Origin: Fibrobacteria bacterium
Lineage (GTDB): Bacteria; Fibrobacterota; Chitinivibrionia; Chitinivibrionales; FEN-1185
Length of the DNA stretch: 55,870 nucleotides
Assembly (NCBI GenBank): GCA_037447435.1
Contig: JBBIGR010000036.1
Location: 1-55,870, forward strand
Reading direction: 5' to 3'
Translations under genes and position numbers: made by a program
The notes under the pieces: generated by a model
The model's input: the letters and a program-made list of their open reading frames with translations, nothing else
The model's database searches: none
What the model was told of the DNA's origin: nothing
Shown: piece after piece, positions 1 through 55,870 of the stretch
How the letters are laid out: the number at the start of each line of letters is the position of its first letter
Numbering within the stretch: position 1 is the first letter of the stretch

Positions 1-37
1 ATAATTTAGTTTAATTAAACCGGGAAAACGGACATGA

Positions 38-184
38 TCTCAGAAACGGCGGGCCATTGACACTCAAATTGCTGATGTCACTTTACGAGCTCAGGCTTTA
101 TTATGGTATTCTATTGAATTTAATGGTGCTATTTGGAATATTAAAAGAGAGGAAAACGATTGTGTACATTTTGAATTTAGTTAA
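38..184 (+). pseudogene. Possible 3' remnant of an M15-like (peptidoglycan peptidase) gene
   Basis: Frame 2 reads SQKRRAIDTQ...EENDCVHFEFS* between stops at 35-37 and 182-184. RAID and HFE loosely resemble M15 metallopeptidase motifs. No start codon. Confidence 0.25.
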
Positions 185-824
185 AACTCCCTCCTTTATC
201 TTATTTGTTGGATTAGTTTTCTTTTTTAACAACTCTTATGCACAACCAGTAAACTTAAAAGAGTCTTTTTTTCCCCTAATACCTGGTTCGTATTGGGTTA
301 TGCAGGATACTTTTTTTTCCAAAGATGCCGAGCAAAGTGCCATAGAAGGAACCGGAATAAATTCGAAAGAAACTAAAACCGACTCAGTATTAGCGGTTAT
401 GAAATATAAAAATGGGTATAAAGTTCAAATGCTTTCCCGAATTGGAATAAAACAAAAATCAGAGGTAAAATTCGAATATTTTTTGGATACGAATCTTTTT
501 GTTTACGAACCAAAAATAAAAAATGATTCAGTTACATTAGGATTACCAATTTGGAAATTATTTCCCAATCATAATGACACAGTTTATGAATTAGCTAGAT
601 CAAATCGAATCCTAATATTTGATTCAGCTAAAAATGATAGTACGATTTTGCTATTTCCAAAATGGAAAAGCAAAAATGAACAGGCATCGTATTTATTCAA
701 AAAAGGAGTCGGGCTAGTAGGGCAAATATATCCTTCATGCGCAAATAGACTCATCGAATACCGCATCGGAAATGGGCCTGTGATAAAAAAGCATTGGCAT
801 ATGGAAACACCACAAGCCAAATGA
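162..824 (+). CDS. Secreted hypothetical protein, paralog of 837..1493
   Basis: GTG at 162 follows AGAGG and gives a signal-peptide-like N-terminus (ORF track starts at 57). Shares FPLxxGSYWxxQDT and LIEYRIGNGPxIKKHW with the next gene. AT-rich. Confidence 0.7.
   Translation: MYILNLVKTPSFILFVGLVFFFNNSYAQPVNLKESFFPLIPGSYWVMQDTFFSKDAEQSAIEGTGINSKETKTDSVLAVMKYKNGYKVQMLSRIGIKQKSEVKFEYFLDTNLFVYEPKIKNDSVTLGLPIWKLFPNHNDTVYELARSNRILIFDSAKNDSTILLFPKWKSKNEQASYLFKKGVGLVGQIYPSCANRLIEYRIGNGPVIKKHWHMETPQAK
750..806 (+). repeat. 57-nt direct repeat, copy 1
   Basis: ctcatcgaataccgcatcgg...atggaa matches 1419..1475 at 52/57 nt (counted by hand). Confidence 0.9.
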
Positions 825-836
825 TTTTCTAATATT

Positions 837-1493
837 ATGAATTATAAATATTTAAACATAACCCGTTTAAAGTTTTTTTTTATAAAACACAATCGTTTTT
901 TAGTATTACAATTATTTACATCTATCATATTTTCCATCACTTATAATGCTAATTCCGAATTTAATAGTTTCAATGATACAAACTCCTATTTCCCCCTCCT
1001 TCAAGGGAGTTATTGGATATGGCAAGATACGGTTCTAAGAAAAAGAAATTCGTTTGAAATATCTGAAGAAATAGATCCTCGTTCTTGCTATACGATAGAC
1101 TCGGTTATTTCGGTTAAAAACACAAATAGTGGTAAAAGAATTGCAGTTAAAAGAAAAATCATAGCCGCTTCGGAAGATACTTTCACATTTTTTTACAACA
1201 TAGATTCTAACGGAACAATATGGTCGTCGAATTCATTAAAAATTGCTAAAAGTAATTTAAGCCTTGGCGATACTCTTTTAAATGAAATTCGGACGCGCTA
1301 TATTATAAAAAATCAAAAAGAAGATTTGGCCATTGCGGTTTCCAGCTTGGAAAAAGTTTTTTTTCGGAAAAGAATTGGTATAACAAATCGACTGTACAGT
1401 ACCAAAAAAGGGAAAAACCTCATCGAATACCGCATCGGGAATGGGCCTATAATAAAAAAGCACTGGCTTATGGAAGCCTTGCAGAACAAATAA
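837..1493 (+). CDS. Secreted hypothetical protein, paralog of 162..824
   Basis: 218-aa ORF with a hydrophobic N-terminal segment and the same two motifs as the upstream gene. Confidence 0.7.
   Translation: MNYKYLNITRLKFFFIKHNRFLVLQLFTSIIFSITYNANSEFNSFNDTNSYFPLLQGSYWIWQDTVLRKRNSFEISEEIDPRSCYTIDSVISVKNTNSGKRIAVKRKIIAASEDTFTFFYNIDSNGTIWSSNSLKIAKSNLSLGDTLLNEIRTRYIIKNQKEDLAIAVSSLEKVFFRKRIGITNRLYSTKKGKNLIEYRIGNGPIIKKHWLMEALQNK
1419..1475 (+). repeat. 57-nt direct repeat, copy 2
   Basis: Matches 750..806 at 52/57 nt. Confidence 0.9.
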
Positions 1494-1541
1494 TCGAAAC
1501 AGAAGCACCCACAAATTCACAGAAAAATTATTGCAAAGGAT

Positions 1542-2249
1542 GTGCCTCATATGCTTCTTGCGATTACAAGGAAAAAGCAAAAATATAATAACGTTTTTTT
1601 TGTAAAGGCATTTTATTGCTTTTTATTTTTTGCGGTTTTGGCAAAAAGCCAAACACCAGGTTATCAACAACTCCTGCCCATAGACGAATCTGATAAAAGC
1701 CAAAGTTTTGCCGCTTTCAAGGGCAAACTCATACAGACATGCTCGACAAAAGACAGTGTCGCTTTATATTCCATACTGTTTAGCGACATCGTATCTTCTT
1801 TTAGTGCCCAAGGATCCGGACTTGTTGCTTTTAAAAATGAATGGAAACCATTTGAAGCAAATTCAGAATTCTGGCCCACCCTCGAAAGTTTACTTAAAAG
1901 AGGATGTACTTCCGAAACGGAACATAACAAACAGCTCTTTATTTGCCCCTATTCATTTTCTCGTTTTCCAAACAATATAACCACCGGAAATCATATTTTA
2001 TTATATGGGAAAAATGTTCCTGTTTTTAAAAAGCCCGACACCTTATCAACTGTTATTTCCAAAGTCGATTATGCAATTTTGGAAGTACGTGCCTCAAAAC
2101 CCAAAGGTTGGGTAAAGGTTACAGGTTTTGGGTTGCCTGATACCGGATATACTTTTTCAAAAAACATTTATTTTCCTGGTGACCCACGAGTCATTTTTGA
2201 AAATAGAAACGGTAAATGGGGAATCTCTACTTTTATCGCCGGTGATTAA
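1542..2249 (+). CDS. Secreted SH3b-domain-containing protein
   Basis: Signal-like segment, PIDE..SF..F..L N-terminal motif, SH3b-like GKNVPV..KP...S.VI....W.KV...GY and C-terminal W...FIAGD. Start uncertain. Confidence 0.65.
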   Translation: MPHMLLAITRKKQKYNNVFFVKAFYCFLFFAVLAKSQTPGYQQLLPIDESDKSQSFAAFKGKLIQTCSTKDSVALYSILFSDIVSSFSAQGSGLVAFKNEWKPFEANSEFWPTLESLLKRGCTSETEHNKQLFICPYSFSRFPNNITTGNHILLYGKNVPVFKKPDTLSTVISKVDYAILEVRASKPKGWVKVTGFGLPDTGYTFSKNIYFPGDPRVIFENRNGKWGISTFIAGD

Positions 2250-2269
2250 ATCTACTCATACTGAGGAAC

Positions 2270-3034
2270 ATGGCAATGAAACTTCTCTGCTGGAATGTCA
2301 ATGGGATACGGGCTGTTGCGAAAAAAGGCATGATCGACTGGCTGGTTAAGGACGATGCCGATATAATTTGCATTCAGGAAACAAAGGTTTTTTCGCCGGA
2401 GGAACTCGACGAGGCCATACTCGCACCGGGAAAATACAAATCGTATTGGAATGCGGCGCATGAAAAAAAGGGCTACAGCGGCGTGGCAATTTATTCGAAA
2501 ACGGAACCGAAAAAAATCGAAAAAGGATTCGGAATAAAGGAATTCGATACCGAAGGCCGCACCATTATTGCCCATTATGAGGATTTCACAGTTGCAAACA
2601 TTTATTTCCCCAACGGGAAACAAAACGAAACGCGTCTCAAGTACAAAATGGACTTCTACGATGCGTTCCTCGATTATTGCGACAATCTCACCAAACAAGG
2701 CGTTCCGCTCGTCATGTGCGGCGACTACAATACGGCCCATAAGGAAATCGATTTGGCCAGGCCGAAGGAAAACCAGAACACGTCGGGCTTTTTGCCGATT
2801 GAGCGGGAATGGATAGACAAATACATCTCTCACGGCTATATCGACACGCTCCGGATGTTTCACGAAGAACCCGAACTGTATAGTTGGTGGGACATGAAAA
2901 CAGGTGCCCGTGCACGCAACGTGGGCTGGCGTATAGACTACTTTTTCGTGAACGAAACGCTAAAGCCGAAAGTCAAGGACGCGTTCATCGTCAAAGACGC
3001 CATGGGATCGGACCATTGCCCTATAGGAATAGAA

Positions 3035-3046
<12 letters not shown>
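2270..3046 (+). CDS. xth: Exodeoxyribonuclease III / AP endonuclease
   Basis: WNVNGIRA, QETK, GYSGVA, GDYNTAH, WRIDYF and SDHCP motifs. Confidence 0.97.
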
Positions 3047-7167
<4,121 letters not shown>

Positions 7168-7295
7168 TTACCCCTTTAAATTAGCGCCTCATTAAAAACG
7201 CCGGCAAATAATATGCATGCGCCCGACCCCTAAAATAGAAACGAATAAAATAGCACCGTGCAGACCAATAAGGAAAGATCAAATGGGGAATTTTT

Positions 7296-7766
7296 TTAAT
7301 TCAGGTAGGCGCTCTTAAGTTTGCTGAATAAAATATCGGCGCTAAACGGTATCGCAAGCACAATTCCCTTTTGAGCCGCCAACGTTTTAATAGGGAGAGC
7401 TTCGGGAGTTTTTGTACACAAAAACACCTGAGCCTTGGGTTGCATCGTCTTGACCGTAGTGAAAACATCCGTCGCCATTTTCCAGTCTGTCGGTAAATCC
7501 ATGTCGAGGATGAGGTTCCGTGTTTCGGTCGAAAGGCAATATTCTATGGCCTCTTCGGCATTTGAAAAATATTGCACCTTGTGGTGTTTTTCCAGTGTCT
7601 TGATAAAGCCGTCGAAAAAGGGGCTTCGCGACGCATACACGACAACCTCTTTTTTCTCAACCTCAGGTTCGGCGTCGGATTCGATTTTGCCTTTTTTACG
7701 TAAATGACCCAATTTATCTAAAAGTTCCTGCCGATTTCTTTCGAAATTCTGATTCATTGGATACAA
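7296..7766 (-). CDS. Atypical (pseudo) receiver-domain protein
   Basis: Receiver-like fold pattern (AEEAIEY...LILDMDLP...VFLCT...IPFS) lacking the acidic pair and the conserved Lys. Confidence 0.6.
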   Translation of the reverse strand: MYPMNQNFERNRQELLDKLGHLRKKGKIESDAEPEVEKKEVVVYASRSPFFDGFIKTLEKHHKVQYFSNAEEAIEYCLSTETRNLILDMDLPTDWKMATDVFTTVKTMQPKAQVFLCTKTPEALPIKTLAAQKGIVLAIPFSADILFSKLKSAYLN

Positions 7767-7870
7767 TCCTGTCTTTAATTTTGGTATGATGATAAATTGT
7801 ATCTCAAAAAATTAAAAAATGCAATATGGTTTTCAATATTTTACAAAAAAACAGCATGTATTTTTGACGT

Positions 7871-8686
7871 ATGGAAAAACCTCAAATCCGAATCATAACC
7901 GACGGTCCGCATACTGCCGCATTCAATATGGCAGCGGATTTGTTCGCGTTGAAACAATGCGAAACCATGCCGATGCTTATCATACGATTATACTCATGGA
8001 AAAGGCCCTCAATCACGCTCGGCATCATGGAAAAACCCGGACAAACGCTGGACTTTGCCGCAATGCGGCAAAACGGCGTTTCGTGGATAAAAAGACCCAC
8101 GGGCGGCAGATCGGTTTTGCATCATGAGGACCTTACCTACAGTTGTATTTATTCGAACACCGTTGATTTTCTGGGAAACGATCTGATGGAATCGTATCGG
8201 ATAATTTCAAATTGCCTCATGAAAGGCTTGTCGTTTTCCGGTATAGAATGCCGGCCCCACGATTCTCCTTTGGATAATTCGCTGGCAAAAAGCCAGGCGA
8301 AACTGCCTTGTTTTTTAGCGCCGAACCGTCACGAAATCATGGTCATGGGGAAAAAGCTTGTGGGCTCGGCGCAGAAAAGAACCGCTTCGGCGGTGTTGCA
8401 ACACGGTTCATTGCCGCTAACGTCCGCCTTTCGGCGTTTGCCCGATTATCTGCAATTGACATCCGAAGAACGCCGGCGCCAAAAGGAATTGCTTGACAAC
8501 AAAACGATCTGCATCGGAGAAATCGAACAAAGCGTATCGGACACCGGCCTGGCCGATTCCCTTGTCAAGGGATTTTGCGATATATTGTCCCTTACAATCC
8601 GCCCCACCTCGTGGTTGGACGAGGAAGTCGATGCCATCGAAGCATTGGCCGCTTCCCCGGAATTCATTACGAAATGGCAAACATAG
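7871..8686 (+). CDS. Lipoate-protein ligase A / LipM octanoyltransferase family
   Basis: NMAAD, RLYSW, RPTGGRSVLH, KKLVGSAQ and LQHGS. Confidence 0.9.
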   Translation: MEKPQIRIITDGPHTAAFNMAADLFALKQCETMPMLIIRLYSWKRPSITLGIMEKPGQTLDFAAMRQNGVSWIKRPTGGRSVLHHEDLTYSCIYSNTVDFLGNDLMESYRIISNCLMKGLSFSGIECRPHDSPLDNSLAKSQAKLPCFLAPNRHEIMVMGKKLVGSAQKRTASAVLQHGSLPLTSAFRRLPDYLQLTSEERRRQKELLDNKTICIGEIEQSVSDTGLADSLVKGFCDILSLTIRPTSWLDEEVDAIEALAASPEFITKWQT

Positions 8687-8783
8687 TTTCCGACACTTCT
8701 ATTATTTTTCCTGTCTTGGTCTAATCGGACCATTACTCGTGAAAAAAGCAAAAGATTAAATAGAACCAGTAATTAAGGAGCGG

Positions 8784-10577
8784 ATGATGAAAAATATATT
8801 GATCGTGTGTACCGTTTTTGCGGCATCTTTACTTCTGACAAGCTGCGGCGGCAAGTCCAAAGCTTCGGGCACGCTTGAAGCGGTCGACTATGCGGCGGTG
8901 CAGGCAAAGGCCGAGGCATTTACTCCTACGACCGGGACGTACGGCGGAGAAATCATACTATCCTCGTTTTCAGACCCCAAATCATTTAACCCAATCACTT
9001 GCACCGAAGTAACCACCAGCGATTTCACCGGTTATATGTATGAAGGGTTAGTTCATATCAACGGCGTGACGTTAAAACCGGAACCCGGCCTGGCATCGTC
9101 GTGGACCGTATCGAAGGACGGTTTGACCTGGGTGTTTTCGATTCGCCCGGGCGTGTTATGGTCCGACAGCGTCCCGTTTTCCGCGTACGATGTCGAATTT
9201 ACATTCAATAGCCTCGTGCTGAGCGATTCGGTCAATCCCAACTCGTCGCGAGATATGTTCACCATCGACGGCAAACGTCCCCAGGTTAAGGCACTTGACA
9301 GCACAAGAGTCCAATTCGTATTGCCCACGCCGTTTGCACCGTTTTTACGTGCAATGGCCCAGGAAATCCTGCCCAAACACAAATATGAGAAATATGTAAA
9401 AGACAACAGTTTTTCGAATGCGCTTGGAATCCAAACGCCGCCGGATTCATTGGTCGGCACCGGTCCCTTTTTGATCGAATCGTTCGTTTCATCGCAAAAG
9501 GTGTCGTTTAAGCGAAATCCGTTGTATTGGCAAAAAGATTCCGCCGGAAACCGCCTGCCATATCTGTCACGCGTAATTTACACGATAGTACTCGACCAAA
9601 ACGCCGAACTGTTGCGGTTCAAACGCGGTGAAATCGATTATCTTAAAGCAAAAGGCGAAGACTTCCCCACGCTTAAAAAAGACGAGGCGCACGGTAATTA
9701 TACGGTGCATCGGCTCGGGCCTGCATCCGGGAGTTTTTTCGTGTTTTTCAATCAGAACGCGCAACGAGATCCAAAGACCCATAAGCCGTATGTCGATTCG
9801 GTGAAACTTTCGTGGTTCAGAAACCCAAAATTCCGCCAGGGCGTCGCGTACGCTCTCGACAAGGAAAGTATGATTCGTATCGTTATGAACGGTTTGGGCT
9901 ACCCGCAATGGGGACCGATGAGCCCTTCCGAGGGATACTTTTACAATCCGAATGTCGCCAAATATCCCTACGACATCGCAAAGGCCAAGGCAACCCTCGC
10001 CGAAGCCGGTTTTACCGATAAGAACAACGACGGCATCATAGAAGACAGCGCGGGCCATCCCGTCGAATTCTCTTTTGTTACTAACAGCGGGAACAACGTG
10101 CGGCTCAAGCTCTCGGAAATCATCAGAAAAGATTTTGAAACATTGGGGTTCAAGGTCCATTTCCAGCAAATTGAATTCAACAGCCTGATACAAAAAATCG
10201 ACAATCCTCCCTATGAATGGGATGCGATAATGCTCGGACTCACCGGCGGCGTCGAACCGCATATGGGCAAGAACGTATGGCATTCGACGGGATCGCTTCA
10301 TATGTGGAACCCGCGCCAACCCAAGCCGTCGACTGCATGGGAAAAGAGCATCGACAGCATTTACGACGCTGCGGTCAAGGAACTCGACGAAACCAAGCGG
10401 AAGGCATTGTACGACCGCTGGCAGGAAATCGCCGCAGAACAGTTGCCGCTCATTTACACGGTGCTTCCCGAACAGATTTTTTGCATTGCTAATAAATTCG
10501 GTAATATAAACCCCTGTCCCAACGGCGGAATACTGCACAATATCCAGTGGGTTTACCGCTTGCAACAGGCACACTGA
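8784..10577 (+). CDS. ABC transporter family-5 substrate-binding lipoprotein (Opp/Dpp type)
   Basis: Lipobox LTSC, DPKSFNP, PGLASSW..S.DGLTW and GTGPF. Confidence 0.95.
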   Translation: MMKNILIVCTVFAASLLLTSCGGKSKASGTLEAVDYAAVQAKAEAFTPTTGTYGGEIILSSFSDPKSFNPITCTEVTTSDFTGYMYEGLVHINGVTLKPEPGLASSWTVSKDGLTWVFSIRPGVLWSDSVPFSAYDVEFTFNSLVLSDSVNPNSSRDMFTIDGKRPQVKALDSTRVQFVLPTPFAPFLRAMAQEILPKHKYEKYVKDNSFSNALGIQTPPDSLVGTGPFLIESFVSSQKVSFKRNPLYWQKDSAGNRLPYLSRVIYTIVLDQNAELLRFKRGEIDYLKAKGEDFPTLKKDEAHGNYTVHRLGPASGSFFVFFNQNAQRDPKTHKPYVDSVKLSWFRNPKFRQGVAYALDKESMIRIVMNGLGYPQWGPMSPSEGYFYNPNVAKYPYDIAKAKATLAEAGFTDKNNDGIIEDSAGHPVEFSFVTNSGNNVRLKLSEIIRKDFETLGFKVHFQQIEFNSLIQKIDNPPYEWDAIMLGLTGGVEPHMGKNVWHSTGSLHMWNPRQPKPSTAWEKSIDSIYDAAVKELDETKRKALYDRWQEIAAEQLPLIYTVLPEQIFCIANKFGNINPCPNGGILHNIQWVYRLQQAH

Positions 10578-10578
10578 C

Positions 10579-10595
10579 CCCATGCTCCGCATGGG
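10579..10595. other. Intergenic hairpin after the binding-protein gene
   Basis: cccatgc-tcc-gcatggg, a perfect 7-bp stem. Confidence 0.6.
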
Positions 10596-10655
10596 ATAAG
10601 TTTATTTTATATATTATCTACGCGAAAAACGTAGATAATCCAGATATAGGTACTA

Positions 10656-11636
10656 ATGCGCGACGACCTGATACGCAGAACTCTGATTTTCGTTCCCCAG
10701 CTTTTGCTGGTGACGTTCATCACCTTCCTTTTTATCAATATGGCTCCCGGCGATATCCTTGCCAAATACCGATTCGACCCGCGCATTTCCCCGGCATCGG
10801 TCAAGGAAATCGAGCACAAGTTTCATTTCGACGAACCGGTGCTGGTACAATACGGGTACTGGCTCGTGCGCCTGTGCCATTTGGACCTCGGGTATTCTTT
10901 TTCGCGTGAAGCAAGTGTTTCCTCGGTAATCGTGGAACGCATGGGGAACACGCTTTTAATGTCGTCATTCGCGCTCATTTTTACCTGGCTCATCGCGTTA
11001 CCCCTGGGAATTTTTGCCGCTGTCAAGCAATATTCCTGGGGCGACAGGATCTTGTCGTTCATATCCTATTTCGGCATGTCGCTGCCCGGCTTTTTCCTGG
11101 CGCTCTTGCTTATGTTCGGCATTTACAGCCTCAGCAACATGTCGTTCGGCGCGGCAATACCCATAGGCGGCATGGTTTCCCCCAATCACGACCAGATGAC
11201 TTTTTTCGGACAGATTTGGGACCATATTCTCCATCTTATCCTGCCGGTCATCGTGCTTACCGTGGGCGCACTTGCAAGCCTGCAGCGTATCGCACGGGGC
11301 AACATGCTCGAAGAATTGCGGAAGCAATATGTGACGACCGCCCGTGCAAAGGGCCTTCCCGAGAACCAGGTAATTTACAAACATGCATTGCGCAATGCGA
11401 TAAACCCGCTTATCACGTTGTTCGGATTTTCCTTTTCCGAACTATTATCGGGCGCGGCACTGCTTGAAATCATCATCAATTGGCCCGGACTGGGAAGTCT
11501 TATGCTCGAGGCGGTTCGGTCCCAAGATACGTTTTTAGTCATGGGCAGCATGCTCATGGGCGGCATCATGTTAATTATCGGAAACCTAATCGCCGATATT
11601 TTATTGGTCATCGTGGACCCGAGGGTGCGTTCATGA
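10656..11636 (+). CDS. ABC transporter permease (OppB/DppB)
   Basis: APGD, DLGYSF and the EAA-loop motif TARAKGL...KHALRNA. Confidence 0.95.
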   Translation: MRDDLIRRTLIFVPQLLLVTFITFLFINMAPGDILAKYRFDPRISPASVKEIEHKFHFDEPVLVQYGYWLVRLCHLDLGYSFSREASVSSVIVERMGNTLLMSSFALIFTWLIALPLGIFAAVKQYSWGDRILSFISYFGMSLPGFFLALLLMFGIYSLSNMSFGAAIPIGGMVSPNHDQMTFFGQIWDHILHLILPVIVLTVGALASLQRIARGNMLEELRKQYVTTARAKGLPENQVIYKHALRNAINPLITLFGFSFSELLSGAALLEIIINWPGLGSLMLEAVRSQDTFLVMGSMLMGGIMLIIGNLIADILLVIVDPRVRS

Positions 11637-12709
11637 ACATGTTCAGAAATCAACGTTCGCTTCGGAAATTACTGAAACACCCCCTGGCCGTAGCCGGCTT
11701 TGTCGTGTTGGTAGTGTTTTACTTTATCATGTTTTTTGCCGAATTTATCGCTCCGTACGGGTTCGACAACAGCAAACGGGACAATTCGTTTATTCCTCCC
11801 AGCAGGATCCATTTCGTTCATGACGGCCATTTTTCGGTTCGGCCGCTCATTTACCCCTACTCTTATACGTTTAATTCCTTTGCCGAGCGCACCTATGTGG
11901 AAGACAAGACAAAACCGTACTATCTTTCTTTTTTCGGCAAAGGCGATAAGGTTAACTTATGGGGCTTTGTTCCTATTTCGCATCATTTGTTCGGCGTTGC
12001 GAATAATCCCGACAATTGTCGGATTTACATAATCGGAGCCGACGGTGTCGGGCGCGACCTTTTTTCGCGCATCGTGTACGGCTCACGGATATCGTTGACA
12101 ATAGGCTTTTTCGGCGTGGCCATTACGTTTCTTTTAGGCTTTTTATACGGCGGTATTTCGGGATATTACGGCGGCAAGCTCGACAGCGCGCTCATGCGTT
12201 TTGCCGAATGTTTCATGCTTATTCCGAGCTTTTTTCTCATGCTGGCCCTGCGAAGCGCGTTCCCCATGAAATTATCGTCGTCGCAGGTATATCTACTCAT
12301 TGTCGTCATCATCAGTTTTATTGAATGGGCCGGTCTTGCGCGTATTATCCGCGGCATGTCGCTTTCCATTGCAAAACAGGATTTCGTGAAAGCCGCAAAA
12401 GCGCTCGGCGCCTCGGATTTTCGTATCATAGTCCGTCATATACTTCCACAAACACTATCGTATGCCATAGTCGCGGTCACCCTGACCATTCCCCATTATA
12501 TACTCGGCGAATCGGCGCTCAGCCTCATCGGTTTGGGCATTCAAGACCCGCAAGCCAGTTGGGGCAATCTTTTATCTGCGGCAATGAACGTTTCCGATAT
12601 CCAATATCACCCCTGGGTACTTATCCCCGGGATATTCATTTTCCTCTCTGTCATGGCCTTCAATTTTATCGGCGACGGTTTGCGCGACGCTTTGGACCCC
12701 AACCGCTAA
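11633..12709 (+). CDS. ABC transporter permease (OppC/DppC)
   Basis: GADGVGRDLFSRIVYGSRISL, AAKALGAS..RII.RHILP and FNFIGDGLRDALDP. Start overlaps the upstream stop (ATGA). Confidence 0.95.
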   Translation: MNMFRNQRSLRKLLKHPLAVAGFVVLVVFYFIMFFAEFIAPYGFDNSKRDNSFIPPSRIHFVHDGHFSVRPLIYPYSYTFNSFAERTYVEDKTKPYYLSFFGKGDKVNLWGFVPISHHLFGVANNPDNCRIYIIGADGVGRDLFSRIVYGSRISLTIGFFGVAITFLLGFLYGGISGYYGGKLDSALMRFAECFMLIPSFFLMLALRSAFPMKLSSSQVYLLIVVIISFIEWAGLARIIRGMSLSIAKQDFVKAAKALGASDFRIIVRHILPQTLSYAIVAVTLTIPHYILGESALSLIGLGIQDPQASWGNLLSAAMNVSDIQYHPWVLIPGIFIFLSVMAFNFIGDGLRDALDPNR

Positions 12710-12720
12710 TCGCAGTTTCC

Positions 12721-13326
12721 ATGAACGGTACCGCAACACTGAAAAGCCTCCTGTATGGCCTTTATTGCCGTCTAAGAGACTCGTGGTCGCATACAAACAC
12801 ATGCGGCAAGGTTTACGAGGCTTACAATTTTAGCGGCTCTGAAAGGCTTTGGTATGATGCATCAGGCTGGTCGACGCTCAAGCGGGCCAATGATTGGCTG
12901 CCTTTTTCATCCGAGGATGTTTTTGCGGATTTTGGTTGCGGCAAAGGACGAATTCTTTTTTGTGCGGCAAAGTTTCCATTCAAGAAAATAATAGGAATAG
13001 AATTATCGCCGGCACTATTAGATATTGCAAAAAAAAATGTTCTGAGAAATTCAACCCGCCTTGTTTGCAAAAACATTGATTTCATATTGGCAGACGCAAC
13101 CGATTTCGTCATTCCAAAAAATTTGACCATTATCTATATGTTCAATGCTTTTAAAGGAAGCGTATTTAAAAAGGTAATGGAAAACATCCATTCTTCTTAT
13201 ATTAAAAACCCGCGAAAAATCAGGCTCATTTATTTGAACCCCAGAATGCATGACTATTTAATGGAATGCGAATGGATCAGGTTGGCAGTGAAAGACGGAA
13301 AAATGAATATTTACGAAACAGCATAA
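12721..13326 (+). CDS. Class I SAM-dependent methyltransferase
   Basis: DFGCGKGR, GIELS, DAT and YMFNAF. Start at ATG 12721 just after the permease. Confidence 0.85.
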   Translation: MNGTATLKSLLYGLYCRLRDSWSHTNTCGKVYEAYNFSGSERLWYDASGWSTLKRANDWLPFSSEDVFADFGCGKGRILFCAAKFPFKKIIGIELSPALLDIAKKNVLRNSTRLVCKNIDFILADATDFVIPKNLTIIYMFNAFKGSVFKKVMENIHSSYIKNPRKIRLIYLNPRMHDYLMECEWIRLAVKDGKMNIYETA

Positions 13327-13327
13327 A

Positions 13328-13368
13328 AAAAAGCCCGCTTCCGTTATTACACGGAAAGCAGGCTTTTT
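13328..13368. terminator. Bidirectional intrinsic terminator
   Basis: aaaaagcccgcttccgt...acggaaagcaggcttttt, an imperfect stem with A and T tracts between convergent units. Confidence 0.75.
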
Positions 13369-13369
13369 A

Positions 13370-13446
13370 TGGCGGGCTGGACGAGGCTCGAACTCGCGAC
13401 CTCCGGCTTGACAGGCCGGCGCTCTAACCGACTGAGCTACCAGCCC
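13370..13446 (-). tRNA. tRNA-Asp (GTC), CCA encoded
   Basis: Reverse complement GGGCTGGTAGCTCAGTCGGTTAGAGCGCCGGCCT-GTC-AAGCCGGAGGTCGCGAGTTCGAGCCTCGTCCAGCCCGCCA forms a cloverleaf. Confidence 0.97.
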
Positions 13447-13472
13447 TTCCTGTCAATTATCAATTTATTAAA

Positions 13473-13547
13473 TGGGCGTTGTAGGATTCGAACCTACGAC
13501 CCTCTGCTTGTAAGGCAGATGCTCTATACCAACTGAGCTAAACGCCC
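13473..13547 (-). tRNA. tRNA-Val (TAC), CCA not encoded
   Basis: Reverse complement GGGCGTTTAGCTCAGTTGGTATAGAGCATCTGCCT-TAC-AAGCAGAGGGTCGTAGGTTCGAATCCTACAACGCCCA. Confidence 0.97.
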
Positions 13548-13549
13548 GA

Positions 13550-13753
13550 TCAATCTTTAGCTGTTTTCTTTTCGTCTTTGCCCCGAACAATAATGGCAAT
13601 TGGCAATAAAACGAGGTAAACGCCTACCAGAATAACTGGAGCAACGCTGAGGGACAACGGATTGGTTACCGGTCCCTGACCAAGTAAAACATAGCCAAGA
13701 ACGAGCAAAACAAAGCTCAGGCCTAACAATTTATAATTTAAAGATCCAAACAT
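13550..13753 (-). CDS. Small two-TM membrane protein, DUF3098-like
   Basis: F...NY.LL.....L.LGY.LL...P.....SLS.AP.ILV..Y pattern. Confidence 0.75.
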   Translation of the reverse strand: MFGSLNYKLLGLSFVLLVLGYVLLGQGPVTNPLSLSVAPVILVGVYLVLLPIAIIVRGKDEKKTAKD

Positions 13754-13782
13754 ATTTTTTCGCTCTTCGAAAAGGATGTTTA

Positions 13783-13811
13783 AAATTAGTTGATATATTG
13801 ATCTGAGTCAA
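13783..13811 (-). promoter_or_regulatory. Sigma70-like promoter for the DUF3098/tRNA unit
   Basis: TTGACT-N17-TAATTT on the minus strand. Confidence 0.5.
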
Positions 13812-13813
13812 TA

Positions 13814-14431
13814 TCAAATTTTAAGACTTGACATTATTTTGTTTTTTTCTTCCTCTGTTTTCGCATCCCGAAGCGCGGTAATGCGCTCATTCGTGATTTT
13901 AATCGCATCGTTGATCAAACCCGCCAAATTCTGCATTTCATCGCCTTTTCGCAGGTAAATCTTTTCCGTGTAATTACCTTCTATCAAATTATGACAGGCT
14001 TTTTCGAATCTGAAAATCGGGCCTGCGAGTTTATGCGAAAAGAAAATGGTGAGTAAGGCGATTTGCACGACAATAATGAAAATACCGATTCCGAAAATAA
14101 GCAGCAGCGACGACAGAACCGCTTTTCGGTATTTCGTATCGCTCGAAAAATCACGTATGTAATTTTTGAGGGTAATGATAAGGGCCTGATACGCTTCCAC
14201 AGGAGGGTTTTGTTCGTCCTGGAATTGCACGGCTATTTTGTTTTCTATCTCATCTTTAATAATGCGAGTGGTCGTTCCCACAATGCTCTGCGATGCGGAA
14301 TATAATACAATAAGAAAAAACGCCAGCATTATCAGCATCGGAATGAGCAACGTCATCATATACCGCCCCTGCATTTTGCGGTCTATAAAGAAATGCTTTC
14401 TGACAAAGCCCTGTTTGTTGTTCACCGGCAC
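13814..14431 (-). CDS. Two-TM membrane protein with a HAMP domain and no output domain
   Basis: RKHFFIDRKMQ N-terminus, two TM segments and HAMP-like SHKLAGPIFRF...G.Y...I.LRKGDEM..LA..IN. GTG start after GGAG. Confidence 0.8.
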   Translation of the reverse strand: MPVNNKQGFVRKHFFIDRKMQGRYMMTLLIPMLIMLAFFLIVLYSASQSIVGTTTRIIKDEIENKIAVQFQDEQNPPVEAYQALIITLKNYIRDFSSDTKYRKAVLSSLLLIFGIGIFIIVVQIALLTIFFSHKLAGPIFRFEKACHNLIEGNYTEKIYLRKGDEMQNLAGLINDAIKITNERITALRDAKTEEEKNKIMSSLKI

Positions 14432-14436
14432 TCTCC

Positions 14437-16761
14437 TTATTTATTGGGGTCCCTTGAATGAAATATACCTTGTAAAATCGGCATAAAGCCATCGACAATG
14501 CTGTCCAGGTCTCTCAAAGTCAGATCGCACTGATCAAGTTGGCCCGAAACGAATTTGTCGCGAATGATTTTACGGACCAATTCCCGAAGCAATTTAGGGG
14601 AACTGGTGCCAAGGCTTCTGCTGGCAGCCTCAACCGAATCCGCAAGCATGATGATGGCATTCTCCCGTGTTTGCGGCACCGGACCGGGATAACGGAAACT
14701 TTCCTCACTTACCTGATTATGCGGGTCTTGCGCTCGCGCCTTTTCGTAGAAAAAGGAAACCGTGCTTGTCCCGTGATGCTGTAATATCGCGTCCTGTATC
14801 ACTCGGGGCAATTTGTTCTTTCGTGCAAGCTCGACGCCATCCTTGACATGCGAAGAAATTATGAGCGCGCTCATGGTCGGCGCGAGTTTCGTATGCCTGC
14901 TCTTGTCGTTGGGCATGGTGTTTTCTATGAAATAATCCGATTTTTCGATTTTACCCACATCGTGATAATAGGAAGCGACACGGGCAAGCAATGAGTTCGC
15001 ACCGACCTTTTCGGCGGCCGACTCGGCAAGGTTGCCGACTAAAACGCAATGGTTATACGTCCCTGCGGCCTCGATCGACAACCGTTTGAGCACCGGATTA
15101 TTCATGTCGGAGAGCTCAATAAGCGTCATATCGGTGGCTATATCGAAAAGGTTTTCGAACACGATTGCCGACATCATGACAAGAAACGTGGAGACGACGC
15201 AATTGATAATTGCAAGACCGCAGTTTTGCATCATGCCCATAATTGACAAATGATTGCTTGTTGCGGAAATAATCGCAATCAGAACGGCATAAATTAAGAA
15301 AACCGGCACGATTGCCTTGATAAAATCCCATCGGTAGCGGATTTTTTTCGTCGAATACCCCGCCATGATGCCCGTGAGCAGCGCGCATATAAACATTTGT
15401 AAATTAAACCCGAGGGATATCCCGAAAAATACCGCGGTAAAAAGCGACACCAGGAAACTGACCCTGAACCCGAATAAAATCATTGCAAGCATGGCGCCCA
15501 CCGAAGTTGGAATCAAATACTCCAGCGTAAGAATCCCGACATCCCCGGCAGATTCGAACAGGCGCGGCGCTAAAAAGAGGCTGAGTCGGGTAATGATGAT
15601 TTGGAATAACACAACCGTTGCAATGGCAAAGGCATATTTCGGATCTTTCCGCACATGAGCGTGATACCGGTGCATGTAGGTTGCCAAAAACGTCAGCGTC
15701 AAAAGCAGCAATAATAATTTGCCGATATTTGCCGACTGGGCGCGCAACCTGCCGCCTTTATGAACGATTTGGTCTTGACTTATACTCAACGAATAAAGCC
15801 GTTCGACGATGTCCGCGGTCACGACCTGATGCTTCCGTACGATTTCGGTTTCCATTACGACTTTTCCCTTGACAGGCAATACTTCGCCGATGGCTTTTTG
15901 CCGCCGGCGGTTCGTTTCCGCCATATCGACAATGACGTTGGGTTCAATGATCGCATTGAACAGTTCGTACAGCGCCGAAATTGCCGTTCCATCGTTTTTC
16001 AGGGTCTCTCGCTGCATTTTAATGATTGATTCGAGAGCAATTTCCCGCACCACAAGTTCCCCTGTGGGCAACGTCGATTCCGACTGACCTTTTTTCAGGG
16101 TGACAAAGTCTTTGTCGTCGTAGACCACGTTATCGAAGGTCGTATTGAATTTCGATGCAAGCGCGTCCCGTTTCTCTGTTGTCGGAACGATGACAACATT
16201 GCAAATGCCTCTATTCACGATACGGATCGCTTCGCCTATCGCAGGATCGACAATATGGGGCGAACGACGCAAATAACGGATAGTGCTTGCCGACAAACCT
16301 TTGCCGAGCAAATTGACAAGTGTTGCAGCCACGGTGTCGGACGGCGGCATGGATGCAAGGGACGTGATCGCAGGCCGGAGTGCGGAAAGCGTCCGTTGCA
16401 TTTTTTTTGTGACGCTCATATCCTCATTGAGGACCAATAAGATCTTGTTTGATGCATCTCTTTGTTCGATTGCAAGTTCGTCGGGTTTCTTGAGAATATC
16501 AAAAGTAAAAGGAGCGATTATCGTTTCCTTGGCAATATCCCCTTCCCGCGGCAAGTCGAAAGAATGCGTGCTCGTGGAATAGGGAAAAAACAAAACGCAA
16601 CCTGCCAATAAAAACGCCAAAATGGCCAAAGGCTTCGGCACTAGTTTCACCAGAGGCGAAACAGCGTCCGCCGCGCGTTTGATTGCCTTGGTTCGCATCA
16701 GTGCGGAAACGGTCAGGCCGTGTTTTTCACAAAAAGCGACAAATCGGGAGAATATCGTCAT
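14437..16761 (-). CDS. 7TM-HD phosphohydrolase (PgpH-like c-di-AMP phosphodiesterase family)
   Basis: Extracytoplasmic domain, about 7 TM helices, then A.GTYNH, YYHDVGK, HHGT and MLADSVEAA. Confidence 0.9.
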   Translation of the reverse strand: MTIFSRFVAFCEKHGLTVSALMRTKAIKRAADAVSPLVKLVPKPLAILAFLLAGCVLFFPYSTSTHSFDLPREGDIAKETIIAPFTFDILKKPDELAIEQRDASNKILLVLNEDMSVTKKMQRTLSALRPAITSLASMPPSDTVAATLVNLLGKGLSASTIRYLRRSPHIVDPAIGEAIRIVNRGICNVVIVPTTEKRDALASKFNTTFDNVVYDDKDFVTLKKGQSESTLPTGELVVREIALESIIKMQRETLKNDGTAISALYELFNAIIEPNVIVDMAETNRRRQKAIGEVLPVKGKVVMETEIVRKHQVVTADIVERLYSLSISQDQIVHKGGRLRAQSANIGKLLLLLLTLTFLATYMHRYHAHVRKDPKYAFAIATVVLFQIIITRLSLFLAPRLFESAGDVGILTLEYLIPTSVGAMLAMILFGFRVSFLVSLFTAVFFGISLGFNLQMFICALLTGIMAGYSTKKIRYRWDFIKAIVPVFLIYAVLIAIISATSNHLSIMGMMQNCGLAIINCVVSTFLVMMSAIVFENLFDIATDMTLIELSDMNNPVLKRLSIEAAGTYNHCVLVGNLAESAAEKVGANSLLARVASYYHDVGKIEKSDYFIENTMPNDKSRHTKLAPTMSALIISSHVKDGVELARKNKLPRVIQDAILQHHGTSTVSFFYEKARAQDPHNQVSEESFRYPGPVPQTRENAIIMLADSVEAASRSLGTSSPKLLRELVRKIIRDKFVSGQLDQCDLTLRDLDSIVDGFMPILQGIFHSRDPNK

Positions 16762-16782
16762 ATTTTTTTCATGGTATCAACG

Positions 16783-16817
16783 AAAAAGGCCTGGACCGGC
16801 ATTGCAGTCCAAGCCTG
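16783..16817 (-). terminator. Intrinsic terminator after the LysM-like gene
   Basis: Minus strand aggcttggac-N10-gtccaggcct followed by a T tract. Confidence 0.7.
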
Positions 16818-16837
16818 AATAATTCCCAAGCCATACC

Positions 16838-17596
16838 CTAGCGCGGGATGTCCAAAACCTGGCCGGGAAAAATCAGATCGGCAGCACGCGTGTATTTACA
16901 TGCGTCGCCTTTCCGGCCTTTAAAACTCGAATATTTCTTATCGATCAACGACTGGTTCGCCCGGTATAAATACGGCCATTTTGCCTCATCGCCGAAAACG
17001 TTGCCGTAACCGGCAATCCTCGACAAACATTCCCTGTTCTGGGGATCGAGTTTCACGGTATAGGTATTCTGTTTTTCCGACGGGGCGGCGGCAACGGGCG
17101 CGGCAGCCAATTGCAATCGCGACTTGACCTGATCGACTAGTTGGTCGAGGCCTTTTACTTCATCCGCAATTTTCCATAAGTATGCCGCGGGTTTAGCTTT
17201 GACAGCTGCGACCTTGCTTTCTTCCACGGCTATGTCTTTTTTACGTTTTGCCAAATCCTCGGGACTTATTGCAAGCAGTTGGTCCAAATCGTTTTTAATT
17301 GCGCTAATGTCCGATTCAATGGCAGCAACATCGGCGTCGGTTATTCCCAACAGCGCAAGCTTTTCCTTTTGAATATCCGAAAGTTTTTGCGTGAGCTCCG
17401 CGATTTGCTGTTTGTTGCTTTCGACTTTTCCCTGTTCGATGGCAATTTCTTCCTTTGCCGACTTTTCGCGTTGCTGTACCTGGGAAAGCTGGTCCTCATA
17501 TTCCTTGTAGGTCATTTCACTCTGCGCCGCAGCAGACGCATGTAAACATGCAACGCATATGCTCATTGCCAGCAAAGAACGGAAAAAAGTAATCAT
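16838..17596 (-). CDS. Secreted coiled-coil protein with C-terminal LysM-like domain
   Basis: Signal peptide, long heptad region, then YTV...ECLSRIA....G...KW..LY.AN...LIFPGQVLDIP. Confidence 0.85.
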   Translation of the reverse strand: MITFFRSLLAMSICVACLHASAAAQSEMTYKEYEDQLSQVQQREKSAKEEIAIEQGKVESNKQQIAELTQKLSDIQKEKLALLGITDADVAAIESDISAIKNDLDQLLAISPEDLAKRKKDIAVEESKVAAVKAKPAAYLWKIADEVKGLDQLVDQVKSRLQLAAAPVAAAPSEKQNTYTVKLDPQNRECLSRIAGYGNVFGDEAKWPYLYRANQSLIDKKYSSFKGRKGDACKYTRAADLIFPGQVLDIPR

Positions 17597-17629
17597 AACG
17601 ATGATTTCTCCTTAACAACTAATTAGAAA

Positions 17630-17654
17630 TTATCCGCGCTTTCTGCGCGGATAA
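17630..17654. other. Intergenic hairpin
   Basis: ttatccgcgc-tttct-gcgcggataa, a perfect 10-bp stem. Confidence 0.7.
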
Positions 17655-17682
17655 AAACCTCAACTCCAGCATCGGTTTTTTT

Positions 17683-17949
17683 TTACTTGCCTAATTTCTT
17701 CTTGATGTCGTCGCGTTCCTCTTCGCTTTTCTTGAGGTCCGCTTGTTTTTGTTGCAATTCGGCGTCAAGACGCATGCGTTCCTGTTTCAATTCGGCAAGT
17801 TTTTTTTCAGCACCGTCGGCAGCGCTCTTGGCCTCATCGAGCTTGGATAATTCATCTTTGCTGGGGCGCTTTGTGCAACCGGTATTCATACCGCACAAAG
17901 CGACCATCGATGCGACGCAGCAGATTTTAACAATGCTGGATATTGTCAT
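17683..17949 (-). CDS. Small coiled-coil lipoprotein (Lpp-like), paralog 2
   Basis: Lipobox-like NTGC, 64-aa helical mature part and a C-terminal Lys. Confidence 0.8.
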   Translation of the reverse strand: MTISSIVKICCVASMVALCGMNTGCTKRPSKDELSKLDEAKSAADGAEKKLAELKQERMRLDAELQQKQADLKKSEEERDDIKKKLGK

Positions 17950-18161
17950 TTGTCATCACCTTTTTTTTGCTTTTCCGCTTCGAGCTTCATGCGTTCCTGA
18001 CGGACATCGGAAAGTTTTTTTTCTGCGCTTTCCGCGGCCGATTTCGCTTCTTCCAATTTCGCAACATCATCTTTGCTTGGCGCTTTGGTACATCCGATCA
18101 TGGATCCGCACATCAAGCTTACGGCAATGGTAATGCAACTTACAACTTTAATGGCTTTCAT
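17946..18161 (-). CDS. Small coiled-coil lipoprotein (Lpp-like), paralog 1
   Basis: ATG 18161 after AAGGAGG, lipobox-like MIGC, 48-aa helical mature part and a C-terminal Lys. Confidence 0.8.
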   Translation of the reverse strand: MKAIKVVSCITIAVSLMCGSMIGCTKAPSKDDVAKLEEAKSAAESAEKKLSDVRQERMKLEAEKQKKGDDK

Positions 18162-18217
18162 GAAAACGTCGTCCTCCTTTAAAACAAACCCCTTGAAACC
18201 TTTTAAGATATAGGTAA

Positions 18218-18247
18218 ATAATAGTATGTATAGAATGGCAGAGTCAA
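18218..18247 (-). promoter_or_regulatory. Sigma70-like promoter for the lipoprotein operon
   Basis: TTGACT-N18-TATTAT on the minus strand. Confidence 0.5.
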
Positions 18248-18351
18248 GGAAAAACCTGAAAACAATCGACTTACAAAGATTTTTCAATTGAATTGCATGG
18301 TTCCCCGTAGTTAGTTTATCCTACTATGCAGATTTTAAGGACCGATTTTTC

Positions 18352-20160
18352 ATGACCACTTCAATTCCGATGTCATCTCCCGGAGACGATCATACTCCAT
18401 TGGACAGCGCTGAAGATATTCTCCGCAAATACAATGTGGTCATGCCCGATATTTCCCAAAAACTGGGTCATAACCGCATCATCGAAAAAATCGCCGAAGG
18501 CGGCATGGCAAACGTCTACAAAGTTTGGCATGAAGAATTGGAAATCGTTCGTGCGGTTAAAATCCTTAAACCCGGATTTGACGAGGAGTCCAAGAAGCGG
18601 CTTCGCACCGAAGCAAAAATATCGGCGCATCTTCATCACCCCAACATAGTCGAATTATACGGCGTCAATTTTTGGAACGAAAGCGTTCCCTACCTTGAAA
18701 TGGAATTCGTCGACGGCTTGTCGCTCAAGGAATTAATCGAAAAAGAAAAGCGGCTGCCGTTCACGGTAGCCATCGCCCTCATACAGTTCGTCTGCAACGC
18801 GCTTCACTATGCGCATAATCAGGTTTTTACGCTGTACGGCAAACCGTATGAAGGAATCGTGCATCGCGACATCAAACCCGCAAACATTCTCCTTACCCGT
18901 AGCGGCATACCGAAGCTTGCCGATTTCGGCATTGCGAAACCACTTGACATAAGCTTGCATACGGTGGGGCAAAAAGTGATGGGCACGTTTACCTATTTGA
19001 GCCCCGAGCAACTCAACGGCGAACCGCTCGACCGGCGAAGCGACATTTATTCGCTCGGGATCGTCCTTTACGAATGCATAACCGGGGAAAAAGCGTTCCC
19101 GCAAAAAACGATAGCCGATCTTATCCGCGAAAAGCTGAGGAATCAATACAGGAAATTCGACAGCTTGGGTATAATGATTCCCAAAAAGCTTGAACAAATA
19201 ATAGATAAAAGCATGCAGATTTCTCCGGATAAACGGTATTTGGACGCGGAGGAATTCGCGGCGGACCTTTCCGATGTTTTAAAAAAGGAAACGTCCGATT
19301 CGCCGGAACGCATCCTTGCGCACCATCTTACCGGACAAATCGACATCCCGTTGCCTAAAAAAAGGAAAAAGCATTTACCTGTGCTGACGATATTCTTTTT
19401 TGCCTTTATCCTTGCGCTTGTGGTCGTGAGCGCGATATTACTGGCCGAAGGTTTGAAGGATAAGCGAGAACATGTCCGGGAAGAGCCTTTTCATGTAAGT
19501 CATCCCAATGTACCGGTACAAGGACGCGAGGCAAATTTCGGCCTCCCGTTGCCTGATACGACAAAAAAGGCGATAGCCACCGACACGCATTCCACGGCCG
19601 GCGCTTCGGCGGGGCTCAATTCCGTGCCCGTAAAACCGGTTTCCCAAAAAGCAACAAGCGCGGATCCTTTATCGTCCGGAGTAACCGCGTGCATGCAGCA
19701 GCATTTTTCCGAAGCCATTCCGCTTTTGGAAGCAAGCCTCGGAAAAACGCTTGCCGATTCCCAGAAAAATCTCGCATCTATTTGCCTTTTGGAAGCGTAT
19801 ATCGGCGTCAACAATCTCAAAGGCGCCCAGCGTATCGTGTCCCATGGAGCAATCAACGACGGGCTGTATTATCTGCTCTGGGGAAAGTATCTATACAAAA
19901 CAGAGCAGCTTTCCGCTGCGATAGATGCGTTTTGCAAAGCGCAGACAACCCCTTCGGCCTACAAAAAAGACCTTCGGAAAGAAGCCACCTATTTGTGGGC
20001 ACGCGGACTGGAAGAGGCATATACGGCAAAACCGAATGCCGAAAACAAGCGATTGGCCATTCGCGCCTGGCAACAATTTCAAAATGCGTTTTGCACAAGT
20101 GCCGACCATTTGGGCCAATGCAAGGACAGTGAAGACCGTCTGCGAAACCTGACTCAGTGA
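18352..20160 (+). CDS. Hanks-type Ser/Thr protein kinase with a TM helix and TPR-like extracytoplasmic domain
   Basis: GGMANVY, AVK, HRDIKPAN, DFG, YLSPEQ and DIYSLG, followed by a TM segment and helical repeats. Confidence 0.95.
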   Translation: MTTSIPMSSPGDDHTPLDSAEDILRKYNVVMPDISQKLGHNRIIEKIAEGGMANVYKVWHEELEIVRAVKILKPGFDEESKKRLRTEAKISAHLHHPNIVELYGVNFWNESVPYLEMEFVDGLSLKELIEKEKRLPFTVAIALIQFVCNALHYAHNQVFTLYGKPYEGIVHRDIKPANILLTRSGIPKLADFGIAKPLDISLHTVGQKVMGTFTYLSPEQLNGEPLDRRSDIYSLGIVLYECITGEKAFPQKTIADLIREKLRNQYRKFDSLGIMIPKKLEQIIDKSMQISPDKRYLDAEEFAADLSDVLKKETSDSPERILAHHLTGQIDIPLPKKRKKHLPVLTIFFFAFILALVVVSAILLAEGLKDKREHVREEPFHVSHPNVPVQGREANFGLPLPDTTKKAIATDTHSTAGASAGLNSVPVKPVSQKATSADPLSSGVTACMQQHFSEAIPLLEASLGKTLADSQKNLASICLLEAYIGVNNLKGAQRIVSHGAINDGLYYLLWGKYLYKTEQLSAAIDAFCKAQTTPSAYKKDLRKEATYLWARGLEEAYTAKPNAENKRLAIRAWQQFQNAFCTSADHLGQCKDSEDRLRNLTQ

Positions 20161-20852
20161 TTTTCGTATTTTTTTACTGCGGTATTGTGTAATTTCTCGG
20201 CAAGTTCTTTCCAGGACAGCCCCGCCGACGATTTTGATTTATTATTGATTAATTGGAACCGCATCGAAGCGGCTTTGCTCGCTATTCCGTCCGTGTCATC
20301 CCGATCGCCGACGACGAGAACATCCTGGGGCAAAATCCGCCATTGTTGGGCTATTGCGACAAAAGGATCTTTATGGGGTTTGAGCGAGCCGAGCGATTCG
20401 CTTGAAGCAAGCGTATCGAACAACGCCGTGGAAATTTTAAGCTTTGCAAGCCGCTCAGGGACTTTGTCATAGTCCGAAAGTACGGCAAGCTTAATGCCTT
20501 TTTTTCTCAGGCCGGTCATAATTTCCGACAGCCCTGGCCTATTGCCTTTGAAAAAGGGCATGATCGAAATGAAAGCATCGTAAAACGGGCCGGTTATCCA
20601 GTCGGCGCATTCCTTTATCGAGGTTTTTTCCTGTTTTGAAAGCTCGTCGGCGATAGCATGAATCAATGTATCCCGCGATCCGACGGCTTTTCCGGCAAAC
20701 GATTCACGAATGCGAAGAAATTTCGGCAACCGATTGCTGCGGGGAAAAAGGGCAAGGTAAAACAGGGGTTTCATGAACCACGGCATGTCGTATAAAGTCC
20801 CGTCGAGATCAAATATGACGCCGCCGATTTCCCCGAAAGAGGGTTTGTCCAT
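20154..20852 (-). CDS. HAD-superfamily hydrolase
   Basis: FDLDGTL, LSD, KP and VGDR..TDG. Confidence 0.9.
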   Translation of the reverse strand: MDKPSFGEIGGVIFDLDGTLYDMPWFMKPLFYLALFPRSNRLPKFLRIRESFAGKAVGSRDTLIHAIADELSKQEKTSIKECADWITGPFYDAFISIMPFFKGNRPGLSEIMTGLRKKGIKLAVLSDYDKVPERLAKLKISTALFDTLASSESLGSLKPHKDPFVAIAQQWRILPQDVLVVGDRDDTDGIASKAASMRFQLINNKSKSSAGLSWKELAEKLHNTAVKKYENH

Positions 20853-20869
20853 TGTGGTTTTTTCGCCCC

Positions 20870-22171
20870 TTATTGCTGCAATGCGTCTTTTCCGGCCAAA
20901 TAAATATTATCAAGCAATTTATCGAGCAAATCGAACGGAGTCGAAGAAAACGCGATCCGAATAATGCTGCCTTGCGCAATGATTCCCGTGTCATATTTCG
21001 CAAGCAGGATTTGCCTCACCTTTTCGGCATTGCCGCTGTTGAGCCTGACGCACATAAAATAACCCGAATTGAACGGGAGCGGTTTGAATATTTCCTCATA
21101 TTCCTTATGTTCGGCGAAAATGTCCCGCATTTTTTCGTATCGACGCCTGAGCACATCGAATTTTTCGTTCTTTTCGGCATGGTAGCTTTCGTTTTGATAT
21201 GCATTGAGCAAAAACGATTGGCCGAGGTTCGAGGCATTTGAAATGCTTCCCCGTATGGCGCCGGCGATTTTCGATTCCAACGCACTGAACAATTGGCCAT
21301 TACCGCCCTTGATACCGAACGTCACAAAACCGACGCGAAAACCCCAAACGTAATCTTCCTTTGTCGGGCCGTCGAATTTGACGCAAAGAATGCGCTCATG
21401 CGCCTTGGCAAGCAACGCAAACAAGGACTCGCGCAGAACCCCTTTTTCAAACACGAGCCCGAAATAGGCGTCGTCTATGAACACAACCAAATCATCGCCC
21501 TTATTCGCGGCATCGACAAGCACATCTTTTATTTGCAGCGCTTCCTGTTCGGTAACGGTATAACCGGTCGGGTTATTCGGGAAATTCAGCAAAACGATTT
21601 TTTTGCCGGTAGGCATTGCGTCAAGTTGCTGTTTCAGCCCCGCGACATTGTACCGGGATCCCGAAAACGTTTCATAGGTCGAAATAGCGGTTCCGTACGC
21701 ATGAGTAAAGACCAGGTCGTAATTTTCCCAGTACAAATCCGGGAGAATGATTGTGTCGTTTTCCTGGCAAAATAAATAGCCGGCCATAGAAAGACCGTGC
21801 GTGAGCGCGCTGGTCACGACCGGAAGGCTTACGATAGTTCCTTCCAATGACGGATTTTTCTTAAAAAGCATCGAATTCCAATGCGAGCGGATCTCGGGGC
21901 GGCCGTAACTTGGCGCATAAGAAAATATGTTTTTCTTATTTTCGGCGATTTGTTTCCAAAGCGAAGGCAGGCACATCGGCGAGCCGCTGTCTTCGAGCGC
22001 GGTGCCAATTGTCGCATTGATTTGTTTTCCCAATGCTTGAGCCGATTGAGCCAATATACCCTGTTTCGGGAAAAAAATCGTTTTTCCCTTTTCCGAAAGC
22101 ATGTTGAAAACATGCGGATTGTTTGACTTGATTTGCTCATTCAATTCAATCGCCTGCGCATCGAGTTTCAT
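20870..22171 (-). CDS. Class I/II PLP-dependent aminotransferase
   Basis: NATIG, NFPNNPTGY, DDAY and DGPTKE..VWGFRVGF. Start at ATG 22171. Confidence 0.92.
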   Translation of the reverse strand: MKLDAQAIELNEQIKSNNPHVFNMLSEKGKTIFFPKQGILAQSAQALGKQINATIGTALEDSGSPMCLPSLWKQIAENKKNIFSYAPSYGRPEIRSHWNSMLFKKNPSLEGTIVSLPVVTSALTHGLSMAGYLFCQENDTIILPDLYWENYDLVFTHAYGTAISTYETFSGSRYNVAGLKQQLDAMPTGKKIVLLNFPNNPTGYTVTEQEALQIKDVLVDAANKGDDLVVFIDDAYFGLVFEKGVLRESLFALLAKAHERILCVKFDGPTKEDYVWGFRVGFVTFGIKGGNGQLFSALESKIAGAIRGSISNASNLGQSFLLNAYQNESYHAEKNEKFDVLRRRYEKMRDIFAEHKEYEEIFKPLPFNSGYFMCVRLNSGNAEKVRQILLAKYDTGIIAQGSIIRIAFSSTPFDLLDKLLDNIYLAGKDALQQ

Positions 22172-22340
22172 CGCAATTGCCCCTTCACATGAAAAACTTT
22201 TTTGTACAAAAACAGCCAAAGATCCGTGACATGAAGACCGATCTTTGGCTGAAGCCGGTATAAAATAATATCCCACCGCTTTTTGCAAGAAAAAAAAACA
22301 CTTAATTGAAAATTTTCTTTGGAACATATAATTTCACAAC

Positions 22341-23495
22341 ATGATTACCGTGGCGTTTTTAAATCAAGGTTTCCTTATGCAAAGGGAAATCATATCGGCT
22401 TTGCGGCAAACAAGAGACATTCGTCTGATTGTCGTATCCATTCCCGATGTTCCATGCGCGATCGAGGCACGACAGGCCTGCGATGCTTTATTGCAACAGC
22501 AATGCAATATCCTGTTTACCGTCAATGATTGGGGGCTCGACGCCGAAGGGATCATACGGAATTTCACCGCGTTGCACAACATGCTTCATTGCAATTGGTG
22601 TGCCGACGATCCGTTTTTTCATCATATTTTTCACCATAAAGCTTTGAGTCCGATTGCCAACAGAATAGATTTTATTTCCGACCGATCGTATGTGCAGCCG
22701 CTTCGGAACCTGGGGTTTAAAGCCCATTTTTGTCCGCTTGCGACAGACCCGGCGATTTTTTATCCGATACCGGATGCCGCTATAAAACGAACAGCCTGTT
22801 TCGTGGGCAATTCCTATAACCGGCAAATCGACGGGTTTACCCAAGGAAACGAATCGTTCATCGACGGCATTATCCCCTTCGTCACATCCCTTCTTCTGGA
22901 ATATACAAACGACCACGGCATCGATTTATCGGCCCGGATAACCGATCACATTGCTCTCTCGGCGCTTCCCGCCCAACTGTCTAAGGAAAAGGCAGTGTTT
23001 ATCGTCAAGCATATCGTGAGCTATTTCTATCGGAAACGGCTCATCATTTCCTTATGCAAGCAATACCCCGACTTCATGATTTTCGGAGACGAGTGGTGGC
23101 TTATGGACTGCGATTTGCAACGCGTGTCGACGGCGGTCGGATACTATGTCAATTTGAGCCGGACGTATCAGGAAACAAAAATCAACATCGACGTGAATCG
23201 CGTTGTTATCCGGGAAGGCCTGACCCAACGGGTTTTCGATTGCCTGGCGGCCAATGCGTTTGTCATCACCAGCAAAAAAACCATTGTCGATGAATTATTT
23301 GAAACAGGCGGGGACAAATCGGAAGTCGTGATGTTCGAAAACGAGCGGCACCTTAAGGAGCTTATCGACTATTATGCCATCCACGATACGCAACGGCAGG
23401 CAATTGTCGACAGAGGCAGGGCGCGAGTGCTTGCCCGGCACACCTATGGGAATCGGATAGCGGAAATATTCTCGACAATAGGGCAGGATATTTGA
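22341..23495 (+). CDS. CgeB-like glycosyltransferase (GT-B)
   Basis: W.ADDP, PLATDP, FVG, Y..TKININ-like motif, RVFD and HTY..R. Confidence 0.8.
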   Translation: MITVAFLNQGFLMQREIISALRQTRDIRLIVVSIPDVPCAIEARQACDALLQQQCNILFTVNDWGLDAEGIIRNFTALHNMLHCNWCADDPFFHHIFHHKALSPIANRIDFISDRSYVQPLRNLGFKAHFCPLATDPAIFYPIPDAAIKRTACFVGNSYNRQIDGFTQGNESFIDGIIPFVTSLLLEYTNDHGIDLSARITDHIALSALPAQLSKEKAVFIVKHIVSYFYRKRLIISLCKQYPDFMIFGDEWWLMDCDLQRVSTAVGYYVNLSRTYQETKINIDVNRVVIREGLTQRVFDCLAANAFVITSKKTIVDELFETGGDKSEVVMFENERHLKELIDYYAIHDTQRQAIVDRGRARVLARHTYGNRIAEIFSTIGQDI

Positions 23496-23497
23496 TA

Positions 23498-25537
23498 TTA
23501 CTGCAATCCGCCTTTAAAATTGAATAAACACGAATCCGGATATTTCGCCTTTTCCTGATAAGCGGACAATATTCCTTTGAGCAATTCGGCGTCGGGATTT
23601 ACAAAGCTTAAATCGATGACAAAGGAATTAACACCCAAATCCTCGAGGTAATCCCTTTTATTAAACAGGCAATACAGCTCATGAGCCAAGCTGTAATACA
23701 GCCCGTGTTTTTCCTTGACAACGATTTTCCGTTCGAGCCGGTCGGCGATCACGCTGTCGACCGCGACCGCAGGTTGCATGCGCGAAACGAAAAGCTGGGC
23801 GTGCCCGAACAAATATACCATTCCTTTTTGAGAATAAATATCTTTGATGTTCATCGCATCGTCTTCGGGAGAATAGGCGAATTGCCCGAGCTTTAAAGCC
23901 GAATACGCATTGACGCTCACCTTGTTCGTCGCATACAGCAAATAATCCGCGCGCATGCGCTTCACGCCGCTTTCCAGTACGATATGCGAAAGGTTTTGAC
24001 ACATAAGGCCGCATTGACCGTCTTTACACAACGTCTGAACGATTCTTCGCCATTCGCCGAGATCGCCTTCGGCGATAAACGGCGGCGGTTCGATATAGGC
24101 GGCGCGCCCCAGGCGTTGCCGATGGAGGTTGGCGTCGAGCGCAAAGCCGTGCATTTCAGCTTTGTCAAACGCGCATATCACGCCGCCGATGCCGCCGTCG
24201 GTCAGCAGATCGAGCCACGCAAGGGAATCGATTTTGACGAACAAGCGACGGTCCCGGTTTTTGTCGAATTTATCCGCGTCGCGGAAACTGCGCAGCAACG
24301 AATACACATTTTTGTACTGGTCGACAAATCGTGTCGGATTCACGTCGAGTTTCGCTTCACTCTTGCCTGTAACACTCGCCCTTCCGATGCAATACAAAGA
24401 ATCATTGGCAATACACTCGACGGCTTTGTCGAGTTTGAGCGTTATTGCCTCTCCCGACACGGAACACGATTGTACCTGAACCATGATCCCTTCTCCCCCG
24501 TTTTGGGGTTGAATTCTCACCAGATCACGGTCATTGAGGGTTTCCTTGGATAGAACGCGCATCTCGCGTTTATGCGCGTCTACCGACTCTATTTTCCCTA
24601 TGTATATTCCGGTACCGGCAGGATTTAATGCATCGATAATTCCCGTTTGCCTGAGTCCCCTGAGGAACAATTGGGTTTTCCGTCTGCCCAAATCATGACG
24701 AAGCATTTCCTTGGCAACATGGATTTTTTGCGGATCATCGATTGCCATCCTGTATGCGGCGACAACCGTTGACACGTAATTTGCCCCTTTCATCCGGCCT
24801 TCGATTTTTAAACTCTTTACCCCTGCGGCAATGAATTGGGGCAACAAATCGATTGCGCTTAAATCGTTAGGAGAAAAGAAATAGCCTTTATCGTCTTTAT
24901 TGTGCGGATCCATATTGTCGAACGAGCGTCTGCAAACCTGAGTGCAACGGCCGCGGTTGCCGCTTGCACCGCCAAAAAAACTCGAAGCCAAACACATTCC
25001 TGAAAAGCAATAGCACAACGCGCCGTGCACGAATATCTCGATTTCGCACGATTTAATCGCGCAAGCCTTCGCAATTTCCTCCATGGTCAATTCCCGGGCC
25101 AAAACCACCCGTTTCATGCCGATTTTTTCACAGGCAGTCACGCCGGCGCTGTTATGGACCGCCATCTGAGTGGAAGCGTGCAATTGCAATTTGGGAAACG
25201 CCTGGCGGACTATTGCGGCTATTCCCATATCCTGTACTATGATTCCATCAACGCCGATTTGCTCGAGTTGATAGAGCAAATGAACCGCCTTCTCAAGTTC
25301 CGATTGCTTTACAAGCGTGTTAAATGCGACGTACACTTTCACGTTCCTGCTATGCGCGTACGGCACCGCATATGCCAATGTTCTGGTCGTGAAATTCCGC
25401 GCGCGCATACGCGCGCTGAATGAGACGAGCCCGACATAGACTGCGTCGGCACCCGCATTGATGGCGTCAACAAAACTCTCCAAAGTGCCGGCAGGAGCCA
25501 ATAATTCGATTTTTTTATTCTTGCTGTTCGATTTCAT
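23498..25537 (-). CDS. U32 family protein (RlhA/TrhP-like Fe-S RNA hydroxylase)
   Basis: ELLAPAG, HASTQ, LARE, HGALC...SG.C, NRG.C.Q.CR and LKIEGRMK. Confidence 0.9.
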   Translation of the reverse strand: MKSNSKNKKIELLAPAGTLESFVDAINAGADAVYVGLVSFSARMRARNFTTRTLAYAVPYAHSRNVKVYVAFNTLVKQSELEKAVHLLYQLEQIGVDGIIVQDMGIAAIVRQAFPKLQLHASTQMAVHNSAGVTACEKIGMKRVVLARELTMEEIAKACAIKSCEIEIFVHGALCYCFSGMCLASSFFGGASGNRGRCTQVCRRSFDNMDPHNKDDKGYFFSPNDLSAIDLLPQFIAAGVKSLKIEGRMKGANYVSTVVAAYRMAIDDPQKIHVAKEMLRHDLGRRKTQLFLRGLRQTGIIDALNPAGTGIYIGKIESVDAHKREMRVLSKETLNDRDLVRIQPQNGGEGIMVQVQSCSVSGEAITLKLDKAVECIANDSLYCIGRASVTGKSEAKLDVNPTRFVDQYKNVYSLLRSFRDADKFDKNRDRRLFVKIDSLAWLDLLTDGGIGGVICAFDKAEMHGFALDANLHRQRLGRAAYIEPPPFIAEGDLGEWRRIVQTLCKDGQCGLMCQNLSHIVLESGVKRMRADYLLYATNKVSVNAYSALKLGQFAYSPEDDAMNIKDIYSQKGMVYLFGHAQLFVSRMQPAVAVDSVIADRLERKIVVKEKHGLYYSLAHELYCLFNKRDYLEDLGVNSFVIDLSFVNPDAELLKGILSAYQEKAKYPDSCLFNFKGGLQ

Positions 25538-25619
25538 ATGCGGGTAAAATACTAACCCCACGCTTGGCTGGGGGATAAGTTTTAATTTTGATTTTATCTG
25601 CGCATCATGAATAAATTTT

Positions 25620-25661
25620 CCTTCCCCTTAGTTAAGGGGAAGGTGCCGATGGCGGAAGGGG
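25620..25661. repeat. REP-like palindrome
   Basis: ccttcccctta-gt-taaggggaagg (11-bp perfect inverted repeat) followed by tgccgatggcggaagggg. Confidence 0.55.
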
Positions 25662-25698
25662 TTCACGTCGAAGCTTCGAGGAATTAAACCCGCCGTGA

Positions 25699-26490
25699 TT
25701 AAAATATAGGGAAGCGAACGCCGATGCGAATGCCTAAATTTGACCCGGGAGTTTCCGGCGGTGTCTCACGATCGGTTGCATTTTTCTCATAATTGATAAC
25801 TTGGGTCGCGTATTTGTTTCCCGTTGGGAAATTAGAATCGGTAATTTCCTGTTTCGACGTCATGAAGCTCATGGCTTCACAATAAATTTCTCCGTACAAT
25901 ATCATGCTGGTACCAAGCGGGTAATCGGCACCGAGCGCACCGACAAATACGATTGCCGGCCAGTTGCTGTCCTTGATTGTCGCGTGATATTCACCGGCGC
26001 CCGTAGCATTTTGGGTCACTTGAATAGACGAAAATGCGAAATCCAGGCCTATGCCGAAATTGGTATACACGTCGATGAGGTCCAAAACTTGAAACGACGG
26101 CTTTAACAGGGCTTTGATCCCAAGGGTTGAAAAAGAAAATTCCTGGGTAACTGAATTGGTGAGGGCACCGATCGTAGTGATCGTCTCTTGTTTAATTCCC
26201 GGTACTCCAAAGCTATAACACACCGATGCCTGGCCTGCCAAATGATCCATCAAGCGATAGCTTGCGCCGCCTTCTAATTTTATTCCTCTGCCGAAATTGA
26301 GGAAATTGTCATCTTTTTTTACTATGCTGCCGTTGGTGGTTGTTTGTGACGGCCCCACGTCTCGTCCGCCAATGCCGATTCCGTACCCGGTAGTAAGGAA
26401 CAAATCGAAGGTTTCCTTGTCGCCTTTATTTGCAAAAGTTAAACTGCAGCAGGCAACGGCAATGGCGATCACGGTCATGATTTTTTTCAT
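25699..26490 (-). CDS. Outer-membrane beta-barrel protein
   Basis: Signal peptide, amphipathic beta-strands and a C-terminal Phe. Confidence 0.8.
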   Translation of the reverse strand: MKKIMTVIAIAVACCSLTFANKGDKETFDLFLTTGYGIGIGGRDVGPSQTTTNGSIVKKDDNFLNFGRGIKLEGGASYRLMDHLAGQASVCYSFGVPGIKQETITTIGALTNSVTQEFSFSTLGIKALLKPSFQVLDLIDVYTNFGIGLDFAFSSIQVTQNATGAGEYHATIKDSNWPAIVFVGALGADYPLGTSMILYGEIYCEAMSFMTSKQEITDSNFPTGNKYATQVINYEKNATDRETPPETPGSNLGIRIGVRFPIF

Positions 26491-26510
26491 ATCATCTCCT
26501 TAACTGAGAA

Positions 26511-28121
26511 TTAAGCGTAAACCCGGTAATTGATATTAGGGAATATATTGTTATGAGATTCAAGGAGCGCAAGGAAATTTTCGTCGATGGCGTCGGAAAT
26601 CACTTCCTCGTATAATCGGTTGAAATTTGCAATATGCTCTTTAGAACGGCGAACCGCATATTGCACCATAGTGCCGGTTTTCATTATAAATGCCCAGTCG
26701 CTCGATTGTGCCAGTAAAAGTTCACGTGCCATTTGATTGAGTGCGCGGCGCAGCCCCTCGGTCGCCTGCGGATATTTCTGAGCGAGCAAGGTCATTCGTT
26801 CTTCCATTTTGTGAAGATGCCGGTACAACCAGTCGTTGCTTCCTTCGAGCCAGACTTCGGAATATCCTTTATGGCCCCAGCTGGAAAACGACGGGCTGCA
26901 TATCTGGTTCCTGGGGTTTTCGGCTAAATAATCGGACGGTGTGCATAGAGCGACGGTGCTCTGGTCGAATGCGATCTTGCGAATGAGAAAATTGAGCCAG
27001 TCGGGACCTTCGTACCACCAATGCCCGAAAAGTTCGGCATCGTAGGGAGCCACGATGATGGGACGCCGGTCCATGATCGAGGCAAGGTATTCGACCTGTT
27101 TTTCACGGTTGAACATGAAATTTCCCGCATGCAATGCCGCTTTTTCCTGCGCAGCGATGTGATTGTACGGCTCTTTGTTGTCGGTTTTTCCCGTTATACG
27201 ATAATATTTTACGCCGGTGTTTATACGGATGCCGATCGGATCGATATACGGTTTGATATAATCGATGTCCAGATCAAACCCTATATCACGGTAAAATTCC
27301 CGGTAATCAACGTCGCCCGGATACCCCTCCTTCGAGCTCCAAACCGATTTCGACGATTCGATATCGCGCCCGAACGCCGCAACATGCGTTCCCTTGCAAT
27401 ACACGGGAGCAAAAACGCCGTATTTTGGCCGGGGTTCGGCAAAGAGAATGCCGTGCGCATCACTGAAGAAATACAGGATTCCCGCATCTTCCAAAAATCT
27501 TTCGACACCGGGAAAATATCCGCATTCCGGAAGCCAGATGCCGATGGGGTTTCTACCGAAGAAATCATGATACGATTCGACGGCGACATTGATTTGCGCG
27601 CGTACGGCCGAAGGGTTGAATTGCATGGTGGGCAAAAACCCGTGCGTTGCGCCGCACGTGATGATTTCCAAAACGCCCAAGTCCTGCAACCGTCTGAAAT
27701 TCTTGATAATATCGCATTGATTGACATCGACGAATATGTTTTTGCACAGCCTGAATTTATCGCGGTACATTTGCGCCGTTGCGTGCATGGCCGGATCGCT
27801 TTTGGTGCGGATGCATTCCTTTTCCGACAATTCGATGAGCTTGGTGATGTGCTTGACATACCGTTCCTGCAGCAGGGCATCGGTCAGCATCGAGGCAAGC
27901 GGCGGCGTAATGGACATTGTCAATTTAAACGGCACCCCGTCGCTCACCAGATTTTCCAATATAACTAGCAACGGTATATAGGTCTCGGTCATGGCTTCAA
28001 ACAGCCAATTTTCCTCTAAAAAATATTCGCATTCCTGATGGCGTACATACGGCAGATGCGCATGCAACACCAAGCAAACATAGCCTTTGGGGCTGCCTTT
28101 TTGTTGCATAATACCGTTCAT
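26511..28121 (-). CDS. GH57 1,4-alpha-glucan branching enzyme (DUF1957)
   Basis: LHAHLPYV, E.WLFEA.TETY.PL, WLPEC, PYDAELFGHWWYEG and ARELLLAQSSDWAF. Confidence 0.95.
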   Translation of the reverse strand: MNGIMQQKGSPKGYVCLVLHAHLPYVRHQECEYFLEENWLFEAMTETYIPLLVILENLVSDGVPFKLTMSITPPLASMLTDALLQERYVKHITKLIELSEKECIRTKSDPAMHATAQMYRDKFRLCKNIFVDVNQCDIIKNFRRLQDLGVLEIITCGATHGFLPTMQFNPSAVRAQINVAVESYHDFFGRNPIGIWLPECGYFPGVERFLEDAGILYFFSDAHGILFAEPRPKYGVFAPVYCKGTHVAAFGRDIESSKSVWSSKEGYPGDVDYREFYRDIGFDLDIDYIKPYIDPIGIRINTGVKYYRITGKTDNKEPYNHIAAQEKAALHAGNFMFNREKQVEYLASIMDRRPIIVAPYDAELFGHWWYEGPDWLNFLIRKIAFDQSTVALCTPSDYLAENPRNQICSPSFSSWGHKGYSEVWLEGSNDWLYRHLHKMEERMTLLAQKYPQATEGLRRALNQMARELLLAQSSDWAFIMKTGTMVQYAVRRSKEHIANFNRLYEEVISDAIDENFLALLESHNNIFPNINYRVYA

Positions 28122-28146
28122 TGAATTCCTTACAATTCTATTTTTT

Positions 28147-29181
28147 TTATGCGATGGCGCCGGAACCCGATCCGGACCCCAAACCGCTTTCGCCGCCAAT
28201 TATCGTATTTTGCAGTAAATCGGTTTCTTCCAACCGTTCGCTGGCGCCGATGCTCCGGCGAAGCGATTGCGTTGACAACCGGATAAGTTCTTCGGTGTCG
28301 GCCGTGGTCCATTCTTCATCGGTAATTGCCGAAACCCCGGTCCGGGGCATGGCAACCTGATTCGATCGCAGGGCCTCAAAAAAAGTCCCTGTCGGCAGCA
28401 TGAGCCCCACTTGAATCAAATAAAGTCTGCCCGGTTCCCAAACTTTTACGTACCAATTATCGGCATTGAACGGGATATCGAGGTCGACGAAGCGCCACGC
28501 GTTATTGCCGTCGAATTCTATGTCTGTAATATCCGAAACCCGTAAAATCCACTTTGCAGAAGCAAAAACTTGCTCTCCCAAAACCGTTTGTATGCCTTTT
28601 ATCGTTTGAGGCGTAAATTCCCAAAAAGCAAATATCCAAAACGGGTCCCGAGGCAATGCCCGCATATAGGTTTCATTATATCGATCGGGAATATCGTTGG
28701 AAAAAAAATATTTTGGACCCAAAAGCGGCGTTTTGCCCTGCAAAACAGCAGACACTATGGATTTTTTACCGATTTTAGGCTGGACCGTCGACAGTTCTTT
28801 TTTGGGGCGTGGTGTTTCGCGTCGTTTTTTAACGAGCACCTTTTTCGGTGAAATTTTAACGGCAGCGGTTTTGGCTACCGGTTTTCTTCGTTGTATTCGT
28901 TCTTTTTTCCGGGTTATAACCGCTTTTTTAGGCGCAACCGACTGTAATTTTTCTTTGGATTTAGCGAGAGTTGCGGCAACAGGTTTTGCACTTGGAACAG
29001 GGGTCGGTTTGATTTTCTTTTGCAAACTAGGCGCAGTGTTTTTTTTAGGCACTGCTTTTTTGACTGCAGCTGTTTTAGTAATTTTTGATTTGACAACTGG
29101 TTTTTTCACCGCGACTTTTTTTGCCGCCAAAACCGGTTTTGCGCTTTTAACTTTCGGCTGAGCTTTTACCTTTGCCTGCAC
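28147..29181 (-). CDS. DUF4912 protein with a Lys/Ala-rich N-terminus
   Basis: P.RY.ET...ALPRDP.W.FAFWE, WY and RSN.V.MP motifs after a histone-H1-like low-complexity region. GTG start. Confidence 0.85.
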   Translation of the reverse strand: MQAKVKAQPKVKSAKPVLAAKKVAVKKPVVKSKITKTAAVKKAVPKKNTAPSLQKKIKPTPVPSAKPVAATLAKSKEKLQSVAPKKAVITRKKERIQRRKPVAKTAAVKISPKKVLVKKRRETPRPKKELSTVQPKIGKKSIVSAVLQGKTPLLGPKYFFSNDIPDRYNETYMRALPRDPFWIFAFWEFTPQTIKGIQTVLGEQVFASAKWILRVSDITDIEFDGNNAWRFVDLDIPFNADNWYVKVWEPGRLYLIQVGLMLPTGTFFEALRSNQVAMPRTGVSAITDEEWTTADTEELIRLSTQSLRRSIGASERLEETDLLQNTIIGGESGLGSGSGSGAIA

Positions 29182-29203
29182 CGTGACCTCACTTTGATTG
29201 CGA

Positions 29204-30445
29204 TCAATAATTGCTTCTGGATGACTTGTTCCACTTTCTGCCGCCGTTAAATCCGATACCGAAACGAATGACGTCCTCTTTTAGATCCGGATATAAACCG
29301 CTGGCCCGACGCCCGATTTCCAAACCGACATCGAGCATACCCGAACCTTTACCAATTGGAAGCCCTGCGCCAAGCGACAGCATCGCCTCATATGCCTGGT
29401 CTGCAGGAAGTTGCGTGTATCGCACGCCAGCCCTATATCGGATTATTTCATAATATTTTGGAGTAAGGATATTGGGAGCCGGTATGAATTGCGCGCCAAG
29501 TGAAAATCCGGCAACCGTGGAAACATCGATGTCCGTCTCGGTCTGTGCCCGATCCCAGAATGTCAGCGAAACATCGGCTGCAGCAAGCCATTCCGGCGAA
29601 AAGTCGTAGGCGCCGCCGATAAAAAGCGACGGAGGCATCTTAAGGGTAAAGGTACGACGACCGTCGGTGTTGGCCACGGGAACGGTGCTGTTAGTAGGGT
29701 ACACTGCAGAATCGGCCTTTGCATCGCTTTTTAAAAAGTATTCCCCGCTTAATCCCAATCGTAATTTTCCGAGTAAAACCGTGACGCCGCCCCTAAACCC
29801 GTCGAATGTCGCATTCGTTTTCGTACTATCGCGAGACGGATCGTCCTGTAAAAGAGTGTCGCCGTCATTGAATAACCGTAGCGATTCCACCGTCGTTCTT
29901 GCCGATGAAAAATATGCCCGTTCGTATGAAAGACCCAATTGAATGATTTTTTGCACTGTGACGCCGTATCCTACTTGCCAAATAGAAATCCCGCCTTCTT
30001 TTGTCATGCCTTTATAATAATCCGCGTTAGTCTTGCCGTTGTAAGGAAATGCGGTGTCGTATCGAACAGAAAGCTGTTCATTCACCCGTTGATCGTATGC
30101 CAATCCCAATGTTCCGAATTTACCCAGCGGAATTCCGACTGAAATTTGACGGGGCAACACGGTTGCCACATCGCTAATATGGGATGAGTCCGACAATTTC
30201 ATAATATCCGCAGTAACAAAAGCCGAAAGCACGGTTTTATCGATGCTTGCCAAATTGGCAGGGTTGATCAGCATGCCGTTATAGTCGGGCAATACGGCGC
30301 AAGAGGTTCCGCCCATGGCAAACGACATTCCCGAATTCGCCTGAACCTGGTTCCCAAAAGGGAATGAGGCACCGATGATCGATTGCCCGAAAATGTGCGT
30401 CAATAAACCTGTACAAATACAAATGAGAGCTGATTTAATCTTCAT
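29204..30445 (-). CDS. Outer-membrane barrel, FadL/PorV-like
   Basis: Signal peptide, AMGG...NPA.L motif, YRAG..Y and G.GLP. Confidence 0.75.
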   Translation of the reverse strand: MKIKSALICICTGLLTHIFGQSIIGASFPFGNQVQANSGMSFAMGGTSCAVLPDYNGMLINPANLASIDKTVLSAFVTADIMKLSDSSHISDVATVLPRQISVGIPLGKFGTLGLAYDQRVNEQLSVRYDTAFPYNGKTNADYYKGMTKEGGISIWQVGYGVTVQKIIQLGLSYERAYFSSARTTVESLRLFNDGDTLLQDDPSRDSTKTNATFDGFRGGVTVLLGKLRLGLSGEYFLKSDAKADSAVYPTNSTVPVANTDGRRTFTLKMPPSLFIGGAYDFSPEWLAAADVSLTFWDRAQTETDIDVSTVAGFSLGAQFIPAPNILTPKYYEIIRYRAGVRYTQLPADQAYEAMLSLGAGLPIGKGSGMLDVGLEIGRRASGLYPDLKEDVIRFGIGFNGGRKWNKSSRSNY

Positions 30446-30454
30446 TGCATCCTG

Positions 30455-31816
30455 CTATTTGTGTGGATTTGAGAATAATGATCTGAAATGTATTTCCGTT
30501 TGCGACTTATTGAATGTTATACGACTCCATCGCTGGTCCGGTTTGACAAAAAGGTAAAGGTACAGGACATCCGGCATTCCGTTGTCCAACCAGTTCTGGA
30601 AATACGGCCTAAGCGACAAATTGATTTTCGCAGATGATTTATCCAATTCAACGGTATTTATTCGCAATGTATCCATGAGTCCTTTGGACGTAATCTGGTA
30701 ATTCAACATTGTATATTCGAGTATTCGGGACGTATCGGTAGAGTCGGGAACCTCAAAAAGTGGTTTAGCTACCCACAGCGAACATGCGGCATCCTGAGAA
30801 ATCGTAAATTTTTTTCCCATGACAGGCAAAAGAGAATCACGTAAAGGTTTCATATTCACGGGAATTTCGACAAACCTGTCGGCCTCCCATGAAGCAACAA
30901 GCGAATCGTCGGCTGCATTTGCTTCAAACACCGTAATATCGTTATACGGGCTAACGAGTGCGGTTGAATCCCGCGCCGAAGTATCTGATTTGCTCGTATG
31001 ATATTTCAAGAGGAATTGAGGGTTTGTAAACCGTACCAGTCCTTGCTTATTGTCAGCCTTAATGCAATAGGCCCTCTTTTCGTAAACCGTAGAATCGGTG
31101 GAGGTATCACGAATCGCGTCTCGAAGTTCTGCCAAAATTGCGGGCGGCAAAGGAATAATTAGAATAGAGTCTATTCGAGGCCGGAAGGTTATCGTTCCGA
31201 GTAATTGGGGCACCGTTTCTGAAAGCGTGTCGTAGTGAACCACATTATTTGCATCCCGTGTCGAATCTATAATCTGTACAGAATTGGTGGATGGCAAAAG
31301 CTTAGCAGGATCGAACTTTGAACCATGTTGCTTAGTCGGACAAGCAAATATTGAATCGGTTACAGTTGCATTACTATCGGAAAATGCTACGGAATCGGCA
31401 TGCGACCAAACATGATACATGCGTAAATAACATTCGTAAGCGCTACTGTCGTAGGAGCCGGTAAATCTGGTTTTCCCGCCATTTTTAATAATGTCATACA
31501 TATTCAATTCAACGTAGCCGATCGAGGACTCATTAAATAATGAGCCGATTGTCAGATTCGACCGGTGTACACCCGAAACCAGAGAATCGGCAGTATTTCC
31601 TTGTCCGCCAACGACCATGCTCCTTGTGCCTGATACCGGTAAATCGACATGAACCTGTTTGAATCCGTTTTTTAAATCCGTTACATTGGGATCGACATCC
31701 GTGATCACCTCTTTACCGACACTTGTATAGGGCTGAAAAAGGTTTGAGCAGGAAATCCCGGAAAAAAGTACTGCCGCAACGGCAACCGATAAACAGAACG
31801 CTTTGTTTTTATTCAT
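30455..31816 (-). CDS. Lipoprotein of unknown function (possibly DUF4270-like)
   Basis: Lipobox-like GISC followed by S.G..V, and a beta-rich body. Family assignment is tentative. Confidence 0.65.
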   Translation of the reverse strand: MNKNKAFCLSVAVAAVLFSGISCSNLFQPYTSVGKEVITDVDPNVTDLKNGFKQVHVDLPVSGTRSMVVGGQGNTADSLVSGVHRSNLTIGSLFNESSIGYVELNMYDIIKNGGKTRFTGSYDSSAYECYLRMYHVWSHADSVAFSDSNATVTDSIFACPTKQHGSKFDPAKLLPSTNSVQIIDSTRDANNVVHYDTLSETVPQLLGTITFRPRIDSILIIPLPPAILAELRDAIRDTSTDSTVYEKRAYCIKADNKQGLVRFTNPQFLLKYHTSKSDTSARDSTALVSPYNDITVFEANAADDSLVASWEADRFVEIPVNMKPLRDSLLPVMGKKFTISQDAACSLWVAKPLFEVPDSTDTSRILEYTMLNYQITSKGLMDTLRINTVELDKSSAKINLSLRPYFQNWLDNGMPDVLYLYLFVKPDQRWSRITFNKSQTEIHFRSLFSNPHK

Positions 31817-31871
31817 TAATATTGGCCGATAGTAAGATTTTGAAAGATATAAATGGTATAAACAGTTTGAT

Positions 31872-31900
31872 AATATAGGTTAGCTATGGAAAAATGTCAA
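31872..31900 (-). promoter_or_regulatory. Sigma70 promoter
   Basis: TTGACA-N17-TATATT on the minus strand, upstream of 31816. Confidence 0.65.
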
Positions 31901-31996
31901 ACCTTTATGCTTTGATTTTGTCCCGTATAAAAATCACACTACGTGCATTCTAATTACTATATTTTATAAAAAAGAAAATATGGGAAACCCTGTTAT

Positions 31997-33451
31997 ATGA
32001 CCTCTTTGGTAAAACGTTCGAAAGATTGCAAAGTTCTTGTTGTTGACGATGAAGAAGTCATATGCATGCTCTTTAAAACCGCACTTATGGATCTGTGCGA
32101 AGTCCATACATGCCTTAGCGGCATTGCGGCATTGGAGCTAATAGAGAAAAACGATTTTGATGTTGTCGTTTCCGATCTTTTCCTGGGCGACATAGAAGGC
32201 ATAGAAGTATTGCGGTCTGCCCGGCAAAAAGACAATTTTACCGAACTTATGGTTATTACCGGTCACGCCTCACTCGAAAGCGCGGCCAAGGCGATTGAAA
32301 TCGGCGTTTCGTCATATTTAATGAAACCCATTTCCATCCTTGATTTAAAAATCCAAGTCGAAAAAGCCATAGCAACTCGCCTTTTCCATTTAAAAAGCGT
32401 TTTGCTGATGCAGCAGTCGGACGTCATTTCTCCCGACATCAAAGGACATATTCACGACATTACCTCGTTGTTCAACTTTTCACGCAAGCTCATGCTTTCA
32501 TTGGAAATTCCGGAAGTCATGCGCGTTATTCTCGATGAAATAAATTCCCATCTGGATACGGTTTTTTGTGTCATGGCGATACATTGTCATGACGTCATGG
32601 AAATCCACGCAATGCCTAAAAGCGGAATAATGGACCAAACCACGCTGCGAAACAGCATTACCGATAATTGGGACTCCGTTTGCAGCGCTATCGATCGGGA
32701 TACTTTTAATAAAGATGAAATTCCGGTCGAATTATACAGCGGACGACAGGATTCCGATTTCGCGTATGACGCGTATGAAAAGACAACGCCCATCAGCATC
32801 CAATTGTCCGTTATGAACAACATTATCGGCACGTTGAGCATCTTCGGGAAAAAAGGGTTCGTTCCCTCCCCCGACGAATACCAGTTTCTTTACGTGTTCA
32901 CATCATTTGTATCGTCTATCGTGGAACACAGCTGCGTCGACATGCATGCGAAACTGCAAGCCAGAACCGACGGGCTCACCGGCATCGCGAACCACCGGTC
33001 GTTTCACGAATCGCTTTCGCGGGAAATCGCCCGTGCGGACCGCACGTGCACCGTATTCGGGCTTATCCTCATCGATATAGACGATTTCAAGAAAATCAAT
33101 GATACGTACGGCCATCTGGTCGGCGATGCGGTGATCAGGAACCTTGTCGACCGTGTCCTTACCATGACTCGGAAAGCAGACACCTTTGCCCGTTACGGCG
33201 GCGAGGAATTCGGCATAATCCTTGCCGACACCGGCATCGACGGCACCCGGATCCTCGCACAGCGCATTTGTAAAGAAATTGCGGGAACGCCTTATATGCA
33301 CCCTAAAAACCCGATCCATTACACGATCAGTTTAGGCCTTTCTTTGTACGATGGAAAAAACCCGCGCCAGAAAAACGCTTTAATCGCCGATGCGGATAAG
33401 GCACTATACAAATCAAAGGCCGACGGCAAAAGCAGGATTTCGGAAAATTAA
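31997..33451 (+). CDS. Response-regulator diguanylate cyclase (REC - GAF-like - GGDEF)
   Basis: VLVVDDE receiver, D.LTG..N, DID.FK.IND.YGH, RKAD I-site and GGEEF. Confidence 0.93.
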   Translation: MTSLVKRSKDCKVLVVDDEEVICMLFKTALMDLCEVHTCLSGIAALELIEKNDFDVVVSDLFLGDIEGIEVLRSARQKDNFTELMVITGHASLESAAKAIEIGVSSYLMKPISILDLKIQVEKAIATRLFHLKSVLLMQQSDVISPDIKGHIHDITSLFNFSRKLMLSLEIPEVMRVILDEINSHLDTVFCVMAIHCHDVMEIHAMPKSGIMDQTTLRNSITDNWDSVCSAIDRDTFNKDEIPVELYSGRQDSDFAYDAYEKTTPISIQLSVMNNIIGTLSIFGKKGFVPSPDEYQFLYVFTSFVSSIVEHSCVDMHAKLQARTDGLTGIANHRSFHESLSREIARADRTCTVFGLILIDIDDFKKINDTYGHLVGDAVIRNLVDRVLTMTRKADTFARYGGEEFGIILADTGIDGTRILAQRICKEIAGTPYMHPKNPIHYTISLGLSLYDGKNPRQKNALIADADKALYKSKADGKSRISEN

Positions 33452-33458
33452 TACCTTT

Positions 33459-34721
33459 ATGACACCTGTGCTTTTTCGTATTTTAATTTCATTGTACAGC
33501 TTCATTTTTTCTTGCGGTGCAACGCTCGCCAGAGCACTTCTGGCCCCTTTTCCGTTTGTCGCGTCGTGGGAAATTAAAAAGCGATGGCAAGGTCCGAAGC
33601 CGCTTACCGCAATTACGGGCGACGTTGTTTGGCTCCATGCCGCATCTCTTGGCGAATGCAAAGTCCTCATCCGGTTTCTGGACATCCTGCGGGAAAAAAA
33701 CAATGCGGATTTCTATTTGGTAACTGCGACGACAAAAACCGGTTTTTCCTATTTATCAGGGCATCGGGCGCCGGATATCGTATCCATCGGCTATTTACCG
33801 ATGGATACGATCGGCCGCATGAAAAAAACGCTGCAAACATTCAAAGTGAAACGGCTGTGGCTCGTTGAAACCGAATTGTGGCCAAGCATGATTTGGGCGT
33901 GCAAATCGATGAAAATTCCCCTGGGAATCATAAATGCCCGCGTTGAAGAACAGTCTCTTGCAGCATATAAACGATTGGGATTGTTTTTATCGCCGCTTCT
34001 TACCTACCCCACTATCGTTCTTGCGCAAAATGAAATTTACGCCAAACGGTTCGAACAATTGCAAATCCCGGCCAAAAACATACACGTAACCGGGAACATC
34101 AAATCGTATGTTACTGTTCGACAATGCCCCGCAAAGGACCGTGCAACTTTACGCGCAGCATTGCAATTGTCCGAGTCCGAGCCCTGCATAACGTTCGGCT
34201 GCATTCACGCCGAAGAAGCGGTTCACCTTAAAGCAACAATTGACATGCTTGAGGAATCGGGTTATCATTGTAAAAGTATAATCGTCCCGAGATATTTACG
34301 CGAATCAAACGCGATAGCAAAAGAATTCGGCGTGACCACTCCGATTTTAACCGACATCGCAACGGAAAAAACATGGAAAGTGTGCGTGATACATAAAATC
34401 GGTATCTTGGACGCTCTGTATAAAATTTCCGATGCGGCTTTTATCGGCGGCACTTTCGATACTACCGGTGCGCATAATATGTGGGATGCGGCTCAATTCG
34501 GAATTCCCGTTTTTTTCGGACCCGACATACACACGCAACAGGAAAGCGCGAAAACCCTGACCCAAGCGGGCGTCGCATTTGCCGCTTCGTCGTCTGCGGA
34601 TTTGGCACAGGCAATACGGTCGGTCTTACTAGACAATCATAAAAAGTTTCTCAATAACCTGGACAATTTCATGAAAACGACAAATTCAAAAAGCAACACC
34701 GTTAAAGATCTTATTCCATGA
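33459..34721 (+). CDS. waaA: KDO transferase
   Basis: WLHAASLGE, ETELWP, INAR, TGNIK, AFIGG and FGP. Confidence 0.9.
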   Translation: MTPVLFRILISLYSFIFSCGATLARALLAPFPFVASWEIKKRWQGPKPLTAITGDVVWLHAASLGECKVLIRFLDILREKNNADFYLVTATTKTGFSYLSGHRAPDIVSIGYLPMDTIGRMKKTLQTFKVKRLWLVETELWPSMIWACKSMKIPLGIINARVEEQSLAAYKRLGLFLSPLLTYPTIVLAQNEIYAKRFEQLQIPAKNIHVTGNIKSYVTVRQCPAKDRATLRAALQLSESEPCITFGCIHAEEAVHLKATIDMLEESGYHCKSIIVPRYLRESNAIAKEFGVTTPILTDIATEKTWKVCVIHKIGILDALYKISDAAFIGGTFDTTGAHNMWDAAQFGIPVFFGPDIHTQQESAKTLTQAGVAFAASSSADLAQAIRSVLLDNHKKFLNNLDNFMKTTNSKSNTVKDLIP

Positions 34722-35872
34722 GCACAAGCCACATCATTAACGGTTTCACTCTTTTGTGCGGCGACGATGCGGTTATGCGCGAGCATATGCGGAGTGACAT
34801 TATTGCGGCAGTTAAGACTGCCCACCCTGACTCGTTGGTGGAACGGTACAACCCGGGCGACGGCGACTTCGCCGCATTTGCCGAAAGCGTCATTACGCCG
34901 TCGCTTTTAACACCGATGCGTACGTTTTTGATATCCGAATTGCATTTACTCAGCGAAAAGGATCTTGACATATTATCCGGGCTTTTCGGCTACGACCTTC
35001 CCGATGCTTGCGTGGTCATGGAAACGGAAAAAACAACGGCCAAAAAATCAAAAGACGCTGCGCCGTCGAAAAAATTCCTTTCTTTTATCGAGACATTGAC
35101 CGCACGGCTAAAAAAGGAACCTTCCCGATTTTCAATCCAGGAATTCATTCGCCCGCCGGATTATAAAATGACGGAATGGGTGGAGACACATGCCCCTCTT
35201 TTGTGCAAACGGAAAATTTCGAGACCGGCCGCCGAGCACCTGGTGAACCTCGTCGGGGCCGATACGTCGCTTCTTTATTCCGAGATGCAAAAAATCGACT
35301 TGTTTCTTGATGAAAAAGGCGTTATCGACAACAAAGTGATCGACGCGGTGTGCGGCGCGACGCGAACCATGACGCCGTTCGAGCTTGCAGCCGCGCTCGG
35401 GAAAAAGGACCTTGGCCGCGCCATGGAAATCATCGATTCGATTTATGCCCAAAACGTATATTTGCCCCTTTTCGTTTCGGCAATTTTCAGGCAATTCTGG
35501 TCTATGTTTCGCATCCGTGAATTTGCAAAAACAAATTCCGATACCGTAAAAAGATTCAAGGCGTCCCTCAAATCCTACAACAAGGCCGCCCAGGAAGAAT
35601 GCGGCGTTTTGATAGGAGTCGCCGCAGGTTTGCTTTCAGAGAAACAGTCTCGGAGCGTATACCCCGTGTTGGTCAAATCCGGCATCGTGGACCACGCAAT
35701 GGGGTTTGAACCAAACCAGTATCGCATGATTTTTTCGATGTTGCGGGATTACGACATCGGGCTCAAAACGGGAAAAGCCGATAATTCGAAAACGGGGTTC
35801 GAAATTTTCTGCTACGGAATTGTCAGAGCAGAAGCCGCATGCGCGACGCCGGGATGGGGCTCTGGATCATGA
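34718..35872 (+). CDS. holA: DNA polymerase III subunit delta
   Basis: LL.GDD, TPSL, L...VG.D...L.SE..KI.L and FEL..A. Contains lineage-specific insertions. Confidence 0.85.
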   Translation: MSTSHIINGFTLLCGDDAVMREHMRSDIIAAVKTAHPDSLVERYNPGDGDFAAFAESVITPSLLTPMRTFLISELHLLSEKDLDILSGLFGYDLPDACVVMETEKTTAKKSKDAAPSKKFLSFIETLTARLKKEPSRFSIQEFIRPPDYKMTEWVETHAPLLCKRKISRPAAEHLVNLVGADTSLLYSEMQKIDLFLDEKGVIDNKVIDAVCGATRTMTPFELAAALGKKDLGRAMEIIDSIYAQNVYLPLFVSAIFRQFWSMFRIREFAKTNSDTVKRFKASLKSYNKAAQEECGVLIGVAAGLLSEKQSRSVYPVLVKSGIVDHAMGFEPNQYRMIFSMLRDYDIGLKTGKADNSKTGFEIFCYGIVRAEAACATPGWGSGS

Positions 35873-36627
35873 GATACTTTTTTAGAGTCGAATACGACGG
35901 CTCGGCTTTCAGCGGTTGGCAAACGCAAACTAATACGGCGACCGTTCAACGGAATTTGTCCGACGCTTTTAGTACCATAACACGACAGCCGTGCCGGGTG
36001 GTCGGCGCGGGCAGGACCGATGCGGGCGTGCATGCACGATGCCAAGGTGCGCATGTCGACCTGCCGGCGATAGAAAAAATCGCACGACTCGAACATTCGG
36101 TGAACGCAGTGCTGCCGAAAGAAATTTCAATTTACAACATGCAAGCCGTTCCCGATACGTTCCATGCGAGGTTCAGTGCCAGGAAACGCTCGTATAATTT
36201 TTTTCTGGCCGATCGAAGACACCCGCTTCTTTCCAAAAGGGTTTGGTCGGTTTTCAAGAAAATCGATTGGGATATGGTGCGGCAAAATATTCCGCACTGC
36301 GTGGGCACTCACGATTTTACGGCATTTTGCGCATCGAGAACCACGACTGAAAATATGACCTGTACGGTGGAAAAGGCATCCTTGTCCTCCTGTGGCGATA
36401 TGCGGGTTTTTTCCATTAGTGCAGACCGGTTCATTTACAAAATGGTACGATCGCTCGTGGGAACGCTCATTGACATCGGTCGCGGAAAAACATCGCTTGG
36501 GCTGGACGAAATTTTAAAAAGCAAAAACAGGAAACTGGCCGGGGAAACCGCCCCTGCCTGCGGGCTGGTCCTTGATTATGTAGCCTATGATGAAATTTCC
36601 GATACCTCGCTTGCGTCATTATATTAA
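35869..36627 (+). CDS. truA: tRNA pseudouridine(38-40) synthase
   Basis: EYDG..FSGWQ, GAGRTDAGVHA, FHARFSA and MVRSLVG. Confidence 0.97.
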   Translation: MRYFFRVEYDGSAFSGWQTQTNTATVQRNLSDAFSTITRQPCRVVGAGRTDAGVHARCQGAHVDLPAIEKIARLEHSVNAVLPKEISIYNMQAVPDTFHARFSARKRSYNFFLADRRHPLLSKRVWSVFKKIDWDMVRQNIPHCVGTHDFTAFCASRTTTENMTCTVEKASLSSCGDMRVFSISADRFIYKMVRSLVGTLIDIGRGKTSLGLDEILKSKNRKLAGETAPACGLVLDYVAYDEISDTSLASLY

Positions 36628-36676
36628 TATATGGTAACGATCGTTTTTTCTTTTCCGTCGTAAGGATATAATACCA

Positions 36677-37915
36677 ATGAAAAAGAACCGCACAATCGAT
36701 CCGGGCGAAAACGGCAAAGCCGCCGTCACCGTCATTCTCGTCGTGTTCTGCCTCATCGCCGGTGCCGTCATAGGCGGCGAAATCATCCGGCGAATGTATA
36801 CCGGAGCGTTCCTTTCGAACCCGCAGCAACAGAATTCCGAAAGCACGACCGCCCCATTACTGCAAACGCAGCAACAACGAATCGACGATGTCGGCCTGAG
36901 CCGCAACAATTCCATCGTGCGGGCCACCTCCAAAGCCGCGCCGAGCGTAGTCGGCATCGTCGTGACCCAATTACAGGTTGTCAACAAGTCTTATTCGTCC
37001 GACGATTTTTTCGACTTTTTCTTTGGTCCCGAACTTGTTCCAAAAGTCCGGGAAGTCGAGCGAATGGGTTCGGGTTTTATATTCAGTAAAGAAGGCTATA
37101 TCCTCACGAATTACCACGTTGTGGAAGGCGCGCAAAAGCTCTTCGTGACGCTTGCCAGCGGGACGCAATACGAAGGCAAAATCATCGGCGTCGATCCGCA
37201 AACCGACCTGGCTGTCGTTTCCGTCAATGCACCGAACCTGCCTTGCTCAAAGCTCGGCGATTCGGATAAGCTCATGATCGGCGAATGGGCGATTGCCATC
37301 GGCAATCCATTCGGATTTTTCATTAACGACGCCCGTCCGACCGTTACGGTCGGCGTCATTTCTGCGGTCGACCGGAATTTTGCCCCTTCCGAAGGCGTGT
37401 ATTACCAGGGAATGATTCAAACCGACGCAGCGATCAACCAGGGAAATTCGGGCGGACCGCTGGTCAATGCCCTTGGCGAAGTTATCGGCATCAATGCGTT
37501 TATTTTCACCGGGTCCGATAATTATCGCGGATCAATCGGCATGGGGTTCGCGATTCCCATCGAGCGAGCGAAACGCGTTGTCCATGAAATTTTAACATAC
37601 GGTAAACGCCGCATGATTTACACCGGAATATCGGTACAAGATCTGACCCGCAATGTCGCTGCGGCATTGGGATATGCAAAAAACGAGGGTGTCGTTATTT
37701 CGGACATAGCCCATGCAAGTTCGGGTGAAGCGGCAAAACTGCTCCGCGGCGACATTATCGTCCAAATGGGTAACCGAACCATTTATTCGTCAAAAGACAT
37801 CGGCGGTTTTTTCCTGGATTACTTCGTAGGCGATACGGTAACCATCACGTTTATCAGAAAAGGAAAACGGATGGAAACCAAAATCGTTTTATCCCAATAT
37901 AAGGGACAGCCTTAA
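36677..37915 (+). CDS. HtrA/DegP-family serine protease with one PDZ domain
   Basis: GSGF, TNYHV, DLA and IQTDAAINQGNSGGPL, plus a C-terminal PDZ domain. Confidence 0.95.
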   Translation: MKKNRTIDPGENGKAAVTVILVVFCLIAGAVIGGEIIRRMYTGAFLSNPQQQNSESTTAPLLQTQQQRIDDVGLSRNNSIVRATSKAAPSVVGIVVTQLQVVNKSYSSDDFFDFFFGPELVPKVREVERMGSGFIFSKEGYILTNYHVVEGAQKLFVTLASGTQYEGKIIGVDPQTDLAVVSVNAPNLPCSKLGDSDKLMIGEWAIAIGNPFGFFINDARPTVTVGVISAVDRNFAPSEGVYYQGMIQTDAAINQGNSGGPLVNALGEVIGINAFIFTGSDNYRGSIGMGFAIPIERAKRVVHEILTYGKRRMIYTGISVQDLTRNVAAALGYAKNEGVVISDIAHASSGEAAKLLRGDIIVQMGNRTIYSSKDIGGFFLDYFVGDTVTITFIRKGKRMETKIVLSQYKGQP

Positions 37916-37997
37916 CCTGATGATGGTATCAAATAACTATATTTAAAGCAGTAACAAGTATCGGCACATCAGACAGTATGAAGAAAAGGAAGGTTTT

Positions 37998-38288
37998 ATG
38001 GCGGTAAGTCTCAAGGAGAGGAATTTCTGGACATTGGTGCTTGTCGTCATCGTGGGAATACTCATCGGTTCCTATCTCGGAACGCTTTTTGCCCTGATCC
38101 CCGGCGGAAGCAATGTCGTAAAAACATTTTTTACCTATAATTTCATCTCATTCGGCATCGGTTATCCGCATCCGTGGTATATCGATCTCGCGGCGGTAAA
38201 ATTTCAGCTCGGTTTTGAAATAAAATTCAATTTACTATCTGTCATCGGCGTTTTCGTCAGTCTCTACTTTTTCAGATGGTATAAGTAA
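37998..38288 (+). CDS. DUF4321-like small membrane protein
   Basis: GILIGS.LG...DL.....LG..I.FN..S.IG pattern. Confidence 0.75.
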   Translation: MAVSLKERNFWTLVLVVIVGILIGSYLGTLFALIPGGSNVVKTFFTYNFISFGIGYPHPWYIDLAAVKFQLGFEIKFNLLSVIGVFVSLYFFRWYK

Positions 38289-38304
38289 AAAAAAAGGACG
38301 GTTC

Positions 38305-39744
38305 ATGAGGTTTTTCGATTCTCCGGTTTCGGAAGCGGTTTCTCTTTGTCAAAACGGCGACCGCCGGGTTTGTGATGTTGTCGAACAATCGTTGGCTCAA
38401 ATCAAAAAGCAAGACGAATCCCTGCACGCTTTTATTTGCACCCGTCCCGAAGCCGCAATTGCCCGTGCACAGGAACTCGATTCGATGCCGATCGATTCCC
38501 GGAAAGGCCTGCCGCTTTTCGGTATGCCGATTGCCATAAAAGACAATATCTGTACCAAGGGAGTAGCCACAACGTGCGCTTCACGAATGCTCGAGAATTT
38601 CGTCCCTCCTTACGATGCAACGGTCACTGAAGCATTAAAGAACGCCGGTGCAGTTATCATCGGTAAAACAAACCTCGATGAGTTTGCCATGGGCGGAAGT
38701 ACCGAAACCTCGGCCTTCGGCATCAGCCGTAATCCGCACGACCCCAACCGTATTCCCGGCGGATCAAGCGGCGGCAGCGCGGTCGCGGTTTCCGCAGGAA
38801 TGGTTCCGCTGGCCCTGGGATCCGACACCGGCGGGTCTATCCGTCAACCAAGCAGCCATTGCGGCATTTGCGGCCTTAAGCCGACATACGGCCGCGTGTC
38901 ACGCTACGGACTTGTCGCATTCGCATCGTCACTCGACCAGATCGGCCCTATGGCTGCCCATGTCCGCGACATCGGCCTCATGCTGTCGGTGATTTCCGTT
39001 CCCGACAAACGAGATTCCACTAATGCCCAAAAGCGGTTTACCGACGGCGAAGACCTGTACGGCGGATCACTGAACGGGCTGACAATCGGGATTCCAAAAG
39101 AATATTTCAGCGAAGGACTTTCGTCTGAAGTCCGTAATGCCATAGCCAAAACGATTGACGCAATGAAATCATCGGGATGCAAGTTTGTCGACGTCTCGCT
39201 TCCGAACCTCGGTTACGGCATCGCGACGTATTACATTATTTGTACAGCCGAAGCGTCGTCGAATCTGGCCCGCTACGACGGCGTCAAGTACGGGTATCGA
39301 AGCAAAAACCCTTCGTCGCTCAAAGACATGTATCAAACAACCCGCAAAGAAGGTTTTGGCGCGGAGGTTAAGCGTCGTATCATGTTGGGCACGTATGTTT
39401 TGTCTTCGGGATATTACGATGCCTATTATCTGAAAGCGGCCCGCGTGAGAACGCTCATTTCCCGGGATTTCGATAATGCCTTTGCAAAATGCGATGCGGT
39501 CATTTCACCGGTTACCCCCACGCCTGCGTTTAAAATCGGAGAAAAATGCGATGACCCTTTACAAATGTATCTGACCGATATTTACACCGTTTCAGCGAAT
39601 TTAGCAGGCATTCCGGGTATTTCCGTTCCGTGCGGTATGCACAACGGACTGCCCATCGGCGTGCAATTCATGGCACCGAAATGGCGCGAAGATACGCTTA
39701 TTAAGCTCGGCCATTCGGTACAAACAACCGTGTCCGTGCAGTAG
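38305..39744 (+). CDS. gatA: Glu/Asp-tRNA amidotransferase subunit A
   Basis: KDNI, GGSSGGS, GSDTGGSIRQP, SSNLARYDG and EVKRRIMLGTY. Confidence 0.97.
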   Translation: MRFFDSPVSEAVSLCQNGDRRVCDVVEQSLAQIKKQDESLHAFICTRPEAAIARAQELDSMPIDSRKGLPLFGMPIAIKDNICTKGVATTCASRMLENFVPPYDATVTEALKNAGAVIIGKTNLDEFAMGGSTETSAFGISRNPHDPNRIPGGSSGGSAVAVSAGMVPLALGSDTGGSIRQPSSHCGICGLKPTYGRVSRYGLVAFASSLDQIGPMAAHVRDIGLMLSVISVPDKRDSTNAQKRFTDGEDLYGGSLNGLTIGIPKEYFSEGLSSEVRNAIAKTIDAMKSSGCKFVDVSLPNLGYGIATYYIICTAEASSNLARYDGVKYGYRSKNPSSLKDMYQTTRKEGFGAEVKRRIMLGTYVLSSGYYDAYYLKAARVRTLISRDFDNAFAKCDAVISPVTPTPAFKIGEKCDDPLQMYLTDIYTVSANLAGIPGISVPCGMHNGLPIGVQFMAPKWREDTLIKLGHSVQTTVSVQ

Positions 39745-39746
39745 CA

Positions 39747-40271
39747 ATGTCGGCACCCCGGCAAGTCCTGAAAACCGGTATTATTCTTTCGCTATTGTTA
39801 TTGATCGGTTGTGCGCCGTCGGCTCGTTACGGCGGAGCCGATGACGGTACCGACCATTATTACGTCTCATCAAAATGGGATTACCGGACCAATTACCATA
39901 TTCCGGAAGATCGTTTACGGAAAATAATAAATTCCTATATCGGCGTCCGGTATAAAGACGGCGGCATGTCTCGCAACGGTTTCGATTGTTCGGGTTTTGT
40001 CGCCGTTGTTTTCAGGGAACTCAATCGTGCCCGTTTACCGAGATCGACCGGAAAGTTAAAATCGTTGGGAAAACAGGTTTCTCCCGACGATGCGCGCGTC
40101 GGCGACCTGGTTTTTTTTCGGGGCGGGGTTTTCGGCATGATCAATCATGTCGGCATTTACTTGGGAAACAGGACTTTTGCACATTCAAGCTCTACGCGCG
40201 GCGTTTCGTATGATAAGCTTGACGATGATTACTACCTTGAGCATTTTGCCATGATAAGGAGAATTTTCTGA
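39747..40271 (+). CDS. NlpC/P60 (C40) peptidoglycan endopeptidase lipoprotein
   Basis: Lipobox LIGC, GFDCSGF, GDLVFF and HVGIY. Confidence 0.93.
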   Translation: MSAPRQVLKTGIILSLLLLIGCAPSARYGGADDGTDHYYVSSKWDYRTNYHIPEDRLRKIINSYIGVRYKDGGMSRNGFDCSGFVAVVFRELNRARLPRSTGKLKSLGKQVSPDDARVGDLVFFRGGVFGMINHVGIYLGNRTFAHSSSTRGVSYDKLDDDYYLEHFAMIRRIF

Positions 40272-41122
40272 TGAAAATCGCTTTCGCAGGAGAAAAGGGC
40301 GCTTTTGCCGAGCTCGCAGCAGCACAATACTTCGGTCCGAAACATACGCTTTTTAACGTTCCCGATTTCGAGGACGTTTTCGGTGCTGTGTCAAAATCAC
40401 GGGCCGACCACGGCATTATCCCCATAGAAAATTCTCTGACCGGAAGCATCCATCAGAATTACGACCAGCTATTAAAAAGCAAGTTGTCTATTACCGGAGA
40501 AATATTCCTCCGCATCAGTCATTTCCTCATCGCGAATCACGGCGTAAAACCGCACAATATCAAGCGGGTTTATTCTCACGCGCAGGGATTGGCCCAATGT
40601 AAAATCCATTTGAAGAAATTCAAGGGCATCGATTGCATCCCTGTTTCCAACACCGCCTATGCGGTCAAAAAAATAAAGGACGAACGGTTGCTCGATGCCG
40701 CTGCCGTCGCTTCGTATCAGGCTGCAATCGATTACGACATGAACATTCTAGATAAAAACATCGAGGACAACAAGGCCAACATCACCAGGTTTCTCATCGT
40801 TTCAAAAAAACCGAAAGCATCTTTTCATTCGTCAAAGGCGTTAAAAACGTCCGTGGTCTTTTCCTTGAAAAATATGCCCGGCTCTCTGTTCCGAAGTTTG
40901 AGCGTATTTGCACTCCGAGATATCGATCTCGTCAAAATCGAATCACGGCCGGTCCACGGCAAACCCTTCGAATATTTGTTTTACCTCGACTTCGACGGCG
41001 GCAGCAATCAGGCAAGTCAGGCAAACGCCCTGAACCATCTCAAAGAAATCACCATGTTCATGCGCGTCCTCGGCTCGTACGAAAGAGGAAAATTGGTAAA
41101 CCCGGAATACAGGAAACGATGA
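40271..41122 (+). CDS. pheA: Prephenate dehydratase (monofunctional, with ACT domain)
   Basis: PIENS..G, SHAQ.LAQC, N.TRF and KIESRP. Confidence 0.95.
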   Translation: MKIAFAGEKGAFAELAAAQYFGPKHTLFNVPDFEDVFGAVSKSRADHGIIPIENSLTGSIHQNYDQLLKSKLSITGEIFLRISHFLIANHGVKPHNIKRVYSHAQGLAQCKIHLKKFKGIDCIPVSNTAYAVKKIKDERLLDAAAVASYQAAIDYDMNILDKNIEDNKANITRFLIVSKKPKASFHSSKALKTSVVFSLKNMPGSLFRSLSVFALRDIDLVKIESRPVHGKPFEYLFYLDFDGGSNQASQANALNHLKEITMFMRVLGSYERGKLVNPEYRKR

Positions 41123-41215
41123 AGCCCCAAAGAGACAGAGTTTATTGCAAATGGCGTCGTGAAAAATCCAAAGGTAAAAAATCCGGTTTCTTAAAATAGG
41201 AATCGCTAAACCGAG

Positions 41216-41277
41216 AATTGTCATTTTTAAGAATTTTTAATTTGGGAACGGCCCAAAAATTCTTGAAAATGACAATT
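41216..41277. repeat. 23-bp inverted repeat upstream of the FMN reductase gene
   Basis: aattgtcatttttaagaattttt (41216-41238) versus aaaaattcttgaaaatgacaatt (41255-41277), one mismatch. Confidence 0.85.
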
Positions 41278-41292
41278 TACAGGGGTTTATTC

Positions 41293-41308
41293 TGGCGTAG
41301 GTTTTGCT
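41293..41308 (+). promoter_or_regulatory. Sigma54 (-24/-12) promoter
   Basis: TGGCGTAGGTTTTGCT has GG-N10-GC spacing and lies about 45 nt before the ATG at 41353. Confidence 0.55.
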
Positions 41309-41352
41309 TTATTAAAAAGTGAAAACCAATCACCATTCCTTAGGAGGATACC

Positions 41353-41913
41353 ATGATTAAAACCGCCATTATCGTTGGAACAACAAGGCCCGGCAGAAAA
41401 GCAGATGCTGTGGCTCGCTGGGTTTTAGACATTGCAAAGAAACGTAAGGAATCCGAATTTGAAATAGTTGATATTAAAGATTACAATCTTCCCTTGCTCG
41501 ACGAGCCAATGCCGCCATCTATGGGTCAGCATAATAATGAACACACGAAAAAATGGGCTGCAAAAATAGATCAATTCGACGCATATATTTTCGTAACACC
41601 AGAATACAATCACGCGACATCGGGTTCATTGAAAAACGCCATCGATTTTCTCTATACTGAATGGAACAACAAAGCCGCAGGATTGGTAAGTTATGGATCG
41701 ATCGGCGGAGCACGAGCCGCCGAAAATTTAAGATTGATTATGGGTGAGCTTCAAATTGCCGATGTTCGCGCACAAGTCATGCTGTCGTTATTCACGGATT
41801 TTGAAAATTTCACCGTTTTTAAACCGGCAGCAATGCATGAACAATCACTCAATACATTGCTTGACCAACTTATCCCTTGGGCAACGGCGCTTAAGACTGT
41901 CAGAAAAAAGTAA
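41353..41913 (+). CDS. NAD(P)H-dependent FMN reductase
   Basis: GTTRPGR, VTPEYNH, LKNAID, EW.NK and SYG..GG.RA. AGGAGG RBS. Confidence 0.95.
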   Translation: MIKTAIIVGTTRPGRKADAVARWVLDIAKKRKESEFEIVDIKDYNLPLLDEPMPPSMGQHNNEHTKKWAAKIDQFDAYIFVTPEYNHATSGSLKNAIDFLYTEWNNKAAGLVSYGSIGGARAAENLRLIMGELQIADVRAQVMLSLFTDFENFTVFKPAAMHEQSLNTLLDQLIPWATALKTVRKK

Positions 41914-41931
41914 GCACAAAGCACGCTGTAA

Positions 41932-41970
41932 AAAAGGACGGGGAAATCCCATGGATTTCCCCGTCCTTTT
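41932..41970. terminator. Bidirectional terminator
   Basis: Perfect 18-bp inverted repeat aaaaggacggggaaatcc-cat-ggatttccccgtcctttt between convergent genes. Confidence 0.85.
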
Positions 41971-41997
41971 ACCTGTTTAACGCACAATCTATAAATA

Positions 41998-43665
41998 TCA
42001 ACGATTATTTTTCAGCAATTCCTCGGCATGCTTTTTCGCAATTGCCGAATCGCCGCCGAGCATCCGGGAAATTTCCCCGATTTTTTCCTGCATCGACAAT
42101 TTCTTTACTTGCGTCACGGTCCGGTTTCCCTGGACTTCCTTAAACACATGGTAATGATTGTTTGCCACCGATGCGATCTGATGCAAATGGGAAATGCAAA
42201 GTAGTTGATGTGATTTGCCAAGTACGATAAGCGCCTTTGCAACCTCGGTTGCAAGCACACCGCCGATACCCGAATCGATTTCGTCGAAAATAAGAATAGG
42301 AATATGATCGTGGGCAGCCATAACCGTTTTTATAGCGAGCATAAGCCGTGAAATTTCCCCGCCCGACGCAGTTTTTATGAGGGGCAAAATCTGTTCCCCG
42401 GAATTGGTTCGCACCATAAAAACCGCATCTTCGTAGCCATGCGGCAAAGGTTCGGTTGTTTCTATGAAATCCGTGCGCCACAAACCGCCGTTAAATCCGA
42501 GTTTCGCCATTTCGGCGGTGATGGCCTTGTCGAATAATAACGCCTGTTTTTTCCTGGCATTGGACAGCAATTTTCCCGTTTTTTCGCAATCGGCCAACGC
42601 GCTTTGTACGGTGTGAAGCAACACCGTCCTGTCGGCATCGATATTGACAAGAGCATCAAGGTCGGCTTTTAGGCTGTTTTGTTTCACCAGCAAACCCTCG
42701 AAATCGCAATTGTATTTTTTCTTCAGCCGTTGGATTTTTGCCATGCGTTCATTGACGCTATCGAGCCGGGACGGATCGATACCGGCGCCGTATTTCTCCA
42801 AATAATCGCCGCAGAACGATTCCAATTCCGAAAGAACCGACCCGACCGATTCGATTTCGCGCACCCACGGCTGCGCCGCAGTATCGAACCGTAAAAGCGT
42901 TTCAAGGTTCTTTTTAATCAACCCAACGTGCTGGCTCAACGCCGTTTCGTCTGAAGAAAGAACGTTGTTTATCGTCGAAATGCATTCTATTCTTTGTGCA
43001 CTTGAAGAAAGCAAAGTGACTTCTTCCGATAGCTTTGCTTCTTCATTTTCCTCCAGCGCGAGGTTTTTGAATTCGGAATATTGGAATTCAAGAACATCGC
43101 GTTTTTCCTTTAAATCCGCACACCGCTTGTCGTGCTTAGCCAAAACCTCACGGGCCGCTCCGTAGGAGGCAAAGGCTTTTGCATACGCTTCGAAAACAAC
43201 TTCGATTGCCGGCAACCCATCGATGGTTTTAAGAGCATTTTGAGGATCTAAAAGTGATTGATGCTCATGTTGCCCGTGGAAATCGATAAGTTGGTCGCCG
43301 ACCGTTTTCAGAACGGACAAAGGAACCGGTACTTGATTGATAAGCACTCTGTTTTTTCCGCTTTTCGAAATCACCCGGCGGACAATACACACTCCCCCAT
43401 CATCGGGAATCGCATTGTGTTTAAACAAATCCGACAGCCGGCGTTTCATAGTGCCTAATTCGAAGACGCCGCTGACTTCGGCTTCCTCGCAGCCCCCGCG
43501 GACATGTTCCGTCGAAGCTCGTTCGCCGAGCAACAGGCCGATGGCGCCGACAAGAATGGATTTTCCCGCCCCAGTCTCACCGGTAAACACGGAAAATCCC
43601 GGTTCGAATTCGACCAGGACGTCTTCAATGAGAGCCAGATTTTTTATCCGCAATTCCTGTATCAT
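41998..43665 (-). CDS. recN: DNA repair protein RecN
   Basis: TGETGAGKS, HGQHEHQ, ASGGE.SR.MLA, FDEID.G and E.SRMLGG. Confidence 0.97.
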   Translation of the reverse strand: MIQELRIKNLALIEDVLVEFEPGFSVFTGETGAGKSILVGAIGLLLGERASTEHVRGGCEEAEVSGVFELGTMKRRLSDLFKHNAIPDDGGVCIVRRVISKSGKNRVLINQVPVPLSVLKTVGDQLIDFHGQHEHQSLLDPQNALKTIDGLPAIEVVFEAYAKAFASYGAAREVLAKHDKRCADLKEKRDVLEFQYSEFKNLALEENEEAKLSEEVTLLSSSAQRIECISTINNVLSSDETALSQHVGLIKKNLETLLRFDTAAQPWVREIESVGSVLSELESFCGDYLEKYGAGIDPSRLDSVNERMAKIQRLKKKYNCDFEGLLVKQNSLKADLDALVNIDADRTVLLHTVQSALADCEKTGKLLSNARKKQALLFDKAITAEMAKLGFNGGLWRTDFIETTEPLPHGYEDAVFMVRTNSGEQILPLIKTASGGEISRLMLAIKTVMAAHDHIPILIFDEIDSGIGGVLATEVAKALIVLGKSHQLLCISHLHQIASVANNHYHVFKEVQGNRTVTQVKKLSMQEKIGEISRMLGGDSAIAKKHAEELLKNNR

Positions 43666-43668
43666 GAA

Positions 43669-44559
43669 TTATTCGTTCCCATCGGAATCTTTGAAATCCT
43701 TGCCCCAACCGAGTTTTACCCGTAAACAATCGAAATGCGACCGTAAGGAAAGTTGAATTAAATTCGTCTGATCGCCGCAATACGATACGATGACCTCGTC
43801 TCCGCTTTTAAGCCGCATAGTTTCTATGCCGTCGGCACTGAGCATAACCTCCGCCGTTTTTTGACTCATGACCAGACGGACGTCGCGCTCGCACGATAAA
43901 ATAAGCGGCCGTTCGGTTAGAGAATGCGGACAAATAGGAGTGAGCAAAAACGCTTTAACGTCGGGGTCCATGATCGGTCCGCCGGCTGCCAAAGAATATG
44001 CCGTGGACCCGCTCGGCGATGCGACGATGAGACCGTCGGAAACGAATTGGGAAATGAACTGCTCTCCGCTGTAGGCTTTTATGGATGTCAATTTCGGCAT
44101 ATCGAAACGATTGATGAATATATCGTTTAAGGCTCGCATTGTTTTTATTTCAAAACCGTCTCGGATAACCCGCGCTTCCAAAAGCATTTTCGCACTTGTC
44201 CGATACTGGCCGCGCACCATTTTTGCCAAGCTGTCCTCAATGTCTTCCGGCCCGATGTCGGTGAGAAAACCCACACCGCCCATATTGACGCCGATAACCG
44301 GTTTTCCGGAAAATTGCGATAAATGGACGGCGGATAAAAACGTACCGTCACCGCCTATCGAAACCAACACATCGCTTTGGGCTAAAAACGCAGTTTCGTC
44401 GGTACTGATCGACTCCGAGCGGTAATGAAGGGAAAGGCTCGGATGAAAATGCACCGGAACCTTGCTTGCCTTCGACCATAGAGAAATCCTGTCGAGCATG
44501 GCGTAAATCTTTTGCGCCTGTTTGAACGCCACAATGCCAAAGGAGGTAACGGGAACCAT
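43669..44559 (-). CDS. nadK: NAD kinase
   Basis: GGDGTFL, GFL, LND, DGLI.ASP.GSTAYSLAAGGP and PICPHSL. Start at 44559 after AAGGAAGG. Confidence 0.95.
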   Translation of the reverse strand: MVPVTSFGIVAFKQAQKIYAMLDRISLWSKASKVPVHFHPSLSLHYRSESISTDETAFLAQSDVLVSIGGDGTFLSAVHLSQFSGKPVIGVNMGGVGFLTDIGPEDIEDSLAKMVRGQYRTSAKMLLEARVIRDGFEIKTMRALNDIFINRFDMPKLTSIKAYSGEQFISQFVSDGLIVASPSGSTAYSLAAGGPIMDPDVKAFLLTPICPHSLTERPLILSCERDVRLVMSQKTAEVMLSADGIETMRLKSGDEVIVSYCGDQTNLIQLSLRSHFDCLRVKLGWGKDFKDSDGNE

Positions 44560-44662
44560 TGACTTTCCTTCCTTTTCCCAGATCCGTTGCTGTGCAACCG
44601 GATAGTTGTAGCTGTGATCATATCTACGCATCCCGCGAAGATAATTTCTATTTAGCTACTAA

Positions 44663-46045
44663 TTACAAGATCGCCCCTTGTTCGGCAGCACCTGACGTAC
44701 CGCCCTTTAATTCACATAAAGAAAGAACCATTTCGGCAAAACGCGGCCATCTGCGGACAATCGACTCGTCGTTGATTGTCGAGGTTCCCATGCAATGAAG
44801 CGCGGCAACGGAAGCTGCTGCCGCAAGCGGAGCGCATAAATGATCGGCGATGTCGAAACCGTCGTATTGCCTGCCGCCATCGATTACGATACCGTCGGGC
44901 ATTTCTCCGTATCGCATGCCCGCTGCTTTAACAACGGATACTATTTGTGCTATGCCGTCGGGATCATCGTTGCGAAGATCTTCTATGCCGCGAAAAACCG
45001 ATTGGCCTTGCGCGTAAGCGGCAATGACCACCATAGCAGGCAATTGTTGCGAAAAGGAATAAAGGGGCAGGCATTCGACCTTTCGACCGGCTAATCCCAG
45101 TTTTTGCACCGAAATCGTACCCACGGATCCGAACGAAGTCATACCCGTCTCCTGCATGGCAACGACACCGCCCATTTTCTTGACCAGAGCGAGCGTCTGG
45201 GAGTTCCACGATTCCAATCCGGCATTCTCCACAATAAGACTACCGCGCGGTACGACGCATTTCGCTGCAAGGACAATAGCACACAGCACATCGTCGCCCG
45301 GTACCGTGATTTCGCACGGGCCCTCTTTTCTTTTTGAAAAATCGCCCGTGACGTTGTATAAAATCGGCGCTGCGGGTTTCTTACCCATTTGCATGAAACG
45401 GATTCTTCGGGCTATTGGGTCGTCGTTCTTATCACGCAAGCTACTTGAAACCGTCAAATCGAACCCGAAGGCAGGAACGATATTTCGGAGGGCGCTTGAA
45501 AATGCCGAGTCGGTCGTCACCGTCAATTGTTTTTGCAATCCCATGGCAAGGCCTAGAAGCAAATGCATCTGGTCGGCATTTTTAACGGTGTCCTTGACCC
45601 GGAACCGGTCTTCATTGCTTAAAGATAACACCGTTGCGCCTTGCTGATTGGCGATATTCAAGGTACAACCGCATTCCGCCGTAAATGCGGTCCAAAGGTC
45701 CAGACGTTTTTTCGGCAGAGGATCTATAATAAGCGTCTTTTTACTTCCCAACAGGCAAAACACCGTAAAATCCCTATAGGGAATTTCTTCGTAGGCAAGC
45801 GTTATTGGTCCTGCGAAATCCATGTTTAATGGAGATACGGTGCAGCAATCGTTTTCACCAGAAAACGAAGCATGCCCTTCGAACGCCTTTTCCCACCAAG
45901 GCATAAACGGGATGTCGTCAAACGGGGTTATTTTCGCATTTACCTTTGCCGCAATGGCCATGACTATACTGACGAAAAACAAATCACTTGAGGGTGGAAG
46001 TCTGATCGCACCCTTCATTTCTTTTGCCGGTTTAATTGTAAGCAC
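44663..46045 (-). CDS. Degenerate EPSP-synthase (AroA)-fold protein
   Basis: AroA scaffold is recognisable (G.I.LP, ITVPGD, MGG, AAYAQG.S...G..DLR, DG.VI.G, WP.F) but catalytic motifs are replaced. GTG start just after the tyrA stop. Confidence 0.75.
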   Translation of the reverse strand: MLTIKPAKEMKGAIRLPPSSDLFFVSIVMAIAAKVNAKITPFDDIPFMPWWEKAFEGHASFSGENDCCTVSPLNMDFAGPITLAYEEIPYRDFTVFCLLGSKKTLIIDPLPKKRLDLWTAFTAECGCTLNIANQQGATVLSLSNEDRFRVKDTVKNADQMHLLLGLAMGLQKQLTVTTDSAFSSALRNIVPAFGFDLTVSSSLRDKNDDPIARRIRFMQMGKKPAAPILYNVTGDFSKRKEGPCEITVPGDDVLCAIVLAAKCVVPRGSLIVENAGLESWNSQTLALVKKMGGVVAMQETGMTSFGSVGTISVQKLGLAGRKVECLPLYSFSQQLPAMVVIAAYAQGQSVFRGIEDLRNDDPDGIAQIVSVVKAAGMRYGEMPDGIVIDGGRQYDGFDIADHLCAPLAAAASVAALHCMGTSTINDESIVRRWPRFAEMVLSLCELKGGTSGAAEQGAIL

Positions 46046-46049
46046 GCTG

Positions 46050-47162
46050 CTATTGCCTTTCCCAAGCGGAAATGCCGAGGTCTTTAAACAGGTTGACGGC
46101 TTGTTGCGCGATAGCTTTACTTTCGAATGAAAGCCTGATGGTTCCCGCATCGTTTTCCCGTACCTTGAGCACTTCGATATCTTTAATGTTAATATTTACT
46201 TTTGCACATGCGTTGGCCAAATTCGCTATCATGCCGGGCTGGTCTTTCACCACGACAAAAACATCGGAAAGCGGCCGGATAAAACCCTTATTGAAAGACG
46301 AGATGCCCGAGCGCGTTTGCGCGGCCGAATCGAACGCATTTCCCAGTGTCTCGGAATCCAAGCGGCTTTTCATTTCCGACATCATGGCAATGAATTCATC
46401 GATGATGGGACCGATCTCATTTTTGTTGGTTGCCAAAATATCGTGCCACATGGCATAAGGGGCCGAGGCGATACGGGTCATGTCGCGAAATCCGCCAGCA
46501 GCCAGGGTGAGCGTCCCCGAAATACGTTCGTTTATTTTTGCCGCAAGGTTAACGAGTGCAACTGCGAGCAAATGCGGAACATGGCTAACGGTTGCCGCTA
46601 TCGTATCGTGAACATTCGGGTCCAAAACCACATGCCTGCAGCCGAGGTTTTTCTCGAGAAACTCGGAGAAGTCTTCAAGCCTTTTGGCGGAAACGCCCGA
46701 TTGCGGAGTAACTACGTAAATCGCATTTTGAAATAAATAGGGGTCTGCGGCCGACGGCCCGTGTTTCTCGGAACCGGCCATAGGATGTCCGCCGATGAAG
46801 TCCACATTTTCAGGTAAAAACCTGTTCGCACAGTCCATGATTTGCGCCTTGGTGCTGCCGACATCGGATATGATGCAGCCGTTTTCGGAAAATTTCATGG
46901 TACCGAGGCGTTTGATGGTTTCCATAATGGTAAATATCGGCGAACATAAAAAAAGACAATCGGTACGGGGCAACACCCGTTCGAGTTCGTCGTAGCCGTA
47001 TCCTTCGTCAATGCATTTGAGCGCCAAGGCCGTTTTTATGGCAGCCGGGGACGACAAACCGATGATTCTCCCCGCGTATCCCGACGCTTTCAAAGCCAGC
47101 CCCAAAGAACCGCCGAGCAGGCCGACGCTGTAAATGGTAATTACTTTTGGAGAATATGTCAT
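46050..47162 (-). CDS. tyrA: Prephenate dehydrogenase with ACT domain
   Basis: GLLGGS, DVGSTK, GGHPMAGSE, HD....VSH.PH and GFRDMTRIA, plus a C-terminal ACT domain (DQPG.IA). Confidence 0.95.
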   Translation of the reverse strand: MTYSPKVITIYSVGLLGGSLGLALKASGYAGRIIGLSSPAAIKTALALKCIDEGYGYDELERVLPRTDCLFLCSPIFTIMETIKRLGTMKFSENGCIISDVGSTKAQIMDCANRFLPENVDFIGGHPMAGSEKHGPSAADPYLFQNAIYVVTPQSGVSAKRLEDFSEFLEKNLGCRHVVLDPNVHDTIAATVSHVPHLLAVALVNLAAKINERISGTLTLAAGGFRDMTRIASAPYAMWHDILATNKNEIGPIIDEFIAMMSEMKSRLDSETLGNAFDSAAQTRSGISSFNKGFIRPLSDVFVVVKDQPGMIANLANACAKVNINIKDIEVLKVRENDAGTIRLSFESKAIAQQAVNLFKDLGISAWERQ

Positions 47163-47917
47163 AACCGAAGGTTCCTTGAATCAAGCCGCCCCAGCAGATA
47201 CCGCACTTCGCCTTCTTTAGTCAAAGGAATCACGTAGTCGCGGTAAAAAAGCTCAATGATGCGGGGATCAACGACATGACGGATATCGGCATTGACCCGT
47301 TTTTGACATTGCGCGACCTTTTCCCGGATCCGAGCCATGATTTTTTCCTCGACTTCTTTTCTTGTCAGAAGAGCAAGAAGCCCTTGTTTGTTTTTTGCGT
47401 TGATGAGATCGCCGTATTGTTTTTTTCCCGACAAATATTTGCTTTCCGCAACATACAGCGAGCCATAGTGGATACGTCTGGCTATCGCCTGTAAAGCATA
47501 TACATCATGCTCGACGCTGGAACCGAAATGACCGTCATCGCCGCGACGACAGATTTTAGGTAAAATAAGCGAATATGCCTGAAGGATTTTGTCCCCCAGA
47601 TTTATCGCATTGCTGTTTCGTAAGTACAGCCCGGTCGACGGGATGGAAAGCTTGCGGCGCGCTTTCGGAAGCCGGCTGCAAAACGGACGTTCCTCGGGCA
47701 GCAAAAATCGGCCGAATAAAGCATCCATTTTCTCCTGATGACGAAGACGTAAAGAAAACAAACTTTCGTCATGGGCGCCGTCGAAGCCGCTTTTGCCTTT
47801 TTCATATGCTTGCGGATTATGCTTAAATTGTGCCCTGTCTATCAATTTAAAGATAATCGTTTCCTCCAGGCTTTCGAGCGTCTCCGCAATTTTCACGAGA
47901 TTAAACGTATTGTTCAT
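47159..47917 (-). CDS. Chorismate mutase, yeast Aro7/plant type
   Basis: LEETIIF.LIDRAQF, GRF..PEERPF, GDD..FGSS, LQAI.RRIHYG..VAE.K and IPLTK..EV.YL. Confidence 0.88.
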   Translation of the reverse strand: MNNTFNLVKIAETLESLEETIIFKLIDRAQFKHNPQAYEKGKSGFDGAHDESLFSLRLRHQEKMDALFGRFLLPEERPFCSRLPKARRKLSIPSTGLYLRNSNAINLGDKILQAYSLILPKICRRGDDGHFGSSVEHDVYALQAIARRIHYGSLYVAESKYLSGKKQYGDLINAKNKQGLLALLTRKEVEEKIMARIREKVAQCQKRVNADIRHVVDPRIIELFYRDYVIPLTKEGEVRYLLGRLDSRNLRL

Positions 47918-48048
47918 GAAATAATTGTTCCAAGATGGGTCGGTAACTTTTATAAAGACTCCAATCAAAATAATAGATTTGCTGTTTTTATATTATATTT
48001 AAATAGTATGAAAAGGCACTTTGCGCTTTAAAATCCGAGGAGACTTCC

Positions 48049-48819
48049 ATGAAAAAATTGCTTGTGCTCGTTGTCCTCGCTGCATGCGTTGTTGTTTTTT
48101 CCAAGTCTGCCCCTCCAACCGGCCCCTTGGCAACCGTAGACAGTGAAGAATTTGATGCCGGGACCATAAAGGCCGGCGGTACCGGAATTCTTAAACATGC
48201 ATTTAAAATTAAAAATACCGGAGACAGCGTCCTTGTCATCCGGGATGTGAGGCCTGGTTGAGGATGCACCGTGGTCGGTTTCGACACGACCATCCTTCCC
48301 GGTCGGGAAGGCTCAATTACCGAAGAAGTTAATATCGCAAAAATTCACGGCGGAGCATTTACAAAATGCGCCACCGTCACTTGCAATGCGAAAAACAAGT
48401 CCGAATTCAGGCTTTGTCTGAAAGGTGTTGCCAAAGAAGCGTTACACGTCAACCCTCAATACATTGCCTTGAAAAAAGCCGAGGGCAAAAACCAATACGA
48501 GACGGATTTGCTTTTATCGTCGGAAAAATCGGACCTTGTTGTCAAAAATGTATCGTTCGTATCGAATTCGCAGCCGCAGTCGCTACCCGCAGGGCAAAAC
48601 ACCTGGCAAAATAAATTGCCGGTGTATTGCAACTTTACGGTGAAAAAAGCTGCGAAAGCTAAGGATGACGGTGAATGGGATTATATAGTGACAATCACGA
48701 TATCTTCGGATTTTGCAGAAAATCAGAACGGTGATTTTGTGATTACGACCAATCATCCGGATGCTTTGGAAACAAAAATACCGGGTATGATCGAGGCGAG
48801 CACCACTATAAAGAAGTAA
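48049..48819 (+). CDS. Secreted DUF1573 (Ig-like) protein, probable selenoprotein (Sec71 at TGA 48259-48261)
   Basis: ORFs 48049..48261 and 48271..48819 share a frame. Read-through gives F.I.NTG...L.I.DVRPG-U-GCT...I.PG..G, a continuous DUF1573 signature of 256 aa. GAGGAG RBS and signal peptide. Confidence 0.8.
48270..48293 (+). promoter_or_regulatory. Putative bacterial SECIS hairpin
   Basis: cgt(g)gtcg-GTTT-cgacacg (alternatively gtggtcg/cgaccat). The apical loop starts with G after a 16-nt spacer from the TGA. Confidence 0.55.
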
Positions 48820-48842
48820 CCGAAATCCTGATTCTCGTTAAA

Positions 48843-48873
48843 AAAAAGCCGGGTGATAAAATCCCGGCTTTTT
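48843..48873 (+). terminator. Intrinsic terminator
   Basis: aaaaagccggg-N9-cccggcttttt. Confidence 0.8.
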
Positions 48874-48891
48874 CTTTAAAAAGGTATCGTG

Positions 48892-49830
48892 ATGGCTTAT
48901 AAATTTTTGTTCGGCCCGGTATTGTCCCGACGTCTTGGAATATCGCTCGGCGTCGATATCGTTTCCGCCAAGACCTGCAATCTGAATTGCGTGTATTGCG
49001 AATGCGGCGAAACATCGTGCCTTTCCGGCGAAATAACGGAACACGTGCGGATTGCCGACGTGATTGCCGAACTTCAATCGTTTTTATCAACGTCGCCAAA
49101 GCTTGACATTATAACAATAACGGGCAGCGGTGAACCCACGCTCAACAGCGGCCTCGGCGATCTCATTCATTTTTTAAAAACGCACTTTTCCCGTTATACC
49201 ACGGCGTTGCTTACCAACGGCACCCTACTGCACGATAAAGACGTTTCGGCCGCGGCGATGCAATTCGATTACGTACTCCCCTCTCTCGACGCAGTTTCCA
49301 ACAAAGCTTTTTCATTGGTAAACAGGCCGCACGGCGGCCTTTCGAACGAACAAATCATCGACGGTCTCATCGCATTTTCTCGTTTATATAAGGGGATATT
49401 GTGGCTCGAAGTCTTTATCGTACCGGGAATCAACGATTCCCCGATCGAACTGTCGCTTTTGAAACATGCTGCTGAAAAAATCAATCCGACCCGCGTGCAA
49501 TTAAACACGCTCGACCGGCCGGGCGCCGTCGACTCTATCGTACCGGCCTCCCACGACCAATTGCTTTCCATAGCGCATTTCTTCAAGCCTTTGCCCGTTG
49601 AAATCATTTCACGGCAATACCAAACCACGGGAAACGCGGCGGTAGAAGGCGACCTTCGCGCCGCGATTCTTGAAACATTGAAACGAAGGCCGCTTACCAT
49701 AGAAGACATTGCAAAGACTACCGGTCACAACATCAACGACATCACCTCGACATTGTCCCTGTTATGTCGATCGGCGGACGTTGCTTCCGAAAATGTGGGG
49801 GCGCACCGGTTTTATAAACTTACAAAGTAA
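48892..49830 (+). CDS. Radical SAM protein with a C-terminal HTH-like domain
   Basis: FGPV.SRRLG.SLGVD, CNLNCVYC, GSGEPTL, LTNG and SLDA. Confidence 0.9.
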   Translation: MAYKFLFGPVLSRRLGISLGVDIVSAKTCNLNCVYCECGETSCLSGEITEHVRIADVIAELQSFLSTSPKLDIITITGSGEPTLNSGLGDLIHFLKTHFSRYTTALLTNGTLLHDKDVSAAAMQFDYVLPSLDAVSNKAFSLVNRPHGGLSNEQIIDGLIAFSRLYKGILWLEVFIVPGINDSPIELSLLKHAAEKINPTRVQLNTLDRPGAVDSIVPASHDQLLSIAHFFKPLPVEIISRQYQTTGNAAVEGDLRAAILETLKRRPLTIEDIAKTTGHNINDITSTLSLLCRSADVASENVGAHRFYKLTK

Positions 49831-51019
49831 AATGCCCGTTTTTGTAGATGACCGTTTCCGTTCCGTCGAGCATATGCGCAGTCACGGTCCGGTTCGACGT
49901 CGCGATGATGTCGGTATGTTCGGTTGAATGGTTGAACCCGAGCTTTTCATAATCCTTTTCTTTCATGGCAGCCATATCGCCCGCATAGGTGTCGTGATAC
50001 GATTTTCCGACGGCAAGATGCGTGTTTCCGAATTTTCCGCCGAAGTTCTCGTCGAAAAGCGTATCGGCCATAAATTTCGTGATTTTTGAAAAGTTCGTGT
50101 CCGTTAATGAAAATTCGCCTATTTTATTCGCGTTTTTCTGTTTGATCATCTCGTGAAGGAGTTTTTCGTTTTTAGCGGCGGTCGCCTTGACGATTATTCC
50201 GTTTTTAAACTCCAAACGAATGTCTTTTATGATGTTGCCGTACCGGTACAGGGGCAAATCGAAAAATATTTTTCCATTCGTGCCGCGCCAATCGGGGGAA
50301 GTGAAAATCTCGAAACTGGGAATATTCCTGCCGCTTCCGCCGAGCCATTTTCTTTTTTCCCCCAGCCGTATCCATAAATCTGTTTGTGCCGCGGTCACGT
50401 GCAAACGGTCTATCGGCAGTTTATTGATTTTAGTTAAGACGGTCTGAATTTGCCTGAAAACCGAATTCCATTTTGCAATGGGCGCGGAATCGTTTAAAAA
50501 ACAGGCCTTTTGAATTTGAGCCCAATATTCCTTGAGGCTCAGTCCCGCCTCTTTGGCCATGCCTTCGGTACCATACGTACACAAAGTCCAGGTAAAACGG
50601 TTTTCGTCTTCTTTTTTGTCTAGCCAGTCCCGAAACGGCCTCGCGCTTTTGTTCATCAATATGACTTTTCGCGGGTCGGCATTTTGCATCAGCATCGGGT
50701 CGTTTTCGGCAATCACGCGGACCCAATGGTCTATGGTATCGGCAAGACCGCGATAATATTTTTGGGGAAAATACGAAATTTGCTTCTCGGAACCTTTGGT
50801 GATATGAAGCAACTTGAATTCGTCGTCTATAATGTTAAGCAATGGGTTTCCGCCGCAAGAAAGGACCGTGCCGTACAATGCTTTGGCAAGCGGTATCCCC
50901 GGCGTCTGCGTGACGATATAAACCACTTCGCCCGGCTTTATTCCTTTCCCGCTGTTGAGCGCGAATTTTATGAGCACATCCGCATATTTTTGCAGGATTT
51001 TAGGTGATGGAATAAACAT
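49820..51019 (-). CDS. Aminopeptidase, M29 (AmpS/AmpT) family
   Basis: NIPSFEIFTSP, GEFSL, LFDEN, HLAVG.SY and N.S.EHTD. Confidence 0.92.
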   Translation of the reverse strand: MFIPSPKILQKYADVLIKFALNSGKGIKPGEVVYIVTQTPGIPLAKALYGTVLSCGGNPLLNIIDDEFKLLHITKGSEKQISYFPQKYYRGLADTIDHWVRVIAENDPMLMQNADPRKVILMNKSARPFRDWLDKKEDENRFTWTLCTYGTEGMAKEAGLSLKEYWAQIQKACFLNDSAPIAKWNSVFRQIQTVLTKINKLPIDRLHVTAAQTDLWIRLGEKRKWLGGSGRNIPSFEIFTSPDWRGTNGKIFFDLPLYRYGNIIKDIRLEFKNGIIVKATAAKNEKLLHEMIKQKNANKIGEFSLTDTNFSKITKFMADTLFDENFGGKFGNTHLAVGKSYHDTYAGDMAAMKEKDYEKLGFNHSTEHTDIIATSNRTVTAHMLDGTETVIYKNGHFTL

Positions 51020-51032
51020 GATCATCCTTTTT

Positions 51033-52244
51033 TTAAGGTTTTGTGACGGAGAGGATCGATTTTTTATTCTCGAAAACTGCCTTTACTTTCATCAATTCGT
51101 CGGGAATGGCAATATGCTGCGGGCACTTGGGAACGCATCCGTTGCAACGTTGACAAAGTGATGCCCTTCCCCGGTCTTTTTTTACCAGCAATTCCTTTTT
51201 ATTTTTCGCAAGGTGCCGGTAATTTCTGGTGATGAGCCATTGCACGATTCTCGATGCGGCTTTTCCCGTCGAGCCGAACGATTTATTATTGAGCAAGGCA
51301 AAATTCTGGGGAATATCGACACCGAAAGGACAAGGCATGCAATAGCGGCAGGCCGTGCAGGGAACAATGATTTTTTTCTTGAACGTAACGGCCAAATCGT
51401 CGATGACGGAGCATTCGTCCGGTTTTAAAATTGCAACCCCCGAAGCGTCGGCGCTTGCACAGTTTTCCTCCACCATTTTTTTGCTGTTCATGCCGGAAAT
51501 AACGCAAGAAACCTCTGGCCTGTTCCATAAAAATTGCAAAGCCCAATCTACCGGCGTCCGTTTGACCGGGGCGTTATTGATAATTGACATTGCCTCCTGC
51601 GGCGGATCGGCTAATTGTCCGCCTTTCAGCGGCTCCATGACCACAACCGCAATGCCTTTCTTATGCGCATACTGCAACCCTTCGGTCGTGGCCTGCAATG
51701 CGGTATCCATATAATTATATTGGATTTGCGTCATTTCCCATGGGTAGAAATCGATGATCTGTTTAAAAACCGGCAGCGTATCGTGGAATGAAAACCCAAT
51801 GTGCTTGATCCGGCCTTCGGCCTTTGCTTTTTCCATTTTATCTATGAGGTTCAGACGCTTTAGTTTTTCGAATTGGGTCTGATCGAGCATGTGAAACAAA
51901 TAAATGTCTAAATGATCGGTTTTAAGGCGTTCCAATTGGGCGTTGAGGTATTTGTCGAAATCGTCGGTGTTGCGAACCAAAATCATGGGTAATTTGGTAA
52001 CGAGTTTGACTTTTTCCCTATACCCGTTTTGTAAAGCTTCTCCCACGATACGTTCACTGTTGCCCATATGGTACATCCAGGCGGTGTCCAGATAATTTAT
52101 CCCCGAGTCGATTCCCTGCCTGATTATTTCGATGGCGAGAGGTTGATTGACACCCCTGAGGAAAGTCTTCGTGGGTAATCGCATGCAACCGAACCCTAAA
52201 GCCGAAACCTCCCACGGCAACGATCCCATTTTCCGATATTTCAT
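51033..52244 (-). CDS. Aldo/keto reductase with C-terminal 4Fe-4S dicluster
   Basis: LGFGCMRLP, DTAW.YH, GFSFH, MEPLKGG, CTACRYCMPCP and C.RC..C..KCPQ. Confidence 0.93.
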   Translation of the reverse strand: MKYRKMGSLPWEVSALGFGCMRLPTKTFLRGVNQPLAIEIIRQGIDSGINYLDTAWMYHMGNSERIVGEALQNGYREKVKLVTKLPMILVRNTDDFDKYLNAQLERLKTDHLDIYLFHMLDQTQFEKLKRLNLIDKMEKAKAEGRIKHIGFSFHDTLPVFKQIIDFYPWEMTQIQYNYMDTALQATTEGLQYAHKKGIAVVVMEPLKGGQLADPPQEAMSIINNAPVKRTPVDWALQFLWNRPEVSCVISGMNSKKMVEENCASADASGVAILKPDECSVIDDLAVTFKKKIIVPCTACRYCMPCPFGVDIPQNFALLNNKSFGSTGKAASRIVQWLITRNYRHLAKNKKELLVKKDRGRASLCQRCNGCVPKCPQHIAIPDELMKVKAVFENKKSILSVTKP

Positions 52245-52399
52245 CCTGCCTCCCATTTTTCCATTTGTATTGCGATCAAGACTATAAAAATTATTTTGCG
52301 CAAAGAGGAGCCGGATTGTTTAATTTTTGATGATTTTATAATTCCCGACCGATATAATAATAGAGAGCAATCCATTTTGGACCATACTAAGGACCCGAC

Positions 52400-55339
52400 G
52401 TGACTTTCTTCAGTCAATTTTTAATCGTCATTGCCTGTTTTGTGCCTCTACTGGCCCAATCGTCCTCGGCAAAAGACTGGTTTTTGGATATAAAAGGTGA
52501 AAACAGCGGTCACACCGTTGCCAATTTTCTTTCGCTCCCCATTAGTGCAGGCAGCCTTAGTCTCGGCGAGGTCGCCGCAACCGGCTTGATGGATGCAACC
52601 GATATTCCGCTTTATCCCGCCAACACCGCTTTATTCGGGTTTCAAAAGGTTGCCACGACGCATTGCGAATGGCTCATGGATACGCGTATCGAATATGCGG
52701 GGGCTTGTTTTCCGATCATCGACGTCGGTACCGTCGGCACCTATTTCAGGATTTTCACACCCGGGACTTTCGAATATGCCCGGACCATAGACCAGGAAGT
52801 ATCTCATCCGTCTATGGTCGAATACGCCGCAGGAGTTTCCTTTGCCTCTTATTTCATGGAAAAGGCGCTGTCGCTGGGCGCGACGGCATCTTATGTGGAA
52901 AGCAGGCTCGACCAAACACTCGGCAGAACGGCAATCATTAATGCCGACGCCGCATACCGGCCGTCGCCTATTGTCAATTTGCATCTCGGAATTTCCAATA
53001 TTGGCCCGCCGATCACCTATGTTGCGACCAAAGAGCCGTTGCCTGCGCAAATCGATTTGTCTGCCGAATGCCACCCGCTTGCCCTGTCGGGGGATCTGCC
53101 CGATGTTTTCAACATGAACATCGGTGCGGGCGCACGAAAAATCAGCGATGAGCCGTTATGCGTCGGACTTGGACTGTCGGCAAGTTTTTTTAAGCAATTC
53201 TCGGTTCGCGCAGCCTACGATTATACGATCGGGGCACACACGTCGATCTCAGGGCTCAGTGCGGGCGCCGGTGTTGAACTTGAAAAATACGGCGCAGATT
53301 TCGGCTGGAAATATTTGTCCGAGGATCTGGGTTCGATTTGGGGAATCACCGTAAAAATGAATCTGAAGGAAATGACGAGAAAAACCGCGGAAGATTATTA
53401 TCGTACAGCAGAAAAATATTATGCGAAAGGCAACGTCTGGCTTTGCGTATTTAACGCAAAAAAGGCGATAAAACTCAATCCGAACATGTGGAAAGCCCAT
53501 GCACTCATAGCGCGGGCGAATGCGCTCGAGCGCAGGGAAAACAATCTTGAAGCCGCCATCATTTACACCGGAAACGACAAAGGTCAGATTTTACCCATGG
53601 CACTGCCCAAAGGCATGATGGGCGGATTGGCTCGAAAGGCGACCATTATCAATCAACTTGCCGCCCAATTTCCGACCCATATCATCATCGATTGCGGAAA
53701 TGGAATAACGCCTGCGTCGCATCCGTTAAAAGCCAAACTGATGCAACGCTTTTACGACCGCGTCAAATTCGACGCCGTTTCCGTGGGCGACCAGGAAATG
53801 CGGTACGGACTCGGGAAACTTTATCCCGCGATTAATCAAAGTAAAACGCAATACGTCTTCACCAATCTCATCAGCAGATTCGGACTCGGAAATGTGGAAC
53901 CGAAAAAAATGATAGCTAAAAACGGTTACGGATTCCAATTTCTCTCTATCGTGGCCCCGGCGTTATTGACGCAGCAAAACGAACGGGAAAAGTTGTTCGT
54001 GCCCGCGGACGAGATTCATCATCATCTGGCGAAAAGCGCAAACGTCCGTATTCTTGTTTCACACGATAATTGGGAAAATATGGCCGCATATTCAAAGGAT
54101 TTACAGCCGGGCGATATAATTATCGCCGGAAACATGAAACAGGAATTTTCAACACCCATGAAAATCGGTCCGGCATTGGTGCTTTCTCCGGGAGAATACG
54201 GCAAATACGTGGGGTATTGCATCATCCGCTTTTCTCCCGAGGGAAAAAAGATTATTTCGTGTGAAAACCATTTGATTGCGGTCACCGAGGATATTGCCCC
54301 TGATCCCGCAATGGAAGCGGATGCTAAGGCGATTGCGGCAAAGGTCGAAATCGATTCCGCAGGAATAGACGACTCGATACTTAAAAACGGCGAAACGAGC
54401 GGCATATTCGCCTTCTGCTCCAATAGGAATGACGTCAACGCCATTTACCTGAAAGTGCTAGCAAAAAACGCGGAATTTCCGCTGACCAGCGGTGCTGTCG
54501 CATGCGGCGCCCCGATTGTTTCATTTGCCGCAAGTAAAATCGCATATCTCGAGAAAAATGCCGATTCCTCTTGCCCGAGACTATGTATTATGGACCTTAG
54601 CGGAACCCAAAAACGCAGCATTCCCATGATCTCCTGCCCGAAAGGTGCGGCTTTTTCACCCGACGGCCAATGGCTCTATTTTTCAGCAACGCTTGCAGAC
54701 AGCACCTCCGATCTTTTCCGCATGAAGTCCGACGGTATGGTCTTAAACCCGGTCATTGCATGGAAAAATTCGAATGAAGGCGAAGTGGCTTTTTCCCCAG
54801 ACGGAAAAAGTATGGCGTTCGGATCGAATGCAAACGGCAAATGGCAATTGTTTATTTCCGATCCTTACGGGCAAAAACCAATATGCATTACCGACGGAAC
54901 CGGCGATTTTACCTCCCCGAAATTCAGCCCGAACGGTAAACTCATCGCATTATTGTCTAATAAAACAAGTTTCAACGGAACAAAAGACCTGTGGGTTTAC
55001 GACCCCGCGACGTCAAAATTGATTGCATTGACACATGATGCGGCAGCCAGGGAGTTTTGCTGGATTTCGAATGAAACCATTATCGCCTCATGCGGGAAAG
55101 ATACCACCGGCCTTATTGCGTTATCCGTCTTTTCGCATGAAAGCAAAATCGCCATTTCATCGGGCTCGATAAAAAACTATAACGAGAGAAGCCCGATGCT
55201 GATCAATGTCGGCCATGGCCAGAAGCTGGTTTACACGAAGGAATATTTCGACGGGAAAAGGAAAGTCTTCTGGGTAAATACCGACGGTACAAACGACCAA
55301 TGCGTTATCGGCGGCGAAGCGTCGGATTGGTTGGAATAA
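52400..55339 (+). CDS. Multidomain protein: PorV-like barrel + TPR + UshA/metallophosphoesterase-like domain + TolB/PD40 propeller
   Basis: FL.LP.SA..L.LG...PA PorV-like start, TPR-like AE.YY..G...A.K.NP, YTGN..G...GGLAR...IID.G, and repeated FSPDG motifs. Confidence 0.75.
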   Translation: MTFFSQFLIVIACFVPLLAQSSSAKDWFLDIKGENSGHTVANFLSLPISAGSLSLGEVAATGLMDATDIPLYPANTALFGFQKVATTHCEWLMDTRIEYAGACFPIIDVGTVGTYFRIFTPGTFEYARTIDQEVSHPSMVEYAAGVSFASYFMEKALSLGATASYVESRLDQTLGRTAIINADAAYRPSPIVNLHLGISNIGPPITYVATKEPLPAQIDLSAECHPLALSGDLPDVFNMNIGAGARKISDEPLCVGLGLSASFFKQFSVRAAYDYTIGAHTSISGLSAGAGVELEKYGADFGWKYLSEDLGSIWGITVKMNLKEMTRKTAEDYYRTAEKYYAKGNVWLCVFNAKKAIKLNPNMWKAHALIARANALERRENNLEAAIIYTGNDKGQILPMALPKGMMGGLARKATIINQLAAQFPTHIIIDCGNGITPASHPLKAKLMQRFYDRVKFDAVSVGDQEMRYGLGKLYPAINQSKTQYVFTNLISRFGLGNVEPKKMIAKNGYGFQFLSIVAPALLTQQNEREKLFVPADEIHHHLAKSANVRILVSHDNWENMAAYSKDLQPGDIIIAGNMKQEFSTPMKIGPALVLSPGEYGKYVGYCIIRFSPEGKKIISCENHLIAVTEDIAPDPAMEADAKAIAAKVEIDSAGIDDSILKNGETSGIFAFCSNRNDVNAIYLKVLAKNAEFPLTSGAVACGAPIVSFAASKIAYLEKNADSSCPRLCIMDLSGTQKRSIPMISCPKGAAFSPDGQWLYFSATLADSTSDLFRMKSDGMVLNPVIAWKNSNEGEVAFSPDGKSMAFGSNANGKWQLFISDPYGQKPICITDGTGDFTSPKFSPNGKLIALLSNKTSFNGTKDLWVYDPATSKLIALTHDAAAREFCWISNETIIASCGKDTTGLIALSVFSHESKIAISSGSIKNYNERSPMLINVGHGQKLVYTKEYFDGKRKVFWVNTDGTNDQCVIGGEASDWLE

Positions 55340-55348
55340 GAAGCGACA

Positions 55349-55377
55349 TTGCCGTTTTGGAAATTATATGGTATACT
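55349..55377 (+). promoter_or_regulatory. Sigma70 promoter (extended -10)
   Basis: TTGCCG-N17-TATACT with TG just upstream of the -10 box. Confidence 0.55.
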
Positions 55378-55409
55378 TAATATCGAATTGGATTTCTCAA
55401 GGAGATCGT

Positions 55410-55799
55410 ATGGGTAAACTTATGGTTCTTTTAGCCGGGATTGTTTCATTGATTGGATGCTCAAACGACAATCAAATCATTATTGAAAACAAAGCGGATT
55501 ATCCGATTTATTTTACTTTCCGGTCAAGTCAAAACACCGTCAACCCTAACGGGCAAACGACGATTTCCGACATTCCCAATGGTGACTATGCTGTTGCAAT
55601 AGGAATTCAAATACCGCCTTCTGGGGCATCGAGCTGGTCCGTGACTCCCCCTTCGGCAACATTTTCATTTAATAAGAAATCAACTAAAATCCGTACGGAA
55701 TTTTACTCGACTTTTGTAAGCGGAATATATGCTGTCACATGGAATTACTCGTCGACCGATCCGGTCACAAGCACGTCGACAGGCATAACCTCGCCTTAA
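55410..55799 (+). CDS. Small beta-rich lipoprotein
   Basis: AAGGAG RBS, lipobox LIGC and an Ig-like beta pattern. Confidence 0.75.
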   Translation: MGKLMVLLAGIVSLIGCSNDNQIIIENKADYPIYFTFRSSQNTVNPNGQTTISDIPNGDYAVAIGIQIPPSGASSWSVTPPSATFSFNKKSTKIRTEFYSTFVSGIYAVTWNYSSTDPVTSTSTGITSP

Positions 55800-55870
55800 A
55801 AACGAATTAGGTTTAGGTCAAGTCCTAAAAAATGTTTACAGTTTTTTGTTTTTAATTGTGTGTATTGTGT

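Follow-up and report, generated by a model that had tools for sequence, protein, structure and literature searches.

A probable DUF1573 selenoprotein with a two-hairpin SECIS-like element in the order Chitinivibrionales

A DUF1573 domain-containing protein (pfam07610) with the motif UGC is listed among selenoprotein families (PMC9312934, PMC13188914), which settles a question that an earlier note on the DNA studied here had raised, and the entry traces back to a study of Olavius algarvensis symbionts in which two OS_HP2 genes were predicted in 2007 (PMC1976440). The bacterial SECIS consensus places 16-37 nt between the UGA and the apical loop, with exceptions (PMC13188914), and a paper on SelB structure puts the G of the SECIS loop about 20 nt from the UGA (PMC4605307). 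A 2006 survey reported FdhA or a Sec-containing SelD in every selenoproteome and proposed that these maintain the Sec trait (PMC1794560). As to what a short cysteine motif may do in the periplasm, the CxC of CsgC lies on an Ig fold and is redox-active (-139 mV; PMC3173608) and the periplasmic CGC of MauE is essential (bioRxiv 10.64898/2026.03.05.709764).

We analysed a 55,870-nucleotide stretch of DNA (the window) from a Fibrobacteria bacterium, in which the earlier note, made from the letters, had proposed that an in-frame TGA splits a DUF1573 protein at a U-G-C motif. The frame (48049-48819, +) follows a ribosome-binding-site-like GAGGAG (48037-48042, +) and consists of 70 codons, a TGA at 48259-48261 and 185 further codons that begin GGA TGC ACC GTG, before a TAA. 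The TGA is codon 71 of the 256-codon frame and, translated as U, gives RPG-U-GCT at residues 68-74, with TGA-GGA-TGC (48259-48267, +) as U71-G72-C73. Translation, profile match and relatives together point to one 256-aa product with Sec at residue 71. The PF07610 profile matches the read-through protein across the TGA (E-value 4.4e-18, 65.5 bits against a gathering cut-off of 26.1) and, by a dicodon model with the genome as its training set, the coding potential on both sides of this TGA comes first among 62,730 read-through candidates in the genome, so the proposed split gene stands. A public contig (run X1) is identical over 47800-49100 and has TGA, not TGC or TGT, at the site, but it is a contig and not raw reads and is not independent because it is possibly the source of the same DNA. 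The exact 70-aa and 182-aa pieces are both present in a collection of 15 billion proteins, in which the full-length read-through form was not found, the very split by gene callers that had been predicted.

The genome (5.05 Mb, 45.6% GC, 99.6% complete) carries the whole set of Sec genes that the earlier note suggested looking for, with tRNA-Sec, selA and selB consecutive on one contig (C42) and selD on another (C53). The selA, selB and selD matches score 495, 306 and 365 bits, each over its cut-off, and tRNA-Sec scores 67.2 bits (gathering score 47). We compared 61 genomes of the order Chitinivibrionales, a set in which counts come from kin that are not independent and from some incomplete genomes. 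The protein is matched at 89 places in 58 of the 61 genomes, with a TGA inside the match at 28 places. Column 71, examined in 46 of the 89 copies, reads TGA in 27 (one per genome) and TGC or TGT in 19, which is the alternation that a Sec reading had been expected to show; at the 28th place the TGA lies elsewhere than column 71 and in the remaining copies beyond the 46 no TGA occurs inside the match. Cys73 is present in 46/46 copies and the Cys copies read C-G-C here, in line with the C-G-C-T that the earlier note gave for the family, and a DUF1573 paralog in the window genome (contig C14) also carries C-G-C. The TGA form is found in 27 of the 30 genomes in which selD was detected and in none of the 31 selD-negative genomes. 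selA was detected in 29/61 genomes and accompanies 26 of the 27 TGA forms; G001 (73% complete) has the TGA form and selD and in it selA was not found. Proteins of the TGA genomes are 30-53% identical to the window protein, and one more relative at 44% identity (L053) was left out of the tallies. Because the sel genes and tRNA-Sec are present, the TGA form tracks selD and the Cys copies carry C-G-C, we consider it very likely, indeed close to certain, that the UGA at codon 71 is decoded as Sec delivered by SelB, in agreement with the 256-aa selenoprotein first proposed.

In a tree of 45 proteins, built by a quick method with midpoint rooting and with one short row omitted, the syntenic Cys forms fall among the Sec forms, a pattern that fits several Sec-to-Cys reversions within the order. 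One Cys ortholog (L020, in G054, where selA and selD were not found) comes from a genus in which both other members have the TGA; it retains remnants of both hairpins described below with an altered GGUC loop and looks like a recent reversion.

Two features of the locus go beyond the earlier note, namely a two-hairpin SECIS-like element and a conserved downstream radical SAM gene. Hairpin 1 (48271-48293, +) starts 9 nt past the UGA and has a conserved stem with a variable loop. Hairpin 2 (48294-48311, +), likely the SelB-binding SECIS, has a 7-bp stem, a 4-nt loop beginning GG (GGUC, 48301-48304) and an energy of -11.7 kcal/mol. The GGUC loop is found in 27/27 TGA genes, always 39 nt from the UGA, and in 0/19 Cys genes. 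For a two-hairpin structure that had been drawn from these same sequences, 92.2% of cells are paired in the 27 TGA genes as against 32-54% in slid controls, two-sided changes occur at 6 of the 17 pairs, and none of 500 shuffles matches the real pairing or covariation score; RNAalifold independently yields the same two helices. Among the 19 Cys genes 52.0% of cells are paired (38.3% for hairpin 2), with covariation somewhat over shuffles (9/500 as high). The putative SECIS loop also leaves a trace in the protein sequence, where PGR stands at the hairpin in 18 of 20 C-terminal fragments beginning just after the Sec position versus 2 of 102 full-length CxC homologs.

The invariant GGUC loop on hairpin 2 is, we think, probably where SelB binds, and hairpin 1 would set the spacing. 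Under such a mechanism hairpin 1 (23 nt), folded just outside the mRNA entry of the ribosome, would shorten the distance between UGA and loop to an effective 16 nt. In the window genome hairpin 1 has, in one fold, a loop that begins with G at 16 nt from the UGA and on its own passes the standard SECIS model, so that SelB might bind there instead; the loop of hairpin 1 is not conserved across the TGA genes. In the SelW-like Sec genes of the order (12 genes) there is one hairpin only, and its (G/A)GUYU loop, which resembles GGUC, stands 21 nt from the UGA. A comparable tandem fold, its loop 32 nt away, also appears in seven Sec-type selD genes, but covariation there is almost nil (1 pair, term 0.04), which leaves this a hint. 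Sec-type selD in the order comes in two kinds (L056-L069), one with the tandem fold and one whose only hairpin, of the AGG type, lies some 20 nt from the UGA, the latter often in extra copies and possibly acquired separately. A tandem form is not described where the review treats non-conforming SECIS classes (PMC13188914), and our literature search found no tandem bacterial SECIS in titles and abstract openings and, among the papers listed, no GGUC loop; supplementary files may contain this SECIS form.

The protein is predicted to be exported. Its N-terminus (48049-48108, +) reads by eye like a signal peptide, with KK, a hydrophobic core and a terminal SKSA, and is modelled as a helix over residues 2-17; LAAC at residues 10-13 resembles a lipobox and is not kept in orthologs. 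Read from their starts the TGA forms are about 225-277 residues long with leaders that by eye are also signal-peptide-like, one copy being cut by a contig end and one having no start in the locus. An AlphaFold2 model with U as C (mean pLDDT 90.6, pTM 0.75) shows two beta-sandwich domains, of which the first is the DUF1573 (PF07610) ASH/PapD-like Ig domain (residues 29-126; 48133-48426, +), assigned by Pfam profile and structural match, and the second (about residues 130-249; 48436-48795, +) is, by alignment and model, Ig-like with no conserved Cys. Residues 70-73 lie in a loop, which joins strands 62-69 and 74-78 of the model, and across 43 aligned proteins the only invariant Cys positions are U/C71 and C73. 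Domain 1 is nearest in fold to PDB 2qsv, a Porphyromonas gingivalis protein whose function is not known (2qsv_A, Z 14.0, rmsd 1.6, 101 aligned, 19% identity), followed by ASH/PapD-like domains; sequence searches of the PDB returned nothing significant. Cys107 (48367-48369) and Cys123 (48415-48417), 36 and 52 residues after the Sec, are common to the six genomes of the genus and, lying on neighbouring strands, are a possible structural disulfide.

Against NCBIfam the sole match of the window protein is NF041425 'OS_HP2 family (seleno)protein' (72.8 bits, E-value 2.3e-20, model positions 4-96 of 98). The same model is matched by all 43 aligned members, and the window protein is not filed under it because 72.8 bits is below the 100-bit cut-off. 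From this model overlap and a shared reference we infer that OS_HP2 and the catalogued DUF1573 entry are one and the same. Our literature search found no paper joining Chitinivibrionales with selenocysteine, and supplementary files may list Fibrobacterota members. The gene is very likely a member of a known selenoprotein family, and what goes further than the published lists is the two-hairpin SECIS arrangement and a possible one-gene selenoproteome. As far as the protein itself goes this amounts to an annotation fix, gene callers having split a known selenoprotein family across a whole order.

What the U-G-C motif does is a separate matter. Thiol-disulfide exchange in the periplasm, as a reductase or isomerase, is in our judgement a somewhat probable role, proposed because of domain fusions, DsbD- and CcdA-type genes in the genome and the CsgC and MauE precedents; the Sec-Gly-Cys loop would then exchange electrons with disulfides of other envelope proteins. 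The CxC is kept in 102 of 105 homologs of full-length size among the best 150, and two distant homologs (L054, P0128) fuse DUF1573 to thioredoxin-fold domains, a redox domain being absent from the other 16 proteins scanned, which were chosen from the best 150 representatives. The first of these fusions (L054:2791-6327, +), which is from Planctomycetota and at least 1,179 residues long, combines two DUF1573 domains with five CxxC thioredoxin-fold domains. The window genome has a DsbD-type frame of 658 codons and a CcdA-type frame of 219 codons. Two other candidate partners were rejected, MauE with matches in 8/61 genomes (5 over the cut-off) and none in the window genome, and DsbB, which was not found in any of the five genomes searched, the window genome included. 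The model is an Ig sandwich, as noted above, with neither CsgC nor nDsbD among the structural matches listed; closest to it in fold are non-redox Ig domains (2qsv, ciliary ASH domains and pilus chaperones). A literature search found no periplasmic UGC selenoprotein.

We infer redox exchange ahead of two other roles for a true selenoprotein. Soft metals are readily bound by a selenol/thiol pair that is exposed, and the U-G-C motif might bind copper, mercury, silver or zinc as a periplasmic chaperone or buffer instead of catalysing disulfide chemistry. Two Cys paralogs away from the syntenic locus (L050, L051) do adjoin nikR-like genes, one of them also a fur-like gene, but the 43 aligned proteins have no invariant third ligand near the motif, a scan of 81 flanking ORFs turned up no metal transporter and the fusions that were found are to thioredoxin-fold domains, all of which makes metal binding a rather unlikely role. 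Another non-catalytic possibility is a PapD-like protein, be it a folding or assembly chaperone or an adhesin, in which the Se-S bond has a structural role or acts as a redox switch. This would suit a fold that resembles PapD-family chaperones, ASH domains and adhesin repeats, the weak match of 24 of the 43 members to the choice-of-anchor D model, and the retention of Cys orthologs in genomes without Sec machinery. On the other hand it would be costly to maintain four sel genes, a UGA and a pair of constrained hairpins for the sake of a structural bond, a CxC ring is strained, and Sec is catalytic in most characterised selenoproteins (PMC9312934); we rate this slightly lower again.

A third way to read the locus is through its neighbour, a radical SAM gene (48892-49830, +) with a weak C-terminal winged-helix match and homologs named 'wyosine synthetase (radical SAM superfamily)', for which the DUF1573 protein could be a substrate before export or a partner in a pathway. 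The radical SAM gene directly follows the DUF1573 gene, on the same strand, in all but one of the 27 TGA genomes (26; in the 27th a contig ends there) and in 10 further genomes, with intergenic gaps down to 7-21 nt in several. Against a functional link, the radical SAM gene is present in 60 of the 61 genomes of the order, so the adjacency may be inherited synteny; the pairing is kept in just 9 of 31 selD-negative genomes; the two proteins are likely in different compartments; and in the window a terminator-like hairpin (48843-48873, +; -16.8 kcal/mol) with a loop of 9 nt and runs of A and T on its flanks separates the genes. A promoter and terminator scan listed nothing above chance, its consensus loop limit of 8 leaving out this 9-nt loop. 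Given the near-universal gene and the hairpin we treat the link as unexplained synteny, and a joint function as improbable. Least probable of all is that the TGA arose by nonsense mutation or assembly error, or codes for Trp or Cys under a changed code. TGA terminates 611 of the 1,973 long ORFs of the genome, where tRNA-Sec alone among the tRNAs has a UCA anticodon, so the earlier argument against genome-wide recoding holds, and the same TGA occurs in 27 genomes, only with selD and always followed by the GGUC hairpin, which excludes a private nonsense mutation.

The surroundings of the gene vary across the order. Upstream of it many families have a divergent radical SAM gene that is spore-photoproduct-lyase-like (L021-L042 flanks), so that the DUF1573 gene sits between two radical SAM genes. 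In the window the upstream place is held by a chorismate mutase of the plant/yeast type (47159-47968, -; TIGR01802, 182.8 bits, over the cut-off), here in a bacterium, which lies upstream of prephenate dehydrogenase-like and EPSP synthase-like genes.

Whether the DUF1573 gene is the sole selenoprotein of the window genome we regard as evenly balanced. Searches for others covered about ten families together with loop and coding scans. Matches in the genome to PF00384 (1), PF00578 (4), PF02662 (1), PF00085 (8) and PF00581 (6) contain no TGA, its molybdopterin enzyme included, the genome has no match to PF13192, PF10262, PF01521 or PF00462, and a selenouridine synthase was not found in it. SelD is of the Cys type in the window genome and in all 20 further genomes in which the match lacked a TGA and the site was read. 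A scan for loops of the lineage type kept 5 of 2,995 unshadowed candidates, and only the window gene combines a strong hairpin with coding on both sides. The pattern was drawn from the control genes themselves and recovered 22/24 Sec-DUF1573 and 7/12 SelW-like controls, so a second small selenoprotein could have escaped. A SelW-like selenoprotein (PF10262), which carries the motif CxxU and whose gene has one SECIS-like hairpin, is found in 20 of 60 relatives, always with TGA and in 19 cases with selD (for example L093:4917-4979, -; also L094-L104); the exception, G038 (77% complete), has the SelW-like TGA gene and in it neither selA nor selD was found. This rules out DUF1573 as the sole selenoprotein of the whole lineage, and the claim survives for the window genome only and, possibly, G007. 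In three genomes of the same genus the SelW-like gene lies between two genes that in the window genome are only 14 bases apart (contig C12, about 72837-72852), and as they stand in mid-contig an assembly gap does not explain why the SelW-like gene is missing there. In G004 a frame (L072:1037-2416, -) has an N-terminus like that of SdhA followed by a redoxin domain in which the motif is C-G-U; it looks like a chimeric or contaminating contig.

Among the selD-positive genomes Sec-SelD occurs in 8/30 and a TGA-bearing molybdopterin enzyme in 5/30. Because 19 of the 27 TGA genomes show neither, as against the 2006 survey (PMC1794560), the order looks like an exception to the FdhA/SelD rule of Sec trait maintenance. 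It is a tentative idea, and one we hold with some doubt, that the whole Sec machinery is kept for one exported protein without a thioredoxin fold, read through a distinct tandem class of SECIS in which a 23-nt spacer hairpin is looped out, and that the Sec trait in Chitinivibrionales is anchored mainly by this protein and not by FdhA or SelD. If true, this would point to an important selenium-based redox step in the cell envelope. If this is the only selenoprotein here, the cost of the machinery must be repaid by the function of this one protein, and the DUF1573 activity is for that reason worth solving.

Set beside the catalogued DUF1573 selenoprotein (PMC9312934, PMC13188914) the window protein shares the Pfam domain, the U-G-C motif and the Sec position, and it differs from the OS_HP2 proteins of deltaproteobacterial symbionts in having a second Ig domain and in coming from an order of Fibrobacterota. 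With CsgC and nDsbD it would have in common a periplasmic Ig-like sandwich bearing a close Cys pair in a loop at one end of the fold; unlike them it is of the ASH/PapD subtype, has two domains and carries Sec in place of the first Cys, so the likeness is a functional analogy only. The two-hairpin element offers a ready test of the maximum distance between UGA and loop at which a bacterial SECIS can act, and searches restricted to 16-37 nt would miss its conserved GGUC loop. Measured against the consensus bacterial SECIS (PMC13188914, PMC4605307), hairpin 2 satisfies the rules for loop, stem and energy, whereas its GGUC loop lies at 39 nt, beyond the consensus range, with a second conserved hairpin before it.
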